Shown: in pieces, positions 1 through 64,000 of the stretch
How positions within the stretch are numbered: the stretch's first letter is position 1
Layout: each line of letters begins with the position of its first letter
NCBI GenBank assembly: GCA_964016885.1
Contig: OZ024761.1
Location: forward strand, 806,001 to 870,000
Reading direction: 5' to 3'
DNA from: Eledone cirrhosa
Lineage: Eukaryota
Length of the DNA stretch: 64,000 nt
Made by a program: the position numbers and the translations under genes
The notes under the pieces: model-generated
Seen by the model: the letters and a program-made list of their open reading frames with translations, nothing else
What the model was told of the DNA's origin: nothing
The model's database searches: none

Positions 1-2458
1 CAGCAACCTGCCAATCACCTAATAACCTACAAATCTGGCAAGCACATAAGTCAGATTGACTTCTTACTAGTTAGGCAGCGGGACAGGCAGATAGTGTCTA
101 ATACCAAGGCATACCCTGGGGAAGAATGTACCCCACAGCATAGGTTAGTCGTTAGTGATATCTCAGTAAGCAAGAGATGGAATGAGACATACAGGAAGGT
201 GTGGAGAAGAAAGGTCTGGAAGCTAAAAGACCTTTCACTAAAATACAAATTTAGGAAAGCCCTTCAAGATGAATATGACGAAAAAGAAGACGATTTAGAG
301 ACATATGACATAGATAATAACTGGAATTTCTTACGTGATAACTTGCTGTAGGCTACTGATGAAACTTGTGGCTGGAGCAGAGCTTCAACCAGACAGAGAG
401 TGACCTGGTAGTGGAACAGCACAGTAGATAAGGCCATTAGAGACAAAAGACTAGCATGGAAGGCTTGGAAAACGGGTGGGAGTAGGGAAGAATATACAGC
501 CACTAAGAGAGAAGCTAGGCGTCAGGTGTACTTAGCACGCAGGGAGGCTGAGAGTAGAAGGTTTGCCAATGCTCTGCGACGGGAAGATCAGAGGCGTGCG
601 GTGTTCCACATTGCAAGGCAGTGTGTCAATGTAAATCAGGATGTTGTTGGAGATGTGTCTGGAATGATGCCGGTGTACTTAGTGTCATGAATGATCAGAA
701 AAAGGAGGCCTGGAAATGTCATTATGAGAAACTGATGAATGTGGAAAACGAATGGGAGAAAGAGAAATTACCCTTGGTAGATCCGACAGAGGGACCAGCT
801 ATTGAGATTGACGAATATAGGGTCCAAGAGGCGATTAAGGAAATGAAAAATAGTAAGGCTGCTGGACCATCGGGAATAGTTGCTGAGATGCTGAAGGCAT
901 CAGGGGACGTAGGCACTAAACTGGTTGCACGCATCATCAATCAGGCTATATATGGTGGTGTCATACCCAAAGACTGGTGCAACAGTATTCTCATAAATTG
1001 CTACAAAGGTAAAGGGGATGCTCTGGAGAGGAGCAATTATAGGGGTATAAAACAGATGGATCAGGTTATGAAAGTGGCAGAAAAGATATTAGCACAACTA
1101 ATTACAGAAAGGGTCAAACTAGATGAGATGCAGTTTGGTTTTGTGCCTGGGAAAAGTACAACAGATGCCCTCTTCAATTGCAAGAAAAATAAGCCACTAT
1201 ACAAAGCCTTTGTTGACCTAGAGAAGGCCTTTGATAGGGTACCCCAATCTGTCATCTCGTGGTCCCTAAGGAAACTAGGTGTTGAGGAATGGCTTGTGAG
1301 GACAGTGCAAACTTTGTACAGAGGTACTCTCAGTAAAGTCAGGGTAGGAATGGAGTTTAGTGAGGAATTCCAGATACAAGTAGGAGTACATCAAGGTTCA
1401 GTCCTCAGCCCGCTGTTGTCCTCCAAGCCATAACAGAGGAGTTTAAGACTGGCTGTCCATGGGAACTTCTCTATGCTGACGATCTGGTTCTTATAGCAGA
1501 ATCAGTAGAGGAGCTAGAGAATAAATTCTGGCTATGGAAACAGCAGTTGAAAGCAAGAGGACTGAGAGTGAACCTAGCTAAGACAAAAGTGTTGATGAGT
1601 AGAAAAGAGGACAAAACTCTGATTCCGTCAGGGAAATGGCCATGTTCGATATGCAGAAAATGAACTGGCATAAATTCTATAAAATGCACACAATGCCGAT
1701 CCTGGGTACACAAGAGATGTAGCGGGATAGCAAGCAAACTAACAGGTAGGGAGAAATATGTATGCAGTAGATGTACAGGGAAATTAGACAGTAGAAGTTG
1801 CATTGATAGACACATTTTTCAAATATAGGATGGTGCTATAGAAGCTTCTGGTACCTAGATCAAATTAACATGGGAGGAGGGGGGGGGGATTTCCAAGGCC
1901 ATAGTATCTAGAATAAGGACGGGTTGGAAGAAGTTTAGGGAGCTGCTTCCTCTGCTGACGAAGGTTTACTGCCTGCGTACGAAAGGCCGGTTGTATGATG
2001 CCTGTGTGAGGAGCGCGATGCTGCATGGTAGTGAGACATGGGCAGAAACTGCAGAGGATATGCAACGGCTGGAGAGAAATGAGGCAAGCATGCTCCGTTG
2101 GATGTGCAGTGTCAATGTGCGTGAACAACCCAGCATGAATGTGTTGAGAGAGAAACTGTGTCTGAGAGGGATAGAATGTAGTGTACGGGAGAGGCGACTG
2201 AGGTGGTATGGACATGTGATGCGCATGGAGGATGACCGATGGGTGAAGAAGTGCCAGGAAATGCCAGTTGAAGGAAGACTTGGTAGAGATAAGACCACGA
2301 AAAATATGGGCGGAGGTGGTGAGAACAGACCTCAGATCGTTGAAGCTCACGGTGGAGATGACGAAGGACCATGACGAGTGGAGAGATGCTGTGCTGAATA
2401 AGACTCGTCCCACCCTTGCAAGCAGGGAAGAGCGGACGTAAAATGATGATGATGATGA
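1..2458 (+). mobile_element. RTE-clade non-LTR retrotransposon (subfamily A), decayed ORF2 (end of APE, RT, PHD-like finger), short 3' UTR and (ATG)n tail; runs off the left edge
   Basis: Frameshifted ORFs with KAAGPSGI, YKGKGDALERSNYRGI, QFGFVPGKSTTDA, FVDLEKAFDRVP, GVHQGSVLSP, YADD (1472-1483), MLHGSETW and RRLRWYGHVMR. Ends GGACGTAAAATGATGATG. Confidence 0.93.
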
Positions 2459-2494
2459 TATATATACACACACACATATATATATATATATATA

Positions 2495-3250
2495 GAAGTG
2501 TTTACACAACAGTTAGTTCACCATACCGAGAACAATTGTTTCACCTTAGCGGATCCTCAGCTCGGAATGGGCATGATTATAGGAACAGGAAGGATAACCG
2601 TACGAACGCGCATGCGCAGAAACCTGGTGACTTCACACAGGCAATACTAGAATGCGGGCGAGAGGTGTAAGGGAGATAACTGCGAAAGTCCGATAAGTTT
2701 TTAGTTGAAAAATAAAATAAAGAATCAGTCCGGAGCCTTGTAGTTATGCATTTCTTGTGTTTAGGCAATCACTATTGCGTAATCTTTTCAGAATAGTTAT
2801 TCGTTCGTCAATACATAAGCCACACGTCGGATTTCCCCTTGCGTATGGCTTGGACTTACTGATGGATTTCCATTGAATGGAGTAGTCTATACTTGAGTCC
2901 TTGATGGACCATACGTGGCTCGCGAGTTTCGTGGATGAACATCTGTCCTGGTACCTGAAGGTAGACTGGTGGTTCAGGAAACGTTCCTTAAATCGGCCCT
3001 CCGCCTTGCCCACATAGGATTTGACCGCCTGTGGTTCGTTTCGTCGGTTGGAAGTGACCACAGCTTCGTAAATTACAGCTGGTGTGTTGCATTGCTGTTG
3101 AAGGGGGCAAGCTTCTGACTCTTACGGCAAGAGCACCCTGGTGGGGTGTTGGTCCTAGGGCTGCTGGTGATGTGGGCCTTCATGTTCTTAGTGCAGGAGT
3201 ATCCTAGTTTAACTTTGTGTCGGTTAAAGATGGAGCGGTATTTATGACCT
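2495..3250 (-). mobile_element. 5'-truncated Penelope-like element: GIY-YIG C-terminus, 3' UTR and hammerhead
   Basis: Minus-strand peptide VIYEA..KSYVGKAEGRFKERFLNHQSTF..LASHVWSIK..CGLCIDE..LN aligns by eye with the C-terminus of the intact PLE ORF at 58714-60867. Flanked by (TA)n on both sides. Confidence 0.88.
2521..2570 (-). ncRNA. Minimal type I hammerhead ribozyme
   Basis: RNA: CCAUUCCGAG-CUGAGGA-UCCGCUAAGGU-GAAA-CAAUUG-UU^CUCGGUAUGG. Stem I is 10 bp with one U.U mismatch; loop III is palindromic. Confidence 0.85.
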
Positions 3251-3265
3251 ATATATATATATATA

Positions 3266-3496
3266 TAGCAACGAGTAGGACCCCAACGGCTGAGCTCAAG
3301 CCGTTTCGACGGCTAATTCTGGACTTTAAAAAAAAAAAATTGATTTTTTTTTTTTAGTCCAGAATTAGCCGTCGAAACGGCTTGAGCTCAGCCGTCGGGG
3401 TGCTACTCGTTCCTATTACCCACTCTACTACCCTAAGTATTGAGTACTTTGGTGCGTTATGGTCCACCTGGTTCCTTACCACATTTCCTTCGTTAT
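3266..3496. mobile_element. Small fold-back PLE terminal-repeat insertion, sister family of the 57.5-64 kb element
   Basis: 3268-3327 is the reverse complement of about 3356-3415. The right arm continues about 80 nt and matches the minus strand of 60958-61098. (TA)n on both sides. Confidence 0.85.
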
Positions 3497-4675
3497 ATAT
3501 ATATATATACACACGTATATATATGTGTGTATACATACATATCCTAAACGGACGGTAGTCCGTTTAGTAATATTGTTGTAGTCGTGTTTTCGTTGGCAAT
3601 CGTCTGTTTACGACAGTACAGTGCAGCTCTACTTTATTTAACTGAGATAAAACTTATATGAGCATGAACAGTAGATCATTACGCATCTTTTGGCTTAAAA
3701 ATCTAGAAATTTGGTCCAGCGGGAAAAAGTTTATAATCAAAGTTTGCTGATAAATCTTGTGTTCAAGTGAGTGAGTAGTAAGCGTGACGCTAGGGGAGGT
3801 AATTACGAGGTAATTACAAGGGGAGGTAATCTAATATATTTCAAATTGTATTTTTAACTAAATTCATTTATCATAGTCTAATATTTTAAAAATAGGTGAG
3901 TGCTCCACGATGATGACACATGTCCCCGCCATGTGGAGGGGATGCTTAGGAGCCATCCAGATATCATGTGACCATTTTTGGTTCGTGGTGTCCACATGAT
4001 ATCTGGATGGCCCTTTATACTAATTAGTCATTTATCTGCATAAAAATTATACCAGATCATTCTGATTATTGGCTTGAAATCTTTTACAGAATTAGTATGA
4101 GCAACTAAGAGGTCATCAATAGAAATAGAATTACTTTTTGAAGTTTTCATGCACAGCATTTTTTGGGATTTTAAATAAAAGTTAATATCATAATTCTTAT
4201 TTTGTATACCCACATTGCAGATACAGAGAACATGACAATCCTATATAAAGGTCGTAGACAGCAGTATCAGTTTTTATCCGTAACACCATTGAAATGCACA
4301 AGTTTCACCAATTCACTATTATGCACTAATCATCTCAAATGCATTCATGATTTACTAGCTTTGTCATTAAGCCAGTTGCCTCAACTAGATTGCAATTATA
4401 CTCAAAAGAACTTTAAAATGTCTATCACTTGTCAGTAATTCACTATGATCTTTTAATTATTAGATAGTTGTTGCTTGCATTGCCTTAAAAAATAGTAGAC
4501 CAGATAGAAAAATGCGTACAGCAAAAAAAAGTAATATTGTTGGAATATAAACCTTTAAAAATACAGGACAAGAAACTAAAATAAAACTTTAAAAGAATAG
4601 GACAAGAAGCTAAAATAAAACTTTAAAAGAATAGGACAAGAAACTAAGATAAAACTTTAAAGAATTGAACAAGTA

Positions 4676-4739
4676 TATTTTATTATACATATTTCAGAGG
4701 TACTGAGCTAACTTCAACAGTACGTCATCAGATAAAATA
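4676..4739 (-). ncRNA. Degenerate type I hammerhead (base of stem II appears deleted)
   Basis: UAUUUUAU-CUGAUGA-C-GUACUG..CAGUAC-CUCU-GAAA-UAUGUA-UA^AUAAAAUA. Confidence 0.7.
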
Positions 4740-5869
4740 GGATGATGCATGACATACCCTGATGCAGATAGAGAGACACACAGAGAAAAGGAGAGGGAGA
4801 GAAGCAGAGAGAGAGTGGGGGGAGAGGGGGGAGAGGGGCAGAGAGAGAGACAAAGACTGTTATGTAGTATATGTAGAAGTATATATAGTTCACAAGTTTC
4901 CTTTGCAGCCATGTGGTTCTGTGTTTAACCCTATTTTAGCAACTGTGGAATACTCAGCCACTTTACATACTAATTCAATGAGGATGTCTCATTCAGTTCA
5001 TCCAACACTCATCTTTCTCATCAAAACAGTTACCATGTATAAATTGTACCAGAGTCATGATGACAAAATGCACCCTGTACACTCTGTAAAGTGGTTGGTG
5101 TTAGGAAGGGCATCCTGCCATAGAAACTTTACTCCAAAATGGAATGTACTGGTTTAAGAGGACGATAACTGATTAAGAACTGACCATGTCTGTGATATCC
5201 TCTCTAAGCATGGAAAAATGGAACAAAAAATTCTGGATACACACGTGTTTTTTCAACCCCCCCCCCCCCTCATTTATCTTCTATTTCTAACTCTATCTTC
5301 TGATAGGAGTAGTTGCTCTAGGTAGAGCAGCTACTTCTCTGAATTGAGAGATCACGACTCCCATATTATGGACATGTGATCAGAATGTCTCAGGAAAGAA
5401 TTGCTGGACAGATTTCTTAAGCAAAACCAACAGACATGAGCAAGATGTTTAGACAACATTTATCAACCCAGCTGCTCTCGATTGGGGATCCAGCCAGTCC
5501 ATTTCGATAGAGAGGGAGATGGTTGCTTCTGACATGATCTGCTGGAAGACATGCTTCAGGACTCTGCCCCAATGACCATCCCAGGAATAAGTGTGCAAAG
5601 AAGGTGGAGAAGAACATATAAAAAAATCCTTTAACCCATTTGATATCAAACTGACAGAAACAGGCCAAGATTTATAATACAAATCTGCTCACCTGAAAAT
5701 AGTTATAGACTTATATTAAATCATACCACCACCATTTTATTTACACATTTTTGTTCTAAATATCAAGCTTATTAATGAAAGAGTTAAGTTGTTTTATTAA
5801 ATTCCTCCAAATATTTGATTATTTTCAAAATTAATTGAAACACATAGGCAGCGTATTTCAGCAGAGATA

Positions 5870-6085
5870 TTATAATGAAATGGTGAATGACATAGACAAT
5901 GTCTTTCATTAGAAATATGGTAATGAAAGGGTTGATGACATAGACAGTGTCTTTCATTAGAAATATGGTAATGAAAGGGTTAATGACATAGGTAGTGTCT
6001 TTCATTAGAAATATGGTAATGAAAGGGTTAATGATATAGGCAATGTCTTTCATTAGAAATATGGTAATGAAAGGGTTAATGGCAT
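5870..6085. repeat. 48-bp minisatellite, about 4.5 copies
   Basis: GTCTTTCATTAGAAATATGGTAATGAAAGGG recurs at 5901, 5949, 5997 and 6045. Confidence 0.9.
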
Positions 6086-6543
6086 AGCACCTATAGGTGT
6101 AAGTATAGCTGCATGGATAAGAAGTGAGTGAAATAATTTTGTAGAGGGAAACTGTGCAGGAGCCTGTTGAATGTGTGTCTGCATCATCATCATTTAATGT
6201 GCGCTTTCCCTGATAGCAAGGGAAAGACAGGTCTTCACAGACCAAGTCAGAATCAAAAAGAGACATGGACTTCTCAGATGGGCCTGGGTACTCCATCGCA
6301 CTTACATACAATCCAACACTCTACAAAGTGCATTTTATTGTGGCACCAGCATCAAGGTCTTGCCTTTGATACAGCTCATTTAGTTGACAAGCTTTTTATG
6401 GCTGGATGCCTGTGTGTGTGAGGATAGATCAGTGACTCAAGAGTCTGGAGTTTTATGCTCAAATGCACTTTTGAAAGGTACCCTTAAGCACAGCATGAAA
6501 CTCTGTGTCCTTGAGTGTCTAGATACACACATATACACATGTG

Positions 6544-6607
<64 letters not shown>

Positions 6608-7187
6608 AACACACATGTATATATATATATACACATATACACACACATATATATATATACACACACACACACACATATATATACACACACACCAGCATAA
6701 ATATCTAATGGATGGAATGTAAGGGATGGATAAGTAGGTGCAGTCAGATTGGGGGTTGGGGTTGTTGGGGTTTTTGGGTGAGGTGGGGGTGTTGGGTGGG
6801 GTTTGGACTGGAGGGAGGGAGGGTGGGATGAAGATTAAGGGCAGACAGGAAATTTGATACAGAAATATCTATCAAACCCACCACCACCACCATTGCCGCC
6901 GCTCAACCACCACCTTCTTCAAAATATGATAAGCCTATCATCATCATCGTCATCATCAACATCATCATCATTATTTTATATAAATCATCATTATTATTAC
7001 TAGTACACTTGAATGGCAGAGTCTTAGAGTACACTGCAACAGATGTAATATCAGAAGTGAGGCTGGTTAGGCAGCCAGCTGGGAGAGGGAGGAGGTAGTG
7101 GTGGTAGGAGTGATAGGGGGAAGCTTTATCCAGAGAATTGAATGGTGGGGTGGGGGAGATAAGGATTGATCCATTGCTTCCAACAAC

Positions 7188-7311
7188 AGTAGTAGTAGTG
7201 GTGGTGGTGGTAACAGTAGTAGTAGTGGTGGTGGTAATAGTAATAGTAGTAGTAGCAGCAGCAGCAATAGTAGTAGTAGTAGTAGTAGTAGTAACTGTAG
7301 TAGTAGCAACT

Positions 7312-7351
<40 letters not shown>

Positions 7352-7432
7352 CAGCAGCAACTGTACTAGTAGTAGTAGTAGTAGTAGCAGCAGCAACTGT
7401 AGTAGTAGTAGTAGTAGTATCACCACCACCAG
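7188..7432. repeat. (GTA/GTG/GCA)n trinucleotide repeat
   Basis: Direct reading of the sequence. Confidence 0.9.
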
Positions 7433-7929
7433 TCATGCACCTGAATACTGGGTAATCAAATTGATTTACAATAGTCGCACCACCACCACCACCACCAACA
7501 TCTTGTTAGCCCTCTCTTCATTAACCCTTTCATTGCCATATTTCTAATGAGGGAGACCGTCGAGAATTTTGGAAATAATCAAGAATTTGGAAGGATTTAT
7601 TAACAATATAACTTTCTCATTAAGCTGGCATTTGGAACATAACTTAAAGGTTCTTACATGGAATTATGATGGCTTTTAGATAGATATAAACAAGCAATTT
7701 TGTATCATAGAACCAAGGGTGTTTGGAACATAACTTAACAAAGGTTTTTACATGAAATTACGATTTTAGATGAAAGCAGAAATTTGTTGCTTCAACTTTA
7801 ATCTATACTAATGATAAATATTTGGTCTACAGGTTTATATATACCTTTATATACTTTTATATATATATGATATTTGTTCGCAAGATTACTGTCTAGGAAA
7901 AAGTAACATAGTAGTTTTATTTTTTAAGA

Positions 7930-8315
7930 TATATTTATCAAACTTGGGTCAGTTTGTCTTCATGACTTGTTCTTTCGATCTCACTCGATAAACCCGCTAT
8001 TGGCTTTGATGATGGCCTCAAGGCGGCCTCGGAACTGGCTACAGGCCTTCGTCACTGTCCCCCGACTTAGGCCCCTAAATGCACTTGTGATCCTGGCCTT
8101 CAGATCGTCTTTCGTATTGCAGCTAGATCTGTTGGTGTCTCGTTCGACTGCGCCCCATACAAAGAAGTCGAGGAGGTTGCAGTCAGGCGAGCTGGGAGAC
8201 CAGATGTCAGGTCGACGAAGTTCTCTGACAGCCAGGCCTGGGTCTTTCGGCTGGTATGGCAGGGCGCTGAGTCTTGCTGCCACACGTACGGCCTACCTGC
8301 AGCTACCTGATCGAT
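7930..8315 (-). pseudogene. Tc1/mariner-superfamily (maT/DD37D-like) transposase C-terminal relic
   Basis: WQQDSAPCHTSRKTQAWL followed, after a frameshift, by WSPSSPDCNLLDFFVWG...KACSQFRGRLEAIIKANSGFIE*. Confidence 0.8.
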
Positions 8316-8339
8316 CCAGGGCTTTAGTACCTCGTTCAG

Positions 8340-9466
8340 AAGGCCTTAAACTTAACTTGTCTAAGACTAAACTCCTAATATGTAGGAAGGAGAATAGGGC
8401 ACTGGTCCCATCTGGGAAATGGCCATGCTCAGTGTGTAGGAAAGGAGTAGGCAGAAACTCCATTTTATGTCCCAAATACAAAGTATGGGTGCATAAAAGA
8501 TGTAGTGGGATCACAGGTAAGCTAACTAAGAATATAGATTTTACATGTGGCCGGTGCTCAGGTGCAATAAGTAGCAGCAAATGCCCACAGAATACTAGCT
8601 CATTCCATTGCACAGATGGTTCTATAGAAATAGTGGACACCTTCCGTTACCTGGGTGACAAAATCAGCAGTGGTGGAGGGTGCTCTGAAATTATTGTAGC
8701 TAGAGTCAGAACGGGATGGAAAAAGTTCAGAGAGCTTATACCACTATTGGCCGCTAAAGGTTTCTCTCTAAAAATAGAAAGCAGGCTGTATGATGCCTGC
8801 ATACGAACGGCGATGTTACATGGCAGTGAGACATGGGCCTTGTGTGCAAAGGATCTACGCAGACTGGAAAGGAACGAAGCTTGCATGCTCCGTTGGATGT
8901 GTAATAGTAATATATGCGAACAGCAAAGCATAAATGAACTAAGTGAGAAATTAGGAATAAGAGGGATCAGATGCTGTTTACTCGAGAGAAGACTACCTTG
9001 GTATCGTCACGTGATGCGCATGAAAGATGACAGCTGTATAAAAAAGTACAGGGCGATCAAAATAGACGGTAGCTACGGAGTAGGCAGATCGAGAAAAACC
9101 TGGGACGACTTGATAAAATCCGACCTCACACACTTACACCTCTCCAAGACAATGTCACTGGACCGAGATCTTTTGCGGTACACAGTAATAGAGAAGACCC
9201 GCCTTACCTAAATACAAAGTAAAACTTACTACAGTCAGAAGGCACCTCTAACAAAATACACCCCCGGCCCACTACCCCCACCCCATCCACACCGCCCCTT
9301 TCAATGTAAAGTTATGTTGGTACCACAACATCCAGGCCGAAACAAATGAGGTCCTGTAGGTGTCACGACAAAAAAAACACACAGCCCACGCTGTAATGTG
9401 GCCGTGTAGATAACACGGTAAAAACCTCCCAGCCCCACACTGTAAATGTGGTTGGTGTTAGGAAGG
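8340..9466 (+). mobile_element. RTE LINE subfamily B, 5'-truncated
   Basis: GLKLNLSKTK, PHD-like WPCSVC..HKRC..CGRC, FRYLGD and MLHGSETW; stop at 9211; 3' UTR as at 46290-46600. Confidence 0.9.
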
Positions 9467-10057
9467 CTCAACGCTTGCAATGCAAACACTTGTATACTTG
9501 TATCAGTGTTTATCCCTATCACATATTCATTTGTATTACACGGCTCAGAAATATCCCTTTCTTTGAGCTATTTAATTGTAAAAGACTATTTGAGTTTATA
9601 ACTCTATATATAATATAGAGCTCCATGCGTTGAGCTAATTTTTAGTCCCATAAAACCGGCTGCTATTTTTAGCGGCACGACTATAGGACGTGCTAGATGC
9701 TGGGATACATGTGCGTTCAACAACACATTTATCTCAGTCTTCCTAAGTATTTTGAAGTGAAACTTACCAATTTCTGGATACCTGCAGAAGAGAACAGGAA
9801 TAGGAAATTTCACTTAATTGTTGCGAAACAAATTTAACGTTTAAAATTTAAAATTTAAATTTGTCCAGGTATCACGGCTATTGCCAATATAGATTTGTTT
9901 TTATTGATTTATTATTTTAAATCGAGACAGGCAAACCGTATTATTTTAATTAGTATTTTTCAATCTAGCTAACTTGGTCATTTGCAATGCAAACATATGT
10001 TGATTTAAAACTGCACTATCCACAAGTGTTTTTTAACCTTCATATCATGTCTTCCTG

Positions 10058-10123
10058 TTTTATCTGATGAAAACACAAATATTTTGCATGATGATATTTG
10101 TTTTTGAAATGCGCATAATAAAA
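10058..10123 (+). ncRNA. Type I hammerhead ribozyme
   Basis: UUUUAU-CUGAUGA-AAACACAAAUAUU(loop)GAUAUUUGUUUUU-GAAA-UGCGCA-UA^AUAAAA. Loop III is palindromic; (TA)n starts about 30 nt downstream. Confidence 0.88.
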
Positions 10124-10155
10124 TACATGGAACTCTTTTAACCATCTTTTGTTCT

Positions 10156-10189
<34 letters not shown>

Positions 10190-10239
10190 CACACATTTAT
10201 ATATATACATGGGCAACATGACCCTCCCAAAGTATAACA

Positions 10240-10309
<70 letters not shown>

Positions 10310-10347
10310 TTATTTATATACACATATATATATATATTTATTTATAT

Positions 10348-10412
<65 letters not shown>

Positions 10413-10478
10413 ATACATATATATATATATATTTATATACATATATATATATATATTTATATACACATATATATATAT

Positions 10479-10686
10479 ATAGGAACGAGTAGGACCCCGA
10501 CGGCTGAGCTCAAGCCGACTCGAGGGCTAATTCTGGACTCGATTTAGTCCAGAACTAGCCGTCGAAACGGCTTGAACTCAGCCGTCGGGGTCCTACTCGT
10601 TCCTATTACCCACTCTACTACCCTAAGTATTGAGTACTTTGGTGCGTTATGGTCCACCTGGTTCCTTACCAGATTTCCTTCGTTAT
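10479..10686. mobile_element. Second small fold-back PLE terminal-repeat insertion (same family as 3266-3496)
   Basis: Inverted arms meet at CTGGACT-CGATTT-AGTCCAG. The right arm ends TTTCCTTCGTTAT(TA)n exactly as at 3496. Confidence 0.85.
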
Positions 10687-10900
10687 ATATATATATATAT
10701 AGTCATATACACACATATATATATATATACCTATTTATATACACATATATATATATACACATATATATATATATATATATACACATATATATATATATAT
10801 ACATATATATATACATACATACATATATATATACATATATATATACATACATACATATATATATACATATATATATACATACATACATACATATATATAT

Positions 10901-10943
<43 letters not shown>

Positions 10944-10954
10944 TATATATATAT

Positions 10955-11001
<47 letters not shown>

Positions 11002-11361
11002 TATATATATATACACATATATATATATATATATATATACATACATATACATACATATATATATATACATACATATATATATATATACAAACATATATAT
11101 ACATATATATATATACATACATATATATATACAAACATATATATATATATATATATATACATACATATATATATATACAAACATATATATATATATATAT
11201 ACATACATATATATATATACATACATATATACATACATATATAAATACATATATATATACATACATATATACATACATATATATATACATACATATATAT
11301 ATTACATATATATATATATATACATACATATATATATACATATACATATATATATATATAC

Positions 11362-11418
<57 letters not shown>

Positions 11419-11636
11419 CTTATATATATATACATACATATATATATATACATACATATATATATATACATACATATATATATATATACATACATATATA
11501 TATATACATACATACATACATATACATGCATACATACATATACATACATACATATACATACATACATACATATATATATATATATAAATACATACATACA
11601 TACATATATATACATACCTACATATATAAATATACC

Positions 11637-11690
<54 letters not shown>

Positions 11691-11815
11691 CATATATATA
11701 TACATACATATATATATTTACACATACATATATATACATACATATATACATACATATATATATACATACATATATATATACATACATATATATATATACA
11801 TACATATATATATAT

Positions 11816-12032
11816 GGTGGCTGCCAACTCGTTTACGAGTACGGCCACTACTTTATATCCATGTAGGAGAACCCCTACCGATGCGGGAACGAGTGTGACT
11901 TTTTAGTCCAGCCAGCGACTTGAAAACTCTGGTACAAACACTACACTTGTGACAATTACTGACACATAGTGCTGGGCCCATGGTACCATGTGACGACAAG
12001 GGCAGAGAGATCTCCAGATATAAAGCAATGCC

Positions 12033-12037
<5 letters not shown>
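11816..12037 (-). pseudogene. Probable LINE 3' fragment with a C2H2-like finger
   Basis: [22 protein letters not shown] resembles the C-terminal finger of some RTE-group ORF2 proteins; isolated between (TA)n tracts. Confidence 0.4.
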
Positions 12038-12086
<49 letters not shown>

Positions 12087-12135
12087 CATACATATATATA
12101 TATATATACATACATATATATACATATATATATAT

Positions 12136-12850
12136 GTGTATATAGAATTCACAGTATATACATAACCATAAATAGTATCCTTAATATTATATATATGTAT
12201 ATATATATATATATATACATATATATATGTGTATATAGAATTCACAGTATATACATAACCATAAATAGTATCCTTAATATTATATATATGTATATATATA
12301 TATATACATACATATATATACATATATATATGTGTATATAGAATTCACAGTATATACATAACCATAAATAGTATCCTTAATATTATATATATGTATATAT
12401 ATATATATATACATACATATATATACATATATATATGTGTATATAGAATTCACAGTATATACATAACCATAAATAGTATCCTTAATATTATATATATGTA
12501 TATATATATATATACATACATATATATACATATATATATGTGTATATAGAATTCACAGTATATACATAACCATAAATAGTATCCTTAATATTATATATAT
12601 GTATATATATATATATACATACATATATATACATATATATATGTGTATATAGAATTCACAGTATATACATAACCATAAATAGTATCCTTAATATTATATA
12701 TATGTATATATATATATATATACATACATATATATACATATATATATATATGTGTATATAGAATTCACAGTATATACATAACCATAAATAGTATCCTTAA
12801 TATTATATATATATATATGTATATATATACATATATACATATATATATAT
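12136..12850. repeat. About 100-bp minisatellite, 7 copies, with TA-variable linker
   Basis: GAATTCACAGTATATACATAACCATAAATAGTATCCTTAATATT occurs 7 times. Confidence 0.92.
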
Positions 12851-12983
12851 TCGATTACCCAGTATTCAAGTGCATGACTGGTGGTAGTGTTACTACTACT
12901 GCTACTACTACAACTACTACTGTTGCAGCTCGTGCTGCTGCTGTTACTACTACATATATATATCAATGATATTAATAAATGGC

Positions 12984-13160
12984 TTGGCAGTATCGGTAGA
13001 GGGTCGGACGCCATGCTTTCCAGCATAGTTACGTCCCTTTGCGGTCTGAGTTCAAATCCCACCGAGGTTAACTTTGCCTTTCATCCTTACGGGGTCAATA
13101 AAATAAAGTACCAGTAATGCACTGGGTAATTGATGGCCTTGTGCCAAAAGTAGAAACAAT
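12984..13160 (+). mobile_element. tRNA-derived SINE with a Nin/Deu-like central domain
   Basis: Box A TGGCAGTATCGG and box B GAGTTCAAATCC, followed by GCCTTTCATCCTTACGGGGTC(G)ATAAAATAAAGTACCAG; many copies in the window. Confidence 0.8.
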
Positions 13161-13190
13161 AAATGCCAACTATATTTATAAAACCATATT

Positions 13191-13251
13191 TATTCTATTA
13201 TATATATTTCAAGGGTACCAAAACTTTGGTACGTTCTCATCAGATAAAATA
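13191..13251 (-). ncRNA. Type I hammerhead ribozyme
   Basis: UAUUUUAU-CUGAUGA-GAAC-GUACCAA(AGUU)UUGGUAC-CCUU-GAAA-UAUAUA-UA^AUAGAAUA. Confidence 0.82.
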
Positions 13252-13606
13252 CAGAGTTGTTTTATAAATATTGACATATCCAGGAATGAGATCTTAACAG
13301 TTCAAGTTTTATAAATATATTATTATCCCTTTAGCATTCACATCACTCTATATATACTATTGTATTTTTATCTCACATAATATCGAATCTATGAGATTTT
13401 GATATTTATTTTGAGAACAATACCTTAACATCAGTATAAGCAGCCAGTTTCAACTTGTTTGAACTGAAAGAGGTGAGACTTGTCTGGCCGGATACAGCCG
13501 GTTTGAATGCTAAAGGGTTATACTCCAGAAAATCTGCCGAGTACTTTGAATCTGTTATAAATATATATATTTGTTGAATTACCAACAAATTAAATATCTC
13601 TTTGCT

Positions 13607-13646
<40 letters not shown>

Positions 13647-13666
13647 CATATATAATATATATATAC

Positions 13667-13708
<42 letters not shown>

Positions 13709-13785
13709 ATTATATATATATGGATCTCGTGAATTTTACCCGCCTTAGATAGATAGATACATATATAATATATATATATATATAC

Positions 13786-13915
<130 letters not shown>

Positions 13916-14530
13916 ATATATATAATATATATATATAATATATATATATAATATATATATATAATATATATATATAATATATATAAACATATATACATAT
14001 ATGAAAAAAAACAAAAAAATGAAAAAATACATATATACATATATAATATATATATATACATATATACATATACATACACATACATATATACATATATATA
14101 TACATGCACATACATACATATATACATATATATATACATGCACATACATACACATACATATATTTACATATACACACATACATATATATATACACATACA
14201 TATATATATACGTATACTCATACATATATATACATATACTCATACATATATATACATATACTCATACATATATATACATATACTCATACATATATATACA
14301 TATACTCATACATATATATACATATACTCATACATATATATACATATATTCATACATATATATACATATACACATACATATATATACATATATTCATACA
14401 TATATATACATATACACATACATATACATATACATATACATATATATATATTCAAATACATATATATATACTCACACATATATATACATATACTCATACA
14501 TATATTTACATATACATATATATATATATA

Positions 14531-14880
14531 GAGATTTTGAGTTTATGTTGGTTGTATACCAACACCTCAGTATGCAGGCTGGAGCACTCGACGAAGTGCG
14601 CAGGTTGGTTTGGTTACTCCGGAGTAGTGTAAAATAAAGTTAAATAAAAGTCAAATGATTAAAATTTAGCTTCGTTTATTACTGCTATATATATTTCAAA
14701 CAAGGAACTGGACATATCAGAGTATTGACAATATTATACACCTAAACAACGTATGTACTTGTCTATACCATACTAATTCAAACTGCCTGAAGAGGTCACA
14801 GCCAAAGATGGCTGTCACTGAAATATATATAGCAGTAATAAACGAAGCTAAATTTTAATCATTTGACTTTTATTTAACTT

Positions 14881-14887
<7 letters not shown>
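14531..14887. mobile_element. Fold-back PLE-type terminal-repeat insertion in (TA)n
   Basis: About 14630-14698 is the reverse complement of 14819-14887. The left arm has a roughly 100-nt extension; the element contains the hammerhead at 14782. Confidence 0.8.
14782..14836 (+). ncRNA. Type I hammerhead ribozyme
   Basis: ACUGC-CUGAAGA-GGUCACAGCCA(AAGA)UGGCUGUCACU-GAAA-UAUAUA-UA^GCAGU. Confidence 0.9.
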
Positions 14888-14945
<58 letters not shown>

Positions 14946-15098
14946 CATACATATATATACACCCACACATACACACACACACATATATATATATACACAG
15001 AGTTGAAAGCCCTTATCTTCTGCTTAGTAAATTTGTCTTTAACACAGAATTCTTGTTTCCACAAGTTTCAGTAAGTTTTAAAAGGAATCTGCCAATGT

Positions 15099-15172
<74 letters not shown>

Positions 15173-15176
15173 AGAA

Positions 15177-15400
15177 GAGGGTGAGCTGAAAAAAGTTTAT
15201 AGGCTGACTATAAAGAAATGACGGTAGAGCTGTGAAATCTTGCATGCATTAATTTCAACTCTTATTAATAACTTAACTGCATTCCAGGTAAACTAACATG
15301 TGACTGTTGAAGGACTTCAAATGTAACTAGTAGCTAGTGACTTCTCTTCAACATGGACAACATTTGACAGCGGGGTGTTATCAAATACCTGGGTGTGTAC
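15177..15400 (+). mobile_element. Mariner-like terminal fragment
   Basis: GAGGGTGAGCTGAAAAAAGTTTATAGG resembles the reverse complement of the mariner end at about 42150-42174. Confidence 0.5.
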
Positions 15401-15419
15401 ACGTGGGCTTTTTCTGTGA

Positions 15420-15882
15420 ATGTGTGTGTATTATCACAAGTGTGTGTGTGTATTATCACAAGTGTGTGTGTGTGTGTATTATCACATATGTGTGTGTATT
15501 ATCACAAGTGTGTGTGTGTATTATCACGTGTGTGTGTGTGTATTATCACATGTGTGTGTGTGTGTATTATCACATGTGTGTGTGTGTGTGTTATCACAAG
15601 TGTGTGTGTGTGTGTGTGTATTATCACAAGTGAGTGTGTATGTATGTATTATCACATGTGTGTGTGTATGTATGTATTATCACATGTGTGTGTGTGTATT
15701 TCACATGTGTGTGTATGTATTATCACAAGTGTGTGTGTGTATTATCACATGTGTGTGTGTATTATCACAAGTGTGTGTGTGTATTATCACAAGTGTGTGT
15801 GTGTATTATCACAAGTGTGTGTGTGTGTTATCACATGTGTGTGTGTATTATCACAAGTGTGTGTGTGTGTGTGTGTGTGTGT
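15420..15882. repeat. Compound minisatellite TATTATCACA+(TG)n
   Basis: About 20 units separated by variable TG runs. Confidence 0.9.
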
Positions 15883-15994
15883 ATACGATGGTGATACACA
15901 AAATATGCCCTCGATGTACAAGCAGAGTGTATACAATAAGGAAAAACGATAAAGTTTCGTTTACATGTAGTTAGTTGTTTTTTTTTGTGTATTG

Positions 15995-16086
15995 ACCCGT
16001 TACACACGTTTCACAGAGGATTGGCTCAAGGTGACCCATAGAAGTTATGGACCCGCCTCCATTATCAATCTGCTCTTCAGTCAGGT
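15995..16086 (-). ncRNA. Degenerate type I hammerhead with long stem II, inside a fold-back insertion (about 15885-16165)
   Basis: ACCUGA-CUGAAGA-GCAGA..(inner hairpin)..UCUGU-GAAA-CGUGUG-UA^ACGGGU; the first stem I pair is mismatched. Imperfect inverted arms at 15938-15990 and 16115-16163. Confidence 0.65.
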
Positions 16087-16194
16087 GCTTCAACAAAAAA
16101 TGCACTATGATACAGAATAAAAAAACTAACTACATATAAACGAAACTTAATTGTTTTCTTTTATATATATCATATCATCATCATTATCTATAAA

Positions 16195-16385
16195 GGGCGG
16201 TGAATTGGCAGTATCGGTAGAGGGTTGGACGCCATGCTTTCTAACATAGTTACATCTCTTTACAGTCTGAGTTCAAATCCCGCCGAGGTTAACTTTGCCT
16301 TTCATCCTTACGGGGTCGATAAAATAAAGTACCAGTAATGTACTGGGTAAATTGCTGGCCTTGTGCCTAAAGTAGAAACAATTAT
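16195..16385 (+). mobile_element. tRNA-derived Nin/Deu-like SINE
   Basis: Same box A/B and central domain as 12984. Confidence 0.8.
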
Positions 16386-16787
16386 CTATAAAAGGCAGAT
16401 TGTTGTTGTTGTGTGTGTGTGTGTGCACATGTTCCATGTTTATACATTTGCACAATTTCAAACAGATTCGACTCAAAGTCTGTGAGAATGTTGTAAATGG
16501 TCTAACTTAGGTCAACGATTATTTATTCCATTCAAACTCACCCATAATTATGGAAATAATCGATAAAAGTAAATACATAACGCTTTACCCCCTCTAATAG
16601 AATCTGCTTACCTCTCTCTACTCCTCTTCAAATTCGATAAAACTACATACATGCTTACAAACTTCCTTTAGGAACGCCGAAGAGAGAGAGAGAGAGAGAA
16701 GAGAGTGAGAGGGAGAGAGAGAGAGAACGTTTGTTTTTGAGTGTGGAACGGTCAAACATTTATTTACTTCAATGACAAAGAGAACTT

Positions 16788-17215
16788 AACTCTCCCCCAT
16801 ATCACACCCCTCCCTACTGTCTTAAATTTAGAAAACATATCCTCTATGAGGTCACTAAACCTGCTAGAAACAGCAGCTAACTCTCCCCCATAACACACTA
16901 CTCCCTACTGTCTTAAATTTAGAAAACATATCCTCTATGAGGTCACTAAACCTGCTAGAAACAGCAGCTAACTCTCCCCCATAACACTACTCCCTACTGT
17001 CTTAAATTTAGAAAACATATCCTCTATGAGGTCACTAAACTTGCTAGAAACAGCAGCTAACTCTCCCCCATATCACACCACTCCCTACTGTCTTAAATTT
17101 AGAAAACACATATCCTCTATGAGGTCACTAAACCTGCTAGAAACAACAGCTAACTCTCCCCCATATCACACCCCTCCCTACTGTCTTAAATTTAGAAAAC
17201 ACACATTAGACAACC
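16788..17215. repeat. About 91-bp tandem repeat, about 4.6 copies
   Basis: CTCTCCCCCA at 16790, 16881, 16972, 17061 and 17154. Confidence 0.9.
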
Positions 17216-17498
17216 ATGCAGAACAACTCCATCGCAGCTCTGTTGTTCGGCTGGCATCGTCTACGCGTGTGTTGCGCAAGTACTGTGAAACAATAAATTT
17301 CAACACTTCTTTGCACAGAGATAATATCCATAGGCGAAACTACAATTGTCACTGCTGGCGCAGCTCCTGCTTCGGCAGTCCAGGTCTGCAATTCATTCAC
17401 CCAGTGCCTGGCAGACAAAAATGTGCTGCCATAAAATGGGTGGTGCAACCTAACTTTGGTAACTTACTGACCCCGAGCAATGCCGGGCTTTAATGCTA

Positions 17499-17499
<1 letters not shown>
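17216..17499 (+). mobile_element. Helitron 3'-end remnant
   Basis: Hairpin CCCGAGCAATGCCGGG then CTAG|T, like the Helitron end at 24973-25000; left boundary uncertain. Confidence 0.6.
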
Positions 17500-17560
<61 letters not shown>

Positions 17561-17594
17561 ACGAAAGATATGCACTTTATATCATCTCTATTTA

Positions 17595-17668
17595 TTTCAT
17601 TATATATATTTCGAAGATGCAAAGTTTTATATATGACATACAGCAAAACATGTTCTCCTCAGACAAAA
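17595..17668 (-). ncRNA. Type I hammerhead ribozyme with long stem II
   Basis: UUUUGU-CUGAGGA-GAACAUGU..GCAUCUUC-GAAA-UAUAUA-UA^AUGAAA; stem I has two G-U pairs. Confidence 0.78.
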
Positions 17669-17881
17669 GATATACTGGTAGACAAACGAACTGGACAGAT
17701 CGATGACTACCAGGCATATGACTAGAAAAACCTCAGTATGTAAGGTTACGTTATATATATATATATTTATTTATTTATTAATATATATATATATTTATTT
17801 GCTCTACGGTTCTTATATATTTGATATATATTTATCCTTATCGAGCCCTCTTTGGATTTTAGTCTTCAAATTTATTATTAT

Positions 17882-17885
<4 letters not shown>

Positions 17886-17921
<36 letters not shown>

Positions 17922-18408
17922 TAAATAAATATATATATAATATATATAATATATATATAATATATATAATATATATATAATATATATATAATATATATAT
18001 AATATATATATAATATATATATATATAATATATATATATAATATATATATATTATATATATATATATAATATATATATATAATATATATATATTATATAT
18101 ATATATATATAATATATATATAATATATATATAATATATATATATAATATATATATATATAATATATATATAATATATATATATAATATATATATATAAT
18201 ATATATATTATATATATATATATAATATATATATTATATATATATATATAATATATATATAATATATATATATAATATATATATATATAATATATATATA
18301 ATATATATATATAATATATATATAATATATATATATAATATATATATATAATATATATATAATATATATATATAATATATATATAATATATATATATAAT
18401 ATATATAT

Positions 18409-18456
<48 letters not shown>

Positions 18457-18590
18457 TATATAATATATATATATAATATATATATATAATATATATATAT
18501 AATATATATATTATATATATATATAATATATATTATATATATAATATATATATAATATATATATATAATATATATATATATAATATATAT

Positions 18591-18622
<32 letters not shown>

Positions 18623-18636
18623 ATATATATATATAT
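17886..18636. repeat. Pure A/T microsatellite (TA)n/(TATAA)
   Basis: Direct reading of the sequence. Confidence 0.95.
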
Positions 18637-18920
18637 GTGTCACGACAAAAAAACACACAGTCCACGCTGTAATGTGGCCGTGTAGGCAACACGGTAAAAA
18701 CCTCCCAGACCCACACTGTAAATGTGGTTGGTGTTAGGAAGGGCATCCAACTGTAGAAAACCTGCCAGACAGTCCTATGCGAGCAAGACAATCACTCTTG
18801 CCTCAAGTGGGACTACCCCCGTCCAAACCCATGCAAGCGTGGAACACGGACGTTAAACGTTGATGATGATGATATATAATGCAAGCGTGGAACACGGACG
18901 TTAAACGTTGATGATGATAT
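18637..18920 (+). mobile_element. RTE subfamily B 3' UTR (very short copy) with duplicated terminus
   Basis: GGTGTTAGGAAGGGCATCC motif; terminus ATGCAAGCGTGGAACACGGACGTTAAACGTTGATGATG is present twice. Confidence 0.75.
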
Positions 18921-19929
18921 ATATATATATATATATATGTTATATATATACATATATATATATAACTATATATATATATATATATATATATAATTCAAGG
19001 AAATGACAAACAGAGGTATAAAAAGTCTTATTAGTTTCACACTTTATATGGAAAGGGGAAAGAAAGTTTGACGTGTCGGACTTTAGCCCTTCTTCGGGAG
19101 TACAAAAATAGAGACAGGATCACAAAGGGTAGATAAGGAAAATAAAAGGTAGTCCAAGTAAAAAATAACGAAAATAAAGAGAGTTAAGAGGAATAAGTAG
19201 ATAGATGTGTATATGTTTGTGAGTGTGTGTGTGTGTTTGTGAGTGTGAAAGTGTGTTGTGTGTTTGTGTGTGTATTGCAGACTCTTTGTGGAGCAAGTAG
19301 TTGAGGTGTTCCTCTTCACAGGTCTCTCTCTCTCCCTCTCCTGTCCAGCAACCACCAATTCCATCTACAACTACTGCTGCAACAGTCACTATCGCTGCAG
19401 CTACTTATTATTATTACTACTATTACTACTACTACAGTAGTAGTTCTCCATTGTGACTATGATGTAGAGATATATTTACACACACACACGCACACACAGC
19501 TCAATGTGTCTGGATTCAGTCCATAAATCTAGTTGGAATCAGCAGAGGAATTTTAACAGCACCCACACATATATAAATCACCATCACCATCATCATCATC
19601 ATCATCATCATCATCACTACCACCATTATCATCGTTGCTTAACGTCCATTCTCGACGCTATCATGGGTTAGGCAAGTTGCTCTGTTGTGAGACAAGCCAG
19701 GTCATGTGGCAGTGTCTTGTTCATACAGAACTGATTTTGGCTTGGTTTCTATAACTGTATGCCCTTTCTAACACCGACTGCATTTACAGTGTGGACTGGG
19801 TGCTTTTTATTGAGACACCTACACAACTTTACAGTGTTATCTGGGCACTTTTTATTGTGACACCTACATGACCACTTTGCAGTATGGACTGGGTGCTTTT
19901 AGTTGTGACACCTACACGATTACTTTGCA

Positions 19930-20869
19930 CATTTCATAGGCTCATGAAATGTGACAAATAATCCCCCTTGCAGTCTACACCCTTCTTCCATCGATGTTGC
20001 AGTGCTTGGATCTCATTAGTGAAGAAGCTATCATTCTGTTGGGAAAAAAAAGACATCAACAGTAGGTATAACATCATCATCACTGAGATACTGGTTCCCA
20101 GCCAAGTGGGGCCAAATCAGGAGAATAGGGACGGTGATCAACCAGTTTAAAGCAACAGTCATGCACAGCAGCCATTGAAGCAAGACCCCTTTCATCAGTT
20201 TTCCTGGTTGTTTGGTCTTGATGGACTTTTGTAACTACCTCAACAAGTTGTCATAGTACTCACCATTGTTGGTATGGTCCTTTTGAAGATAGTCAATAAA
20301 CACAATGCCTTTTGCGTCCAAAGAAGCTGAGGCCATCACCTTCCCTGCAGATGAAATGACTTTGGCCTTCTTTGAAGCAGTTGAGGAAGAGGGTGTTTCC
20401 ACTTCATGGATTGTCTCTTTGTCTCTGGCTCAAAGTGATGAACCCAACACTCATCCTGGGTTAGGAAACGTTCAAGGTAACCAGCTGGATCTGCCCCAAA
20501 CAAAGGCAAATTTTCCTGTGATGTGATCAGCCTGGTGCGCTTTTGATCTGATGTCAGAACAAAAGGCGTGGCACCCACCATACAGAAACCATCATCATGC
20601 CAAGACCCTTGAGCAGAATGTTCTCAACTCACTCACAGGATATGTTACTAACACTGGCTATTTGATTTATAGTCAATCACCCGTCATTCCTCACCATGTG
20701 GTGAACATGATAAATGTTTTCTTTGGTGGTGGCTATTGTAGGACGTCTAGACCTTAGGTCATCTTCAAGACTCTCATTGTCCCTTCTAAATTTCAGCTGC
20801 CCACTTTTGCACTGTTAATAAAGCTAGAGCATTATCCCCTAATGTAGCAGCTAAGTCAGCATGAATGTC

Positions 20870-20870
<1 letters not shown>
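19930..20870 (-). pseudogene. Mariner (DD34D-type) transposase relic
   Basis: FLTQDECWVHHFEPETKRQSMKWKHP motif; multiple frameshifts. Confidence 0.8.
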
Positions 20871-20904
<34 letters not shown>

Positions 20905-21050
20905 ACTGTAAATGAGGTTGGTATTAGGAAGGGCATCCAGCTGTAGAAATCAAGCCAGAATCAGTTCCCGTCCCACCCTTGCAAGCAGGGAAAAAGCGGA
21001 CGTAAAATGAAATGATGATGATATATATATATGTACAGAGAGAGAGAGAA

Positions 21051-21105
<55 letters not shown>

Positions 21106-21887
21106 TGTATATAGTCTTTGTGGGTGTAAAATTTAAATACGGCTCTTGTTTCTATTTCAGTTAATTAAATATAATTTAAAAAAAAAAGAATCTTAGCTCG
21201 TTAGCAGTTAAATTAATTAGTATTAATGATTTCTACAGAGTTAAACGAAGGTTTTGGTGATAATTAATGATGCTGCTACCACATATATAACACAAGCTAA
21301 CAAATATGCTAACAATAATTGTTTCTACTTTAGGCACAAGGCCAGCAATTTGAAGCGGAGGGAAAGTCGATTTAATCGACCCCACTGCAATTACTGGTGC
21401 TTTATTTTATCAACCCCTTTATGTAATGTGTGGTGTGCATATGTGGTGTCTGTAACGTATTGTGTATGTTGTGTGTGTGTGGTGAGTGTTGTGTGTGTAA
21501 TGTATTGTGTGTGTTTCTGTGTGTAATGTATTGTGTGTGTTTCTGTGTGTAATGTATTGTGTGTGTTTGTGTTCACTCAGCTCTATCACCTTTTTCTAGA
21601 AGCTATATTCACAACCTAACAAAATACACCTGCATTGTTTTGTCAGGTCCAAAATATAAACGCCATAGCCACACCTTGTCCTTGATCGGTATTACACTAG
21701 AAAAACACCGATATACCAGCCATCCCCTCCCCACCACCACCACTACCACCCTCCCATAACCTCTCAACACACCCACACATATCAAAACTTAGTCTCTAGC
21801 TCAGAAGTTCTCAAACTTTTGGGGTCACCGCCCCACCCCCTCACAGTCATTTCCAGAGAGACCTACCAACCCGCAAATTGTAAATAA

Positions 21888-24800
21888 TCTATATATATGA
21901 ATCTGAGGATGTGTGTGTTAAGGTTTGTAATGTATGCACGTCCACAATTTCCAACGGATTCTATTCAAAGTCGAGACAACTATTGCTTTTGGTCAGGAAA
22001 AGGTCATGAGGCAAAACAATTTTAAATCTATCAACAATAAGGGCAAAAATCGATCATGATCATTCCCCCTCTCTATAATTTAACTGCCTTGCTCTCTCTG
22101 TCGCTCTTCACTCCCTATATGACAACACTGTAGAGAGAGAAACAGTGTGTATGATCAAATGGAGCGTTCCGTATATTCACTCTCTCTATAATTTAACTGC
22201 TTTACTCTCTCTGTCGCTCTTCACTCCCTATATGACAACACTGCAGTGGAGCGTTCCGTATTGATATACGGCTTATCTGGGGCATTTTCAATCAGCTTAT
22301 TGCAAATAACAACCCACAAAATAACACTTCATATAACAGATTAATGCTATAGACATATGAATCGGAATGTAACCCGTGAACTTTTTCCTGGGCAAATTAT
22401 TCGAACAGACATGACCTCATTGCCAGAGTGTTCAGACTGAAACTGGCTAAACTCATGGTTTTAATCAAAAAGAGTCAGGTATTTGGGGCTGTAAAATGTG
22501 ACATGTTCACCGTCGAATGGCAAAAACGAGGGCTGCCACATGCTCACATTTTCATTTGGTTAGCTGATAAAATCAATTCAAATGCCATAGACAGCTTCAT
22601 TTCGGCTGAAATCCCTAACCCAGCAACTGACAAGGAATTACATGACATCGTCAAAGCTAACATGGTCCGTGTGCGTTGGGTCCTAATGAGCATCACACGT
22701 GTCTGAAAGGGGGGGTCGTGCAGTAAGGGATTCCCAAAAAAATTTGTTGACCAGACTCAGACTGGTGGCGACGGGTACCCCCTGTACAGGCGGAGACGGC
22801 CCGAGAACAGTGACTTCACCACAACAGTAAAGGGAGGTCAAGTCGACAATAGATGGGTGGTCTCTTACTGCCCGCTTCTCTTGAAGATGTTCAACGCCCA
22901 CATCAACTTTGAGTTTTGCATCTCCGTCAAGTCGATAAAATACATATGTAAATAAGGTTCGCATTTCAAGCTGAAAATAGCAGGGACGAGGTCACAGAAT
23001 ACCTGACGGGGCGGTACATCAGTAGCAATGAAGCTTTTTTGCGCCTATTTGGTTTACCCCTATACCAACGTCACCCCGCCATTGTACAGCTTGCGGTACA
23101 TTTGGAAAATGGGCAAAGGGTTTACTTTACGGACCAAACCGCCACCAAGTTGGCCGCCGATCCGAAAGAGACCACTCTGACGGGTTTCTTCAAACTTTAC
23201 CAGTTCAATACATTTGCGCAAACAATTGTGTACCCCCAGGTTCCATCCTACTTTATATGGTCGAAAAACACTTGGGTGCGAAGAAGTCAGGTCAGGCTGT
23301 TGAAAGACATCCTGGTGTAAAATTTGACAGCTGTCTTGGAAGGGTTTACACTGTGCCCCCAAGTCAGCATGAGTGCTTTCATCTCTCCCTTCTTCTGCAT
23401 GAAGTTGTAGGCCCACAAAGTTTTCAGGACCTCAAAACTGTTGATGGAAAAATATGTGATACGTACCGGGAAGCCTGCTTTAAGCGAGGTCTTTTGGAAG
23501 ATGATTCGCAATGGGATTCCACTTTAGCAGAGGGTGCTTTATTGAAATCACCTAAAGGTCTACGGGAACTCTTTGCCATTTTGCTTCCCCTTGGATTTAG
23601 TAAAAACTGACACACCAACATGCAATATCAGCAAGAGTTCACACAAAGCTCTGGTTCTCAAAAGATGTTGCCTCATTGTTTGGGATGAGTGCACAATGGC
23701 ACACAAGGGTGCCCTTGAGGCATTGGACGGGACCCTGAAAGACATTAGGGATTCTACAGCACCTATGGGTGGCATAACCCTTCTGCTATCAGGGGATTTT
23801 CGGTAAACGCTGCCTGTTATCCCCAAAGGGACAAGAGCTAATGAAGTGCGTGCCTGCCTTAAGTCGTCCATGTTGTGGCTCCAGGTGAAGAGTTTGTACC
23901 TAAGCACAAATATGCATGCTCATTTACATGATGACATGTCTGCAGCATTTGCTCAGAACATTTTAACACTTGGTGAGGGCAAGGTCCCTGCGGATGACAA
24001 GGGCGGCATAGCAATCGACTCCCTGTGCAACATTGTGAGCAGCCCTTCTGATCTTTGGGAAGCAGTTTTTCCTGATGTCTCATCTAACTTTAAAAACCTT
24101 GATTGGCTCAGCGAAAGAGCCATCCTTGCTCTGAAAAATACCATGGTTAATTTTATTAACGAGCAGCTGATTGAGAAGATTCCCGGTAAAGAGCACATCT
24201 TCAAATCTATCGACCGGACGTCAGACCCCGACGATATCGTTAATTATCCGGTTGAGTTATTAAATACCCTTTGAGCCCCCAGGGCTCCCACCTCACATTA
24301 TTAAGCTTAGGATTGGCTGTCCCATTATGCTAATAAGGAACTTACGTCCACCAAAGCAGTGCAACGGTACTCGCATGGTCGTCAAGTCACTGACACCCCA
24401 CTTGATTGAGGCCACCATTGTAACGGGGGTGCGGAAGAGGAGAGACTGTTTTCATTCCAAGGATGAACCTTTTCCCCTTGGCGTCAGATATCCCGTTCGA
24501 TTTCCGGCGATCCCAATTCCCGGTGAGACTATGTTTTGCCATGTCCATTAACAAGTCACAAGGGCAAACATTGTCGGTGGCAGGCATTCATTTGGGGGAG
24601 CCATGCTTCTCCCATGGCCAACTTTATGTTGCCTGTTCCCACGTAGGGAGCAGGAATGGACTTTTTGCTTACACTCCTCAAGGGATGACACGCAATATCG
24701 TCTACAAAGGTGCTATAGGTGTTGGAGCTATGCCGCCTGGAACACTATTTCCTGGTAGGGTATCCCATGGCGGACAGATCTGACACCCAGCGGCATCAGG

Positions 24801-25000
24801 ACCACCATCTTGCAACTTTAGTCTACTAAATTCGCTATTGGAAGATTATTAACCCATCATTGGTTCGTAACTTTTAATAACTGGTTCAACTGCTTTATGC
24901 ACTTAATTGATAAGCTTATTCGCTTTCAAACCACGTTTACCTGTATGTAACTTTTCATAGCAAATGAACAAACCCAAGCAATGCTGGGCTAAACTGCTAG
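21888..25000 (+). mobile_element. Helitron, internally deleted, with both termini
   Basis: 5' A|TCTATATATAT; 3' hairpin CCCAAGCAATGCTGGG followed by CTAG|T. Rep motifs VEWQKRGLPHAHI and KSIKYICK. Pif1 helicase motifs IVWDECTMAHK, LLSGDFR, QFPVRLCFAMSINKSQGQT and HGQLYVACS. Confidence 0.92.
22428..24783 (+). pseudogene. Helitron RepHel (HUH Rep plus Pif1-like helicase), disrupted
   Basis: Series of frameshifted ORF pieces with stops and a large deletion near 23590. Confidence 0.9.
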
Positions 25001-25684
25001 TATATAATAAAATCGTTAATTTATATACAATAAATAATATAATATATACCATGTAAAAATAAATATCATATATTTTTTCATTTTACTATATTAATATATA
25101 TAATATATATCATTTGATATTTGATATACTATTATATCTTCTCTATTGCCCCCTGACTGCGCACAGTAGACTTATAAATCCAGGTATTTCAAAATGTTAA
25201 GGACAGTGCAGTAACTCTTAACAAGAAGACTGACCAATTAATCCCAGGTATTTCATTTATATTAAGGACAGCACAGTGCCTCTTTAACGAGATGCCAACA
25301 CATCAAAGTATTTTGTATATATTAAGGACAGGGACACAACTTAAGGATTTTTCTTTTACAAAATAAATTATGATGAAAAGAGCTATAGATGAATATAAAT
25401 ACTTTAAAAGTATTTGTAGCAGTTTCATGCGGATTAGCACCAAAAGAGTTAATGAGATGACAACACATTCAGATGTTTAACGTATATTAAACCTTTTGAT
25501 ACCATTCAGCCCCAAAACCCATATCTGGTTCTATGAAACAAAAACCTACCCATTTTAACAGGTTCTTATTTCAAATAACATCTTCAAAAATAATTATATA
25601 TAAGAACCTTGATACCAACCCAACCAAAATTGGCTCTGGTTCTATGAATCCCCACCAAAATTTACCCATTTTAGTGACAGCACT

Positions 25685-26370
25685 GGTCTACTAGTATATT
25701 TATATTAAAGGCGTGACTGACCAGGTCCACTAGTACATTTATAATAAAGGTGTGACTAACCAGGCCTACTAGTATATTTATATTAAAGGTGTGACTAACC
25801 AGGCCTACTAGTATATGTATATTAAAGGTGTGACTAAGCAGGCCTACTAGTATATGTATATTAAAGGTGTGACTAACCAGGTATACTAGTATATTGATAT
25901 TAAAGGTGTGACTGACCAGGTCCACTAGTACATTTATAATAAAGGTGTGACTAACTAAGCCTACTAGTATATTTATAATAAATGTGTGACTAACCAGGTA
26001 CACTAGTATATTTATATTAAAGGTGACTAACCAGGCCTACTAGTATATTTATATTAAAGGTGTGACTAACCAGGCCTACTAGTATATTTATATTAAAGGT
26101 GTGACTAACCAGGCCTACTAGTATATCTATATTAAAGGTGTGACTGACCAGGTCCACTAGTACATTTATAATAAAGGTGTGACTAACTAAGCCTACTAGT
26201 ATATTTATAATAAATGTGTGACTAACCAGGTACACTAGTATATTTATATTAACAGTGTAACTAACCAGGCCTACTAGTATATTTATATTAAAGGTGTGAC
26301 TGACCAGGTACACTAGTATATTTATATTAACAGTGTAACTGACCAGGTCTACTGGTATATAGATATTAAA
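25685..26370. repeat. 39-bp minisatellite, about 17 copies
   Basis: Unit CTACTAGTATATTTATATTAAAGGTGTGACTAACCAGGC. Confidence 0.93.
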
Positions 26371-26371
26371 A

Positions 26372-26590
26372 GTCTGTCTGGAGCCCACAGGTTCATCAGG
26401 CTGATCTTGGTTTCCGTGGCATAAAGCGACAGAGAGTATATAACTTCCTCTGGACAAGACACCAGTCCATTGCAGGGCACTGGAGCAACATGAGATGAAG
26501 TGTTTTGCTCAATAACACAATTCAGCTCAAGAATCGAACCCACAACATTATGATCATAAGTCCAACACACTGACCACTGGGCCACATGCC
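26372..26590 (-). mobile_element. tRNA-derived SINE, decayed
   Basis: Minus strand TGGCCCAGTGG (box A) and GGTTCGATTCT (box B), then TGAGCAAAACACTT. Confidence 0.6.
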
Positions 26591-26769
26591 AGTTATATAG
26601 ATATTAAAGGTGGGACCTAAACGCCCAGCAACACAAAACAGAAAACCACACACATAAATAAATAATGAAATACTTTACATGTGGGATTTTTATTTTTCCT
26701 GCTATTAACTCACTATTTACCATATATGTTCATTATATATTTATCTTATTCTGCAAAACTATTATTAAA

Positions 26770-27400
26770 AGTGTTCCAACTATGACCATCTCTTTTATTC
26801 AGACAAAGTGTATCTAAGACTACATTATTGTGATGTAACAATGTAGATTATAGTCCGACGTAAGCCCTGATCCTGGAGTCTTATAAACAAAGTTATTCCA
26901 ACTATGACCATCTCTTTTATTCAGACAAAGTGTATCTAAGACTACATTATTGTGATGTAACAATGTAGATTATAGTCCGACGTAAGCCCTGATCCTGCAG
27001 ACTTATGAACAAAGGTGACCATCTTGTCTTTTTTTCAAACAAAGTGTATCTAGGAATACATTATCTGGTTAGGGTTAGTGTTGCTAATGTTACTTAGCTA
27101 CTATCTAAGCCCCTCCTAATACTGCAGAACTATGATCAAAGGTGTTCCAACTGCAACCATTGTTTTTTATTCAAACAGTATATCTAGGTCTATATTATCT
27201 AATGTCCTATTTTGTTGCTGTTATTGCTTAGCTACCAGTTAAGTCCTTCCTAATCTTGTAGACCTATGTTCAAAGGCGTTCCAGTTGTGACCCTCCTGTC
27301 TTGTATTCAGGCACAGTGAATCTAGGAGTCTATTACTGTAGTGTAGTGCAGTTTAGACCCAAAGTAGCTAACTCATGACCAAAGGTATTCCAGCTCTGGC
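26770..27400. repeat. About 122-bp diverging tandem repeat
   Basis: TTCCAACTATGACCATC at 26774 and 26896, with decayed copies after. Confidence 0.75.
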
Positions 27401-27458
27401 TGAACCTTCTTTGTTTGCAGTGTATTGAGAAGTCCAACCAGTTTTTAAGCTGGTTGTG

Positions 27459-27504
<46 letters not shown>

Positions 27505-27509
<5 letters not shown>

Positions 27510-30171
27510 TCATCATCACCATCACCATCACCATCACCATCACCATCATCATCATCGTCGTTTAACGTCCATGTTCCACGCTTGCATGGGTTTGGACGGG
27601 AGTTTTCCCACTTGAGGCAAGAGTGGTTGTCTTGCTCGCATAGGACTGTCTGGCGGGTTTTCTACAGTTGGATGCCCTTCCTAACACCAACCACATTTAC
27701 AGTGTGGGGCTGGGAGGTTTTTACCGTGCTCCTACATGGCCACATTACAGCGTGGACTGTCTGGCGGGTTTACTACAGCTGGATGCCCTTCCTAACACCA
27801 ACCACATTTACAGTGTGGGACTGGGAGGTTTTTACCGTGTTGCCTACACGGCCACATTACAGCGTGGACTGTGTGTTTTTTGTCGTGACACCTACACGAT
27901 CTCATTTGTTTCGGTCTGGATTTTGTGGCACCAACATAACTTTACATTAAAAGGGGCGGTGTGGATGGGGTGGGGGTGATGGGACGGGGTGTATTTTGTT
28001 AGAGATGCCTACTGACTGTAGTAGGTTTGACTTTGTATTTAGGTAAGGCGGGTCTTCTCTATTACTGAGTACCGCCAAAGGTCTCGGTCCAGTGACATTG
28101 TCTTGGAGAGGTGTAAGTGTGTGAGGTCGGAATTTATCAGCTCGTCCCATGTTTTTCTGGGTCTGCCTACTCCGTGGCTACCGTCTATCTTTATTGCCCT
28201 GCACTTTGCTATACAGCTGTCGTCTTTCATGCGCATCACGTGACCATACCAACATAGCCTTCTCTCGAGTAAACAACATCTGATCCCTCTTATTTCTAAT
28301 TTTTTCCTTAGTTCGTTTATGCTTTGCCGTTCGCGTATATTACTATTACACATCCAGCGGAGCATGCAAGCTTCGTTCCTCTCTAGTCTGCGTATATCCT
28401 CTGCACACAATGCCCAGGTCTCACTGCCATGCAACATTGCTGTTCGTATGCAGGCATCATACAACCTGCCTTTCATTTTTAGGGAGAACCCTTTAGCGGC
28501 TAATAGTGGTATAAGCTCTCTGAACTTTTTCCTCCAGTTCTGACTCTAGCTACTGTACTTTCAGAGCACCCTCCCCCACTGCTGATTTTGTCACCCAGGT
28601 AACGGAAGCGGTCCACTATTTCTATAGAACCCTCTGCGCAGTTGAAAGAGCTAGTATTCTGTGGGCACTTGCTGCTACTTATTGCACCAGAGCACCAGCC
28701 ACATGTAAAATCTGTGTTCTTAGTTAGCTTACCTGTGATCCCACTACATCTTTTATGCACCCATACTTTGCATTTGGGACATAAAATGGAGTTTCTACCT
28801 ACGCCTTTCCTACACACTGAGCATGGCCATTTCCCGGAAGGGACCGGCGCCTTATTTTCTTTCCTACAAACTAGAACTTTAGTCTTAGCCAGGTTAATTT
28901 TAAGGCCTTTTGATTCTAGGCCGTGCTTCCATGTTTGGAATTTCTTCTCTAGCTCGGCCATTGATTCAGCTATGAGCGTTAGGTCATCTGCGTATAGGAG
29001 TTCCCATGGGCAGCCGGTCTTGAACTCCTCTGTTATAGCCTGAAGAGCAATAATAAATAGTAGGGGCTAAGAACAGAGCCCTGATGGACACCAACTTTTA
29101 CGCTAAACTCTTCACTATATTCGTTGTTAATTCTAACCTTGCTCACTGTTTCTTTATACCTGGCTTGTATAGCTCTCACAAGCCATTCGTCAACACCTAG
29201 TTTTCTAAGAGCCCACCAGATAATGGAACGGGGGACTCTGTCGAAGGCTTTCTCCAAGTCGACAAAGGCTAAGTATAGGGGGTTTACTTTTAGCTAGGTA
29301 CTTCTCCTGTAGTTGTCGTACAATGAAAAGAGCGTCTGTGGTACTTTTGCCTGACACAAACCCGAACTGCATTTCATCTAGATCGATTCTCTCTCTGATT
29401 AGTTGCACTATTACTTTTTCCGTGACCTTCATGACCTGGTCGATTAATTTAATGCCTCTATAGTTACTCCTATCTAGGGCATCTCCTTTACCCTTGTAAC
29501 AGTTAATGATGATGCTGCTACGCCAGTCCTTCGGAACAACCCCATTCTGTATGACTTGGTTTACTATCCGGGTGACCATGGTGTGTCCCACCGTTCCAGA
29601 GGCCTTCAGCATCTCAGCAACTATTTCCGAAGGCCCAGCCGCCTTACCCGTCTTCATATCTTTGATTGCCTTACTTATTATACTACCTTCAACTAACACT
29701 GCTGGTCCCTCTATTGGATCGATCTGGGGGAGACTATCCTTCTCCCATTTATTCTCCTCATTTAGTAGCCTCTCATCGTGACACTTCCAAGCGACCTTCT
29801 TATCAGCGTCAGTGATGGCGAGTACGCCATCATCATTTAGTACACACTTCTCCCCAACAATATCACGGTTTTCCTTGACACATTGCCTAGCAATCCTGAA
29901 CACCTCACGTTTTTGGTCCTCACGTTGTAGAACATGCTTGAACTTTCTTTCCTCTGCTTCCCTTCTTGCGAAGTACACTTGTCTCCTAGCTTCCCTCCTG
30001 GCCACTTGATAGTCTTCTCTACTTCCCCCATCCCGCCATACTTTCCAAGCCTGCTTTTTGGCCTTAATCGACTCCTCCACCTTACTGTTCCACCACCATG
30101 TTACTCTCCTCCTGCCTATAGGCCTGCTCCGGCCACAGACTTTGTCTGCCGCCATCAGCAGGTTTGCTTTC
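27505..30171 (-). mobile_element. RTE LINE subfamily B, 5'-truncated, frameshifted, with long 3' UTR and (GAT)n tail
   Basis: ORF pieces 29205-30170, 29033-29257, 28500-28961 and 28039-28476 carry RT motifs, YADD near 28985 and a PHD-like finger. Confidence 0.94.
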
Positions 30172-30207
30172 AATATATATATATACATATATATATATAT
30201 ACATGCT

Positions 30208-30253
<46 letters not shown>

Positions 30254-31014
30254 TATTAAAGATTTAGCTGTTATTTCTAACAGATCAATCAACCCTACAG
30301 AGACTACCTTGTTGGTTTGCCTGGTGTCCTAAATAGTGATGAAACTACCCAAATCAGTCTTGGGCACTGCTTTTCCCTCTCTGGTTTATTATATTACAAA
30401 CATCAGCTTAACCCTTTAGCATTTAAATTGGGTGTATCCAGTCAGAATTCTGTCACTGCTTTCTATTCAAACTGGCTATAACAAGCTGTTCATATTTATG
30501 TCAAGGTATTGTTCTCAAAATAAATAATATGAATCTCATAGATTCGATATTATGTGAGATAATTATGTGAGATTAAGCCTTTACGTGAAAATACAATAGT
30601 GAATATAGAGTAATGTAAATGCTAAAGGGTTAAGTATAGTTTTTGTTTCACAACTCCATTATGTAATGATATTTTTTACCAATTTTTCGAAGGCCATATT
30701 CACTCGAAACATATAAAAAAACAATAGGAAATACAAATTTCACCCCCAAAGTGAAACCGGTGTAATATTCACTCCCCAAAGCAAAAATAGTTTAGCACTT
30801 CATTTAATCAGAATTTTTTAAGTTGGTGTAAATTGGCAAAATATTGGTCTCTAGTATAAACCGACCACCCCATTTAACCATAGATTTTTTTTTAATCACA
30901 TATTTCTTGGTTTATATATGAGTATATATGGTGAATCTGTATAAATTCTTGATTAGTTTTGGAAATCATAGGCAGTTTTTTTGTTGTTTTTTTTTATTAT
31001 TATTATAAAGGTGA

Positions 31015-31490
31015 TAATTGTTTCTACTTTTGGTACAAGGCCAGCAATTATCCCAGTACATTACTGGTACTTTATTTTATCGACCCCGTAAGGATGAAAG
31101 GCAAAGTTAACCTCAGCGGGAATTGAACTCAGATCGTAAAGGGACGTAACTATGCTGGAAAGCATATCCGACCCTCTACCGATACTGCCAATTCACCGCC
31201 CTAAAGGTGATAATGAAAGATTTAAGTTCCAAACAGCGGTTTAACCTTTTAGCATTCAAACTGGCCATATCTGACCAGAATTCTCTCACCTCTTTCTGTT
31301 CAAACTGGCCATAACCAGCCACTTTTACTTACGTTAAGGTATTGTTCTCAAAATAAATAATTGTTTCTACTTTTGGCACAATGCCAGCAATTACCCCAGT
31401 GTGTAACTGGTACTTTGTTTTATCGACCCCGTAAGGATGAAAGGCAAAGCTAACCTCGGCGGGATTTGAACTCAGATCATAAAGGGCCTG
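31015..31490 (-). mobile_element. Two Nin/Deu-like tRNA SINE copies (31015-31200 and 31358-31490)
   Basis: Reverse complement of the 12984 consensus. Confidence 0.78.
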
Positions 31491-32239
31491 ATATTATGCG
31501 AGATAAATTTTACTGCAAAAATACAATAGTAATTATAGAGTAATGTAAATGCTAAAGGGTCAATAAGAGAAAGTTAGTTATATTACTAAATATAACTAAC
31601 TTCAAAATTCTAGATATTTTTCAAAGTTTCAGTATAAAAACCATGGCAACCAAAGGGTTAAACAGTAAGTAATGAAATGTTTTTCAAATAATCTAGAAAA
31701 TAAAAATTTAGAGGAATTTGCATGCAAGGTCTTGTAACTTCTGAAGGAGTCTTAAATGGTAAAGGGTTAAATCACCAATGATGTACTCAGCCCAATTCTA
31801 CTATCGTAGACAGAAACTCTGGTGTTCTACATTATCAAACGAAATAATAAAATAATTATTTATTGAATAAAGAGAAAGTTAGTTATATTACTAAATCCTT
31901 CCAAATTCTAGATTTCTTTCAAAGTTTCAGTACAAAAACCATGGCAACCAGAGAGTTAAACAGCAAATGAGTAAAAAAAAAAAAAACAAGAGATAAAAAA
32001 TTGCTACAAGTAGAAACAGTGCTAGCTAGGATGGCCAAGTTACTACACTGCCACACCCACATGCTAGCTACTACTATTGATTGTGAAATAGTAGATCAGT
32101 GTATTTTAGAGAGGAGGATGGAGGTGGAGGATAGAGGTAGAAGTGGAGATATGTTGGTTCTAAATTAAGTAACACACCATAGTATATAGCACTGACATTC
32201 AATGTCACAGAGCAAAAGTGTGATAACCAGCTGACTTAC

Positions 32240-34817
<2,578 letters not shown>

Positions 34818-35074
34818 CATATACATAAATATATATATATACATATACATATATACATATACATATACATATATATACATATATATATACATATACATAT
34901 ATACATATACATATATATATACATATACATATATACGTATACATATATATATATATATATATACATATATATACATATACATATATATATATATACATAT
35001 ACATATATATATATATATACATATATACATATATACATATATACATATACATATATACATATACATATATATAC

Positions 35075-35121
<47 letters not shown>

Positions 35122-35136
35122 CATATATATATATAC

Positions 35137-35921
35137 ATCTATCTATCTATCTAATGCTGGTAAAATTCACGAGATCCATAGACGAGTTCTCTCCAGCGGT
35201 CTCTGTCCCTCATTATCGCTGCCATGTCCTGCGTCTCCAACAGACCAGTGTCTGTCCTTAGGGCATCAACATACGTTAACCTTGGTCTTCCTCTTCTAGT
35301 GTGTCCATGTATGGGCTCCCAAAGGAGCACTGAGTGCAATGTTAACTCTGGATGTCGGTGAGCATGTCCAGCTAACCTCAGTCTCCTCTGTGTCACTTTT
35401 GAGCTGACTTTTGGGATGCTCCCATACAGCTCTGAGGCCTTTGATTCTGTGGACCGTTACTGCCTGATGAAGATCTTACAGGCTTATGGAATCCCCAAGA
35501 AGATAGTGGACCTGATATCACTGCTCTACAGCAAAGCCCAGGTCATTACACCTGGTGGGATGACAGAGTTCTTTGAGATGCTGGCTGGAGTGCTCCAGGG
35601 AGATACATTGGCTCCCTACCTTTTTATCATCGTAGTGGACTATTGTATGCGCCTTGCACTGGAGAAACACCAGGACTCTGGCTTTACTGTAGCACTGGCT
35701 CAGAGCAGGAGAGTTAGGGCGAAAAAGGTATCAGATGCTGAATTTGCCGACGACATAGTTTTGGTGACAAATACAGTGAAGGAGGCAGAGGATTTGATGC
35801 GGGAGGTTGAGACTGTGTCGATGAGTGTGGGGCTGAGAATGAATGAGACTAAAACAAAATATCTGGTAGAGAATGTTGAGAATCCAGAGGGGATCACTAA
35901 TGTAGGCGGGAAGGCGCTAGA
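35137..35921. mobile_element. RTE-X/RTE-like LINE with 5' inversion
   Basis: 35137-35430 on the minus strand reads [17 protein letters not shown], stop, then a (TAGA)n tail. 35434-35921 on the plus strand reads [37 protein letters not shown]. Confidence 0.85.
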
Positions 35922-36453
35922 ATATATATATATATATATACATATATACATATATACATATACATATATATATACATATACATATACATATATATATACA
36001 TATACATATACATATATATATACATATACATATACATATACATATATATATACATATACATATACATATACATATATATATACATATACATATATATATA
36101 CATATACATATACATATATACATATATATATACATATACATATATACATATATATATACATATACATATATACATATATACATATATATATACATATACA
36201 TATATACATACATATACATATATACATATACATATATACATATATATATATACATATATATATATACATATACATATATACATATATATATACATATACA
36301 TATATACATACATATACATATATACATACATATACATATATACATACATATACATATATATATACATATATATATACATATATATATACATATACATATA
36401 TATATACATATACATATATATATACATATACATATATATATACATATACATAT

Positions 36454-36492
<39 letters not shown>

Positions 36493-36738
36493 TACATACA
36501 TATATATATACATATACATATACACACATATATATATATATATATACATATATACATACATATATATACATATATATATATATACATACATACATACATA
36601 TATATACATATATATATATATACATACATATATATATACATATATATATATATACATATATATATACATACATATATATATACATATATATACATATATA
36701 TATATATATACATACCACAGACCCTCCATCTCAACTCA

Positions 36739-36776
36739 CCTTTTGAAAAGCAGAAGAACTGCGAAACCGGTAAAGG
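36739..36776 (+). ncRNA. Minimal type I hammerhead with U3-A8 core variant
   Basis: CCUU-UUGAAAA-GCAG(AAGAA)CUGC-GAAA-CCGG-UA^AAGG; lies in a 200-bp island between (TA)n tracts. Confidence 0.82.
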
Positions 36777-36908
36777 AACCAAATAAATATATATATTTTT
36801 TTTTTAAAATAAGACTCCAGTTGCATTTTCGATTTCATCCCTTTTTCTTTATACTTCCACTCGTGTAGGACACCTCGGTTATTTTTCATTTTGTAAAAAA
36901 AACCTCAC

Positions 36909-36961
<53 letters not shown>

Positions 36962-37088
36962 TGCATACATATATACATATATACATACATATATATATAC
37001 TTATATATATTACATACATCATATATATATATATATACTTATATATATTACATACATCATATATATATATACTTATATATATTACATA

Positions 37089-37127
<39 letters not shown>

Positions 37128-37145
37128 CATCATATATATATCTAT

Positions 37146-37570
37146 ATAAATTATTAAAAAAATAATGAATAAACAAAGAAACAGTTCCTTATATTAAACA
37201 AAAAAAGTTCATTATTTTACGATCTTTTCTAGGACATATATGTGTGTTAGAATTGGTATGCATATTCAAAAGATCTATGTACAAAATTATAGTTTGTATA
37301 ATTTTGTACATAGATCTTTTGAATATGCATACCAATTCTAACACACATATGTCCTAGAAACGATCGTAAAATAATGAACTTTTTTTGTTTAATATAAGGA
37401 ACTGTTTCTTTGTTTATTCATTATTTTTTTAATAATTTATCTTGACTCTGTTTTCCGTTTATCTTTCACCGAAAGTGATTTTTTAATGCATCTCTTCTTT
37501 CCATGATATCCGGATTACATTGAGTTCTTAATACGGATTGGACACTACCGTAAACTTTTGGTAGATTTAT
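37146..37570. mobile_element. Near-perfect 145-bp-arm palindrome with 130-nt extension; PLE-type fold-back insertion
   Basis: Arms 37146-37291 and 37297-37440 with loop GTTTG. Hammerhead 3' half GAAA-CGATCG-TA at 37357-37368. (TA)n flanks. Confidence 0.75.
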
Positions 37571-37579
37571 CTATATATA

Positions 37580-37615
<36 letters not shown>

Positions 37616-37658
37616 CATCATATATATATCTATATATATACATACATCATATATATAT

Positions 37659-37693
<35 letters not shown>

Positions 37694-38089
37694 CATCATA
37701 TATATATACAAATATCATCATCATCATCGTTTAACGTCCATGTTCCACGCTTGCATGGGTTTGGACGGGAGTTTTCCCACTTGAGGCTAGAGTGGTTGTC
37801 TTGCTCGCATAGGACTGTCTGGCGGGTTTTCTACAGTTGGATGCCCTTCCTAACACCAACCACATTTACAGTGTGGGGCTGGGAGGTTTTTACCGTGTTG
37901 CCTACACAGCCACATTACAGCGTGGACTGTCTGGCGGGTTTTCTACAGCTGGATGCCCTTCCTAACACCAACCTCATTTACAGTGAGTGCTGGGTGCTTT
38001 TTTGCCGTGGCACCTCCACGACCACTTTGCAGTGGAATGATATGGACCCTAGTCCCTATCATCTCATTTCTACAGCTGAGCAAACTGGA

Positions 38090-38146
<57 letters not shown>

Positions 38147-38189
38147 CATCATATATATATCTATATATATACATACATCATATATATAT

Positions 38190-38249
<60 letters not shown>

Positions 38250-38934
38250 TCATCATCTCACACACACACAGTCATACACGCACACACTATCTCTCTCTCC
38301 CTCTACAGTTGGTAAACTGCCAAACACAACTCCACAGATATTATGAAATTGAAATGAAAGAATCCTAAGAGTTCTTCTGGGAACGGGAGGAGAGGTGTGA
38401 GGTATGTAGAGGATAGGAGGAGTAGTGGCAGGTAAGAATGGGGACAAAATGGAGGAAGAGGGATAGGTGGTGTATAACTTCAAGAGGCCCAAAGTCTGCT
38501 TTCCCCATTAATACCCATGAAATAACAATTAAATATATTTTAATACTAACTGCCATTATAAATACCACCCACACGTACATATACACATATATATAACTAC
38601 GTAGCACCACATGCATGCATTAGCAAATATTACTACATACACACATACGTACACACACTCATACATCTATACACATTCACATACATAACTTCACATGCAT
38701 ATAGCACCACATACATCGGTGAACATTCACATAAATAACCACACATACACACACATATATCATCATCATCATCATCATCATCGTTTATATATATATATAT
38801 ATAAGCAGAAGGGATATTCAATTTGTTGGTAATTCAACAAATATAAATGTTTATAACTGATTCAGAGTACTCAACAGATTTTCTGGAGTATAATATATAA
38901 TATTAAATATATAAAAAAAACTATATATATATAT

Positions 38935-39429
<495 letters not shown>

Positions 39430-39543
39430 TAAGAGGAATTCCAACTTTGTCTGATTTACTCGTTTTATTTACAATCCTTTAAAATATATATAATGGTATT
39501 ATAATGAAATAGTATGATAGAATATTAAATTCTAAGTGTTAAT

Positions 39544-39582
39544 TGAACAAGTACTTTCATGCTTTCGCAATCTTCAGGTTCA
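39544..39582 (-). ncRNA. Minimal type I hammerhead ribozyme
   Basis: UGAAC-CUGAAGA-UUGC(GAAA)GCAU-GAAA-GUAC-UU^GUUCA; palindromic AGUACU at stem III. Confidence 0.85.
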
Positions 39583-40494
39583 TAATATGTGGTGACAGTC
39601 GAGTTTGCAATTTTCAACTGTAATGAGATGGCTAAATTTCCTACCTTTTATACATTTTATACAGAGAAAAGTCGCTCCAGAATGCAAAGCCCTGTAAACT
39701 GTATTTCGACCAATCAGTGTGTAGTTTCACTGAATTACTACAGCTGATTGGTTTAAGCTTCACGGCTGGTTGAGCATGCTAACGACCAATAGTCATGTCC
39801 AACGTATCAATTGTTTTGCTTTTTTGAAATGATGAAAATAGCATTTTCTATTAATCATCACCATCAACATCACTTTTATTATTATTATTGTTGTTGTTGT
39901 TGTTGTTAGTGGTCGTGGTCATAGTGGTAGTAGAAGTAATACCCCTAGGCGTTATTATTGTTCATTTAGCTTGGGTTTGAATTTATCAATATATATATAT
40001 ATATATATATCACAAAGGTGAAACAAAGCTCAAATGTATATAGGGAATTATATATGATAGTATACAATTGCCACGCCTTTTATATATATAATATATTAAG
40101 CACTGAAACCATGGTAACCTCTAGTGGTCAGCTGATGAGAAGGGACTGTCCTTTGTTTTGTCCGTTTTTTTTCCATAGTCTTTGCTCAACTGTTTTTTGC
40201 TCATTTGTATATATTCTTAGCCATGCAGGTTACTTTTCAAATTGATATAAATCATCATCGTCATCATCATCATTGATTAACGTCTATCTTCCACACTAGC
40301 ATGGGTTAGACGGGTTTGTCCCAATAAGAGGCAAGTTGGATCGGGTGACTGTGTTTTGCTCATATAGGAGAGTATATATATATATGTAAAAGGTAAACAG
40401 AAATAACAACACAATCGGTACAGTATATGGAAGGAATATATTAAGTTAAAGCTTGAAAAAGTAGGAAGAGGGTCTTAATGTTTCAGGCACTAGT

Positions 40495-40546
<52 letters not shown>

Positions 40547-40574
40547 TAGTTCAACAATAATATATTAGTAAACC

Positions 40575-40750
40575 ATCTTCGAGTTAGATAGGACGAAAGT
40601 GTTAGTGGAAGACCTAAATTTTTTAATGTCTCTGCTAAGTTTGTTTGGGAAGAGGCTAAAGTGTTTCCAAAAAGTAACATGAGTGATTAAATCAAGACGG
40701 TCCACTTCAAAAGGACTGAGATCAATTACTTTAGGTGGATAGGTTTTCGA
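40575..40750 (-). pseudogene. PLE ORF N-terminal relic from a diverged family
   Basis: PPKVIDLSPFEVDRLDLITHVTFWKHFSLFPNKL aligns without gaps to PPLNPLLAPFENDLFQLVKNIKFKPRHNRFLQKL of the intact PLE. Confidence 0.65.
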
Positions 40751-40814
40751 TTGTAGGTGTTGGCAGTACCCAAAGATGGTTTGCTAATATGTTGTGGAAC
40801 TAAAAGCCAACTTT

Positions 40815-41215
40815 ACCCAATTACACCTCTCAAAGGCAATGACACACGACCGTGACCTCTGGCGTCACGCAGTAATAGAGAGTACCCGACCTCCCATGGG
40901 TACAAGCTGAAGCATATAGACAATATGCCCCCACATCCCCCACCGCAAGGTGGTCGTGGAGGTGCCACGGCAAAAAAGCACCCAGCCCACACTGTAAAGT
41001 GGACGTGTAGGCGCCACGAAAAAGCACCCAGCACTCACTGTAAATGAGGTTGGTGTTAGGAAGGGCATCCAGCTGTAGAAATCAAGCCAAATCAGTTCCT
41101 GTATGAGCAAGGCATGGTCAGCCGACCAGACACTGCCCACAACAGGACAACCTGTCTAACCCATGCTAGCATGGAAGAACGGACGTAAAACGGTGATGAT
41201 GATGATGATGATGAA
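40815..41215 (+). mobile_element. RTE-tail SINE/LINE 3' end; a related copy lies at 51988-52340
   Basis: Shares the GGTGTTAGGAAGGGCATCC motif and ends AACCCATGCTAGC..GGACGTAAAACGGTGATGATG. Confidence 0.7.
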
Positions 41216-41618
41216 CTAACTTTATACCGAACGCGTCCTATGGATCAAGTGCTCTATTTACTACGGATATAATTTCCATGTTCTACCACTATATATATAT
41301 ACATATATATATATGTATATATAGGAGACACGGTGAAAAGGCTCCCAGTCCACACTGTAAATGTGGTTGGTGTTAGGAAGGGCATCCAACTGTAAAAAAA
41401 AAAGCCTACCAGAGACATTTCCGTGCGAGCGAGATATGGTCTCACGACCATTCCCGCATCAAATGGAACACAACCGTCTAACTCCTTCTAGCGTGGAAGA
41501 TGGACGTTAAACGATGATGATGATGATATATATATATATGTATGTATATATATATATATGTATATATGTATATATATATATATATATGTATATGTATATA
41601 TGTATATATATATATGTA

Positions 41619-41665
<47 letters not shown>

Positions 41666-41724
41666 GTATATATGTATATATATATATATGTATATATGTA
41701 TATATATATATATATATGTATATA

Positions 41725-42176
41725 CTTATGTACTTTGCCAACTTGCTGAGGCAATTACGAAAGGCTATCAAGACCATATGCCCAGGAAAACTGACAAAAA
41801 GGGTCTTGTTTCATCGGGTCAGTGTTCCAGCACACAAGTCCTTGATTTCAATGGCTGCTGTGCATGACTGTAACTTTGAACTGGTTGATCACCCTCCCTA
41901 TTCTCCTGATTTGGCCCCATCTATCATCTGCACCCCAGCATGAATTAACGTTTGGCTGGGAAGTGGTATGGCAATGATGATGACATCACATCTGCTGTTG
42001 CTGACATTATTTATCAACAGGATAAAAGCTTCTTCACCAATGGGACCCAAACCCTGCAACACTGATGAAAGAAACGTGTGGACTGCAGGGGGCACTATGT
42101 TGAAATGTAAACCTCATTTGGTCACATTCCATGAGGGTATCTTGGTTAACCTATGAACTTTTCAGCTGACCCTCAT
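41725..42176 (+). pseudogene. Mariner transposase 3' relic with right end
   Basis: [33 protein letters not shown]; ends GAACTTTTCAGCTGACCCTCATA. Confidence 0.85.
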
Positions 42177-42191
42177 ATATATATATAAATG

Positions 42192-42240
42192 GCTTCTACA
42201 GGACTAGAACTATTTCATTTGGGAGAAATCATCAGGAAGC
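42192..42240 (-). ncRNA. Type I hammerhead ribozyme
   Basis: GCUUC-CUGAUGA-UUUCUCCCAAAU-GAAA-UAG(UUCUAGUC)CUG-UA^GAAGC; a 60-bp island in (TA)n. Confidence 0.8.
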
Positions 42241-42279
42241 AGGATAAACTTATATATATATATATATATATATACATAC

Positions 42280-42334
<55 letters not shown>

Positions 42335-42430
42335 CACAAATATATATATATAGACACACAGCTACATATTCATATACAGTTCCATATACAAATTTACATA
42401 TAACTCCACATACACTCATCAATACACTTT

Positions 42431-42461
<31 letters not shown>

Positions 42462-42589
42462 CTACACAAACACATGTATATCTAGCTCAATTTACACAAA
42501 CATACACCTATACATATATAAATACACACCCATCCAGTTATAGATAAGCAAATGTAAAATGATGATGATGCACTGACACACACACAGAA

Positions 42590-42621
<32 letters not shown>

Positions 42622-43314
42622 ATATATATATAGCTCTGCCTACACACATTCACATATGTAACCTCATACACACAAATATGCATCTAAATATATAACCATA
42701 CACACACACTATAACTCTGTAAAATAGTTCAAGTTGGGTTAGAAACGAAAATGAGTTTTCAATCTTCATGCCAAATATATAATTACCCTTACCAGCCCCC
42801 AGTATTACCATTACCACCCCCACTATCACCACCACCATCACCTCCATCATCACCATTCATTTCATATTGTTCCAGTTCACTCAGATGGAAGAAAGAAATT
42901 AGTATCTGCAGTGTCTAGTGATGAACTTTTTAGCATTTAAACACACCTCTCTCTCACACACACCTCCACAAACCATACACCTAAGACCATACAATACACA
43001 CCTTACAATATACAACAAAATACTTTAGTGACATTATTTCAAACAATCAACAAATATACAGAAATTCTGGACATTTTTACTCTCTCTCACACACACACAC
43101 ATTTCCATTTTTCATGAAATTCGACAACACTACACCTGATATTCCCCCTCCATACACATGTACACATGTACCTGTGTATAAATCATGGCTTAAACACTAC
43201 ACTGTTCACTTTCCTAACATTTGTACATTATTCTATGTACTATACAAGCACCTTTCATGAGTTGTAGTGCACCTGAGCACTGTACACAATAATTTTCATT
43301 ATTTCATTATTATT

Positions 43315-44235
43315 GGGCGCTGGATTGGCAGTATAGGGTCGGACGCCATGCTTTGCAGCAAAGAGTTACGGCCCTTTATGGTCTGAGTTCAAATCCTGCC
43401 GAGGTTAACTTTGCCTTTCATCCTTATGGGGTCGATAAAATAAAGTACCAGTAATACAATGGGTAATTGCTGGCCTTGTGCCAAAAGTAGAAACAATTAT
43501 TATAATACACACAGTTCACTGAGTTCAAATCCCGCCGAGGTTAACTTTGCCTTTCATCCTTACGGCGTCGATAAAATAAAAAGTACCAGTAATGTACTGG
43601 GTAATTGCTGGCTTTGTGCCAAAAGTAGAAACAATTATTATTACACTCACACACACACTTCCTTTTCACATTGAGAACAATACCTTAACATAAGTATGAG
43701 CAGCCAGTTATGGCTGGTTTGAACAAAAAGAGGCAAGGGCTCATTTAGAAATGTGTTAATATATGCAGTTACATATATACACATCAATGTGGTATATAAT
43801 AATGGATATACTGACATATATGTCAATATATGCTAGTTATATTTAAACACACACACACACATATATATATATGCTGCAAAGTTTGTGTTTACATAGTGAA
43901 TGTGAGTGTGTGTGTGTGTAAGTGAGTGTGTTTGTGTGTAAGTGTGTGAGTGAGTGTGTGTGCATAGGTGTATATATTGATATGTCAATAATACTTACAC
44001 ACATATACATCCACTTAAGTTTTCACATACATGTGAATATTATTGTGTAGATTGGCAGTATCGGTAGAGAGTCGGACACCATGCTTTGACGCATAGAGTT
44101 ACGGCCCTTGCCATTCCGAGTTCAAATCCTGCTGCGGTTAACTTTGCCTTTCATCCTTATGGGGTCGATAAAATAAAGTACCAGTAATGTACTGGGTAAT
44201 TGCTGGCCAAGTGCCAAAAGGTAGAAACAATTATT
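43315..44235 (+). mobile_element. Cluster of Nin/Deu-like SINE copies (43315-43500, 43518-43640, 44050-44235)
   Basis: Match the 12984 consensus. Confidence 0.78.
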
Positions 44236-44260
44236 GTTTAAATGTATGTGAATGTATATA

Positions 44261-44378
44261 TCGGGACTAACCACAGCAAGTAAAGTACTCAATACTTTAA
44301 TAGAGTGTATACAACAAAATTTAATAGAGAAATGGCTTCTACAGGACTAGAACTGTTTCATTCGAAGGAAATCTTCAT
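44261..44378 (-). mobile_element. PLE-type terminal repeat with truncated hammerhead (family of 42192) and long tail
   Basis: UGAAGA-UUUC(CUUC)GAAU-GAAA-CAG(UUCUAGUC)CUG-UA^GAAGCC; the 5' strand of stem I is missing. Confidence 0.7.
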
Positions 44379-44811
44379 AATAAATGGAGAGAGAATAACC
44401 AAGTTTACTTAAAACATTATTTCAATCCTACATATGTTTCAATGTATAACGGCAGACCCTACCACGATATATATATATCAACATCATCATCATCATCGTT
44501 TAACGTCTATCTTCCACGCTAGCATGGGTTTAGATGGGGGTATATATATATATATATATATACATTTACATGTGATAGGAAGGGCATCCAGCCATAGAAA
44601 GCTTGACAAACCAAGGGTTGGGAGGACTCTTCAATTGTGTCAAAGACATGACAACCTCTCATGTGCACTTGGTAGAATGTGGGACCATATGTAAGCAAAA
44701 TGTGAACCCCCAGCCTGCCTGGGAGGTCAGTAGCCCCATTTCAGTAATGCCTTGATCTATGTAGACCTGTCCAACCCTTGCTAACAGAGAAAGCTAACAT
44801 TAAAACAACAA

Positions 44812-44864
<53 letters not shown>

Positions 44865-44904
44865 GAGGGTGGCTGTGTCAGTTGATGCGAGGAAGGGTGA
44901 GTGT

Positions 44905-45017
44905 AACTATGATGATGATGATGATGATTATAACCAATAGTGGTGGGTTTAGTAATGATGATGATGATAGTGATGATGGCGGCTGTGATGATGATGATGA
45001 TAGTGATGATGGTGGCT

Positions 45018-45055
<38 letters not shown>

Positions 45056-45400
45056 AGTGATGGAGGTGGCTGTGATGATAGTGATGATGGTGCCTGTGAT
45101 AGTGATGATAGTGATAGTGATTGTAGTGGCTGTAATGATGATGATGATGATGATGGTGGCTGTGATAGTGATGATGATGATGGCTGTGATGATGATGATA
45201 GTGATAGTGATTGTAGTGGCTGTAATGATGATGATGATGATGATGGTGGCTGTGATAGCGATGATGATGGCTGTGATGATGATGATAGTGATGATAGTTG
45301 CTGTGATGATGACCTATGGGTGATGATGATGACCAATGGTGGTGGTGGTGGTGGTGGTGGTGGTGGTGGTGGTGGTGGTGGTGGTGGTGGTGGTGGTGTA
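44905..45400. repeat. (GAT)n/(GGT)n-derived repeat
   Basis: Direct reading of the sequence. Confidence 0.9.
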
Positions 45401-45646
45401 ACGAAGAAGGCTATCAGTTAAGAAAGCAAGATAAACAAATCAAGTTTCTTCTGTGTTAATTTTGAGAGAGAGAGAAAGAGAGCGAGAGAGAGAGAGCAGG
45501 AAAGATAACAAAGAGAGAGAAAGAGATGGAGATTGAGACAGTGGGGGATACAAATATGTGAGCAGAGATAGAAACAAATATGAGTGTGTATGTATGTATA
45601 TATATATGTGTATGTGCCTATATATGTGTGTGTGTATAAGTGTGTG

Positions 45647-45721
<75 letters not shown>

Positions 45722-45723
<2 letters not shown>

Positions 45724-46598
45724 CTGGGTGACAAAATCAGCAGTGGGGGAGGGTGCTCTGAGAGTACAGTAGCTAGAGTCAGAACTGGGTGGAAAAAGTT
45801 CAGAGAGCTTATACCACTATTAGCCGCTAAAGGGTTCTCCCTAAAAATGAAAGGCAGGTTGTATGATGCCTGCATACGAACAGCAATGTTGCAGTGAGAC
45901 CTGGGCATTGTGTGCAGAGGATATACGCAGACTGGAGAGGAACGAAGCTTGCATGCTCCGCTGGATGTGTAATAGTAATATACGTGAACGACAAAGCATA
46001 AACGAACTAAGGAAAAAATTAGAAATAAGAGGGATCAGATGTTGTTTACTAGAGAGAAGGCTACGTTGGTATGGTCACGTGATGCGCATGAAGGATGATA
46101 GCTGTATAACAAAGTGCAGGGCAATAAAGATAGACGGTAGCCACGGAATAGGCAGACCCAGAAAAACCTGGGATGAGCTGATAAACACCGACCTCACACA
46201 CTTACACCTCACCAAGACAATGTCACTGGACCGAGACCTTTGGCGGTACTCAGTAATAGAGAAGACCCGCCTTGCCAGTAGGCATCTCTAACAAAATACA
46301 CCCCGTCCCACCACCACCACCCCCACCCCATCCACACCACCCCGTTCTATGTAAAGTTATGTTGGTGCCGCGCCATCCAGGCCGAAACAAATGAGATCGT
46401 GTAGGTGTCACAACAAAAAAACACACAGTCCACGCTGTAATGTGGCCGTGTAGGCAACACGGTAAAAACCTCCCAGACCCACACTGTAAATGTGGTTGGT
46501 GTTAGGAAGGGCATCCAGCTGTAGTAAACCCGCCAGACAGTCCACGCTGTAATGTGGCCATGTAGGAGCACGGTAAAAACCTCCCAGCCCCACACTGT
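45722..46598 (+). mobile_element. RTE LINE subfamily B fragment
   Basis: YLGDKISSGGG..RRLRWYGHVMR plus 3' UTR; near-identical to the reverse complement of 27700-28600. Confidence 0.9.
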
Positions 46599-47214
46599 AT
46601 ATATATATATATATATGTGTATGTATATATATATGAATGTATATATGCATGTGTGTGAGTGTGTGTGTGTGTGTATATATATATATGTGTGTGTGTATAT
46701 ATATATGAATGTATATATGCATGTGTGTGAGTGTGTGTGTGTGTGTATATATATATATGTGTGTGTGTATATATATATGAATGTATATATGCATGTGTGT
46801 GAGTGTGTGTGTATATATATATATATATGTGTGTGTGTATATATATATGAATGTATATATGCATGTGTGTGAGTGTGTGTGTGTGTGTGTGTATATACCA
46901 CATGTGAACTAGAGAAGTAATTTCTTCAGTCTACCTCCATCTGTTGTTCCATGATGGTTCATGGCAGACTCTGGGAGTTATCTAAGAAAAATATACCGTC
47001 TTGAGATCTAAGGAAGGATGTAGTTTACATCATCATCATCCCTTTCACCTTCATCACCATTGGCAGTCATTATCTTCATCACCATCACCACTGGCACCGT
47101 CATCATCATTTATCACTAGCACGATTGTCATCATCATAATAATCATCCTCATTATCAACACTATATACATATATAGATGGGTAGGTGTGTAGAGAGGTGG
47201 CTAAATAGGTATGT

Positions 47215-48171
47215 TTCTTTTATTTGCCACCAGGGCATCAAAAGTGGGACAAGTACAAAGGGGGGAGTTTACAAAACAAGGCGTCCTCAATAAGGAGGAG
47301 GCAATAACAATATATAAAAATAAAATAATATATAACAAAAAATAAAATTTATAACAAAATCCTCAATAGAGAGGAGGCGCCTTGGGGGGTCGCACACACC
47401 CCCGAAAAAAGTGTGCAACCCTTCTCCTCAGGAGCACAGAGAAGGGGTGCTCCCTTGGTCTTTCATCTTCCTCACCTATAGTCTGATGTAGAGTGAAGGC
47501 CCATTCACACAGGCCATTCTCGCCACTTTCACCCATCTTTCATAAAAACGACTGGGGTGGAGCACCTCTCTCTCCATCCTGATCCTTCTTCCGAAATGAT
47601 ATCGGAAGAAACGGACCAGTTGTTGGCCAGAGAGAAAGGTGCCTGACCTTACTCCTTTCAGACGTGTCCACCATACAACTTCTTTCACCATGGCTATTAC
47701 GCACAGAAACACCGCCTCTCCTTCATCTTTGAAGGGGGGAGGCGGCTTGATCATTACAATAGACTCGGTGGTAAGCCGGATCGGTCCCACCCTTGACAGC
47801 AGTTGTTCGACATAGCCCCACAGATCGGCTACGCTCGAGCAGTGTACCAATGCGTGTGCAACGGTTTCCTCGTCGCACACGCATCTGGGACAGATCCTTT
47901 TGGCGGGATCCCTACCCGGGCGCCCGTGTCTGTAGAGCTTTTCTCGAACGGGTAGAGCCCCTCGGTAGCACTGCCAGGCCAGGGACTTCTGGAAGTTGTC
48001 CATAGGTCCCGGGCTGAATGTCCTACCGAACAGGCTGGCCAGTTCGTCCTCCTCCGTGTCTAGGGCTTCTCCGAGGGCGTCGTCGCACCTGCTGCGTACC
48101 AGCCCTCTATAGAATGTTGCGGTGGAGTCTCCACTGATAACCGGATCCGCCTGCCAGAGGGCGGTGAGCGC
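47215..48171 (-). mobile_element. L1/Tx1-like LINE 3' fragment with CCHC zinc knuckle
   Basis: SLAWQCYRGALPVREKL..CPRCVCDEETVAHALVHC..LW; the 3' UTR ends in an A-rich tract. Confidence 0.75.
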
Positions 48172-48500
48172 CTAGGCAGGTGGGTAGGTAGGTAGGTAGG
48201 TAGGTTGGTAGGTTGGTAGGTTGGTAGGTAAGTAGATAGGTTGGTAGGTAGATAGGTTGGTAGATAGGTAGATAGGTTGGTAGGTAGGTAGGTTGGTAGG
48301 TAAGTAGATAGGCTGGTAGTTAAGTAGATAGGTTGGTAGGTAGGTAGATAGGTTGGTAGGTAGGTAGATAGGTAGATACATAGATTGGTAGGTAGTTAGA
48401 TAGGTAGGTAGGTAGATAGATTGGTAGATAGATAGGTAGGTAGGTAGGTAGGTAAATCGGTAGGTTAATTGGTAAACGTGTGGGTAAGTAGGTAGGTAGC
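48172..48500. repeat. (TAGG)n-type tetranucleotide repeat
   Basis: Direct reading of the sequence. Confidence 0.9.
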
Positions 48501-48789
48501 TTGAAAGATATGTAGGTATTTAGATAGGTAAGTGGAGAAATGCATGTATGTATTTGTGTGTGCATATGTGAGTGCATATGTGTACTGTCCCTTTTCTTAT
48601 CTTTACATTCAACATTTCAGGTGATATTTGTTTACATTCTGCATAAACAGAGAACCCTACTGCACAGCAGCAACAAGTCCTGCTGAGATCCAAGTAAGGG
48701 TTGGCACTAGGAAGTGCATCCAGCTATAGAATTCTGCAATCAAAAAGCTTCACCTAACCCATGCCAGCATAATAAATGGAGGAAATGAT

Positions 48790-49325
48790 AGCAGATTGGT
48801 AGAATCGGTGGAGCATCGGACAACATGCTTTGAGGCATTAAGTTACGTCCCTTTGCATTCTCAGTTCAAATCCTGCTGAGGCTAGCTTTACCTTTCATCC
48901 TACAGGGGTCAATAAAATAAAGCATCAGTAAATGTGGTCAATTTAATTGATCTAATTTACCTTTCCATTCAAATTGCTGGCCTTGTGCATTACTGGCACT
49001 CTATTTTATAGACTCCATAAGGATGAAAAGCAAAGCTAACCTCAGCAGGATTTGAACTCAGAGCATTAAGAGACGTAACTATATGCTACAAAGCATGTTG
49101 CCCAACATTCTACTGATACTGCCATTCTGCCAAATAATAATTGTTTCTACTTTTGGCACAAGGCCAGCAATTACCTAGTGCATTACTGGTACTTTATTTT
49201 ATCGACCCTGTAAGGATGAAAGGCAAAGTTAACCTCAGTGGGATTTGAACTCAGAATGGCAAGGGCCATAACTCTATGCGTCAAAGCATGGTCTCCAAAC
49301 CTCTACGGATACTACCAATCCACTG
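48790..49325. mobile_element. Three Nin/Deu-like SINE copies (one plus, two minus)
   Basis: Match the 12984 consensus; the first two form an inverted pair. Confidence 0.72.
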
Positions 49326-49489
49326 AATAATAATAACAATCTGCCGAATAATAATAACAATTTCTTTGTTCACCACAAAGGGTTTTATGTTTGGTTTTAG
49401 ATTAGTGTGTGTGTGTTGGGAGGGGGGGGTTGTGTCTAAACAGGTTTAACAATAATAAAAAGAAAGGTAACAATAACAAATTTTAACAA

Positions 49490-50205
49490 TGGCAAGTGAG
49501 AGAGAATGCAGCCACACCTGTTCATTGTACATCATCAACCACGGCATGCCCAGTCATCCACTCAGTGGGTGTTGGCAGCAAATAGACCACGTGACCAGTG
49601 GAACCTGTCCCTTCGACATAAAGCGAAAGAGTAAAAATACTCCAGTGCAGTTAGTCGTGATCCAGGACAAGGCACGACAGTCAGTCGGTAATAGATGATG
49701 GATGTGATGTATGGTACCTCTGCCCGATCTTTCAGGGACAGCTTCCTCTCGGCCCATTTCTGGGTGAAAGAAGCCACTCTGATTGTCACCTCATCCCAGT
49801 TTTTGTCCATCTGGAGGTCTGGACCAAACCAGATCCCGAGGAATTTAACCGGTCCATCTGTCCAACACCCAATAATGGTGTTGGATGGCATGGCCCTGCC
49901 TCTCCAGATGAGAGCCGCATGCCCCATGACTTTTTCTAATTAATTTGCACTCCTGTTATCACTGCATATTCCCTCAGAGCAATGCCGATCACCTCAATGC
50001 ATTTAATGCTTGACACTACTATGGTGACGTCATCAACATAGGCTGACATGGAACTCCCATGTCCTGGTTCATGTGGGATGACACTCCATGTCTCCAATTT
50101 GTGCAGTAGTAACTCGAGAATCAATACATACAACAAAGATGAGAGAAGACAACCTTGGCAAACCAAGCACAGGATGTTGAATAGTTCCAAGAGGTGTCCA
50201 TTCAC
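49490..50205 (-). pseudogene. L1/Tx1-like RT relic
   Basis: VCQGCLLSSLLYVL..SAYVDDVT..VKFLGIWFG..WAERKLSL. Confidence 0.75.
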
Positions 50206-51216
50206 TCAAGCCACAGAGCAGTGTCCCATCCCATCATACACCCTGCGATGGACTAGCGTCCTGTCCAGGGTGAGTCTTGTGTTCTCAGTTGCTTCACACC
50301 ATGAAACCAAGATAAGCACCAGCCTAACGAGCCTTCTGGCTTAATCTTTTAACATTTACATTACTCTATATTTACTATTATATTTTCATGGTAAAGGCTT
50401 TATTGCACATAATATCTCACATATGAGATTTTGATATTATTTATTTTGAGAATAATATCTTAACATCAGTATAAGCAGCCAGTTACAGCTGGTTTAAACA
50501 GAAAGAAGTGAAAGAATTCTGGCTGGATATGACCAATTTAAATGCTAAAGGGTTAAGACAAACTTTAGAGACTTTAGACTAGGCATTAGCAGGTGTTGAC
50601 AGAGCACAGGGGTAGAGGGGGACATAAGGTTAAAAAGATCAGGGCCCTTATCACCATGAATGCTTCCGCAAAAGAAGTGGGTTCAAATATTTAGATATGA
50701 TAATGCCAACTTTCCATTCCCCACTTCTGTTGGCTATTGCTCTGCTACATACACAGCTACGCAGTTACCAGTTACGTAAATCTATGCCTCACTGAATATA
50801 CATAGAATATTATCACATGATACACCATCTGAATGTAAGTTAACCATCTTCATTAAAGCCAACAACCCCATCACCATGATCACCACTACCACCACCACCA
50901 TCACCACCACTATGACCACCATCACCAACACTACAACCAACATCACTATCACCACCACCATCACTATCACCACCCATCATCCTCATTCTATACCTCCATC
51001 CTTATTTGCAACACACACACACACACACCCCACTACTTCTATCATCATCATCATCTACCTCTCACACATATACAGACACACACACACACACATCCCACTA
51101 CAACTATCATAATCATCTACCTCTCACACACACATACACAGATACAAACACTAACACACACACAACTCACTACTTTGATCTCTCTCTCGATCTCTCTCAC
51201 ACACATCCCACAACCT

Positions 51217-51248
<32 letters not shown>

Positions 51249-51844
51249 TACCTCTCACATAAATATACACACAGATAGACACACACACACTACTTTGATC
51301 ATCTCACACACACACAAACAACCATCATCATCATCATCATCAACCTCTTTCATAAATATACACACAGATACAGACACACACTAACACACATCCCACTATC
51401 ATCATCATCAACCTCTCACACACATATACACACAGATACAGACACACACACACAGACACATATATATAAATATATATTTTGTTCCCGTTCAATATATATA
51501 TATAAAGTAGTAAGCTACAAGCCATGTTTTATTCCGTGCCTGCAACAAGAGAAAGTCACGGGGATAAAGGGAGGTGGAGGGGAGGGGTTTACTGCAAACG
51601 GAATATACAGCAACAGATTAGAAAGAGATAGATAAACAGAAAGATGGATGGAATATATATATTTGTGTGTGTGTGTGTGTATCATCATCATCGTTTAACG
51701 TCTATCTTCCACGCTAGCATAAAAATTTAGAAGAAACAAGGTACAGTGTGGTTACTGATAAAGTGATTTAGAAATGAAAGGAAAGCACAAACAAGGGACA
51801 GGTCCCCTCTTCAGTTGTCTGCTGGGAGCCTCAGGCATTTCAAC

Positions 51845-51888
<44 letters not shown>

Positions 51889-52539
51889 AATGAAGCAACA
51901 GGATACGCGTTGTTCCCTGTAATATAATGAGCCCAAGGAAATACCCTTTTTTCATGTTTTCTCTCCTATATATATATATATATATACACGCAGTAATACA
52001 GAAGACCCGACCCCCCCATGGGTACAAGCCGAAGCTGGAGCATATAGACAATATTCCCCCACACCCTCTCACTGCAAAGTGGTCGTGGAGGTACCACGGC
52101 AAAAAAGCACCCAGCCCACACTGTAAAGTGGACGTGTAGGCACCACAGAAAAAAAGCACCCAGCACTCACTGTAAATGAGGTTGGTGTTAGGAAGGGCAT
52201 CCAGCTGTAGAAATCAAGCCAAATCAGTTCCCGTATGAGCAAGGTATGGACACCTGACCTGGCATTGCCCACAACAGGACAACCCGTCTAACCCATGCTA
52301 GCGTGGAAGAATGGACGTAAAACGGTGATGATGATGATGATATCAAATGAAGCAACAAAGTAAAGGATTTGCGTTGTTCCCAGTAATATGATGAGCTCAA
52401 GGAAATACCCTGTAATGAAAAAGCATGTTCTTTTCATGTATTCTCTCCTATATATATATATATAATTGAAACATGTGTAAAGAAATAAATATGATTTAAA
52501 AGATAATTTTCCATTATTATACTCTTGTTTATATATATA

Positions 52540-54037
52540 TCACCATCATCACCGTTTAGCGTCCATTTTCCCATGCTTGTATGGGTTAAACGGGTCATCC
52601 ATGCCAGGAGGCAAGTCTGGCCAGAGTTGGCCATGTCACACCTTGCTCTGGTGAGGACTGTAAATATGGCCACGTATTTTACAGTTGGATGCCCTTCCTA
52701 ACACCAACCACATTTACAGTGTGGTCTAGGTACTTTTTATCGTGACACCTACACAACCACTTTACAGTGTGGGCTGGGTACTTTTTATCGTGACACAAAA
52801 AACACAAAAACGACCACATTACAGTGTGGACTGAATGCTTTTTGTCGTGACACCAAAACGACCACTTTACAGTGTGGACTGGGTATTTTTTATCGTGACA
52901 CCAAAACGACCACTTTACAGTGTGAACTGGATGCTTTTTGTGGTGTCACCAACACAACCACTTTACAGTGTGGTCTGGGTACTTTTTATCTTGATACCAA
53001 AATTACCACTTTACAGTGTTGGCTGGGCGCTTTGTGTCATGACACCAAAACAACCACTTTACAGTGTGGACTGAATGCTTTTTGTTGTGTCACCTACACC
53101 TCATTTATTTAGGACTGGATGTTGTGGTACCAACATAACTTTACAGAGAAAGGGGTGGTATAGATAGGTGTGGGGGCAGGGGTAGTGGGATGGGGGTGTC
53201 ATTTTGGTTAGGAGGTGCCTACTGACTGTATGTTTCGCTTTCTACTTAGGCAAGGCGGGTCTTCTGCATTACTGCGTACCGCCAAAGATCTCGGTCCAGT
53301 GACATTGTCTTGGAGAGGTGTAAGTGTGTAAGGTCGGAATTTATGAAATCGTCCCAGGTTTTTCTGGGTCTGCCTACGCCGTAGCTTCCATCTATTTTGA
53401 TCGCCCTGCACTTTTTTATACAGCTGTCGTCTTTCATGCACATCACGTGACCATACCAACGTAGTCTTCTCTCGAGTAAACAGCATCTGATCCCTCTTAT
53501 TCCTAATTTCTCACTTAGTTCATTTATGCTTTGCTGTTCACGTATACATCCAACGGAACATGCAAGCTTCGTTCCTCTCCAGTCTGCGTATATCCTCTGC
53601 ACACAATGCCCAGGTCTCACTGCCATGTAACATTGCTGTTCGTATGCAGGCATCATACAGTCTGCCTTTCATTTTTAGAGAGAAACATTTAGCAGCCAAT
53701 AGTGGTATAAGCTCTCTGAACTTTTTCCATCCCGTTCTGACTCTAGCTACTGTACTTTCAGAGCACCCTCCACCACTACTGATTTTGTCACCCATGTAAC
53801 GGAAGGTGTCCGCTATTTCTATAGAACCATCTGTCCAATGGAATGAGCTAGTATTCTGTGGGCACTTGCTACTACTTATTGCACCTGAGCACCAGCCACA
53901 TATAAAATCTATGTTCTTAGTTAGCTTACCTGTGATCCCACTACATCTTTTATGCACCCATACTTTGCATTTGGGACATAAAATGGAGTTTCTGCCTACT
54001 CCTTTCCTACACACTGAGCATGGCCATTTCCCTGAGG
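52540..54037 (-). mobile_element. RTE LINE subfamily B, 5'-truncated; 3' UTR has an expanded roughly 42-bp internal repeat
   Basis: ORFs 53538-54014 and 53246-53656; ACCACTTTACAGTGTGGACTG units repeat across 52710-53090. Confidence 0.9.
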
Positions 54038-54049
54038 GTAGTAATATAT

Positions 54050-54380
54050 ATTATGGTGGTGGTGTTGGTGATGGTATTAATGGTGGTGTGGAAGGTAGTT
54101 ATGGTGTTGGTGTTGGTTATGGCAGGGATGGTAGTTATGGTATTGGTGTTAGTAGTGGTGGGGATGGTAGTTATGGTACTGGTGTTGGTGGTGGTGGAGG
54201 CAGTAGTTATGGTGCTGGTGGTGGTGGTGGTGTTGAGGGTGGTAGTTATGGTGTTGGTGCTGGTGTTAGTGGTGGTGGTAGTTATGGTTCTGGTGGTGGT
54301 GGTGGTAGTTATGGTTCTGGTGGTGGTGGTAGTTATGGTGCTGGTGGTGGTGGGGCTGGTAGTTGTGGTGGTGGTGGCGG
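54050..54380. repeat. (GGT)n-derived repeat
   Basis: Direct reading of the sequence. Confidence 0.85.
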
Positions 54381-54849
54381 TCATCTAACTGTATCATTTC
54401 TTTTTAATTTGGAATGATTGCAAACGGTGATAGCGGTGTTGGCTCTGGCAATATAATAACTCTGGTATATATAATGTGTGTATGTATATATCCATATATA
54501 TATATCCATATATATATCCATATATATATATATATGTATATATCCATATATATATCCATATATATATATATATGTGTGTGTGTGTATATATATAACTAGA
54601 CACACTCACACACATATACATACAAACATATGTGCATGTGTGTATATATATATATGTGTGTGTGTAGTTTATATATATATATATAACTACACACATATAT
54701 AGAACAACACACACACACACATATATATATATACATACGTGTATACGCATATTAAATATATATAGAGGGAGAGAAAGAGATATGAAATAGATAAAGAGAG
54801 AGGGAGAGCGAAAAAGAGTGACGGAGCTGAGAGATGAGGGAAGATGAGA

Positions 54850-54942
<93 letters not shown>

Positions 54943-55192
54943 TAGGGGAGAGGTGTGACCTATTGGCCAATTCCATAAGAAATTGCTCAAAGTATCTTGG
55001 AATATATTCAGATAATTATGGAGAGGTATTGGAAGAGAATGAATAATAGAGCGTGTGGGAGGGAAGAGAGGGGGATGAGGAAGGGAGGAAGAGAGGGGGA
55101 CGAGGGGGGAGGAAGAGAGGGGGACGAGGAAGGGAGAGAGTTACTGTAGATTTTTATTCACAATTCACATATCTATTTTGGAATCTCTCTCT

Positions 55193-55235
<43 letters not shown>

Positions 55236-55259
55236 AACACAGATATACATACATGCACA

Positions 55260-55292
<33 letters not shown>

Positions 55293-55329
55293 CTCATACA
55301 CACACACATACATATATATACTCATACAT

Positions 55330-55367
<38 letters not shown>

Positions 55368-55492
55368 TCATATATATATATATATACTCATACACACACA
55401 CATACATATATATACACACACATACATATATATACTCATACATACACATATATATATATATACTCCTATATACACACATACACATATATATA

Positions 55493-57443
55493 CAGTGGCG
55501 TAGCTAGGGTAAATGGCACTCAGGGCAAGCATCAAAATTGAAATAGAAATCGTCAACATTATTTGAATGCTGATTCGCAAATTGGGAAAAACACATTCAT
55601 CGCCGTATTGTATGATGACTTGGAGAAGTGCCTCCGGCTTTAAAATTGGGTCAGCTGTCCTAGTAGCCAGCAAAGATCGGCAGTCCAAGATTTCCTCATA
55701 CAATTGCTCTCCGTCGATGTCCGAGTTGTATAGTTCCGCAAGACTGTTGCACCTTTGTTTAAGGACAAGGTTATCAGGAGCAGCCAAATAAAACAGATAG
55801 TTGACATCAAAAAGAAAGCCAAAACTTGAGTCGGTTTCCTTAAGTCGAATAAACCATTCTTCCATTTCTGTTTGAAGACGATTGAGTGAACTTTGCATTG
55901 CTCTCTCTATCTCTTTCTTGGCAGCCACCTCGACGTCCTCAGTAATTTCGGTATTGGTTTGTCGTCTTCCTCGCCTCCTCGGAAAATCGACATTCCATTT
56001 CTGGCAGAGGTCGAAGCCCATTTCAAGAGACTCGTGGATTAAGGATGTTCCTTCTTTAAAATAAAGTTGAAGGGCTCCTATATCAGCTGCAGCATTGGGA
56101 AAATTAATTCTTGGATCTTGAAGTCTCTTTTGAACCCGGTCAATTCGTGAGAGAATAGTGTTCCAGAATCCAATTAAGTTCAGGAATTCATAACTCAGTA
56201 TCCGATTATAGAGATTACTGGCATTACTTCTACTCTCGCATGTCTCTGTTTCATCATCACTAATTTTTTTGAGAACTTGAACAATCAGCGTCAAATAATT
56301 CGCCACCGGTTTGACTGCGGTACATCTAGCACTCCACCGCGTGTCGGAAGGATATTTAACAACCACTGGCGCAACTTCTTTAAGGGCCTCCCATCGTCAT
56401 GTTGAACGAGAAAAAAGGTTGTATAACGAGTCAATGCAACTGAAAAAGTTCATCATAGCAGAATCGTTTTTGGTAGCATGAAGACCAGCCAGATTAAGTG
56501 AATGGTTATTGCAATTAACGAAGTGAATCAAATTCTTCTTCTCTCTCATTCTCTGCTGAACCCCATTACGGCAGCATTGTCGTAGCACTGCGATCGACAG
56601 TTCTGCAGTGGTAGGTCATCTTTTACTAGCTCTTTCACGATTGTTTCAACAAGGCTTGCGGCATCTTTTTTGATTACTTGAATGAATCCAAGAAAAGATT
56701 CCCTCACAACGACCATCTTCATATTGAAATCAACATCGACATATCGCACAACTTTTGACAGTTGTTCTCGGTGCACCTGGTCAGAGGTCGAATCAATCAG
56801 CAGACGATAGTATCTTGCTTTTTGGATACAATTTAGTAAATTCTGACGAACTGTATTATAGAAGAAAACATTGAACCATCTAAACTGGAGTCAAATTGAA
56901 TTCCTAATAGAAGCTATCCGATCCTATCTGGCCATTTGGATTATGATACCTTTTCTATACGTCTTATGTACCAGTTGTAAAAGACAAACTACTCTGTTTT
57001 GTAAACCAGCTTCATAATTATAATTATCTTGTATTGGTCATTGCAATACAATGATAAAAATAGCGCCTGCGTGTCCACCAGTTGCACGTCCAAAACTACG
57101 TCCCTTCAGTCAGTGTGTGAGTGTGGAGGGGGTTGTGAGGTCAAGTGGGGTATCCGCTGTTTTGCAATGTATAGCTAAAAATAGCGCCCGCATAATTGCA
57201 ACTCACCCTGCTGTCAATGTGGAAGGGGGGGTTGTTAAGTCAAATCAGACATCTGCTCTGTCTAGTGCACTAGACATGGCGTGGAAGTCGGCTATCAAGA
57301 AATCACATGCTTCATTTTTGGCTTATATTTTTAAAAATGATAAAAACGACATGGATGTGAATCGATCTAGGTCGAAATTGCGCCCCCCTAAATATGGCGC
57401 CCAAGGCATGTGCCCTGCTTGCCACACCCTAGCTACGCTACTG
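55493..57443 (-). mobile_element. hAT DNA transposon (Tip100/ZMYM-like), internally deleted, both TIRs present
   Basis: TIRs CAGTGGCGTAGCTAGGGT and ACCCTAGCTACGCTACTG (one mismatch), with TATATATA on both sides. Transposase motifs IDSTSD..EQLSKVVRYV, QCYDNAAVM, CNNHSLNL and DTRWSAR. Confidence 0.9.
55530..56855 (-). pseudogene. hAT transposase, disrupted
   Basis: Three frameshifted pieces; N-terminus and the end of the dimerisation domain are deleted. Confidence 0.85.
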
Positions 57444-57521
57444 TATATATATATGTATATATATATATATATATACTCCTACATACATATATATATATAT
57501 ATATATATAGGAACCAGTAAG

Positions 57522-57615
57522 ACCCCGACAGCTGAGCTCAAGCCGTTTCGACGGCTAATTCTGGACTAAATGAACATTTATCCTGGTATTTAAATAGCCG
57601 ATCTTCTCAAGGGGT
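57522..57615 (-). ncRNA. Type I hammerhead with U3-A8 core and extended stem II (PLE unit junction, copy 1)
   Basis: ACCCC-UUGAGAA-GAUCGGCUA(37 nt)UAGCCGUC-GAAA-CGGCU(UGAGCUC)AGCUG-UC^GGGGU; predicted cut between 57527 and 57526. Confidence 0.87.
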
Positions 57616-58713
57616 AATTCCATATATGGTCAAAGTGATTGTCAAAAATCAGTAGTAATTCTGTGGTTGCAAATTAGTAGGGGAGATGGTGGCTAAACCT
57701 GCCAGTAGGAGAAAGAGGGGAGGGGGTGGAGTAGACCCAATCAAGCGTTGGTAGTGCCAGCTACAGCTGGGCATGAGGTCAAAGAAGATACAGGGGAGGG
57801 GGAGGGGGAGGAAGTCGGAACGGTAGGTAGAACAATGGGGGGTAAAAATAGGAAAGAAAAAATACTGAGAGTGAAGAAAAGCAAAAAAGTGTAAAGAAAA
57901 AATTAAATTCTACGACCTAGGTGTCAGGCTATTGTTAGGCGAGAATAAAATAAAGAAAGAAAGAAAGAAGTAAATAAATAAATAAATAAATAAATAAGGA
58001 AATAAGTAAAAGAACTAGGTGGGACGAATTAAGCAAGGACCCTTTTAAGAGGTATAAGTACGTAAATGATACGGTGACTGGTCAACAAAAGGGGCCAAAA
58101 TACTAAAGAGACTACCACGAAATAAACAATAAAGGTTTCCATCCCGGGCCAGCAACGACCCAGTGCAGCAAAGTGAACTTGTACGACATAATAATTCTGA
58201 GTCCCGGGAAAAATATATACTAATGCTAACTCTAAAAGATCTAAAACAAGCTACATGAAAGTTCGTACGAAATAAAGGTAGAATACGGAGAAATAAGTTC
58301 AGAATCCACCCCGCCCAGAAGAAAAGCGAAGCAAGAAATACTGAAACGAAAAAATAAGGCATAAGTGCCACTAAGAAATAAAGAGGGCACAGAGAATAGT
58401 GGGAGCGGTCGGAAAAGGGGGGCAAGTATCCGGGGTCTAAGCCAACTGCTATAAAGGGCGGAGTCCGCCAAATCTATCAAAGACTAGGGGAGGGGGGAGT
58501 GGGGGTACTAAGGCTACATGGGGCCAAAGGGCAGCCTCGGGTGGGCGAGAAAAGACGCCGACAAAGGAGAAGAGCTGGGGTAGAAGGACAAAGGAGAGAG
58601 GGGGGAAGGAAATAAAGGATGCGATAAAAGAATACAAAGAAGATCTTACGTCTTCCTTGGCAAGCAGGGGTTACCCATTGCAAAATCGGCAACTGGGGTG
58701 TTAAAGCCCTAGT

Positions 58714-60867
58714 CTACCCCCCCGGGTCATTATGGGGTTTGAGGGCGAGGTAAGTCCTACGCAATCTATGTTTACATGCAGTAACCAGTTCATCTTTCTT
58801 GTTTAGGAGTTGGTCCGTCGAAAACAGCATTTGTAAAGTTTCCTCCGAGCATAAATTGCACGGACGGCGTCCTCCCGTGTAAGAATTGGCTCTGGACAGT
58901 AATCTCCAAGTGAGATCATAGGTGATGTTGTTGTCCTTGAGGTCCCATATGTGGCCCGAAAGTGTAGTGGCGTGACGCCGGGCCGGGTTTCGGAAGGTAT
59001 GTCTATGTTGGTATAGCCGGGTCTTGAAGTCACATGCGGTAAGTCCTATATAGGCTTTGTTGGAGGTATCCGTCCTCACGTTGCACTGGTAGATCACATT
59101 ACGGTCTCTGCATCTATTGTCGAGTGGGCAAATAGATCTATCCGGGCAGTTACACCTCCTGGTCGGTTCTCCACTGCTATTTAGGTTATTTCTGCCATCG
59201 GGGTTGAGTTTTTTGTTGTTAGAGGAGACGATGTTTTGTGCGAAGTTTGGTGTAGTGCTGTAAGAGAGTTTGATGGTATTTTTGTTAATTATGTTGTGGT
59301 AGCGGTGTTGTAATGGGAAGTGTTTTTCAATGAGCCTAAAGAATAGTTTCCCGATGGGAGTAGTCACCTCTGCGTTGTGGGGAGGATTGAACCATGTTAC
59401 ATTGCGTGAGCGGCGGTGTCTCCTGCTGGTTCCGCTAATGGGATCTGGACAGTAGGATATTTCCTCCCGGAAACCACTCCGCTTGAGGGCCTGGTTGTAA
59501 TAAGGCGCATGTTCATCGAATATCCGCTCATTAGCTGACAAACGGGATATGCGGAGGGAGATGTTTTTGACCAGGTTGTTTGTGATGTTCCTAGGATGGT
59601 TTGATCGGCGGTGGATGTAGTGCAGATTGTCATTAGGTTTCCTGTATGGGTAGTACAGGTCGTTTTCGAGGTCGAGGGTTACGTCCAGGAAGTTTACTCG
59701 GGTCAGGGACGTTTGTAGGGTTATTTTAAATCCCCAGTCGCGGAAGAATCTGATTAATTGTTTCCGGACCCGATCTGTACTACTGGGGTTGTACCCTTTA
59801 AGGGTAAGGAGCCCATCATCACGGTACAATCCACCACCGAATGCAGGAAACATATCAGTGAGTTTGGCTATTAGGAATAATCCTATAAGATCAGTGACCT
59901 CCGCCGAATCCGTGGCGCCCATGCTGACGTCGAAGGGTGAGTCGGGAGCTCTTTTTATCCATTTAGAGTCGTCAAAGAGTAAGACTGTCTTCCTGGCGTG
60001 GAGGATGATTTTTCTTTCCTGGTCGGTGATGGGCACGAGTGTTTCGGCGAAGTCCAAGGCGGCAGTAAGTAGCGGTAAGGTGATTGAAGCATAGTAGCTC
60101 TCTATGTCGAACTGTATGAATTTAGTTTCTCGTTTATCCTCCATATTGCTGAACCAGGAGATTACTTCCTGGGTGTTGATCCATAGGCTAAGTCGGGTGT
60201 GTTGCTTGACTTTTGGTATCACGCGGTCTAGGATTTTTTTGCTGATTCTCCCTATGTCGGACTTCGTTGGGTTAATAAGCCTGATGGAGGGTTTACGGTC
60301 AAAATCGGATTTATGGTCCTTCAGTGTGAAGTATGGTGTCCGTGGGTCTAGAGGTTCCGTGCGGTCGGCGACCCCGAGGCTGGAGGTGATGTGTTGTCCA
60401 TCTCGATTTATGTCCTCGATGCAAGAGTGGTTGGCCTTTTTATAGGTGGAGTTTAGGCTGCTCCTGATCAGTGTGTGGTATCTGTCAGGGTTGACAAAGT
60501 ATAGGTTCCCAGTTTTATCCGAATGCACCATGATGTCATTTGTGTTATCATACTCTGTTAAGTTGCTACGGAGTTTTTGTAGGAATCGGTTGTGTCTGGG
60601 TTTAAATTTAATGTTCTTGACCAGTTGGAAGAGGTCATTCTCGAAGGGTGCGAGCAAGGGGTTCAGGGGCGGAGATTTGTAGGTAATAAATCCGAATCTC
60701 TCCTTGGTGCCGAAGTCTTGGTTGTCGCAATATCTGTCATAGAAAAAAGTTCTCCATCTAAGTCTTTTCGCAAATAGATCAATTTTTTGCGTGAGCATCC
60801 GAAGGTAAAGTTTTTTCGGTGGGATTGGGATGTTCTTGGTAGAGAAGTCAATGTTGTGTTTTCGCAT
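58714..60867 (-). CDS. PLE reverse transcriptase plus C-terminal GIY-YIG endonuclease, intact, 717 aa from the first ATG
   Basis: SDKTGN, FDIESYY, MGATDSAEVTDL, YRDDGL and FLDVTL; linker CNCPDRSIC (CxCx5C); NVIY..AYIGLT, FKTRLYQH, SGHIW, CNLCSEE and LLNK. Confidence 0.93.
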   Translation of the reverse strand: MRKHNIDFSTKNIPIPPKKLYLRMLTQKIDLFAKRLRWRTFFYDRYCDNQDFGTKERFGFITYKSPPLNPLLAPFENDLFQLVKNIKFKPRHNRFLQKLRSNLTEYDNTNDIMVHSDKTGNLYFVNPDRYHTLIRSSLNSTYKKANHSCIEDINRDGQHITSSLGVADRTEPLDPRTPYFTLKDHKSDFDRKPSIRLINPTKSDIGRISKKILDRVIPKVKQHTRLSLWINTQEVISWFSNMEDKRETKFIQFDIESYYASITLPLLTAALDFAETLVPITDQERKIILHARKTVLLFDDSKWIKRAPDSPFDVSMGATDSAEVTDLIGLFLIAKLTDMFPAFGGGLYRDDGLLTLKGYNPSSTDRVRKQLIRFFRDWGFKITLQTSLTRVNFLDVTLDLENDLYYPYRKPNDNLHYIHRRSNHPRNITNNLVKNISLRISRLSANERIFDEHAPYYNQALKRSGFREEISYCPDPISGTSRRHRRSRNVTWFNPPHNAEVTTPIGKLFFRLIEKHFPLQHRYHNIINKNTIKLSYSTTPNFAQNIVSSNNKKLNPDGRNNLNSSGEPTRRCNCPDRSICPLDNRCRDRNVIYQCNVRTDTSNKAYIGLTACDFKTRLYQHRHTFRNPARRHATTLSGHIWDLKDNNITYDLTWRLLSRANSYTGGRRPCNLCSEETLQMLFSTDQLLNKKDELVTACKHRLRRTYLALKPHNDPGG

Positions 60868-61052
60868 GGTGCGGGTGAAATGAATTGAGCTTAGCGGAAA
60901 AGTCTGGATACGGCGTGGTAGGGTCGGAAAGTGCTCTACTACGGGAGTAGGAGCTAGATAACGAAGGAAATGTGGTAAGGAACCAGGTGGACCATAACGC
61001 ACCAAAGTACTCAATACTTGAGGTAGTAGAGTGGGTAATAGGAACCAGTAAG

Positions 61053-61146
61053 ACCCCGACAGCTGAGCTCAAGCCGTTTCGACGGCTAATTCTGGACTAA
61101 ATGAACATTTATCCTGGTATTTAAATAGCCGATCTTCTCAAGGGGT
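61053..61146 (-). ncRNA. Type I hammerhead with U3-A8 core (PLE unit junction, copy 2)
   Basis: Identical to 57522-57615; predicted cut between 61058 and 61057, 190 nt upstream of the ATG. Confidence 0.87.
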
Positions 61147-62244
61147 AATTCCATATATGGTCAAAGTGATTGTCAAAAATCAGTAGTAATTCTGTGGTTG
61201 CAAATTAGTAGGGGAGATGGTGGCTAAACCTGCCAGTAGGAGAAAGAGGGGAGGGGGTGGAGTAGACCCAATCAAGCGTTGGTAGTGCCAGCTACAGCTG
61301 GGCATGAGGTCAAAGAAGATACAGGGGAGGGGGAGGGGGAGGAAGTCGGAACGGTAGGTAGAACAATGGGGGGTAAAAATAGGAAAGAAAAAATACTGAG
61401 AGTGAAGAAAAGCAAAAAAGTGTAAAGAAAAAATTAAATTCTACGACCTAGGTGTCAGGCTATTGTTAGGCGAGAATAAAATAAAGAAAGAAAGAAAGAA
61501 GTAAATAAATAAATAAATAAATAAATAAGGAAATAAGTAAAAGAACTAGGTGGGACGAATTAAGCAAGGACCCTTTTAAGAGGTATAAGTACGTAAATGA
61601 TACGGTGACTGGTCAACAAAAGGGGCCAAAATACTAAAGAGACTACCACGAAATAAACAATAAAGGTTTCCATCCCGGGCCAGCAACGACCCAGTGCAGC
61701 AAAGTGAACTTGTACGACATAATAATTCTGAGTCCCGGGAAAAATATATACTAATGCTAACTCTAAAAGATCTAAAACAAGCTACATGAAAGTTCGTACG
61801 AAATAAAGGTAGAATACGGAGAAATAAGTTCAGAATCCACCCCGCCCAGAAGAAAAGCGAAGCAAGAAATACTGAAACGAAAAAATAAGGCATAAGTGCC
61901 ACTAAGAAATAAAGAGGGCACAGAGAATAGTGGGAGCGGTCGGAAAAGGGGGGCAAGTATCCGGGGTCTAAGCCAACTGCTATAAAGGGCGGAGTCCGCC
62001 AAATCTATCAAAGACTAGGGGAGGGGGGAGTGGGGGTACTAAGGCTACATGGGGCCAAAGGGCAGCCTCGGGTGGGCGAGAAAAGACGCCGACAAAGGAG
62101 AAGAGCTGGGGTAGAAGGACAAAGGAGAGAGGGGGGAAGGAAATAAAGGATGCGATAAAAGAATACAAAGAAGATCTTACGTCTTCCTTGGCAAGCAGGG
62201 GTTACCCATTGCAAAATCGGCAACTGGGGTGTTAAAGCCCTAGT

Positions 62245-63742
62245 CTACCCCCCCGGGTCATTATGGGGTTTGAGGGCGAGGTAAGTCCTACGCAATCTAT
62301 GTTTACATGCAGTAACCAGTTCATCTTTCTTGTTTAGGAGTTGGTCCGTCGAAAACAGCATTTGTAAAGTTTCCTCCGAGCATAAATTGCACGGACGGCG
62401 TCCTCCCGTGTAAGAATTGGCTCTGGACAGTAATCTCCAAGTGAGATCATAGGTGATGTTGTTGTCCTTGAGGTCCCATATGTGGCCCGAAAGTGTAGTG
62501 GCGTGACGCCGGGCCGGGTTTCGGAAGGTATGTCTATGTTGGTATAGCCGGGTCTTGAAGTCACATGCGGTAAGTCCTATATAGGCTTTGTTGGAGGTAT
62601 CCGTCCTCACGTTGCACTGGTAGATCACATTACGGTCTCTGCATCTATTGTCGAGTGGGCAAATAGATCTATCCGGGCAGTTACACCTCCTGGTCGGTTC
62701 TCCACTGCTATTTAGGTTATTTCTGCCATCGGGGTTGAGTTTTTTGTTGTTAGAGGAGACGATGTTTTGTGCGAAGTTTGGTGTAGTGCTGTAAGAGAGT
62801 TTGATGGTATTTTTGTTAATTATGTTGTGGTAGCGGTGTTGTAATGGGAAGTGTTTTTCAATGAGCCTAAAGAATAGTTTCCCGATGGGAGTAGTCACCT
62901 CTGCGTTGTGGGGAGGATTGAACCATGTTACATTGCGTGAGCGGCGGTGTCTCCTGCTGGTTCCGCTAATGGGATCTGGACAGTAGGATATTTCCTCCCG
63001 GAAACCACTCCGCTTGAGGGCCTGGTTGTAATAAGGCGCATGTTCATCGAATATCCGCTCATTAGCTGACAAACGGGATATGCGGAGGGAGATGTTTTTG
63101 ACCAGGTTGTTTGTGATGTTCCTAGGATGGTTTGATCGGCGGTGGATGTAGTGCAGATTGTCATTAGGTTTCCTGTATGGGTAGTACAGGTCGTTTTCGA
63201 GGTCGAGGGTTACGTCCAGGAAGTTTACTCGGGTCAGGGACGTTTGTAGGGTTATTTTAAATCCCCAGTCGCGGAAGAATCTGATTAATTGTTTCCGGAC
63301 CCGATCTGTACTACTGGGGTTGTACCCTTTAAGGGTAAGGAGCCCATCATCACGGTACAATCCACCACCGAATGCAGGAAACATATCAGTGAGTTTGGCT
63401 ATTAGGAATAATCCTATAAGATCAGTGACCTCCGCCGAATCCGTGGCGCCCATGCTGACGTCGAAGGGTGAGTCGGGAGCTCTTTTTATCCATTTAGAGT
63501 CGTCAAAGAGTAAGACTGTCTTCCTGGCGTGGAGGATGATTTTTCTTTCCTGGTCGGTGATGGGCACGAGTGTTTCGGCGAAGTCCAAGGCGGCAGTAAG
63601 TAGCGGTAAGGTGATTGAAGCATAGTAGCTCTCTATGTCGAACTGTATGAATTTAGTTTCTCGTTTATCCTCCATATTGCTGAACCAGGAGATTACTTCC
63701 TGGGTGTTGATCCATAGGCTAAGTCGGGTGTGTTGCTTGACT
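62245..63742 (-). pseudogene. Second PLE ORF copy, 5'-truncated at the inversion junction
   Basis: Translation identical to the C-terminal part of copy 1; the match ends at 63742. Confidence 0.9.
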
Positions 63743-63761
63743 AAGTCGGGTGTGTTGCTTG

Positions 63762-64000
63762 CCCATTACAACACCGCTACCACAACATAATTAACAAAAA
63801 TACCATCAAACTCTCTTACAGCACTACACCAAACTTCGCACAAAACATCGTCTCCTCTAACAACAAAAAACTCAACCCCGATGGCAGAAATAACCTAAAT
63901 AGCAGTGGAGAACCGACCAGGAGGTGTAACTGCCCGGATAGATCTATTTGCCCACTCGACAATAGATGCAGAGACCGTAATGTGATCTACCAGTGCAACG
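63762..64000 (+). pseudogene. Inverted PLE ORF segment (PLQHRYHNIINKNTIK...)
   Basis: Reverse complement of 62610-62848. Confidence 0.92.

Follow-up and report, generated by a model that had tools for sequence, protein, structure and literature searches.

Which RNA serves as template when a Penelope-like element (PLE) is inserted as more than one head-to-tail unit is the question raised by a locus in the 3.0-Gb genome of Eledone cirrhosa. The locus lies in the last part of the window, i.e. the whole analysed stretch of 64,000 nt (contig OZ024761.1, positions 806001-870000, assembly GCA_964016885.1). In the unit numbering used here, unit 1 is the first base after the predicted ribozyme cut (61057) and unit 3531 is position 57527, as well as 61058 in the upstream copy.

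Self-comparison of the window showed that 57507-60211 equals 61038-63742 without a mismatch over 2705 nt, at an offset of exactly 3531. The minus arm extends from 63742 to 57507 (6236 nt or 1.77 units), traverses the predicted cut twice (61058/61057 and 57527/57526) and reaches 20 nt beyond the second one. This 3' end (57507..57526, minus strand) marks the reverse transcriptase (RT) start site '+20' and is joined to the (TA)n target of the left flank (57460..57506) by its last 3 nt (TAT), which are common to arm and flank. The upstream 5'-truncated copy, or pseudo-LTR (61058..63742, minus strand, unit 847-3531), harbours a truncated ORF (62245-63675). It is followed on the same strand by a 5' UTR of 190 nt after the first cut (60868..61057), the single open ORF of 717 aa (58714..60867) and the 3' UTR of the complete unit, 1187 nt in length (57527..58713). 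Based on the ends of family members, the 5' UTR contains both RT start sites, +20 at 61038 and +100 at 60958; the 80 nt between them are referred to as the 'tail'. At the head-to-head junction, a duplicated 19-nt insert (63743..63761, minus strand) derives from 5'-terminal sequence of the long arm. The inverted arm starts next to it on the plus strand (63762..64000, unit 1741 onward) and goes on for about 1.65 kb outside the window. It comprises 0.54 unit in total, reaches approximately contig position 871652, crosses the cut once and ends 100 nt past it, in (TA)n.

The sequence-only reading of this DNA had described a period of 3531 nt with two hammerheads, one full ORF and UTRs, and 1.77 identical units crossing the cut twice, all of which is confirmed by these values. 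A general repeat search of the window was dominated by microsatellites. Among the contigs listed from four public runs, none spans the head-to-head inversion junction of the locus. Since 66 long arms at mapped loci cross the cut a second time, an assembly artefact is an unlikely source of the tandem and inverted layout.

The ORF encodes a telomerase-like RT (FD254, YRDD351) with a C-terminal GIY-YIG endonuclease, as judged from motifs and a structure model. Of 7997 candidates scored in a protein search, 2052 proved to be relatives at E ≤ 0.001, most of them with 38-43% identity. The structure model of the 717-aa protein, computed from a 115-protein alignment, reached a pLDDT of 93.4, and its best Foldseek matches were TERT 3du5 (E 2.4e-8) and yeast telomerase. 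A Pfam scan of the ORF found no family; GIY-YIG was recognised by motif (VIY...YIG at 591-608), with Y593, Y606, G608, R617, E676 and N689 kept in at least 98% of the 115 aligned proteins. Further motifs are RWR at 37-39 (K to R in the RWK motif), DKT at 117-119 (the Hydra change of DKG), the CxCX5C linker CNCPDRSIC (572-580), CxxC as CNLC (670-673) and CxH as CKH (698-700). When the 717-aa protein was compared with the aligned proteins, CCHH was absent and no CxxC was found between VIY and YIG. The element has the features of an endonuclease-containing (EN+) PLE, namely a single ORF with a telomerase-related RT and an in-ORF GIY-YIG, a pseudo-LTR tandem with inverted copy and tail, and a predicted hammerhead. 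By its motifs, it can be assigned to the Hydra clade of C-terminal EN+ PLEs.

As far as the clade is characterised in the accessible text of Craig et al. (2021; PMC8557442), the likeness covers the single RT-GIY-YIG ORF, RW[K/R], DKT, CxCX5C, CxxC, CxH and the lack of CCHH, along with the (TA)n target, hammerhead, partial tandem, inverted copy and one-sided tail. Insertion into (TA)n was observed at both ends here and in nearly all mapped arms. The unit of 3.5 kb differs from described Hydra elements, which are mostly below 3 kb, and the tail of 80 nt exceeds the 30-40 nt given there. The length above 3 kb is due to the 1.19-kb 3' UTR, and short length is presented in the same source as a tendency of the clade rather than its definition. 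The layout of this one locus had been put forward as evidence for a circular RNA; it equals the ordinary partial tandem with inverted copy and tail of PLEs, as outlined in that source, and does not by itself indicate a circle.

A descriptor search of 56.5-64 kb gave two hits on the minus strand and no more, both of them type I hammerheads with stems of 5, 8 (stem II) and 6 bp. The first (61053..61146, minus strand, cut 61058/61057), at which family copies pile up with their ends, is identical to the second (57522..57615, minus strand, predicted GUC cut 57527/57526). Each is composed of ACCCC, the core UUGAGAA with U3-A8, a 37-nt loop II, GAAA and a stem III with a palindromic loop. Since neither matched Rfam at the gathering score and the fold was not better than that of shuffled sequences (z -0.79), the evidence for the hammerheads consists of core letters and stems together with the footprint seen across the family, from which we infer cleavage. 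U3-A8 is a covariation known as a natural PLE variant, according to the available part of PMC4209133. Among 77 related metagenome loci, a sense hammerhead was detected at 38, with a C3-G8 core in 37 of these, and an antisense hammerhead at 3. The five Hydra hammerheads described in the consulted sections of PMC8557442 have C3-G8 and loops of 4-9 nt, in contrast to U3-A8 and the 37-nt loop II with its likely promoter found here.

The genome contains 10,324 exact matches to a 30-mer spanning the cut, 7,386 to the +20 end plus TA and 23,631 to the +100 end plus TA, and sequence reading through +100 is present at 147 places. We mapped 87 long-copy loci, consisting of 17 top BLAST hits and loci from the first 100 listed of the 147 read-through places, minus one. 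The ORF is open in 39 of 84 complete copies, at 32 of 69 loci. The family is young and abundant, and the earlier view of the element as an intact, young and autonomous PLE is supported. An adjacent inverted arm was present at 52 long loci; 47 of them combine one +20 with one +100 end, and two like ends were never seen (0/52). Two bulged hairpins of the same shape (4 bp, a 2-nt 3' bulge, 4 bp, then ACUUU) are predicted on the minus strand, one 5 nt past +20 (61009..61032, z -1.45) and the other 3 nt past +100 (60933..60954, z -2.71).

Whether the predicted site is cut can be judged from the 5' ends of the copies. The first 100 listed of 525 copies with a base other than C before unit 1, inspected by eye, comprise 61 true truncations at the cut and 39 point changes. 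The extra base in the 61 truncations is T in 39, A in 14 and G in 8. Both arms end at the cut at 49 loci with a single A or T between them and at 14 loci with G or C. Extrapolated from 61/100 to 525, approximately 320 arms end exactly at the cut, compared to about 37 at the control unit 3530 (position -2; 26 of the first 100 listed of 142) and about 67 at the control unit 6 (position +6; about 46 of the first 100 listed of 145). Since such a pile-up is the trace expected when RTs run off an uncapped end at the hammerhead site, cleavage in vivo at the predicted position is likely, and the earlier prediction of this site gains support from the footprint. The uncapped end could be that of a full monomer or that of a short 3' fragment released from the second hammerhead.

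Most short copies end elsewhere. The first 90 listed +20 copies, all from one contig, include 70 that end at unit 3485-3510, 5 that end exactly at unit 1, 5 between these two positions and 10 longer ones. For the 69 of them with an inverted +100 partner, the corresponding numbers are 49 at unit 3485-3510 and 3 at unit 1. Roughly 80% of short arms end 21-46 nt upstream of the cut and 5% exactly at it; when only short arms that cross the cut are considered, 119 of 143 end at unit 3485-3510. These ends cluster at a likely promoter in stem-loop II of the hammerhead (61098..61127, minus strand). It contains TATTTAAATA at 61127-61118, which we take to be TATA-like, and TTAGTC, presumably Inr-like, whose A at 61098 (unit 3491) lies 41 nt before the cut and 29 nt after the start of the TATA-like motif.

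A non-reference base before A3491 was G in 40, A in 7 and C in 53 of the first 100 listed of 5,552 copies (by eye). The 53 copies with C were not considered further, as C also occupies this position in an older subfamily and partner arms give microhomology. The extra bases before A3491 (G 40, A 7) differ from those at the cut (G 8, A 14; P 1e-4). An extra G corresponds to the copied cap in LINE-1, as described in the accessible portion of PMC11702581. The sequence data make a capped transcription start at A3491, inside the first hammerhead, likely. A purely structural stall of the RT at the hammerhead, with no cap involved, would also give stops at unit 3485-3510, but is less likely in view of the extra G before A3491. 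Transcription starts of PLEs in the upstream pseudo-LTR are known (PMC6765202 and PMC3846280, in the parts available), and our literature search returned no report of a PLE start inside the ribozyme. A promoter in the ribozyme was rejected as a clade-wide trait, relatives having mostly short loops. Unit 2528-2551, where five second-pass and several partner arms end, was considered as a second start site; it is a C-rich tract that many arms pass and was left as a pause.

Long arms allow one to ask whether their units stem from a single monomer. Variants were compared in 56 non-array arms over 46,243 sites, with the low-complexity stretch at unit 3020-3160 excluded. The 34 variants present in both passes of at least two arms gave 186 concordant and 8 discordant observations (356 and 18 with arrays and the low-complexity tract included). 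Locus-private variants occurring in both passes numbered 48, in 22 of the 56 arms. The passes differ from each other at 140 sites in the 56 arms, 3 of which recur in a second locus; these are read as later mutations or RT errors. By plain distance, the nearest relative of 63 upstream passes was the next pass of the same arm in 37 cases, tied in 13 and not the nearest in 13. A tree of 27 arms paired the partial with the full unit in 15, placed 2 loci in one clade and left 10 unresolved; no clade separated partial from full units, with bootstrap values that are not settled. Since partial and full units carry the variants of their own locus (186 vs 8), each long insertion likely derives from one monomer that was read more than once. 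The multiple reading of a monomer assumed earlier for the present locus is thus backed by the shared variants and the 27-arm tree. A search for parent-daughter pairs, in which a variant present in one pass of a donor appears in both passes of a daughter, gave 12 candidate sites, of which several resemble reversions or recurrent changes and none is convincing.

Similar units within a locus would also result if uncleaved read-through RNA from multi-unit loci or upstream starts served as template and unequal crossing-over or gene conversion then made the units alike at the DNA level. The mapped loci include seven arrays, ranging from 2.38 to 4.55 units and mostly showing DNA-level duplication, and the published in vitro substrate is unprocessed RNA (PMC11167929, in the sections consulted). 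In arrays C, E, F and G the variants are nested, a pattern typical of unequal crossing-over, DNA duplication or assembly. The alternating pattern of array B equals the duplication of a two-unit block; array D is star-like, and array A, with one variable site, is too young to tell. As proof of a rolling circle, arrays above two units were rejected for C, E, F and G and largely for B on account of the nested variants. The same applies to a further array (L095, 299 nt x 7.5), in which two neighbouring units share a variant, pointing to growth at the DNA level. From second-pass lengths, fitted with an exponential, about 1 in 66 primary arms is expected to reach two units or more, which is why the arrays neither prove nor contradict a circle. 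They do show that units can be homogenised in DNA without one. If read-through RNA were the source of the long arms, transcription from the pseudo-LTR should yield lengths of about 1.01-1.04 units with an end at unit 3491, but this was seen in 0 of 66 arms. Furthermore, at each of the young loci L036, L039, L040 and L043, among the 17 top-hit loci, both passes contain 3-5 private variants, most of which are also present in the inverted arm. No array matching these loci is among the seven seen, with the first 100 listed of 147 read-through places, minus one, covered. Position-specific variants were not inherited either (3 recurrences). We therefore regard read-through RNA as quite improbable, and reading of one monomer more than once remains our explanation of the long arms.

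What kind of RNA allowed this is best seen where long arms meet the cut for the second time. None of the 66 ends at unit 3485-3510 at this crossing (0/48 when the 18 arms of top BLAST hits are left out), compared to the 119 of 143 short arms at their first crossing (P 2e-34); short copies may derive mostly from transcripts of solo pseudo-LTRs, which would weaken this contrast as a test of strand transfer. Since the 52 partners of long arms include a single one that ends at unit 3485-3510, the template class belongs to the insertion and not to the arm. An equal drop-off in first and second passes was not found (mean 1516 vs 862 nt, P 0.004), the first-pass set being biased to long insertions. 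The 187 cut junctions in long arms, counted over first and later passes and including duplicated array units, contain one 1-nt deletion, no insertion and no change of T3490 to G, i.e. no extra G at the cap site.

These values bear on strand transfer without a covalent circle, in which strong-stop cDNA would move from the 5' to the 3' copy over 41 nt (unit 3491-3531, to which the tail is added in uncut RNA). Exactly such a terminal redundancy follows from the likely start, which lies 41 nt upstream of the cut, and most copies resemble failed strong-stop products. At 8 short loci, a run-off at unit 3488-3502 is joined to unit 162-326 with 0-5 extra letters or a 1-nt overlap; the RT jumps, from the cap region in these cases, and jumping is a real route. 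Strand transfer also accounts for the shared variants and seamless joints, and cleavage would be unneeded, as in the available account of PMC11167929. However, every second arrival at the cap would have to be followed by a transfer, with 0 failures in 66 (upper 95% bound 4.4%), although most insertions fail the first time, and a cap-derived G would be expected in joints, where it was found in 0 of 187. At L034 and L042 both arms exceed one unit, so that four transfers would be needed. Overall, we consider strand transfer unlikely, if less so than read-through RNA. It had been argued that a linear cut monomer does not give cDNA across the cut and that a religated circle does. Here the multi-pass part of the argument stands, but the choice of the circle over a linear RNA is weakened, as DNA of almost identical structure would result from strand transfer at the 41-nt redundancy.

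A further linear route would be a cut monomer on which the RT jumps from the 5'-OH end to the 3' end without ligation. The RT of R2 elements jumps end to end. Cut 5' ends do serve as templates in this family, and the copies ending at the cut include one with 9 extra nt exactly at this position and 8 with an extra G among the 100 listed of 525. Run-off at the cut usually adds untemplated letters, in contrast to the joints of long arms without insertions, and only 1 of the 66 long arms ends near the cut at the second crossing. This renders end-to-end jumping on a cut monomer very improbable.

Taken together, we lean, with slightly better than even confidence, towards an RT that makes repeated rounds of one and the same RNA unit of 3531 nt as the source of the long insertions; this template would probably be a circle, cut by the hammerhead and religated. 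In the proposed course of events, Pol II would start at the promoter inside the ribozyme, yielding an RNA whose capped A precedes the cut by 41 nt. The endonuclease would nick both (TA)n strands, and two RTs would prime at +20 and +100 on one RNA. On a capped linear template they would run off after about 60 and 140 nt, giving most copies, and on a cut RNA at the cut (about 5%). On an endless template they would go on until random fall-off (about 10%), restoring pseudo-LTR and promoter. A start inside the first hammerhead likely drops its 5' half, in which case cleavage at the 5' site requires something more. The release of a cut-to-cut monomer, as proposed initially, can for this reason not be taken as a simple co-transcriptional event by default. 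The half-ribozyme at the 5' end might be completed by the 3' region of the same RNA, by a second RNA or by an upstream start, or might act through a dimer of the palindromic loop III. Two half-ribozymes are predicted to co-fold to a full hammerhead (-23.4 kcal/mol), and for the loop III dimer -27.7 kcal/mol is predicted. A host ligase of the RtcB type would then close the circle; retrozyme monomers were circularised by RtcB in vitro according to the accessible text of PMC7229834.

A more far-reaching version, which we offer only tentatively and regard as rather doubtful, is autonomous transposition via a 3.5-kb coding circular RNA. Transcription would split the hammerhead, and only a full-length RNA would reassemble it from both ends, remove its own cap and close. 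Two RTs would copy the circle, and capped or cut linear RNAs would give only short abortive copies.

A circular template was tentatively proposed for PLE tandems by Cervera and de la Pena (2014; PMC4209133), in whose scheme, as far as available, hammerheads cut, ends are ligated and more-than-unit reverse transcription gives head-to-tail tandems, as envisaged here. The circular-RNA model of the sequence-only reading hence keeps its multi-pass reading but not its novelty. The present data differ from that proposal in the family-wide DNA footprints and the likely start inside the ribozyme. PAc, the Anolis Poseidon element (Frangieh et al. 2024; PMC11167929), resembles our element in the cutting and extension of both target strands, the AT-rich target and two internal RT start sites bounding the tail, like +20 and +100. 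In the part of that study available to us, cleavage is dispensable for insertion in vitro, no reads are described as beginning or ending at the cut, and the template is taken as uncleaved multi-copy mRNA, in contrast to the pile-up at the cut and the units homogenised per insertion found here.

Metazoan non-LTR retrozymes share the type I hammerhead, head-to-tail units and a link to PLEs (PMC7229834; bioRxiv 10.64898/2026.07.22.740005), the latter also drawn in PMC5680766, as far as these sources are accessible. They are described in the first two sources as non-coding, 170-400 nt long and non-autonomous, with circles shown, whereas the 3531-nt unit encodes its own RT and endonuclease, and its circle is a proposed one. 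Only the 299-nt derivative L095 falls into the retrozyme size class. In the open-access literature, to which our search was confined, neither a circular RNA of a coding PLE nor cleavage footprints at PLE 5' ends were found. New is an autonomous element with footprints of cap, cut and homogenisation and a likely promoter inside the ribozyme; the supplements of PMC8557442 and bioRxiv 10.64898/2026.07.22.740005 may list related elements.

The role of the PLE hammerhead and the rebuilding of the pseudo-LTR have been seen in different ways, with a circle proposed on one side (PMC4209133) and cleavage dispensable in vitro on the other (PMC11167929), in the passages available from both. The genomic copies of this family record the 5' ends of their templates, which makes the idea of a circle directly testable at named nucleotides: the cap site, the cut and the two start sites with their hairpins. 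If the circle is true, retroelements would have a third means of retaining their promoter, in addition to strand transfer in LTR elements and the internal promoters of LINEs, and the family would represent the autonomous partner that animal retrozymes need.

Positions 3266-3499 and 10480-10689 of the window each hold a short copy of the Penelope-like element that has two arms and belongs to an older subfamily. In both copies, the two arms stop near unit 3487-3491 (numbered from the first base after the predicted hammerhead cut) and end in (TA)n. In an older subfamily, unit 3528 (window 61061) is C instead of T, so that one G-U pair in stem III becomes G-C; unit 3490 is also C, and the likely start site then reads TCAGTC. 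The left flank of the young element (window 54900-57400) contains pieces of a decayed, DNA-transposon-like ORF at 55368-56021, which may resemble hAT transposases.

Rotated mini-copies of the element were found at eight loci of the genome (L096, L097, L102, L104, L110, L121, L125 and L154), with run-off near the likely cap site and copying resumed at unit 162-326. One and the same 5' position recurs at L110, L154 and L096.

Repeats also occur at the arm junctions of two insertions. At L082-L083 (G000:C1:91489226-91492741), over 60 tandem repeats of a 55-nt ORF segment (unit 1714-1768) occupy precisely the space that separates the head-to-head arms of an insertion 4.54 units long; they could stem either from reiterative copying by the RT or from expansion afterwards. 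The arm junction at L040:2751-3254 consists of about two repeats of a 224-nt patchwork, composed of unit 2683-2708, 3409-3442, 3409-3531 and 1-53.

In Hydra-type loci of two metagenome contigs (L250 and L265), hammerheads are predicted on the opposite strand as well, and L250 features two identical ones with a spacing of 281 nt.

L095:3788-6022 (near 356.03 Mb on G000:C2) is an array of 7.5 copies of a derivative of the element, 299 nt long and composed of unit 3433-3471, 3490-3531 and 1-221. Its predicted hammerhead is complete, with a shortened loop II, and the array terminates in (TA)n at the +100 end past the cut. The L095 junction yielded seven matches, all at L095 itself and none at any other locus. 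Since two adjacent units have one variant in common, the array may have grown at the DNA level. L095 looks like a retrozyme that arose from the youngest subfamily of the element.
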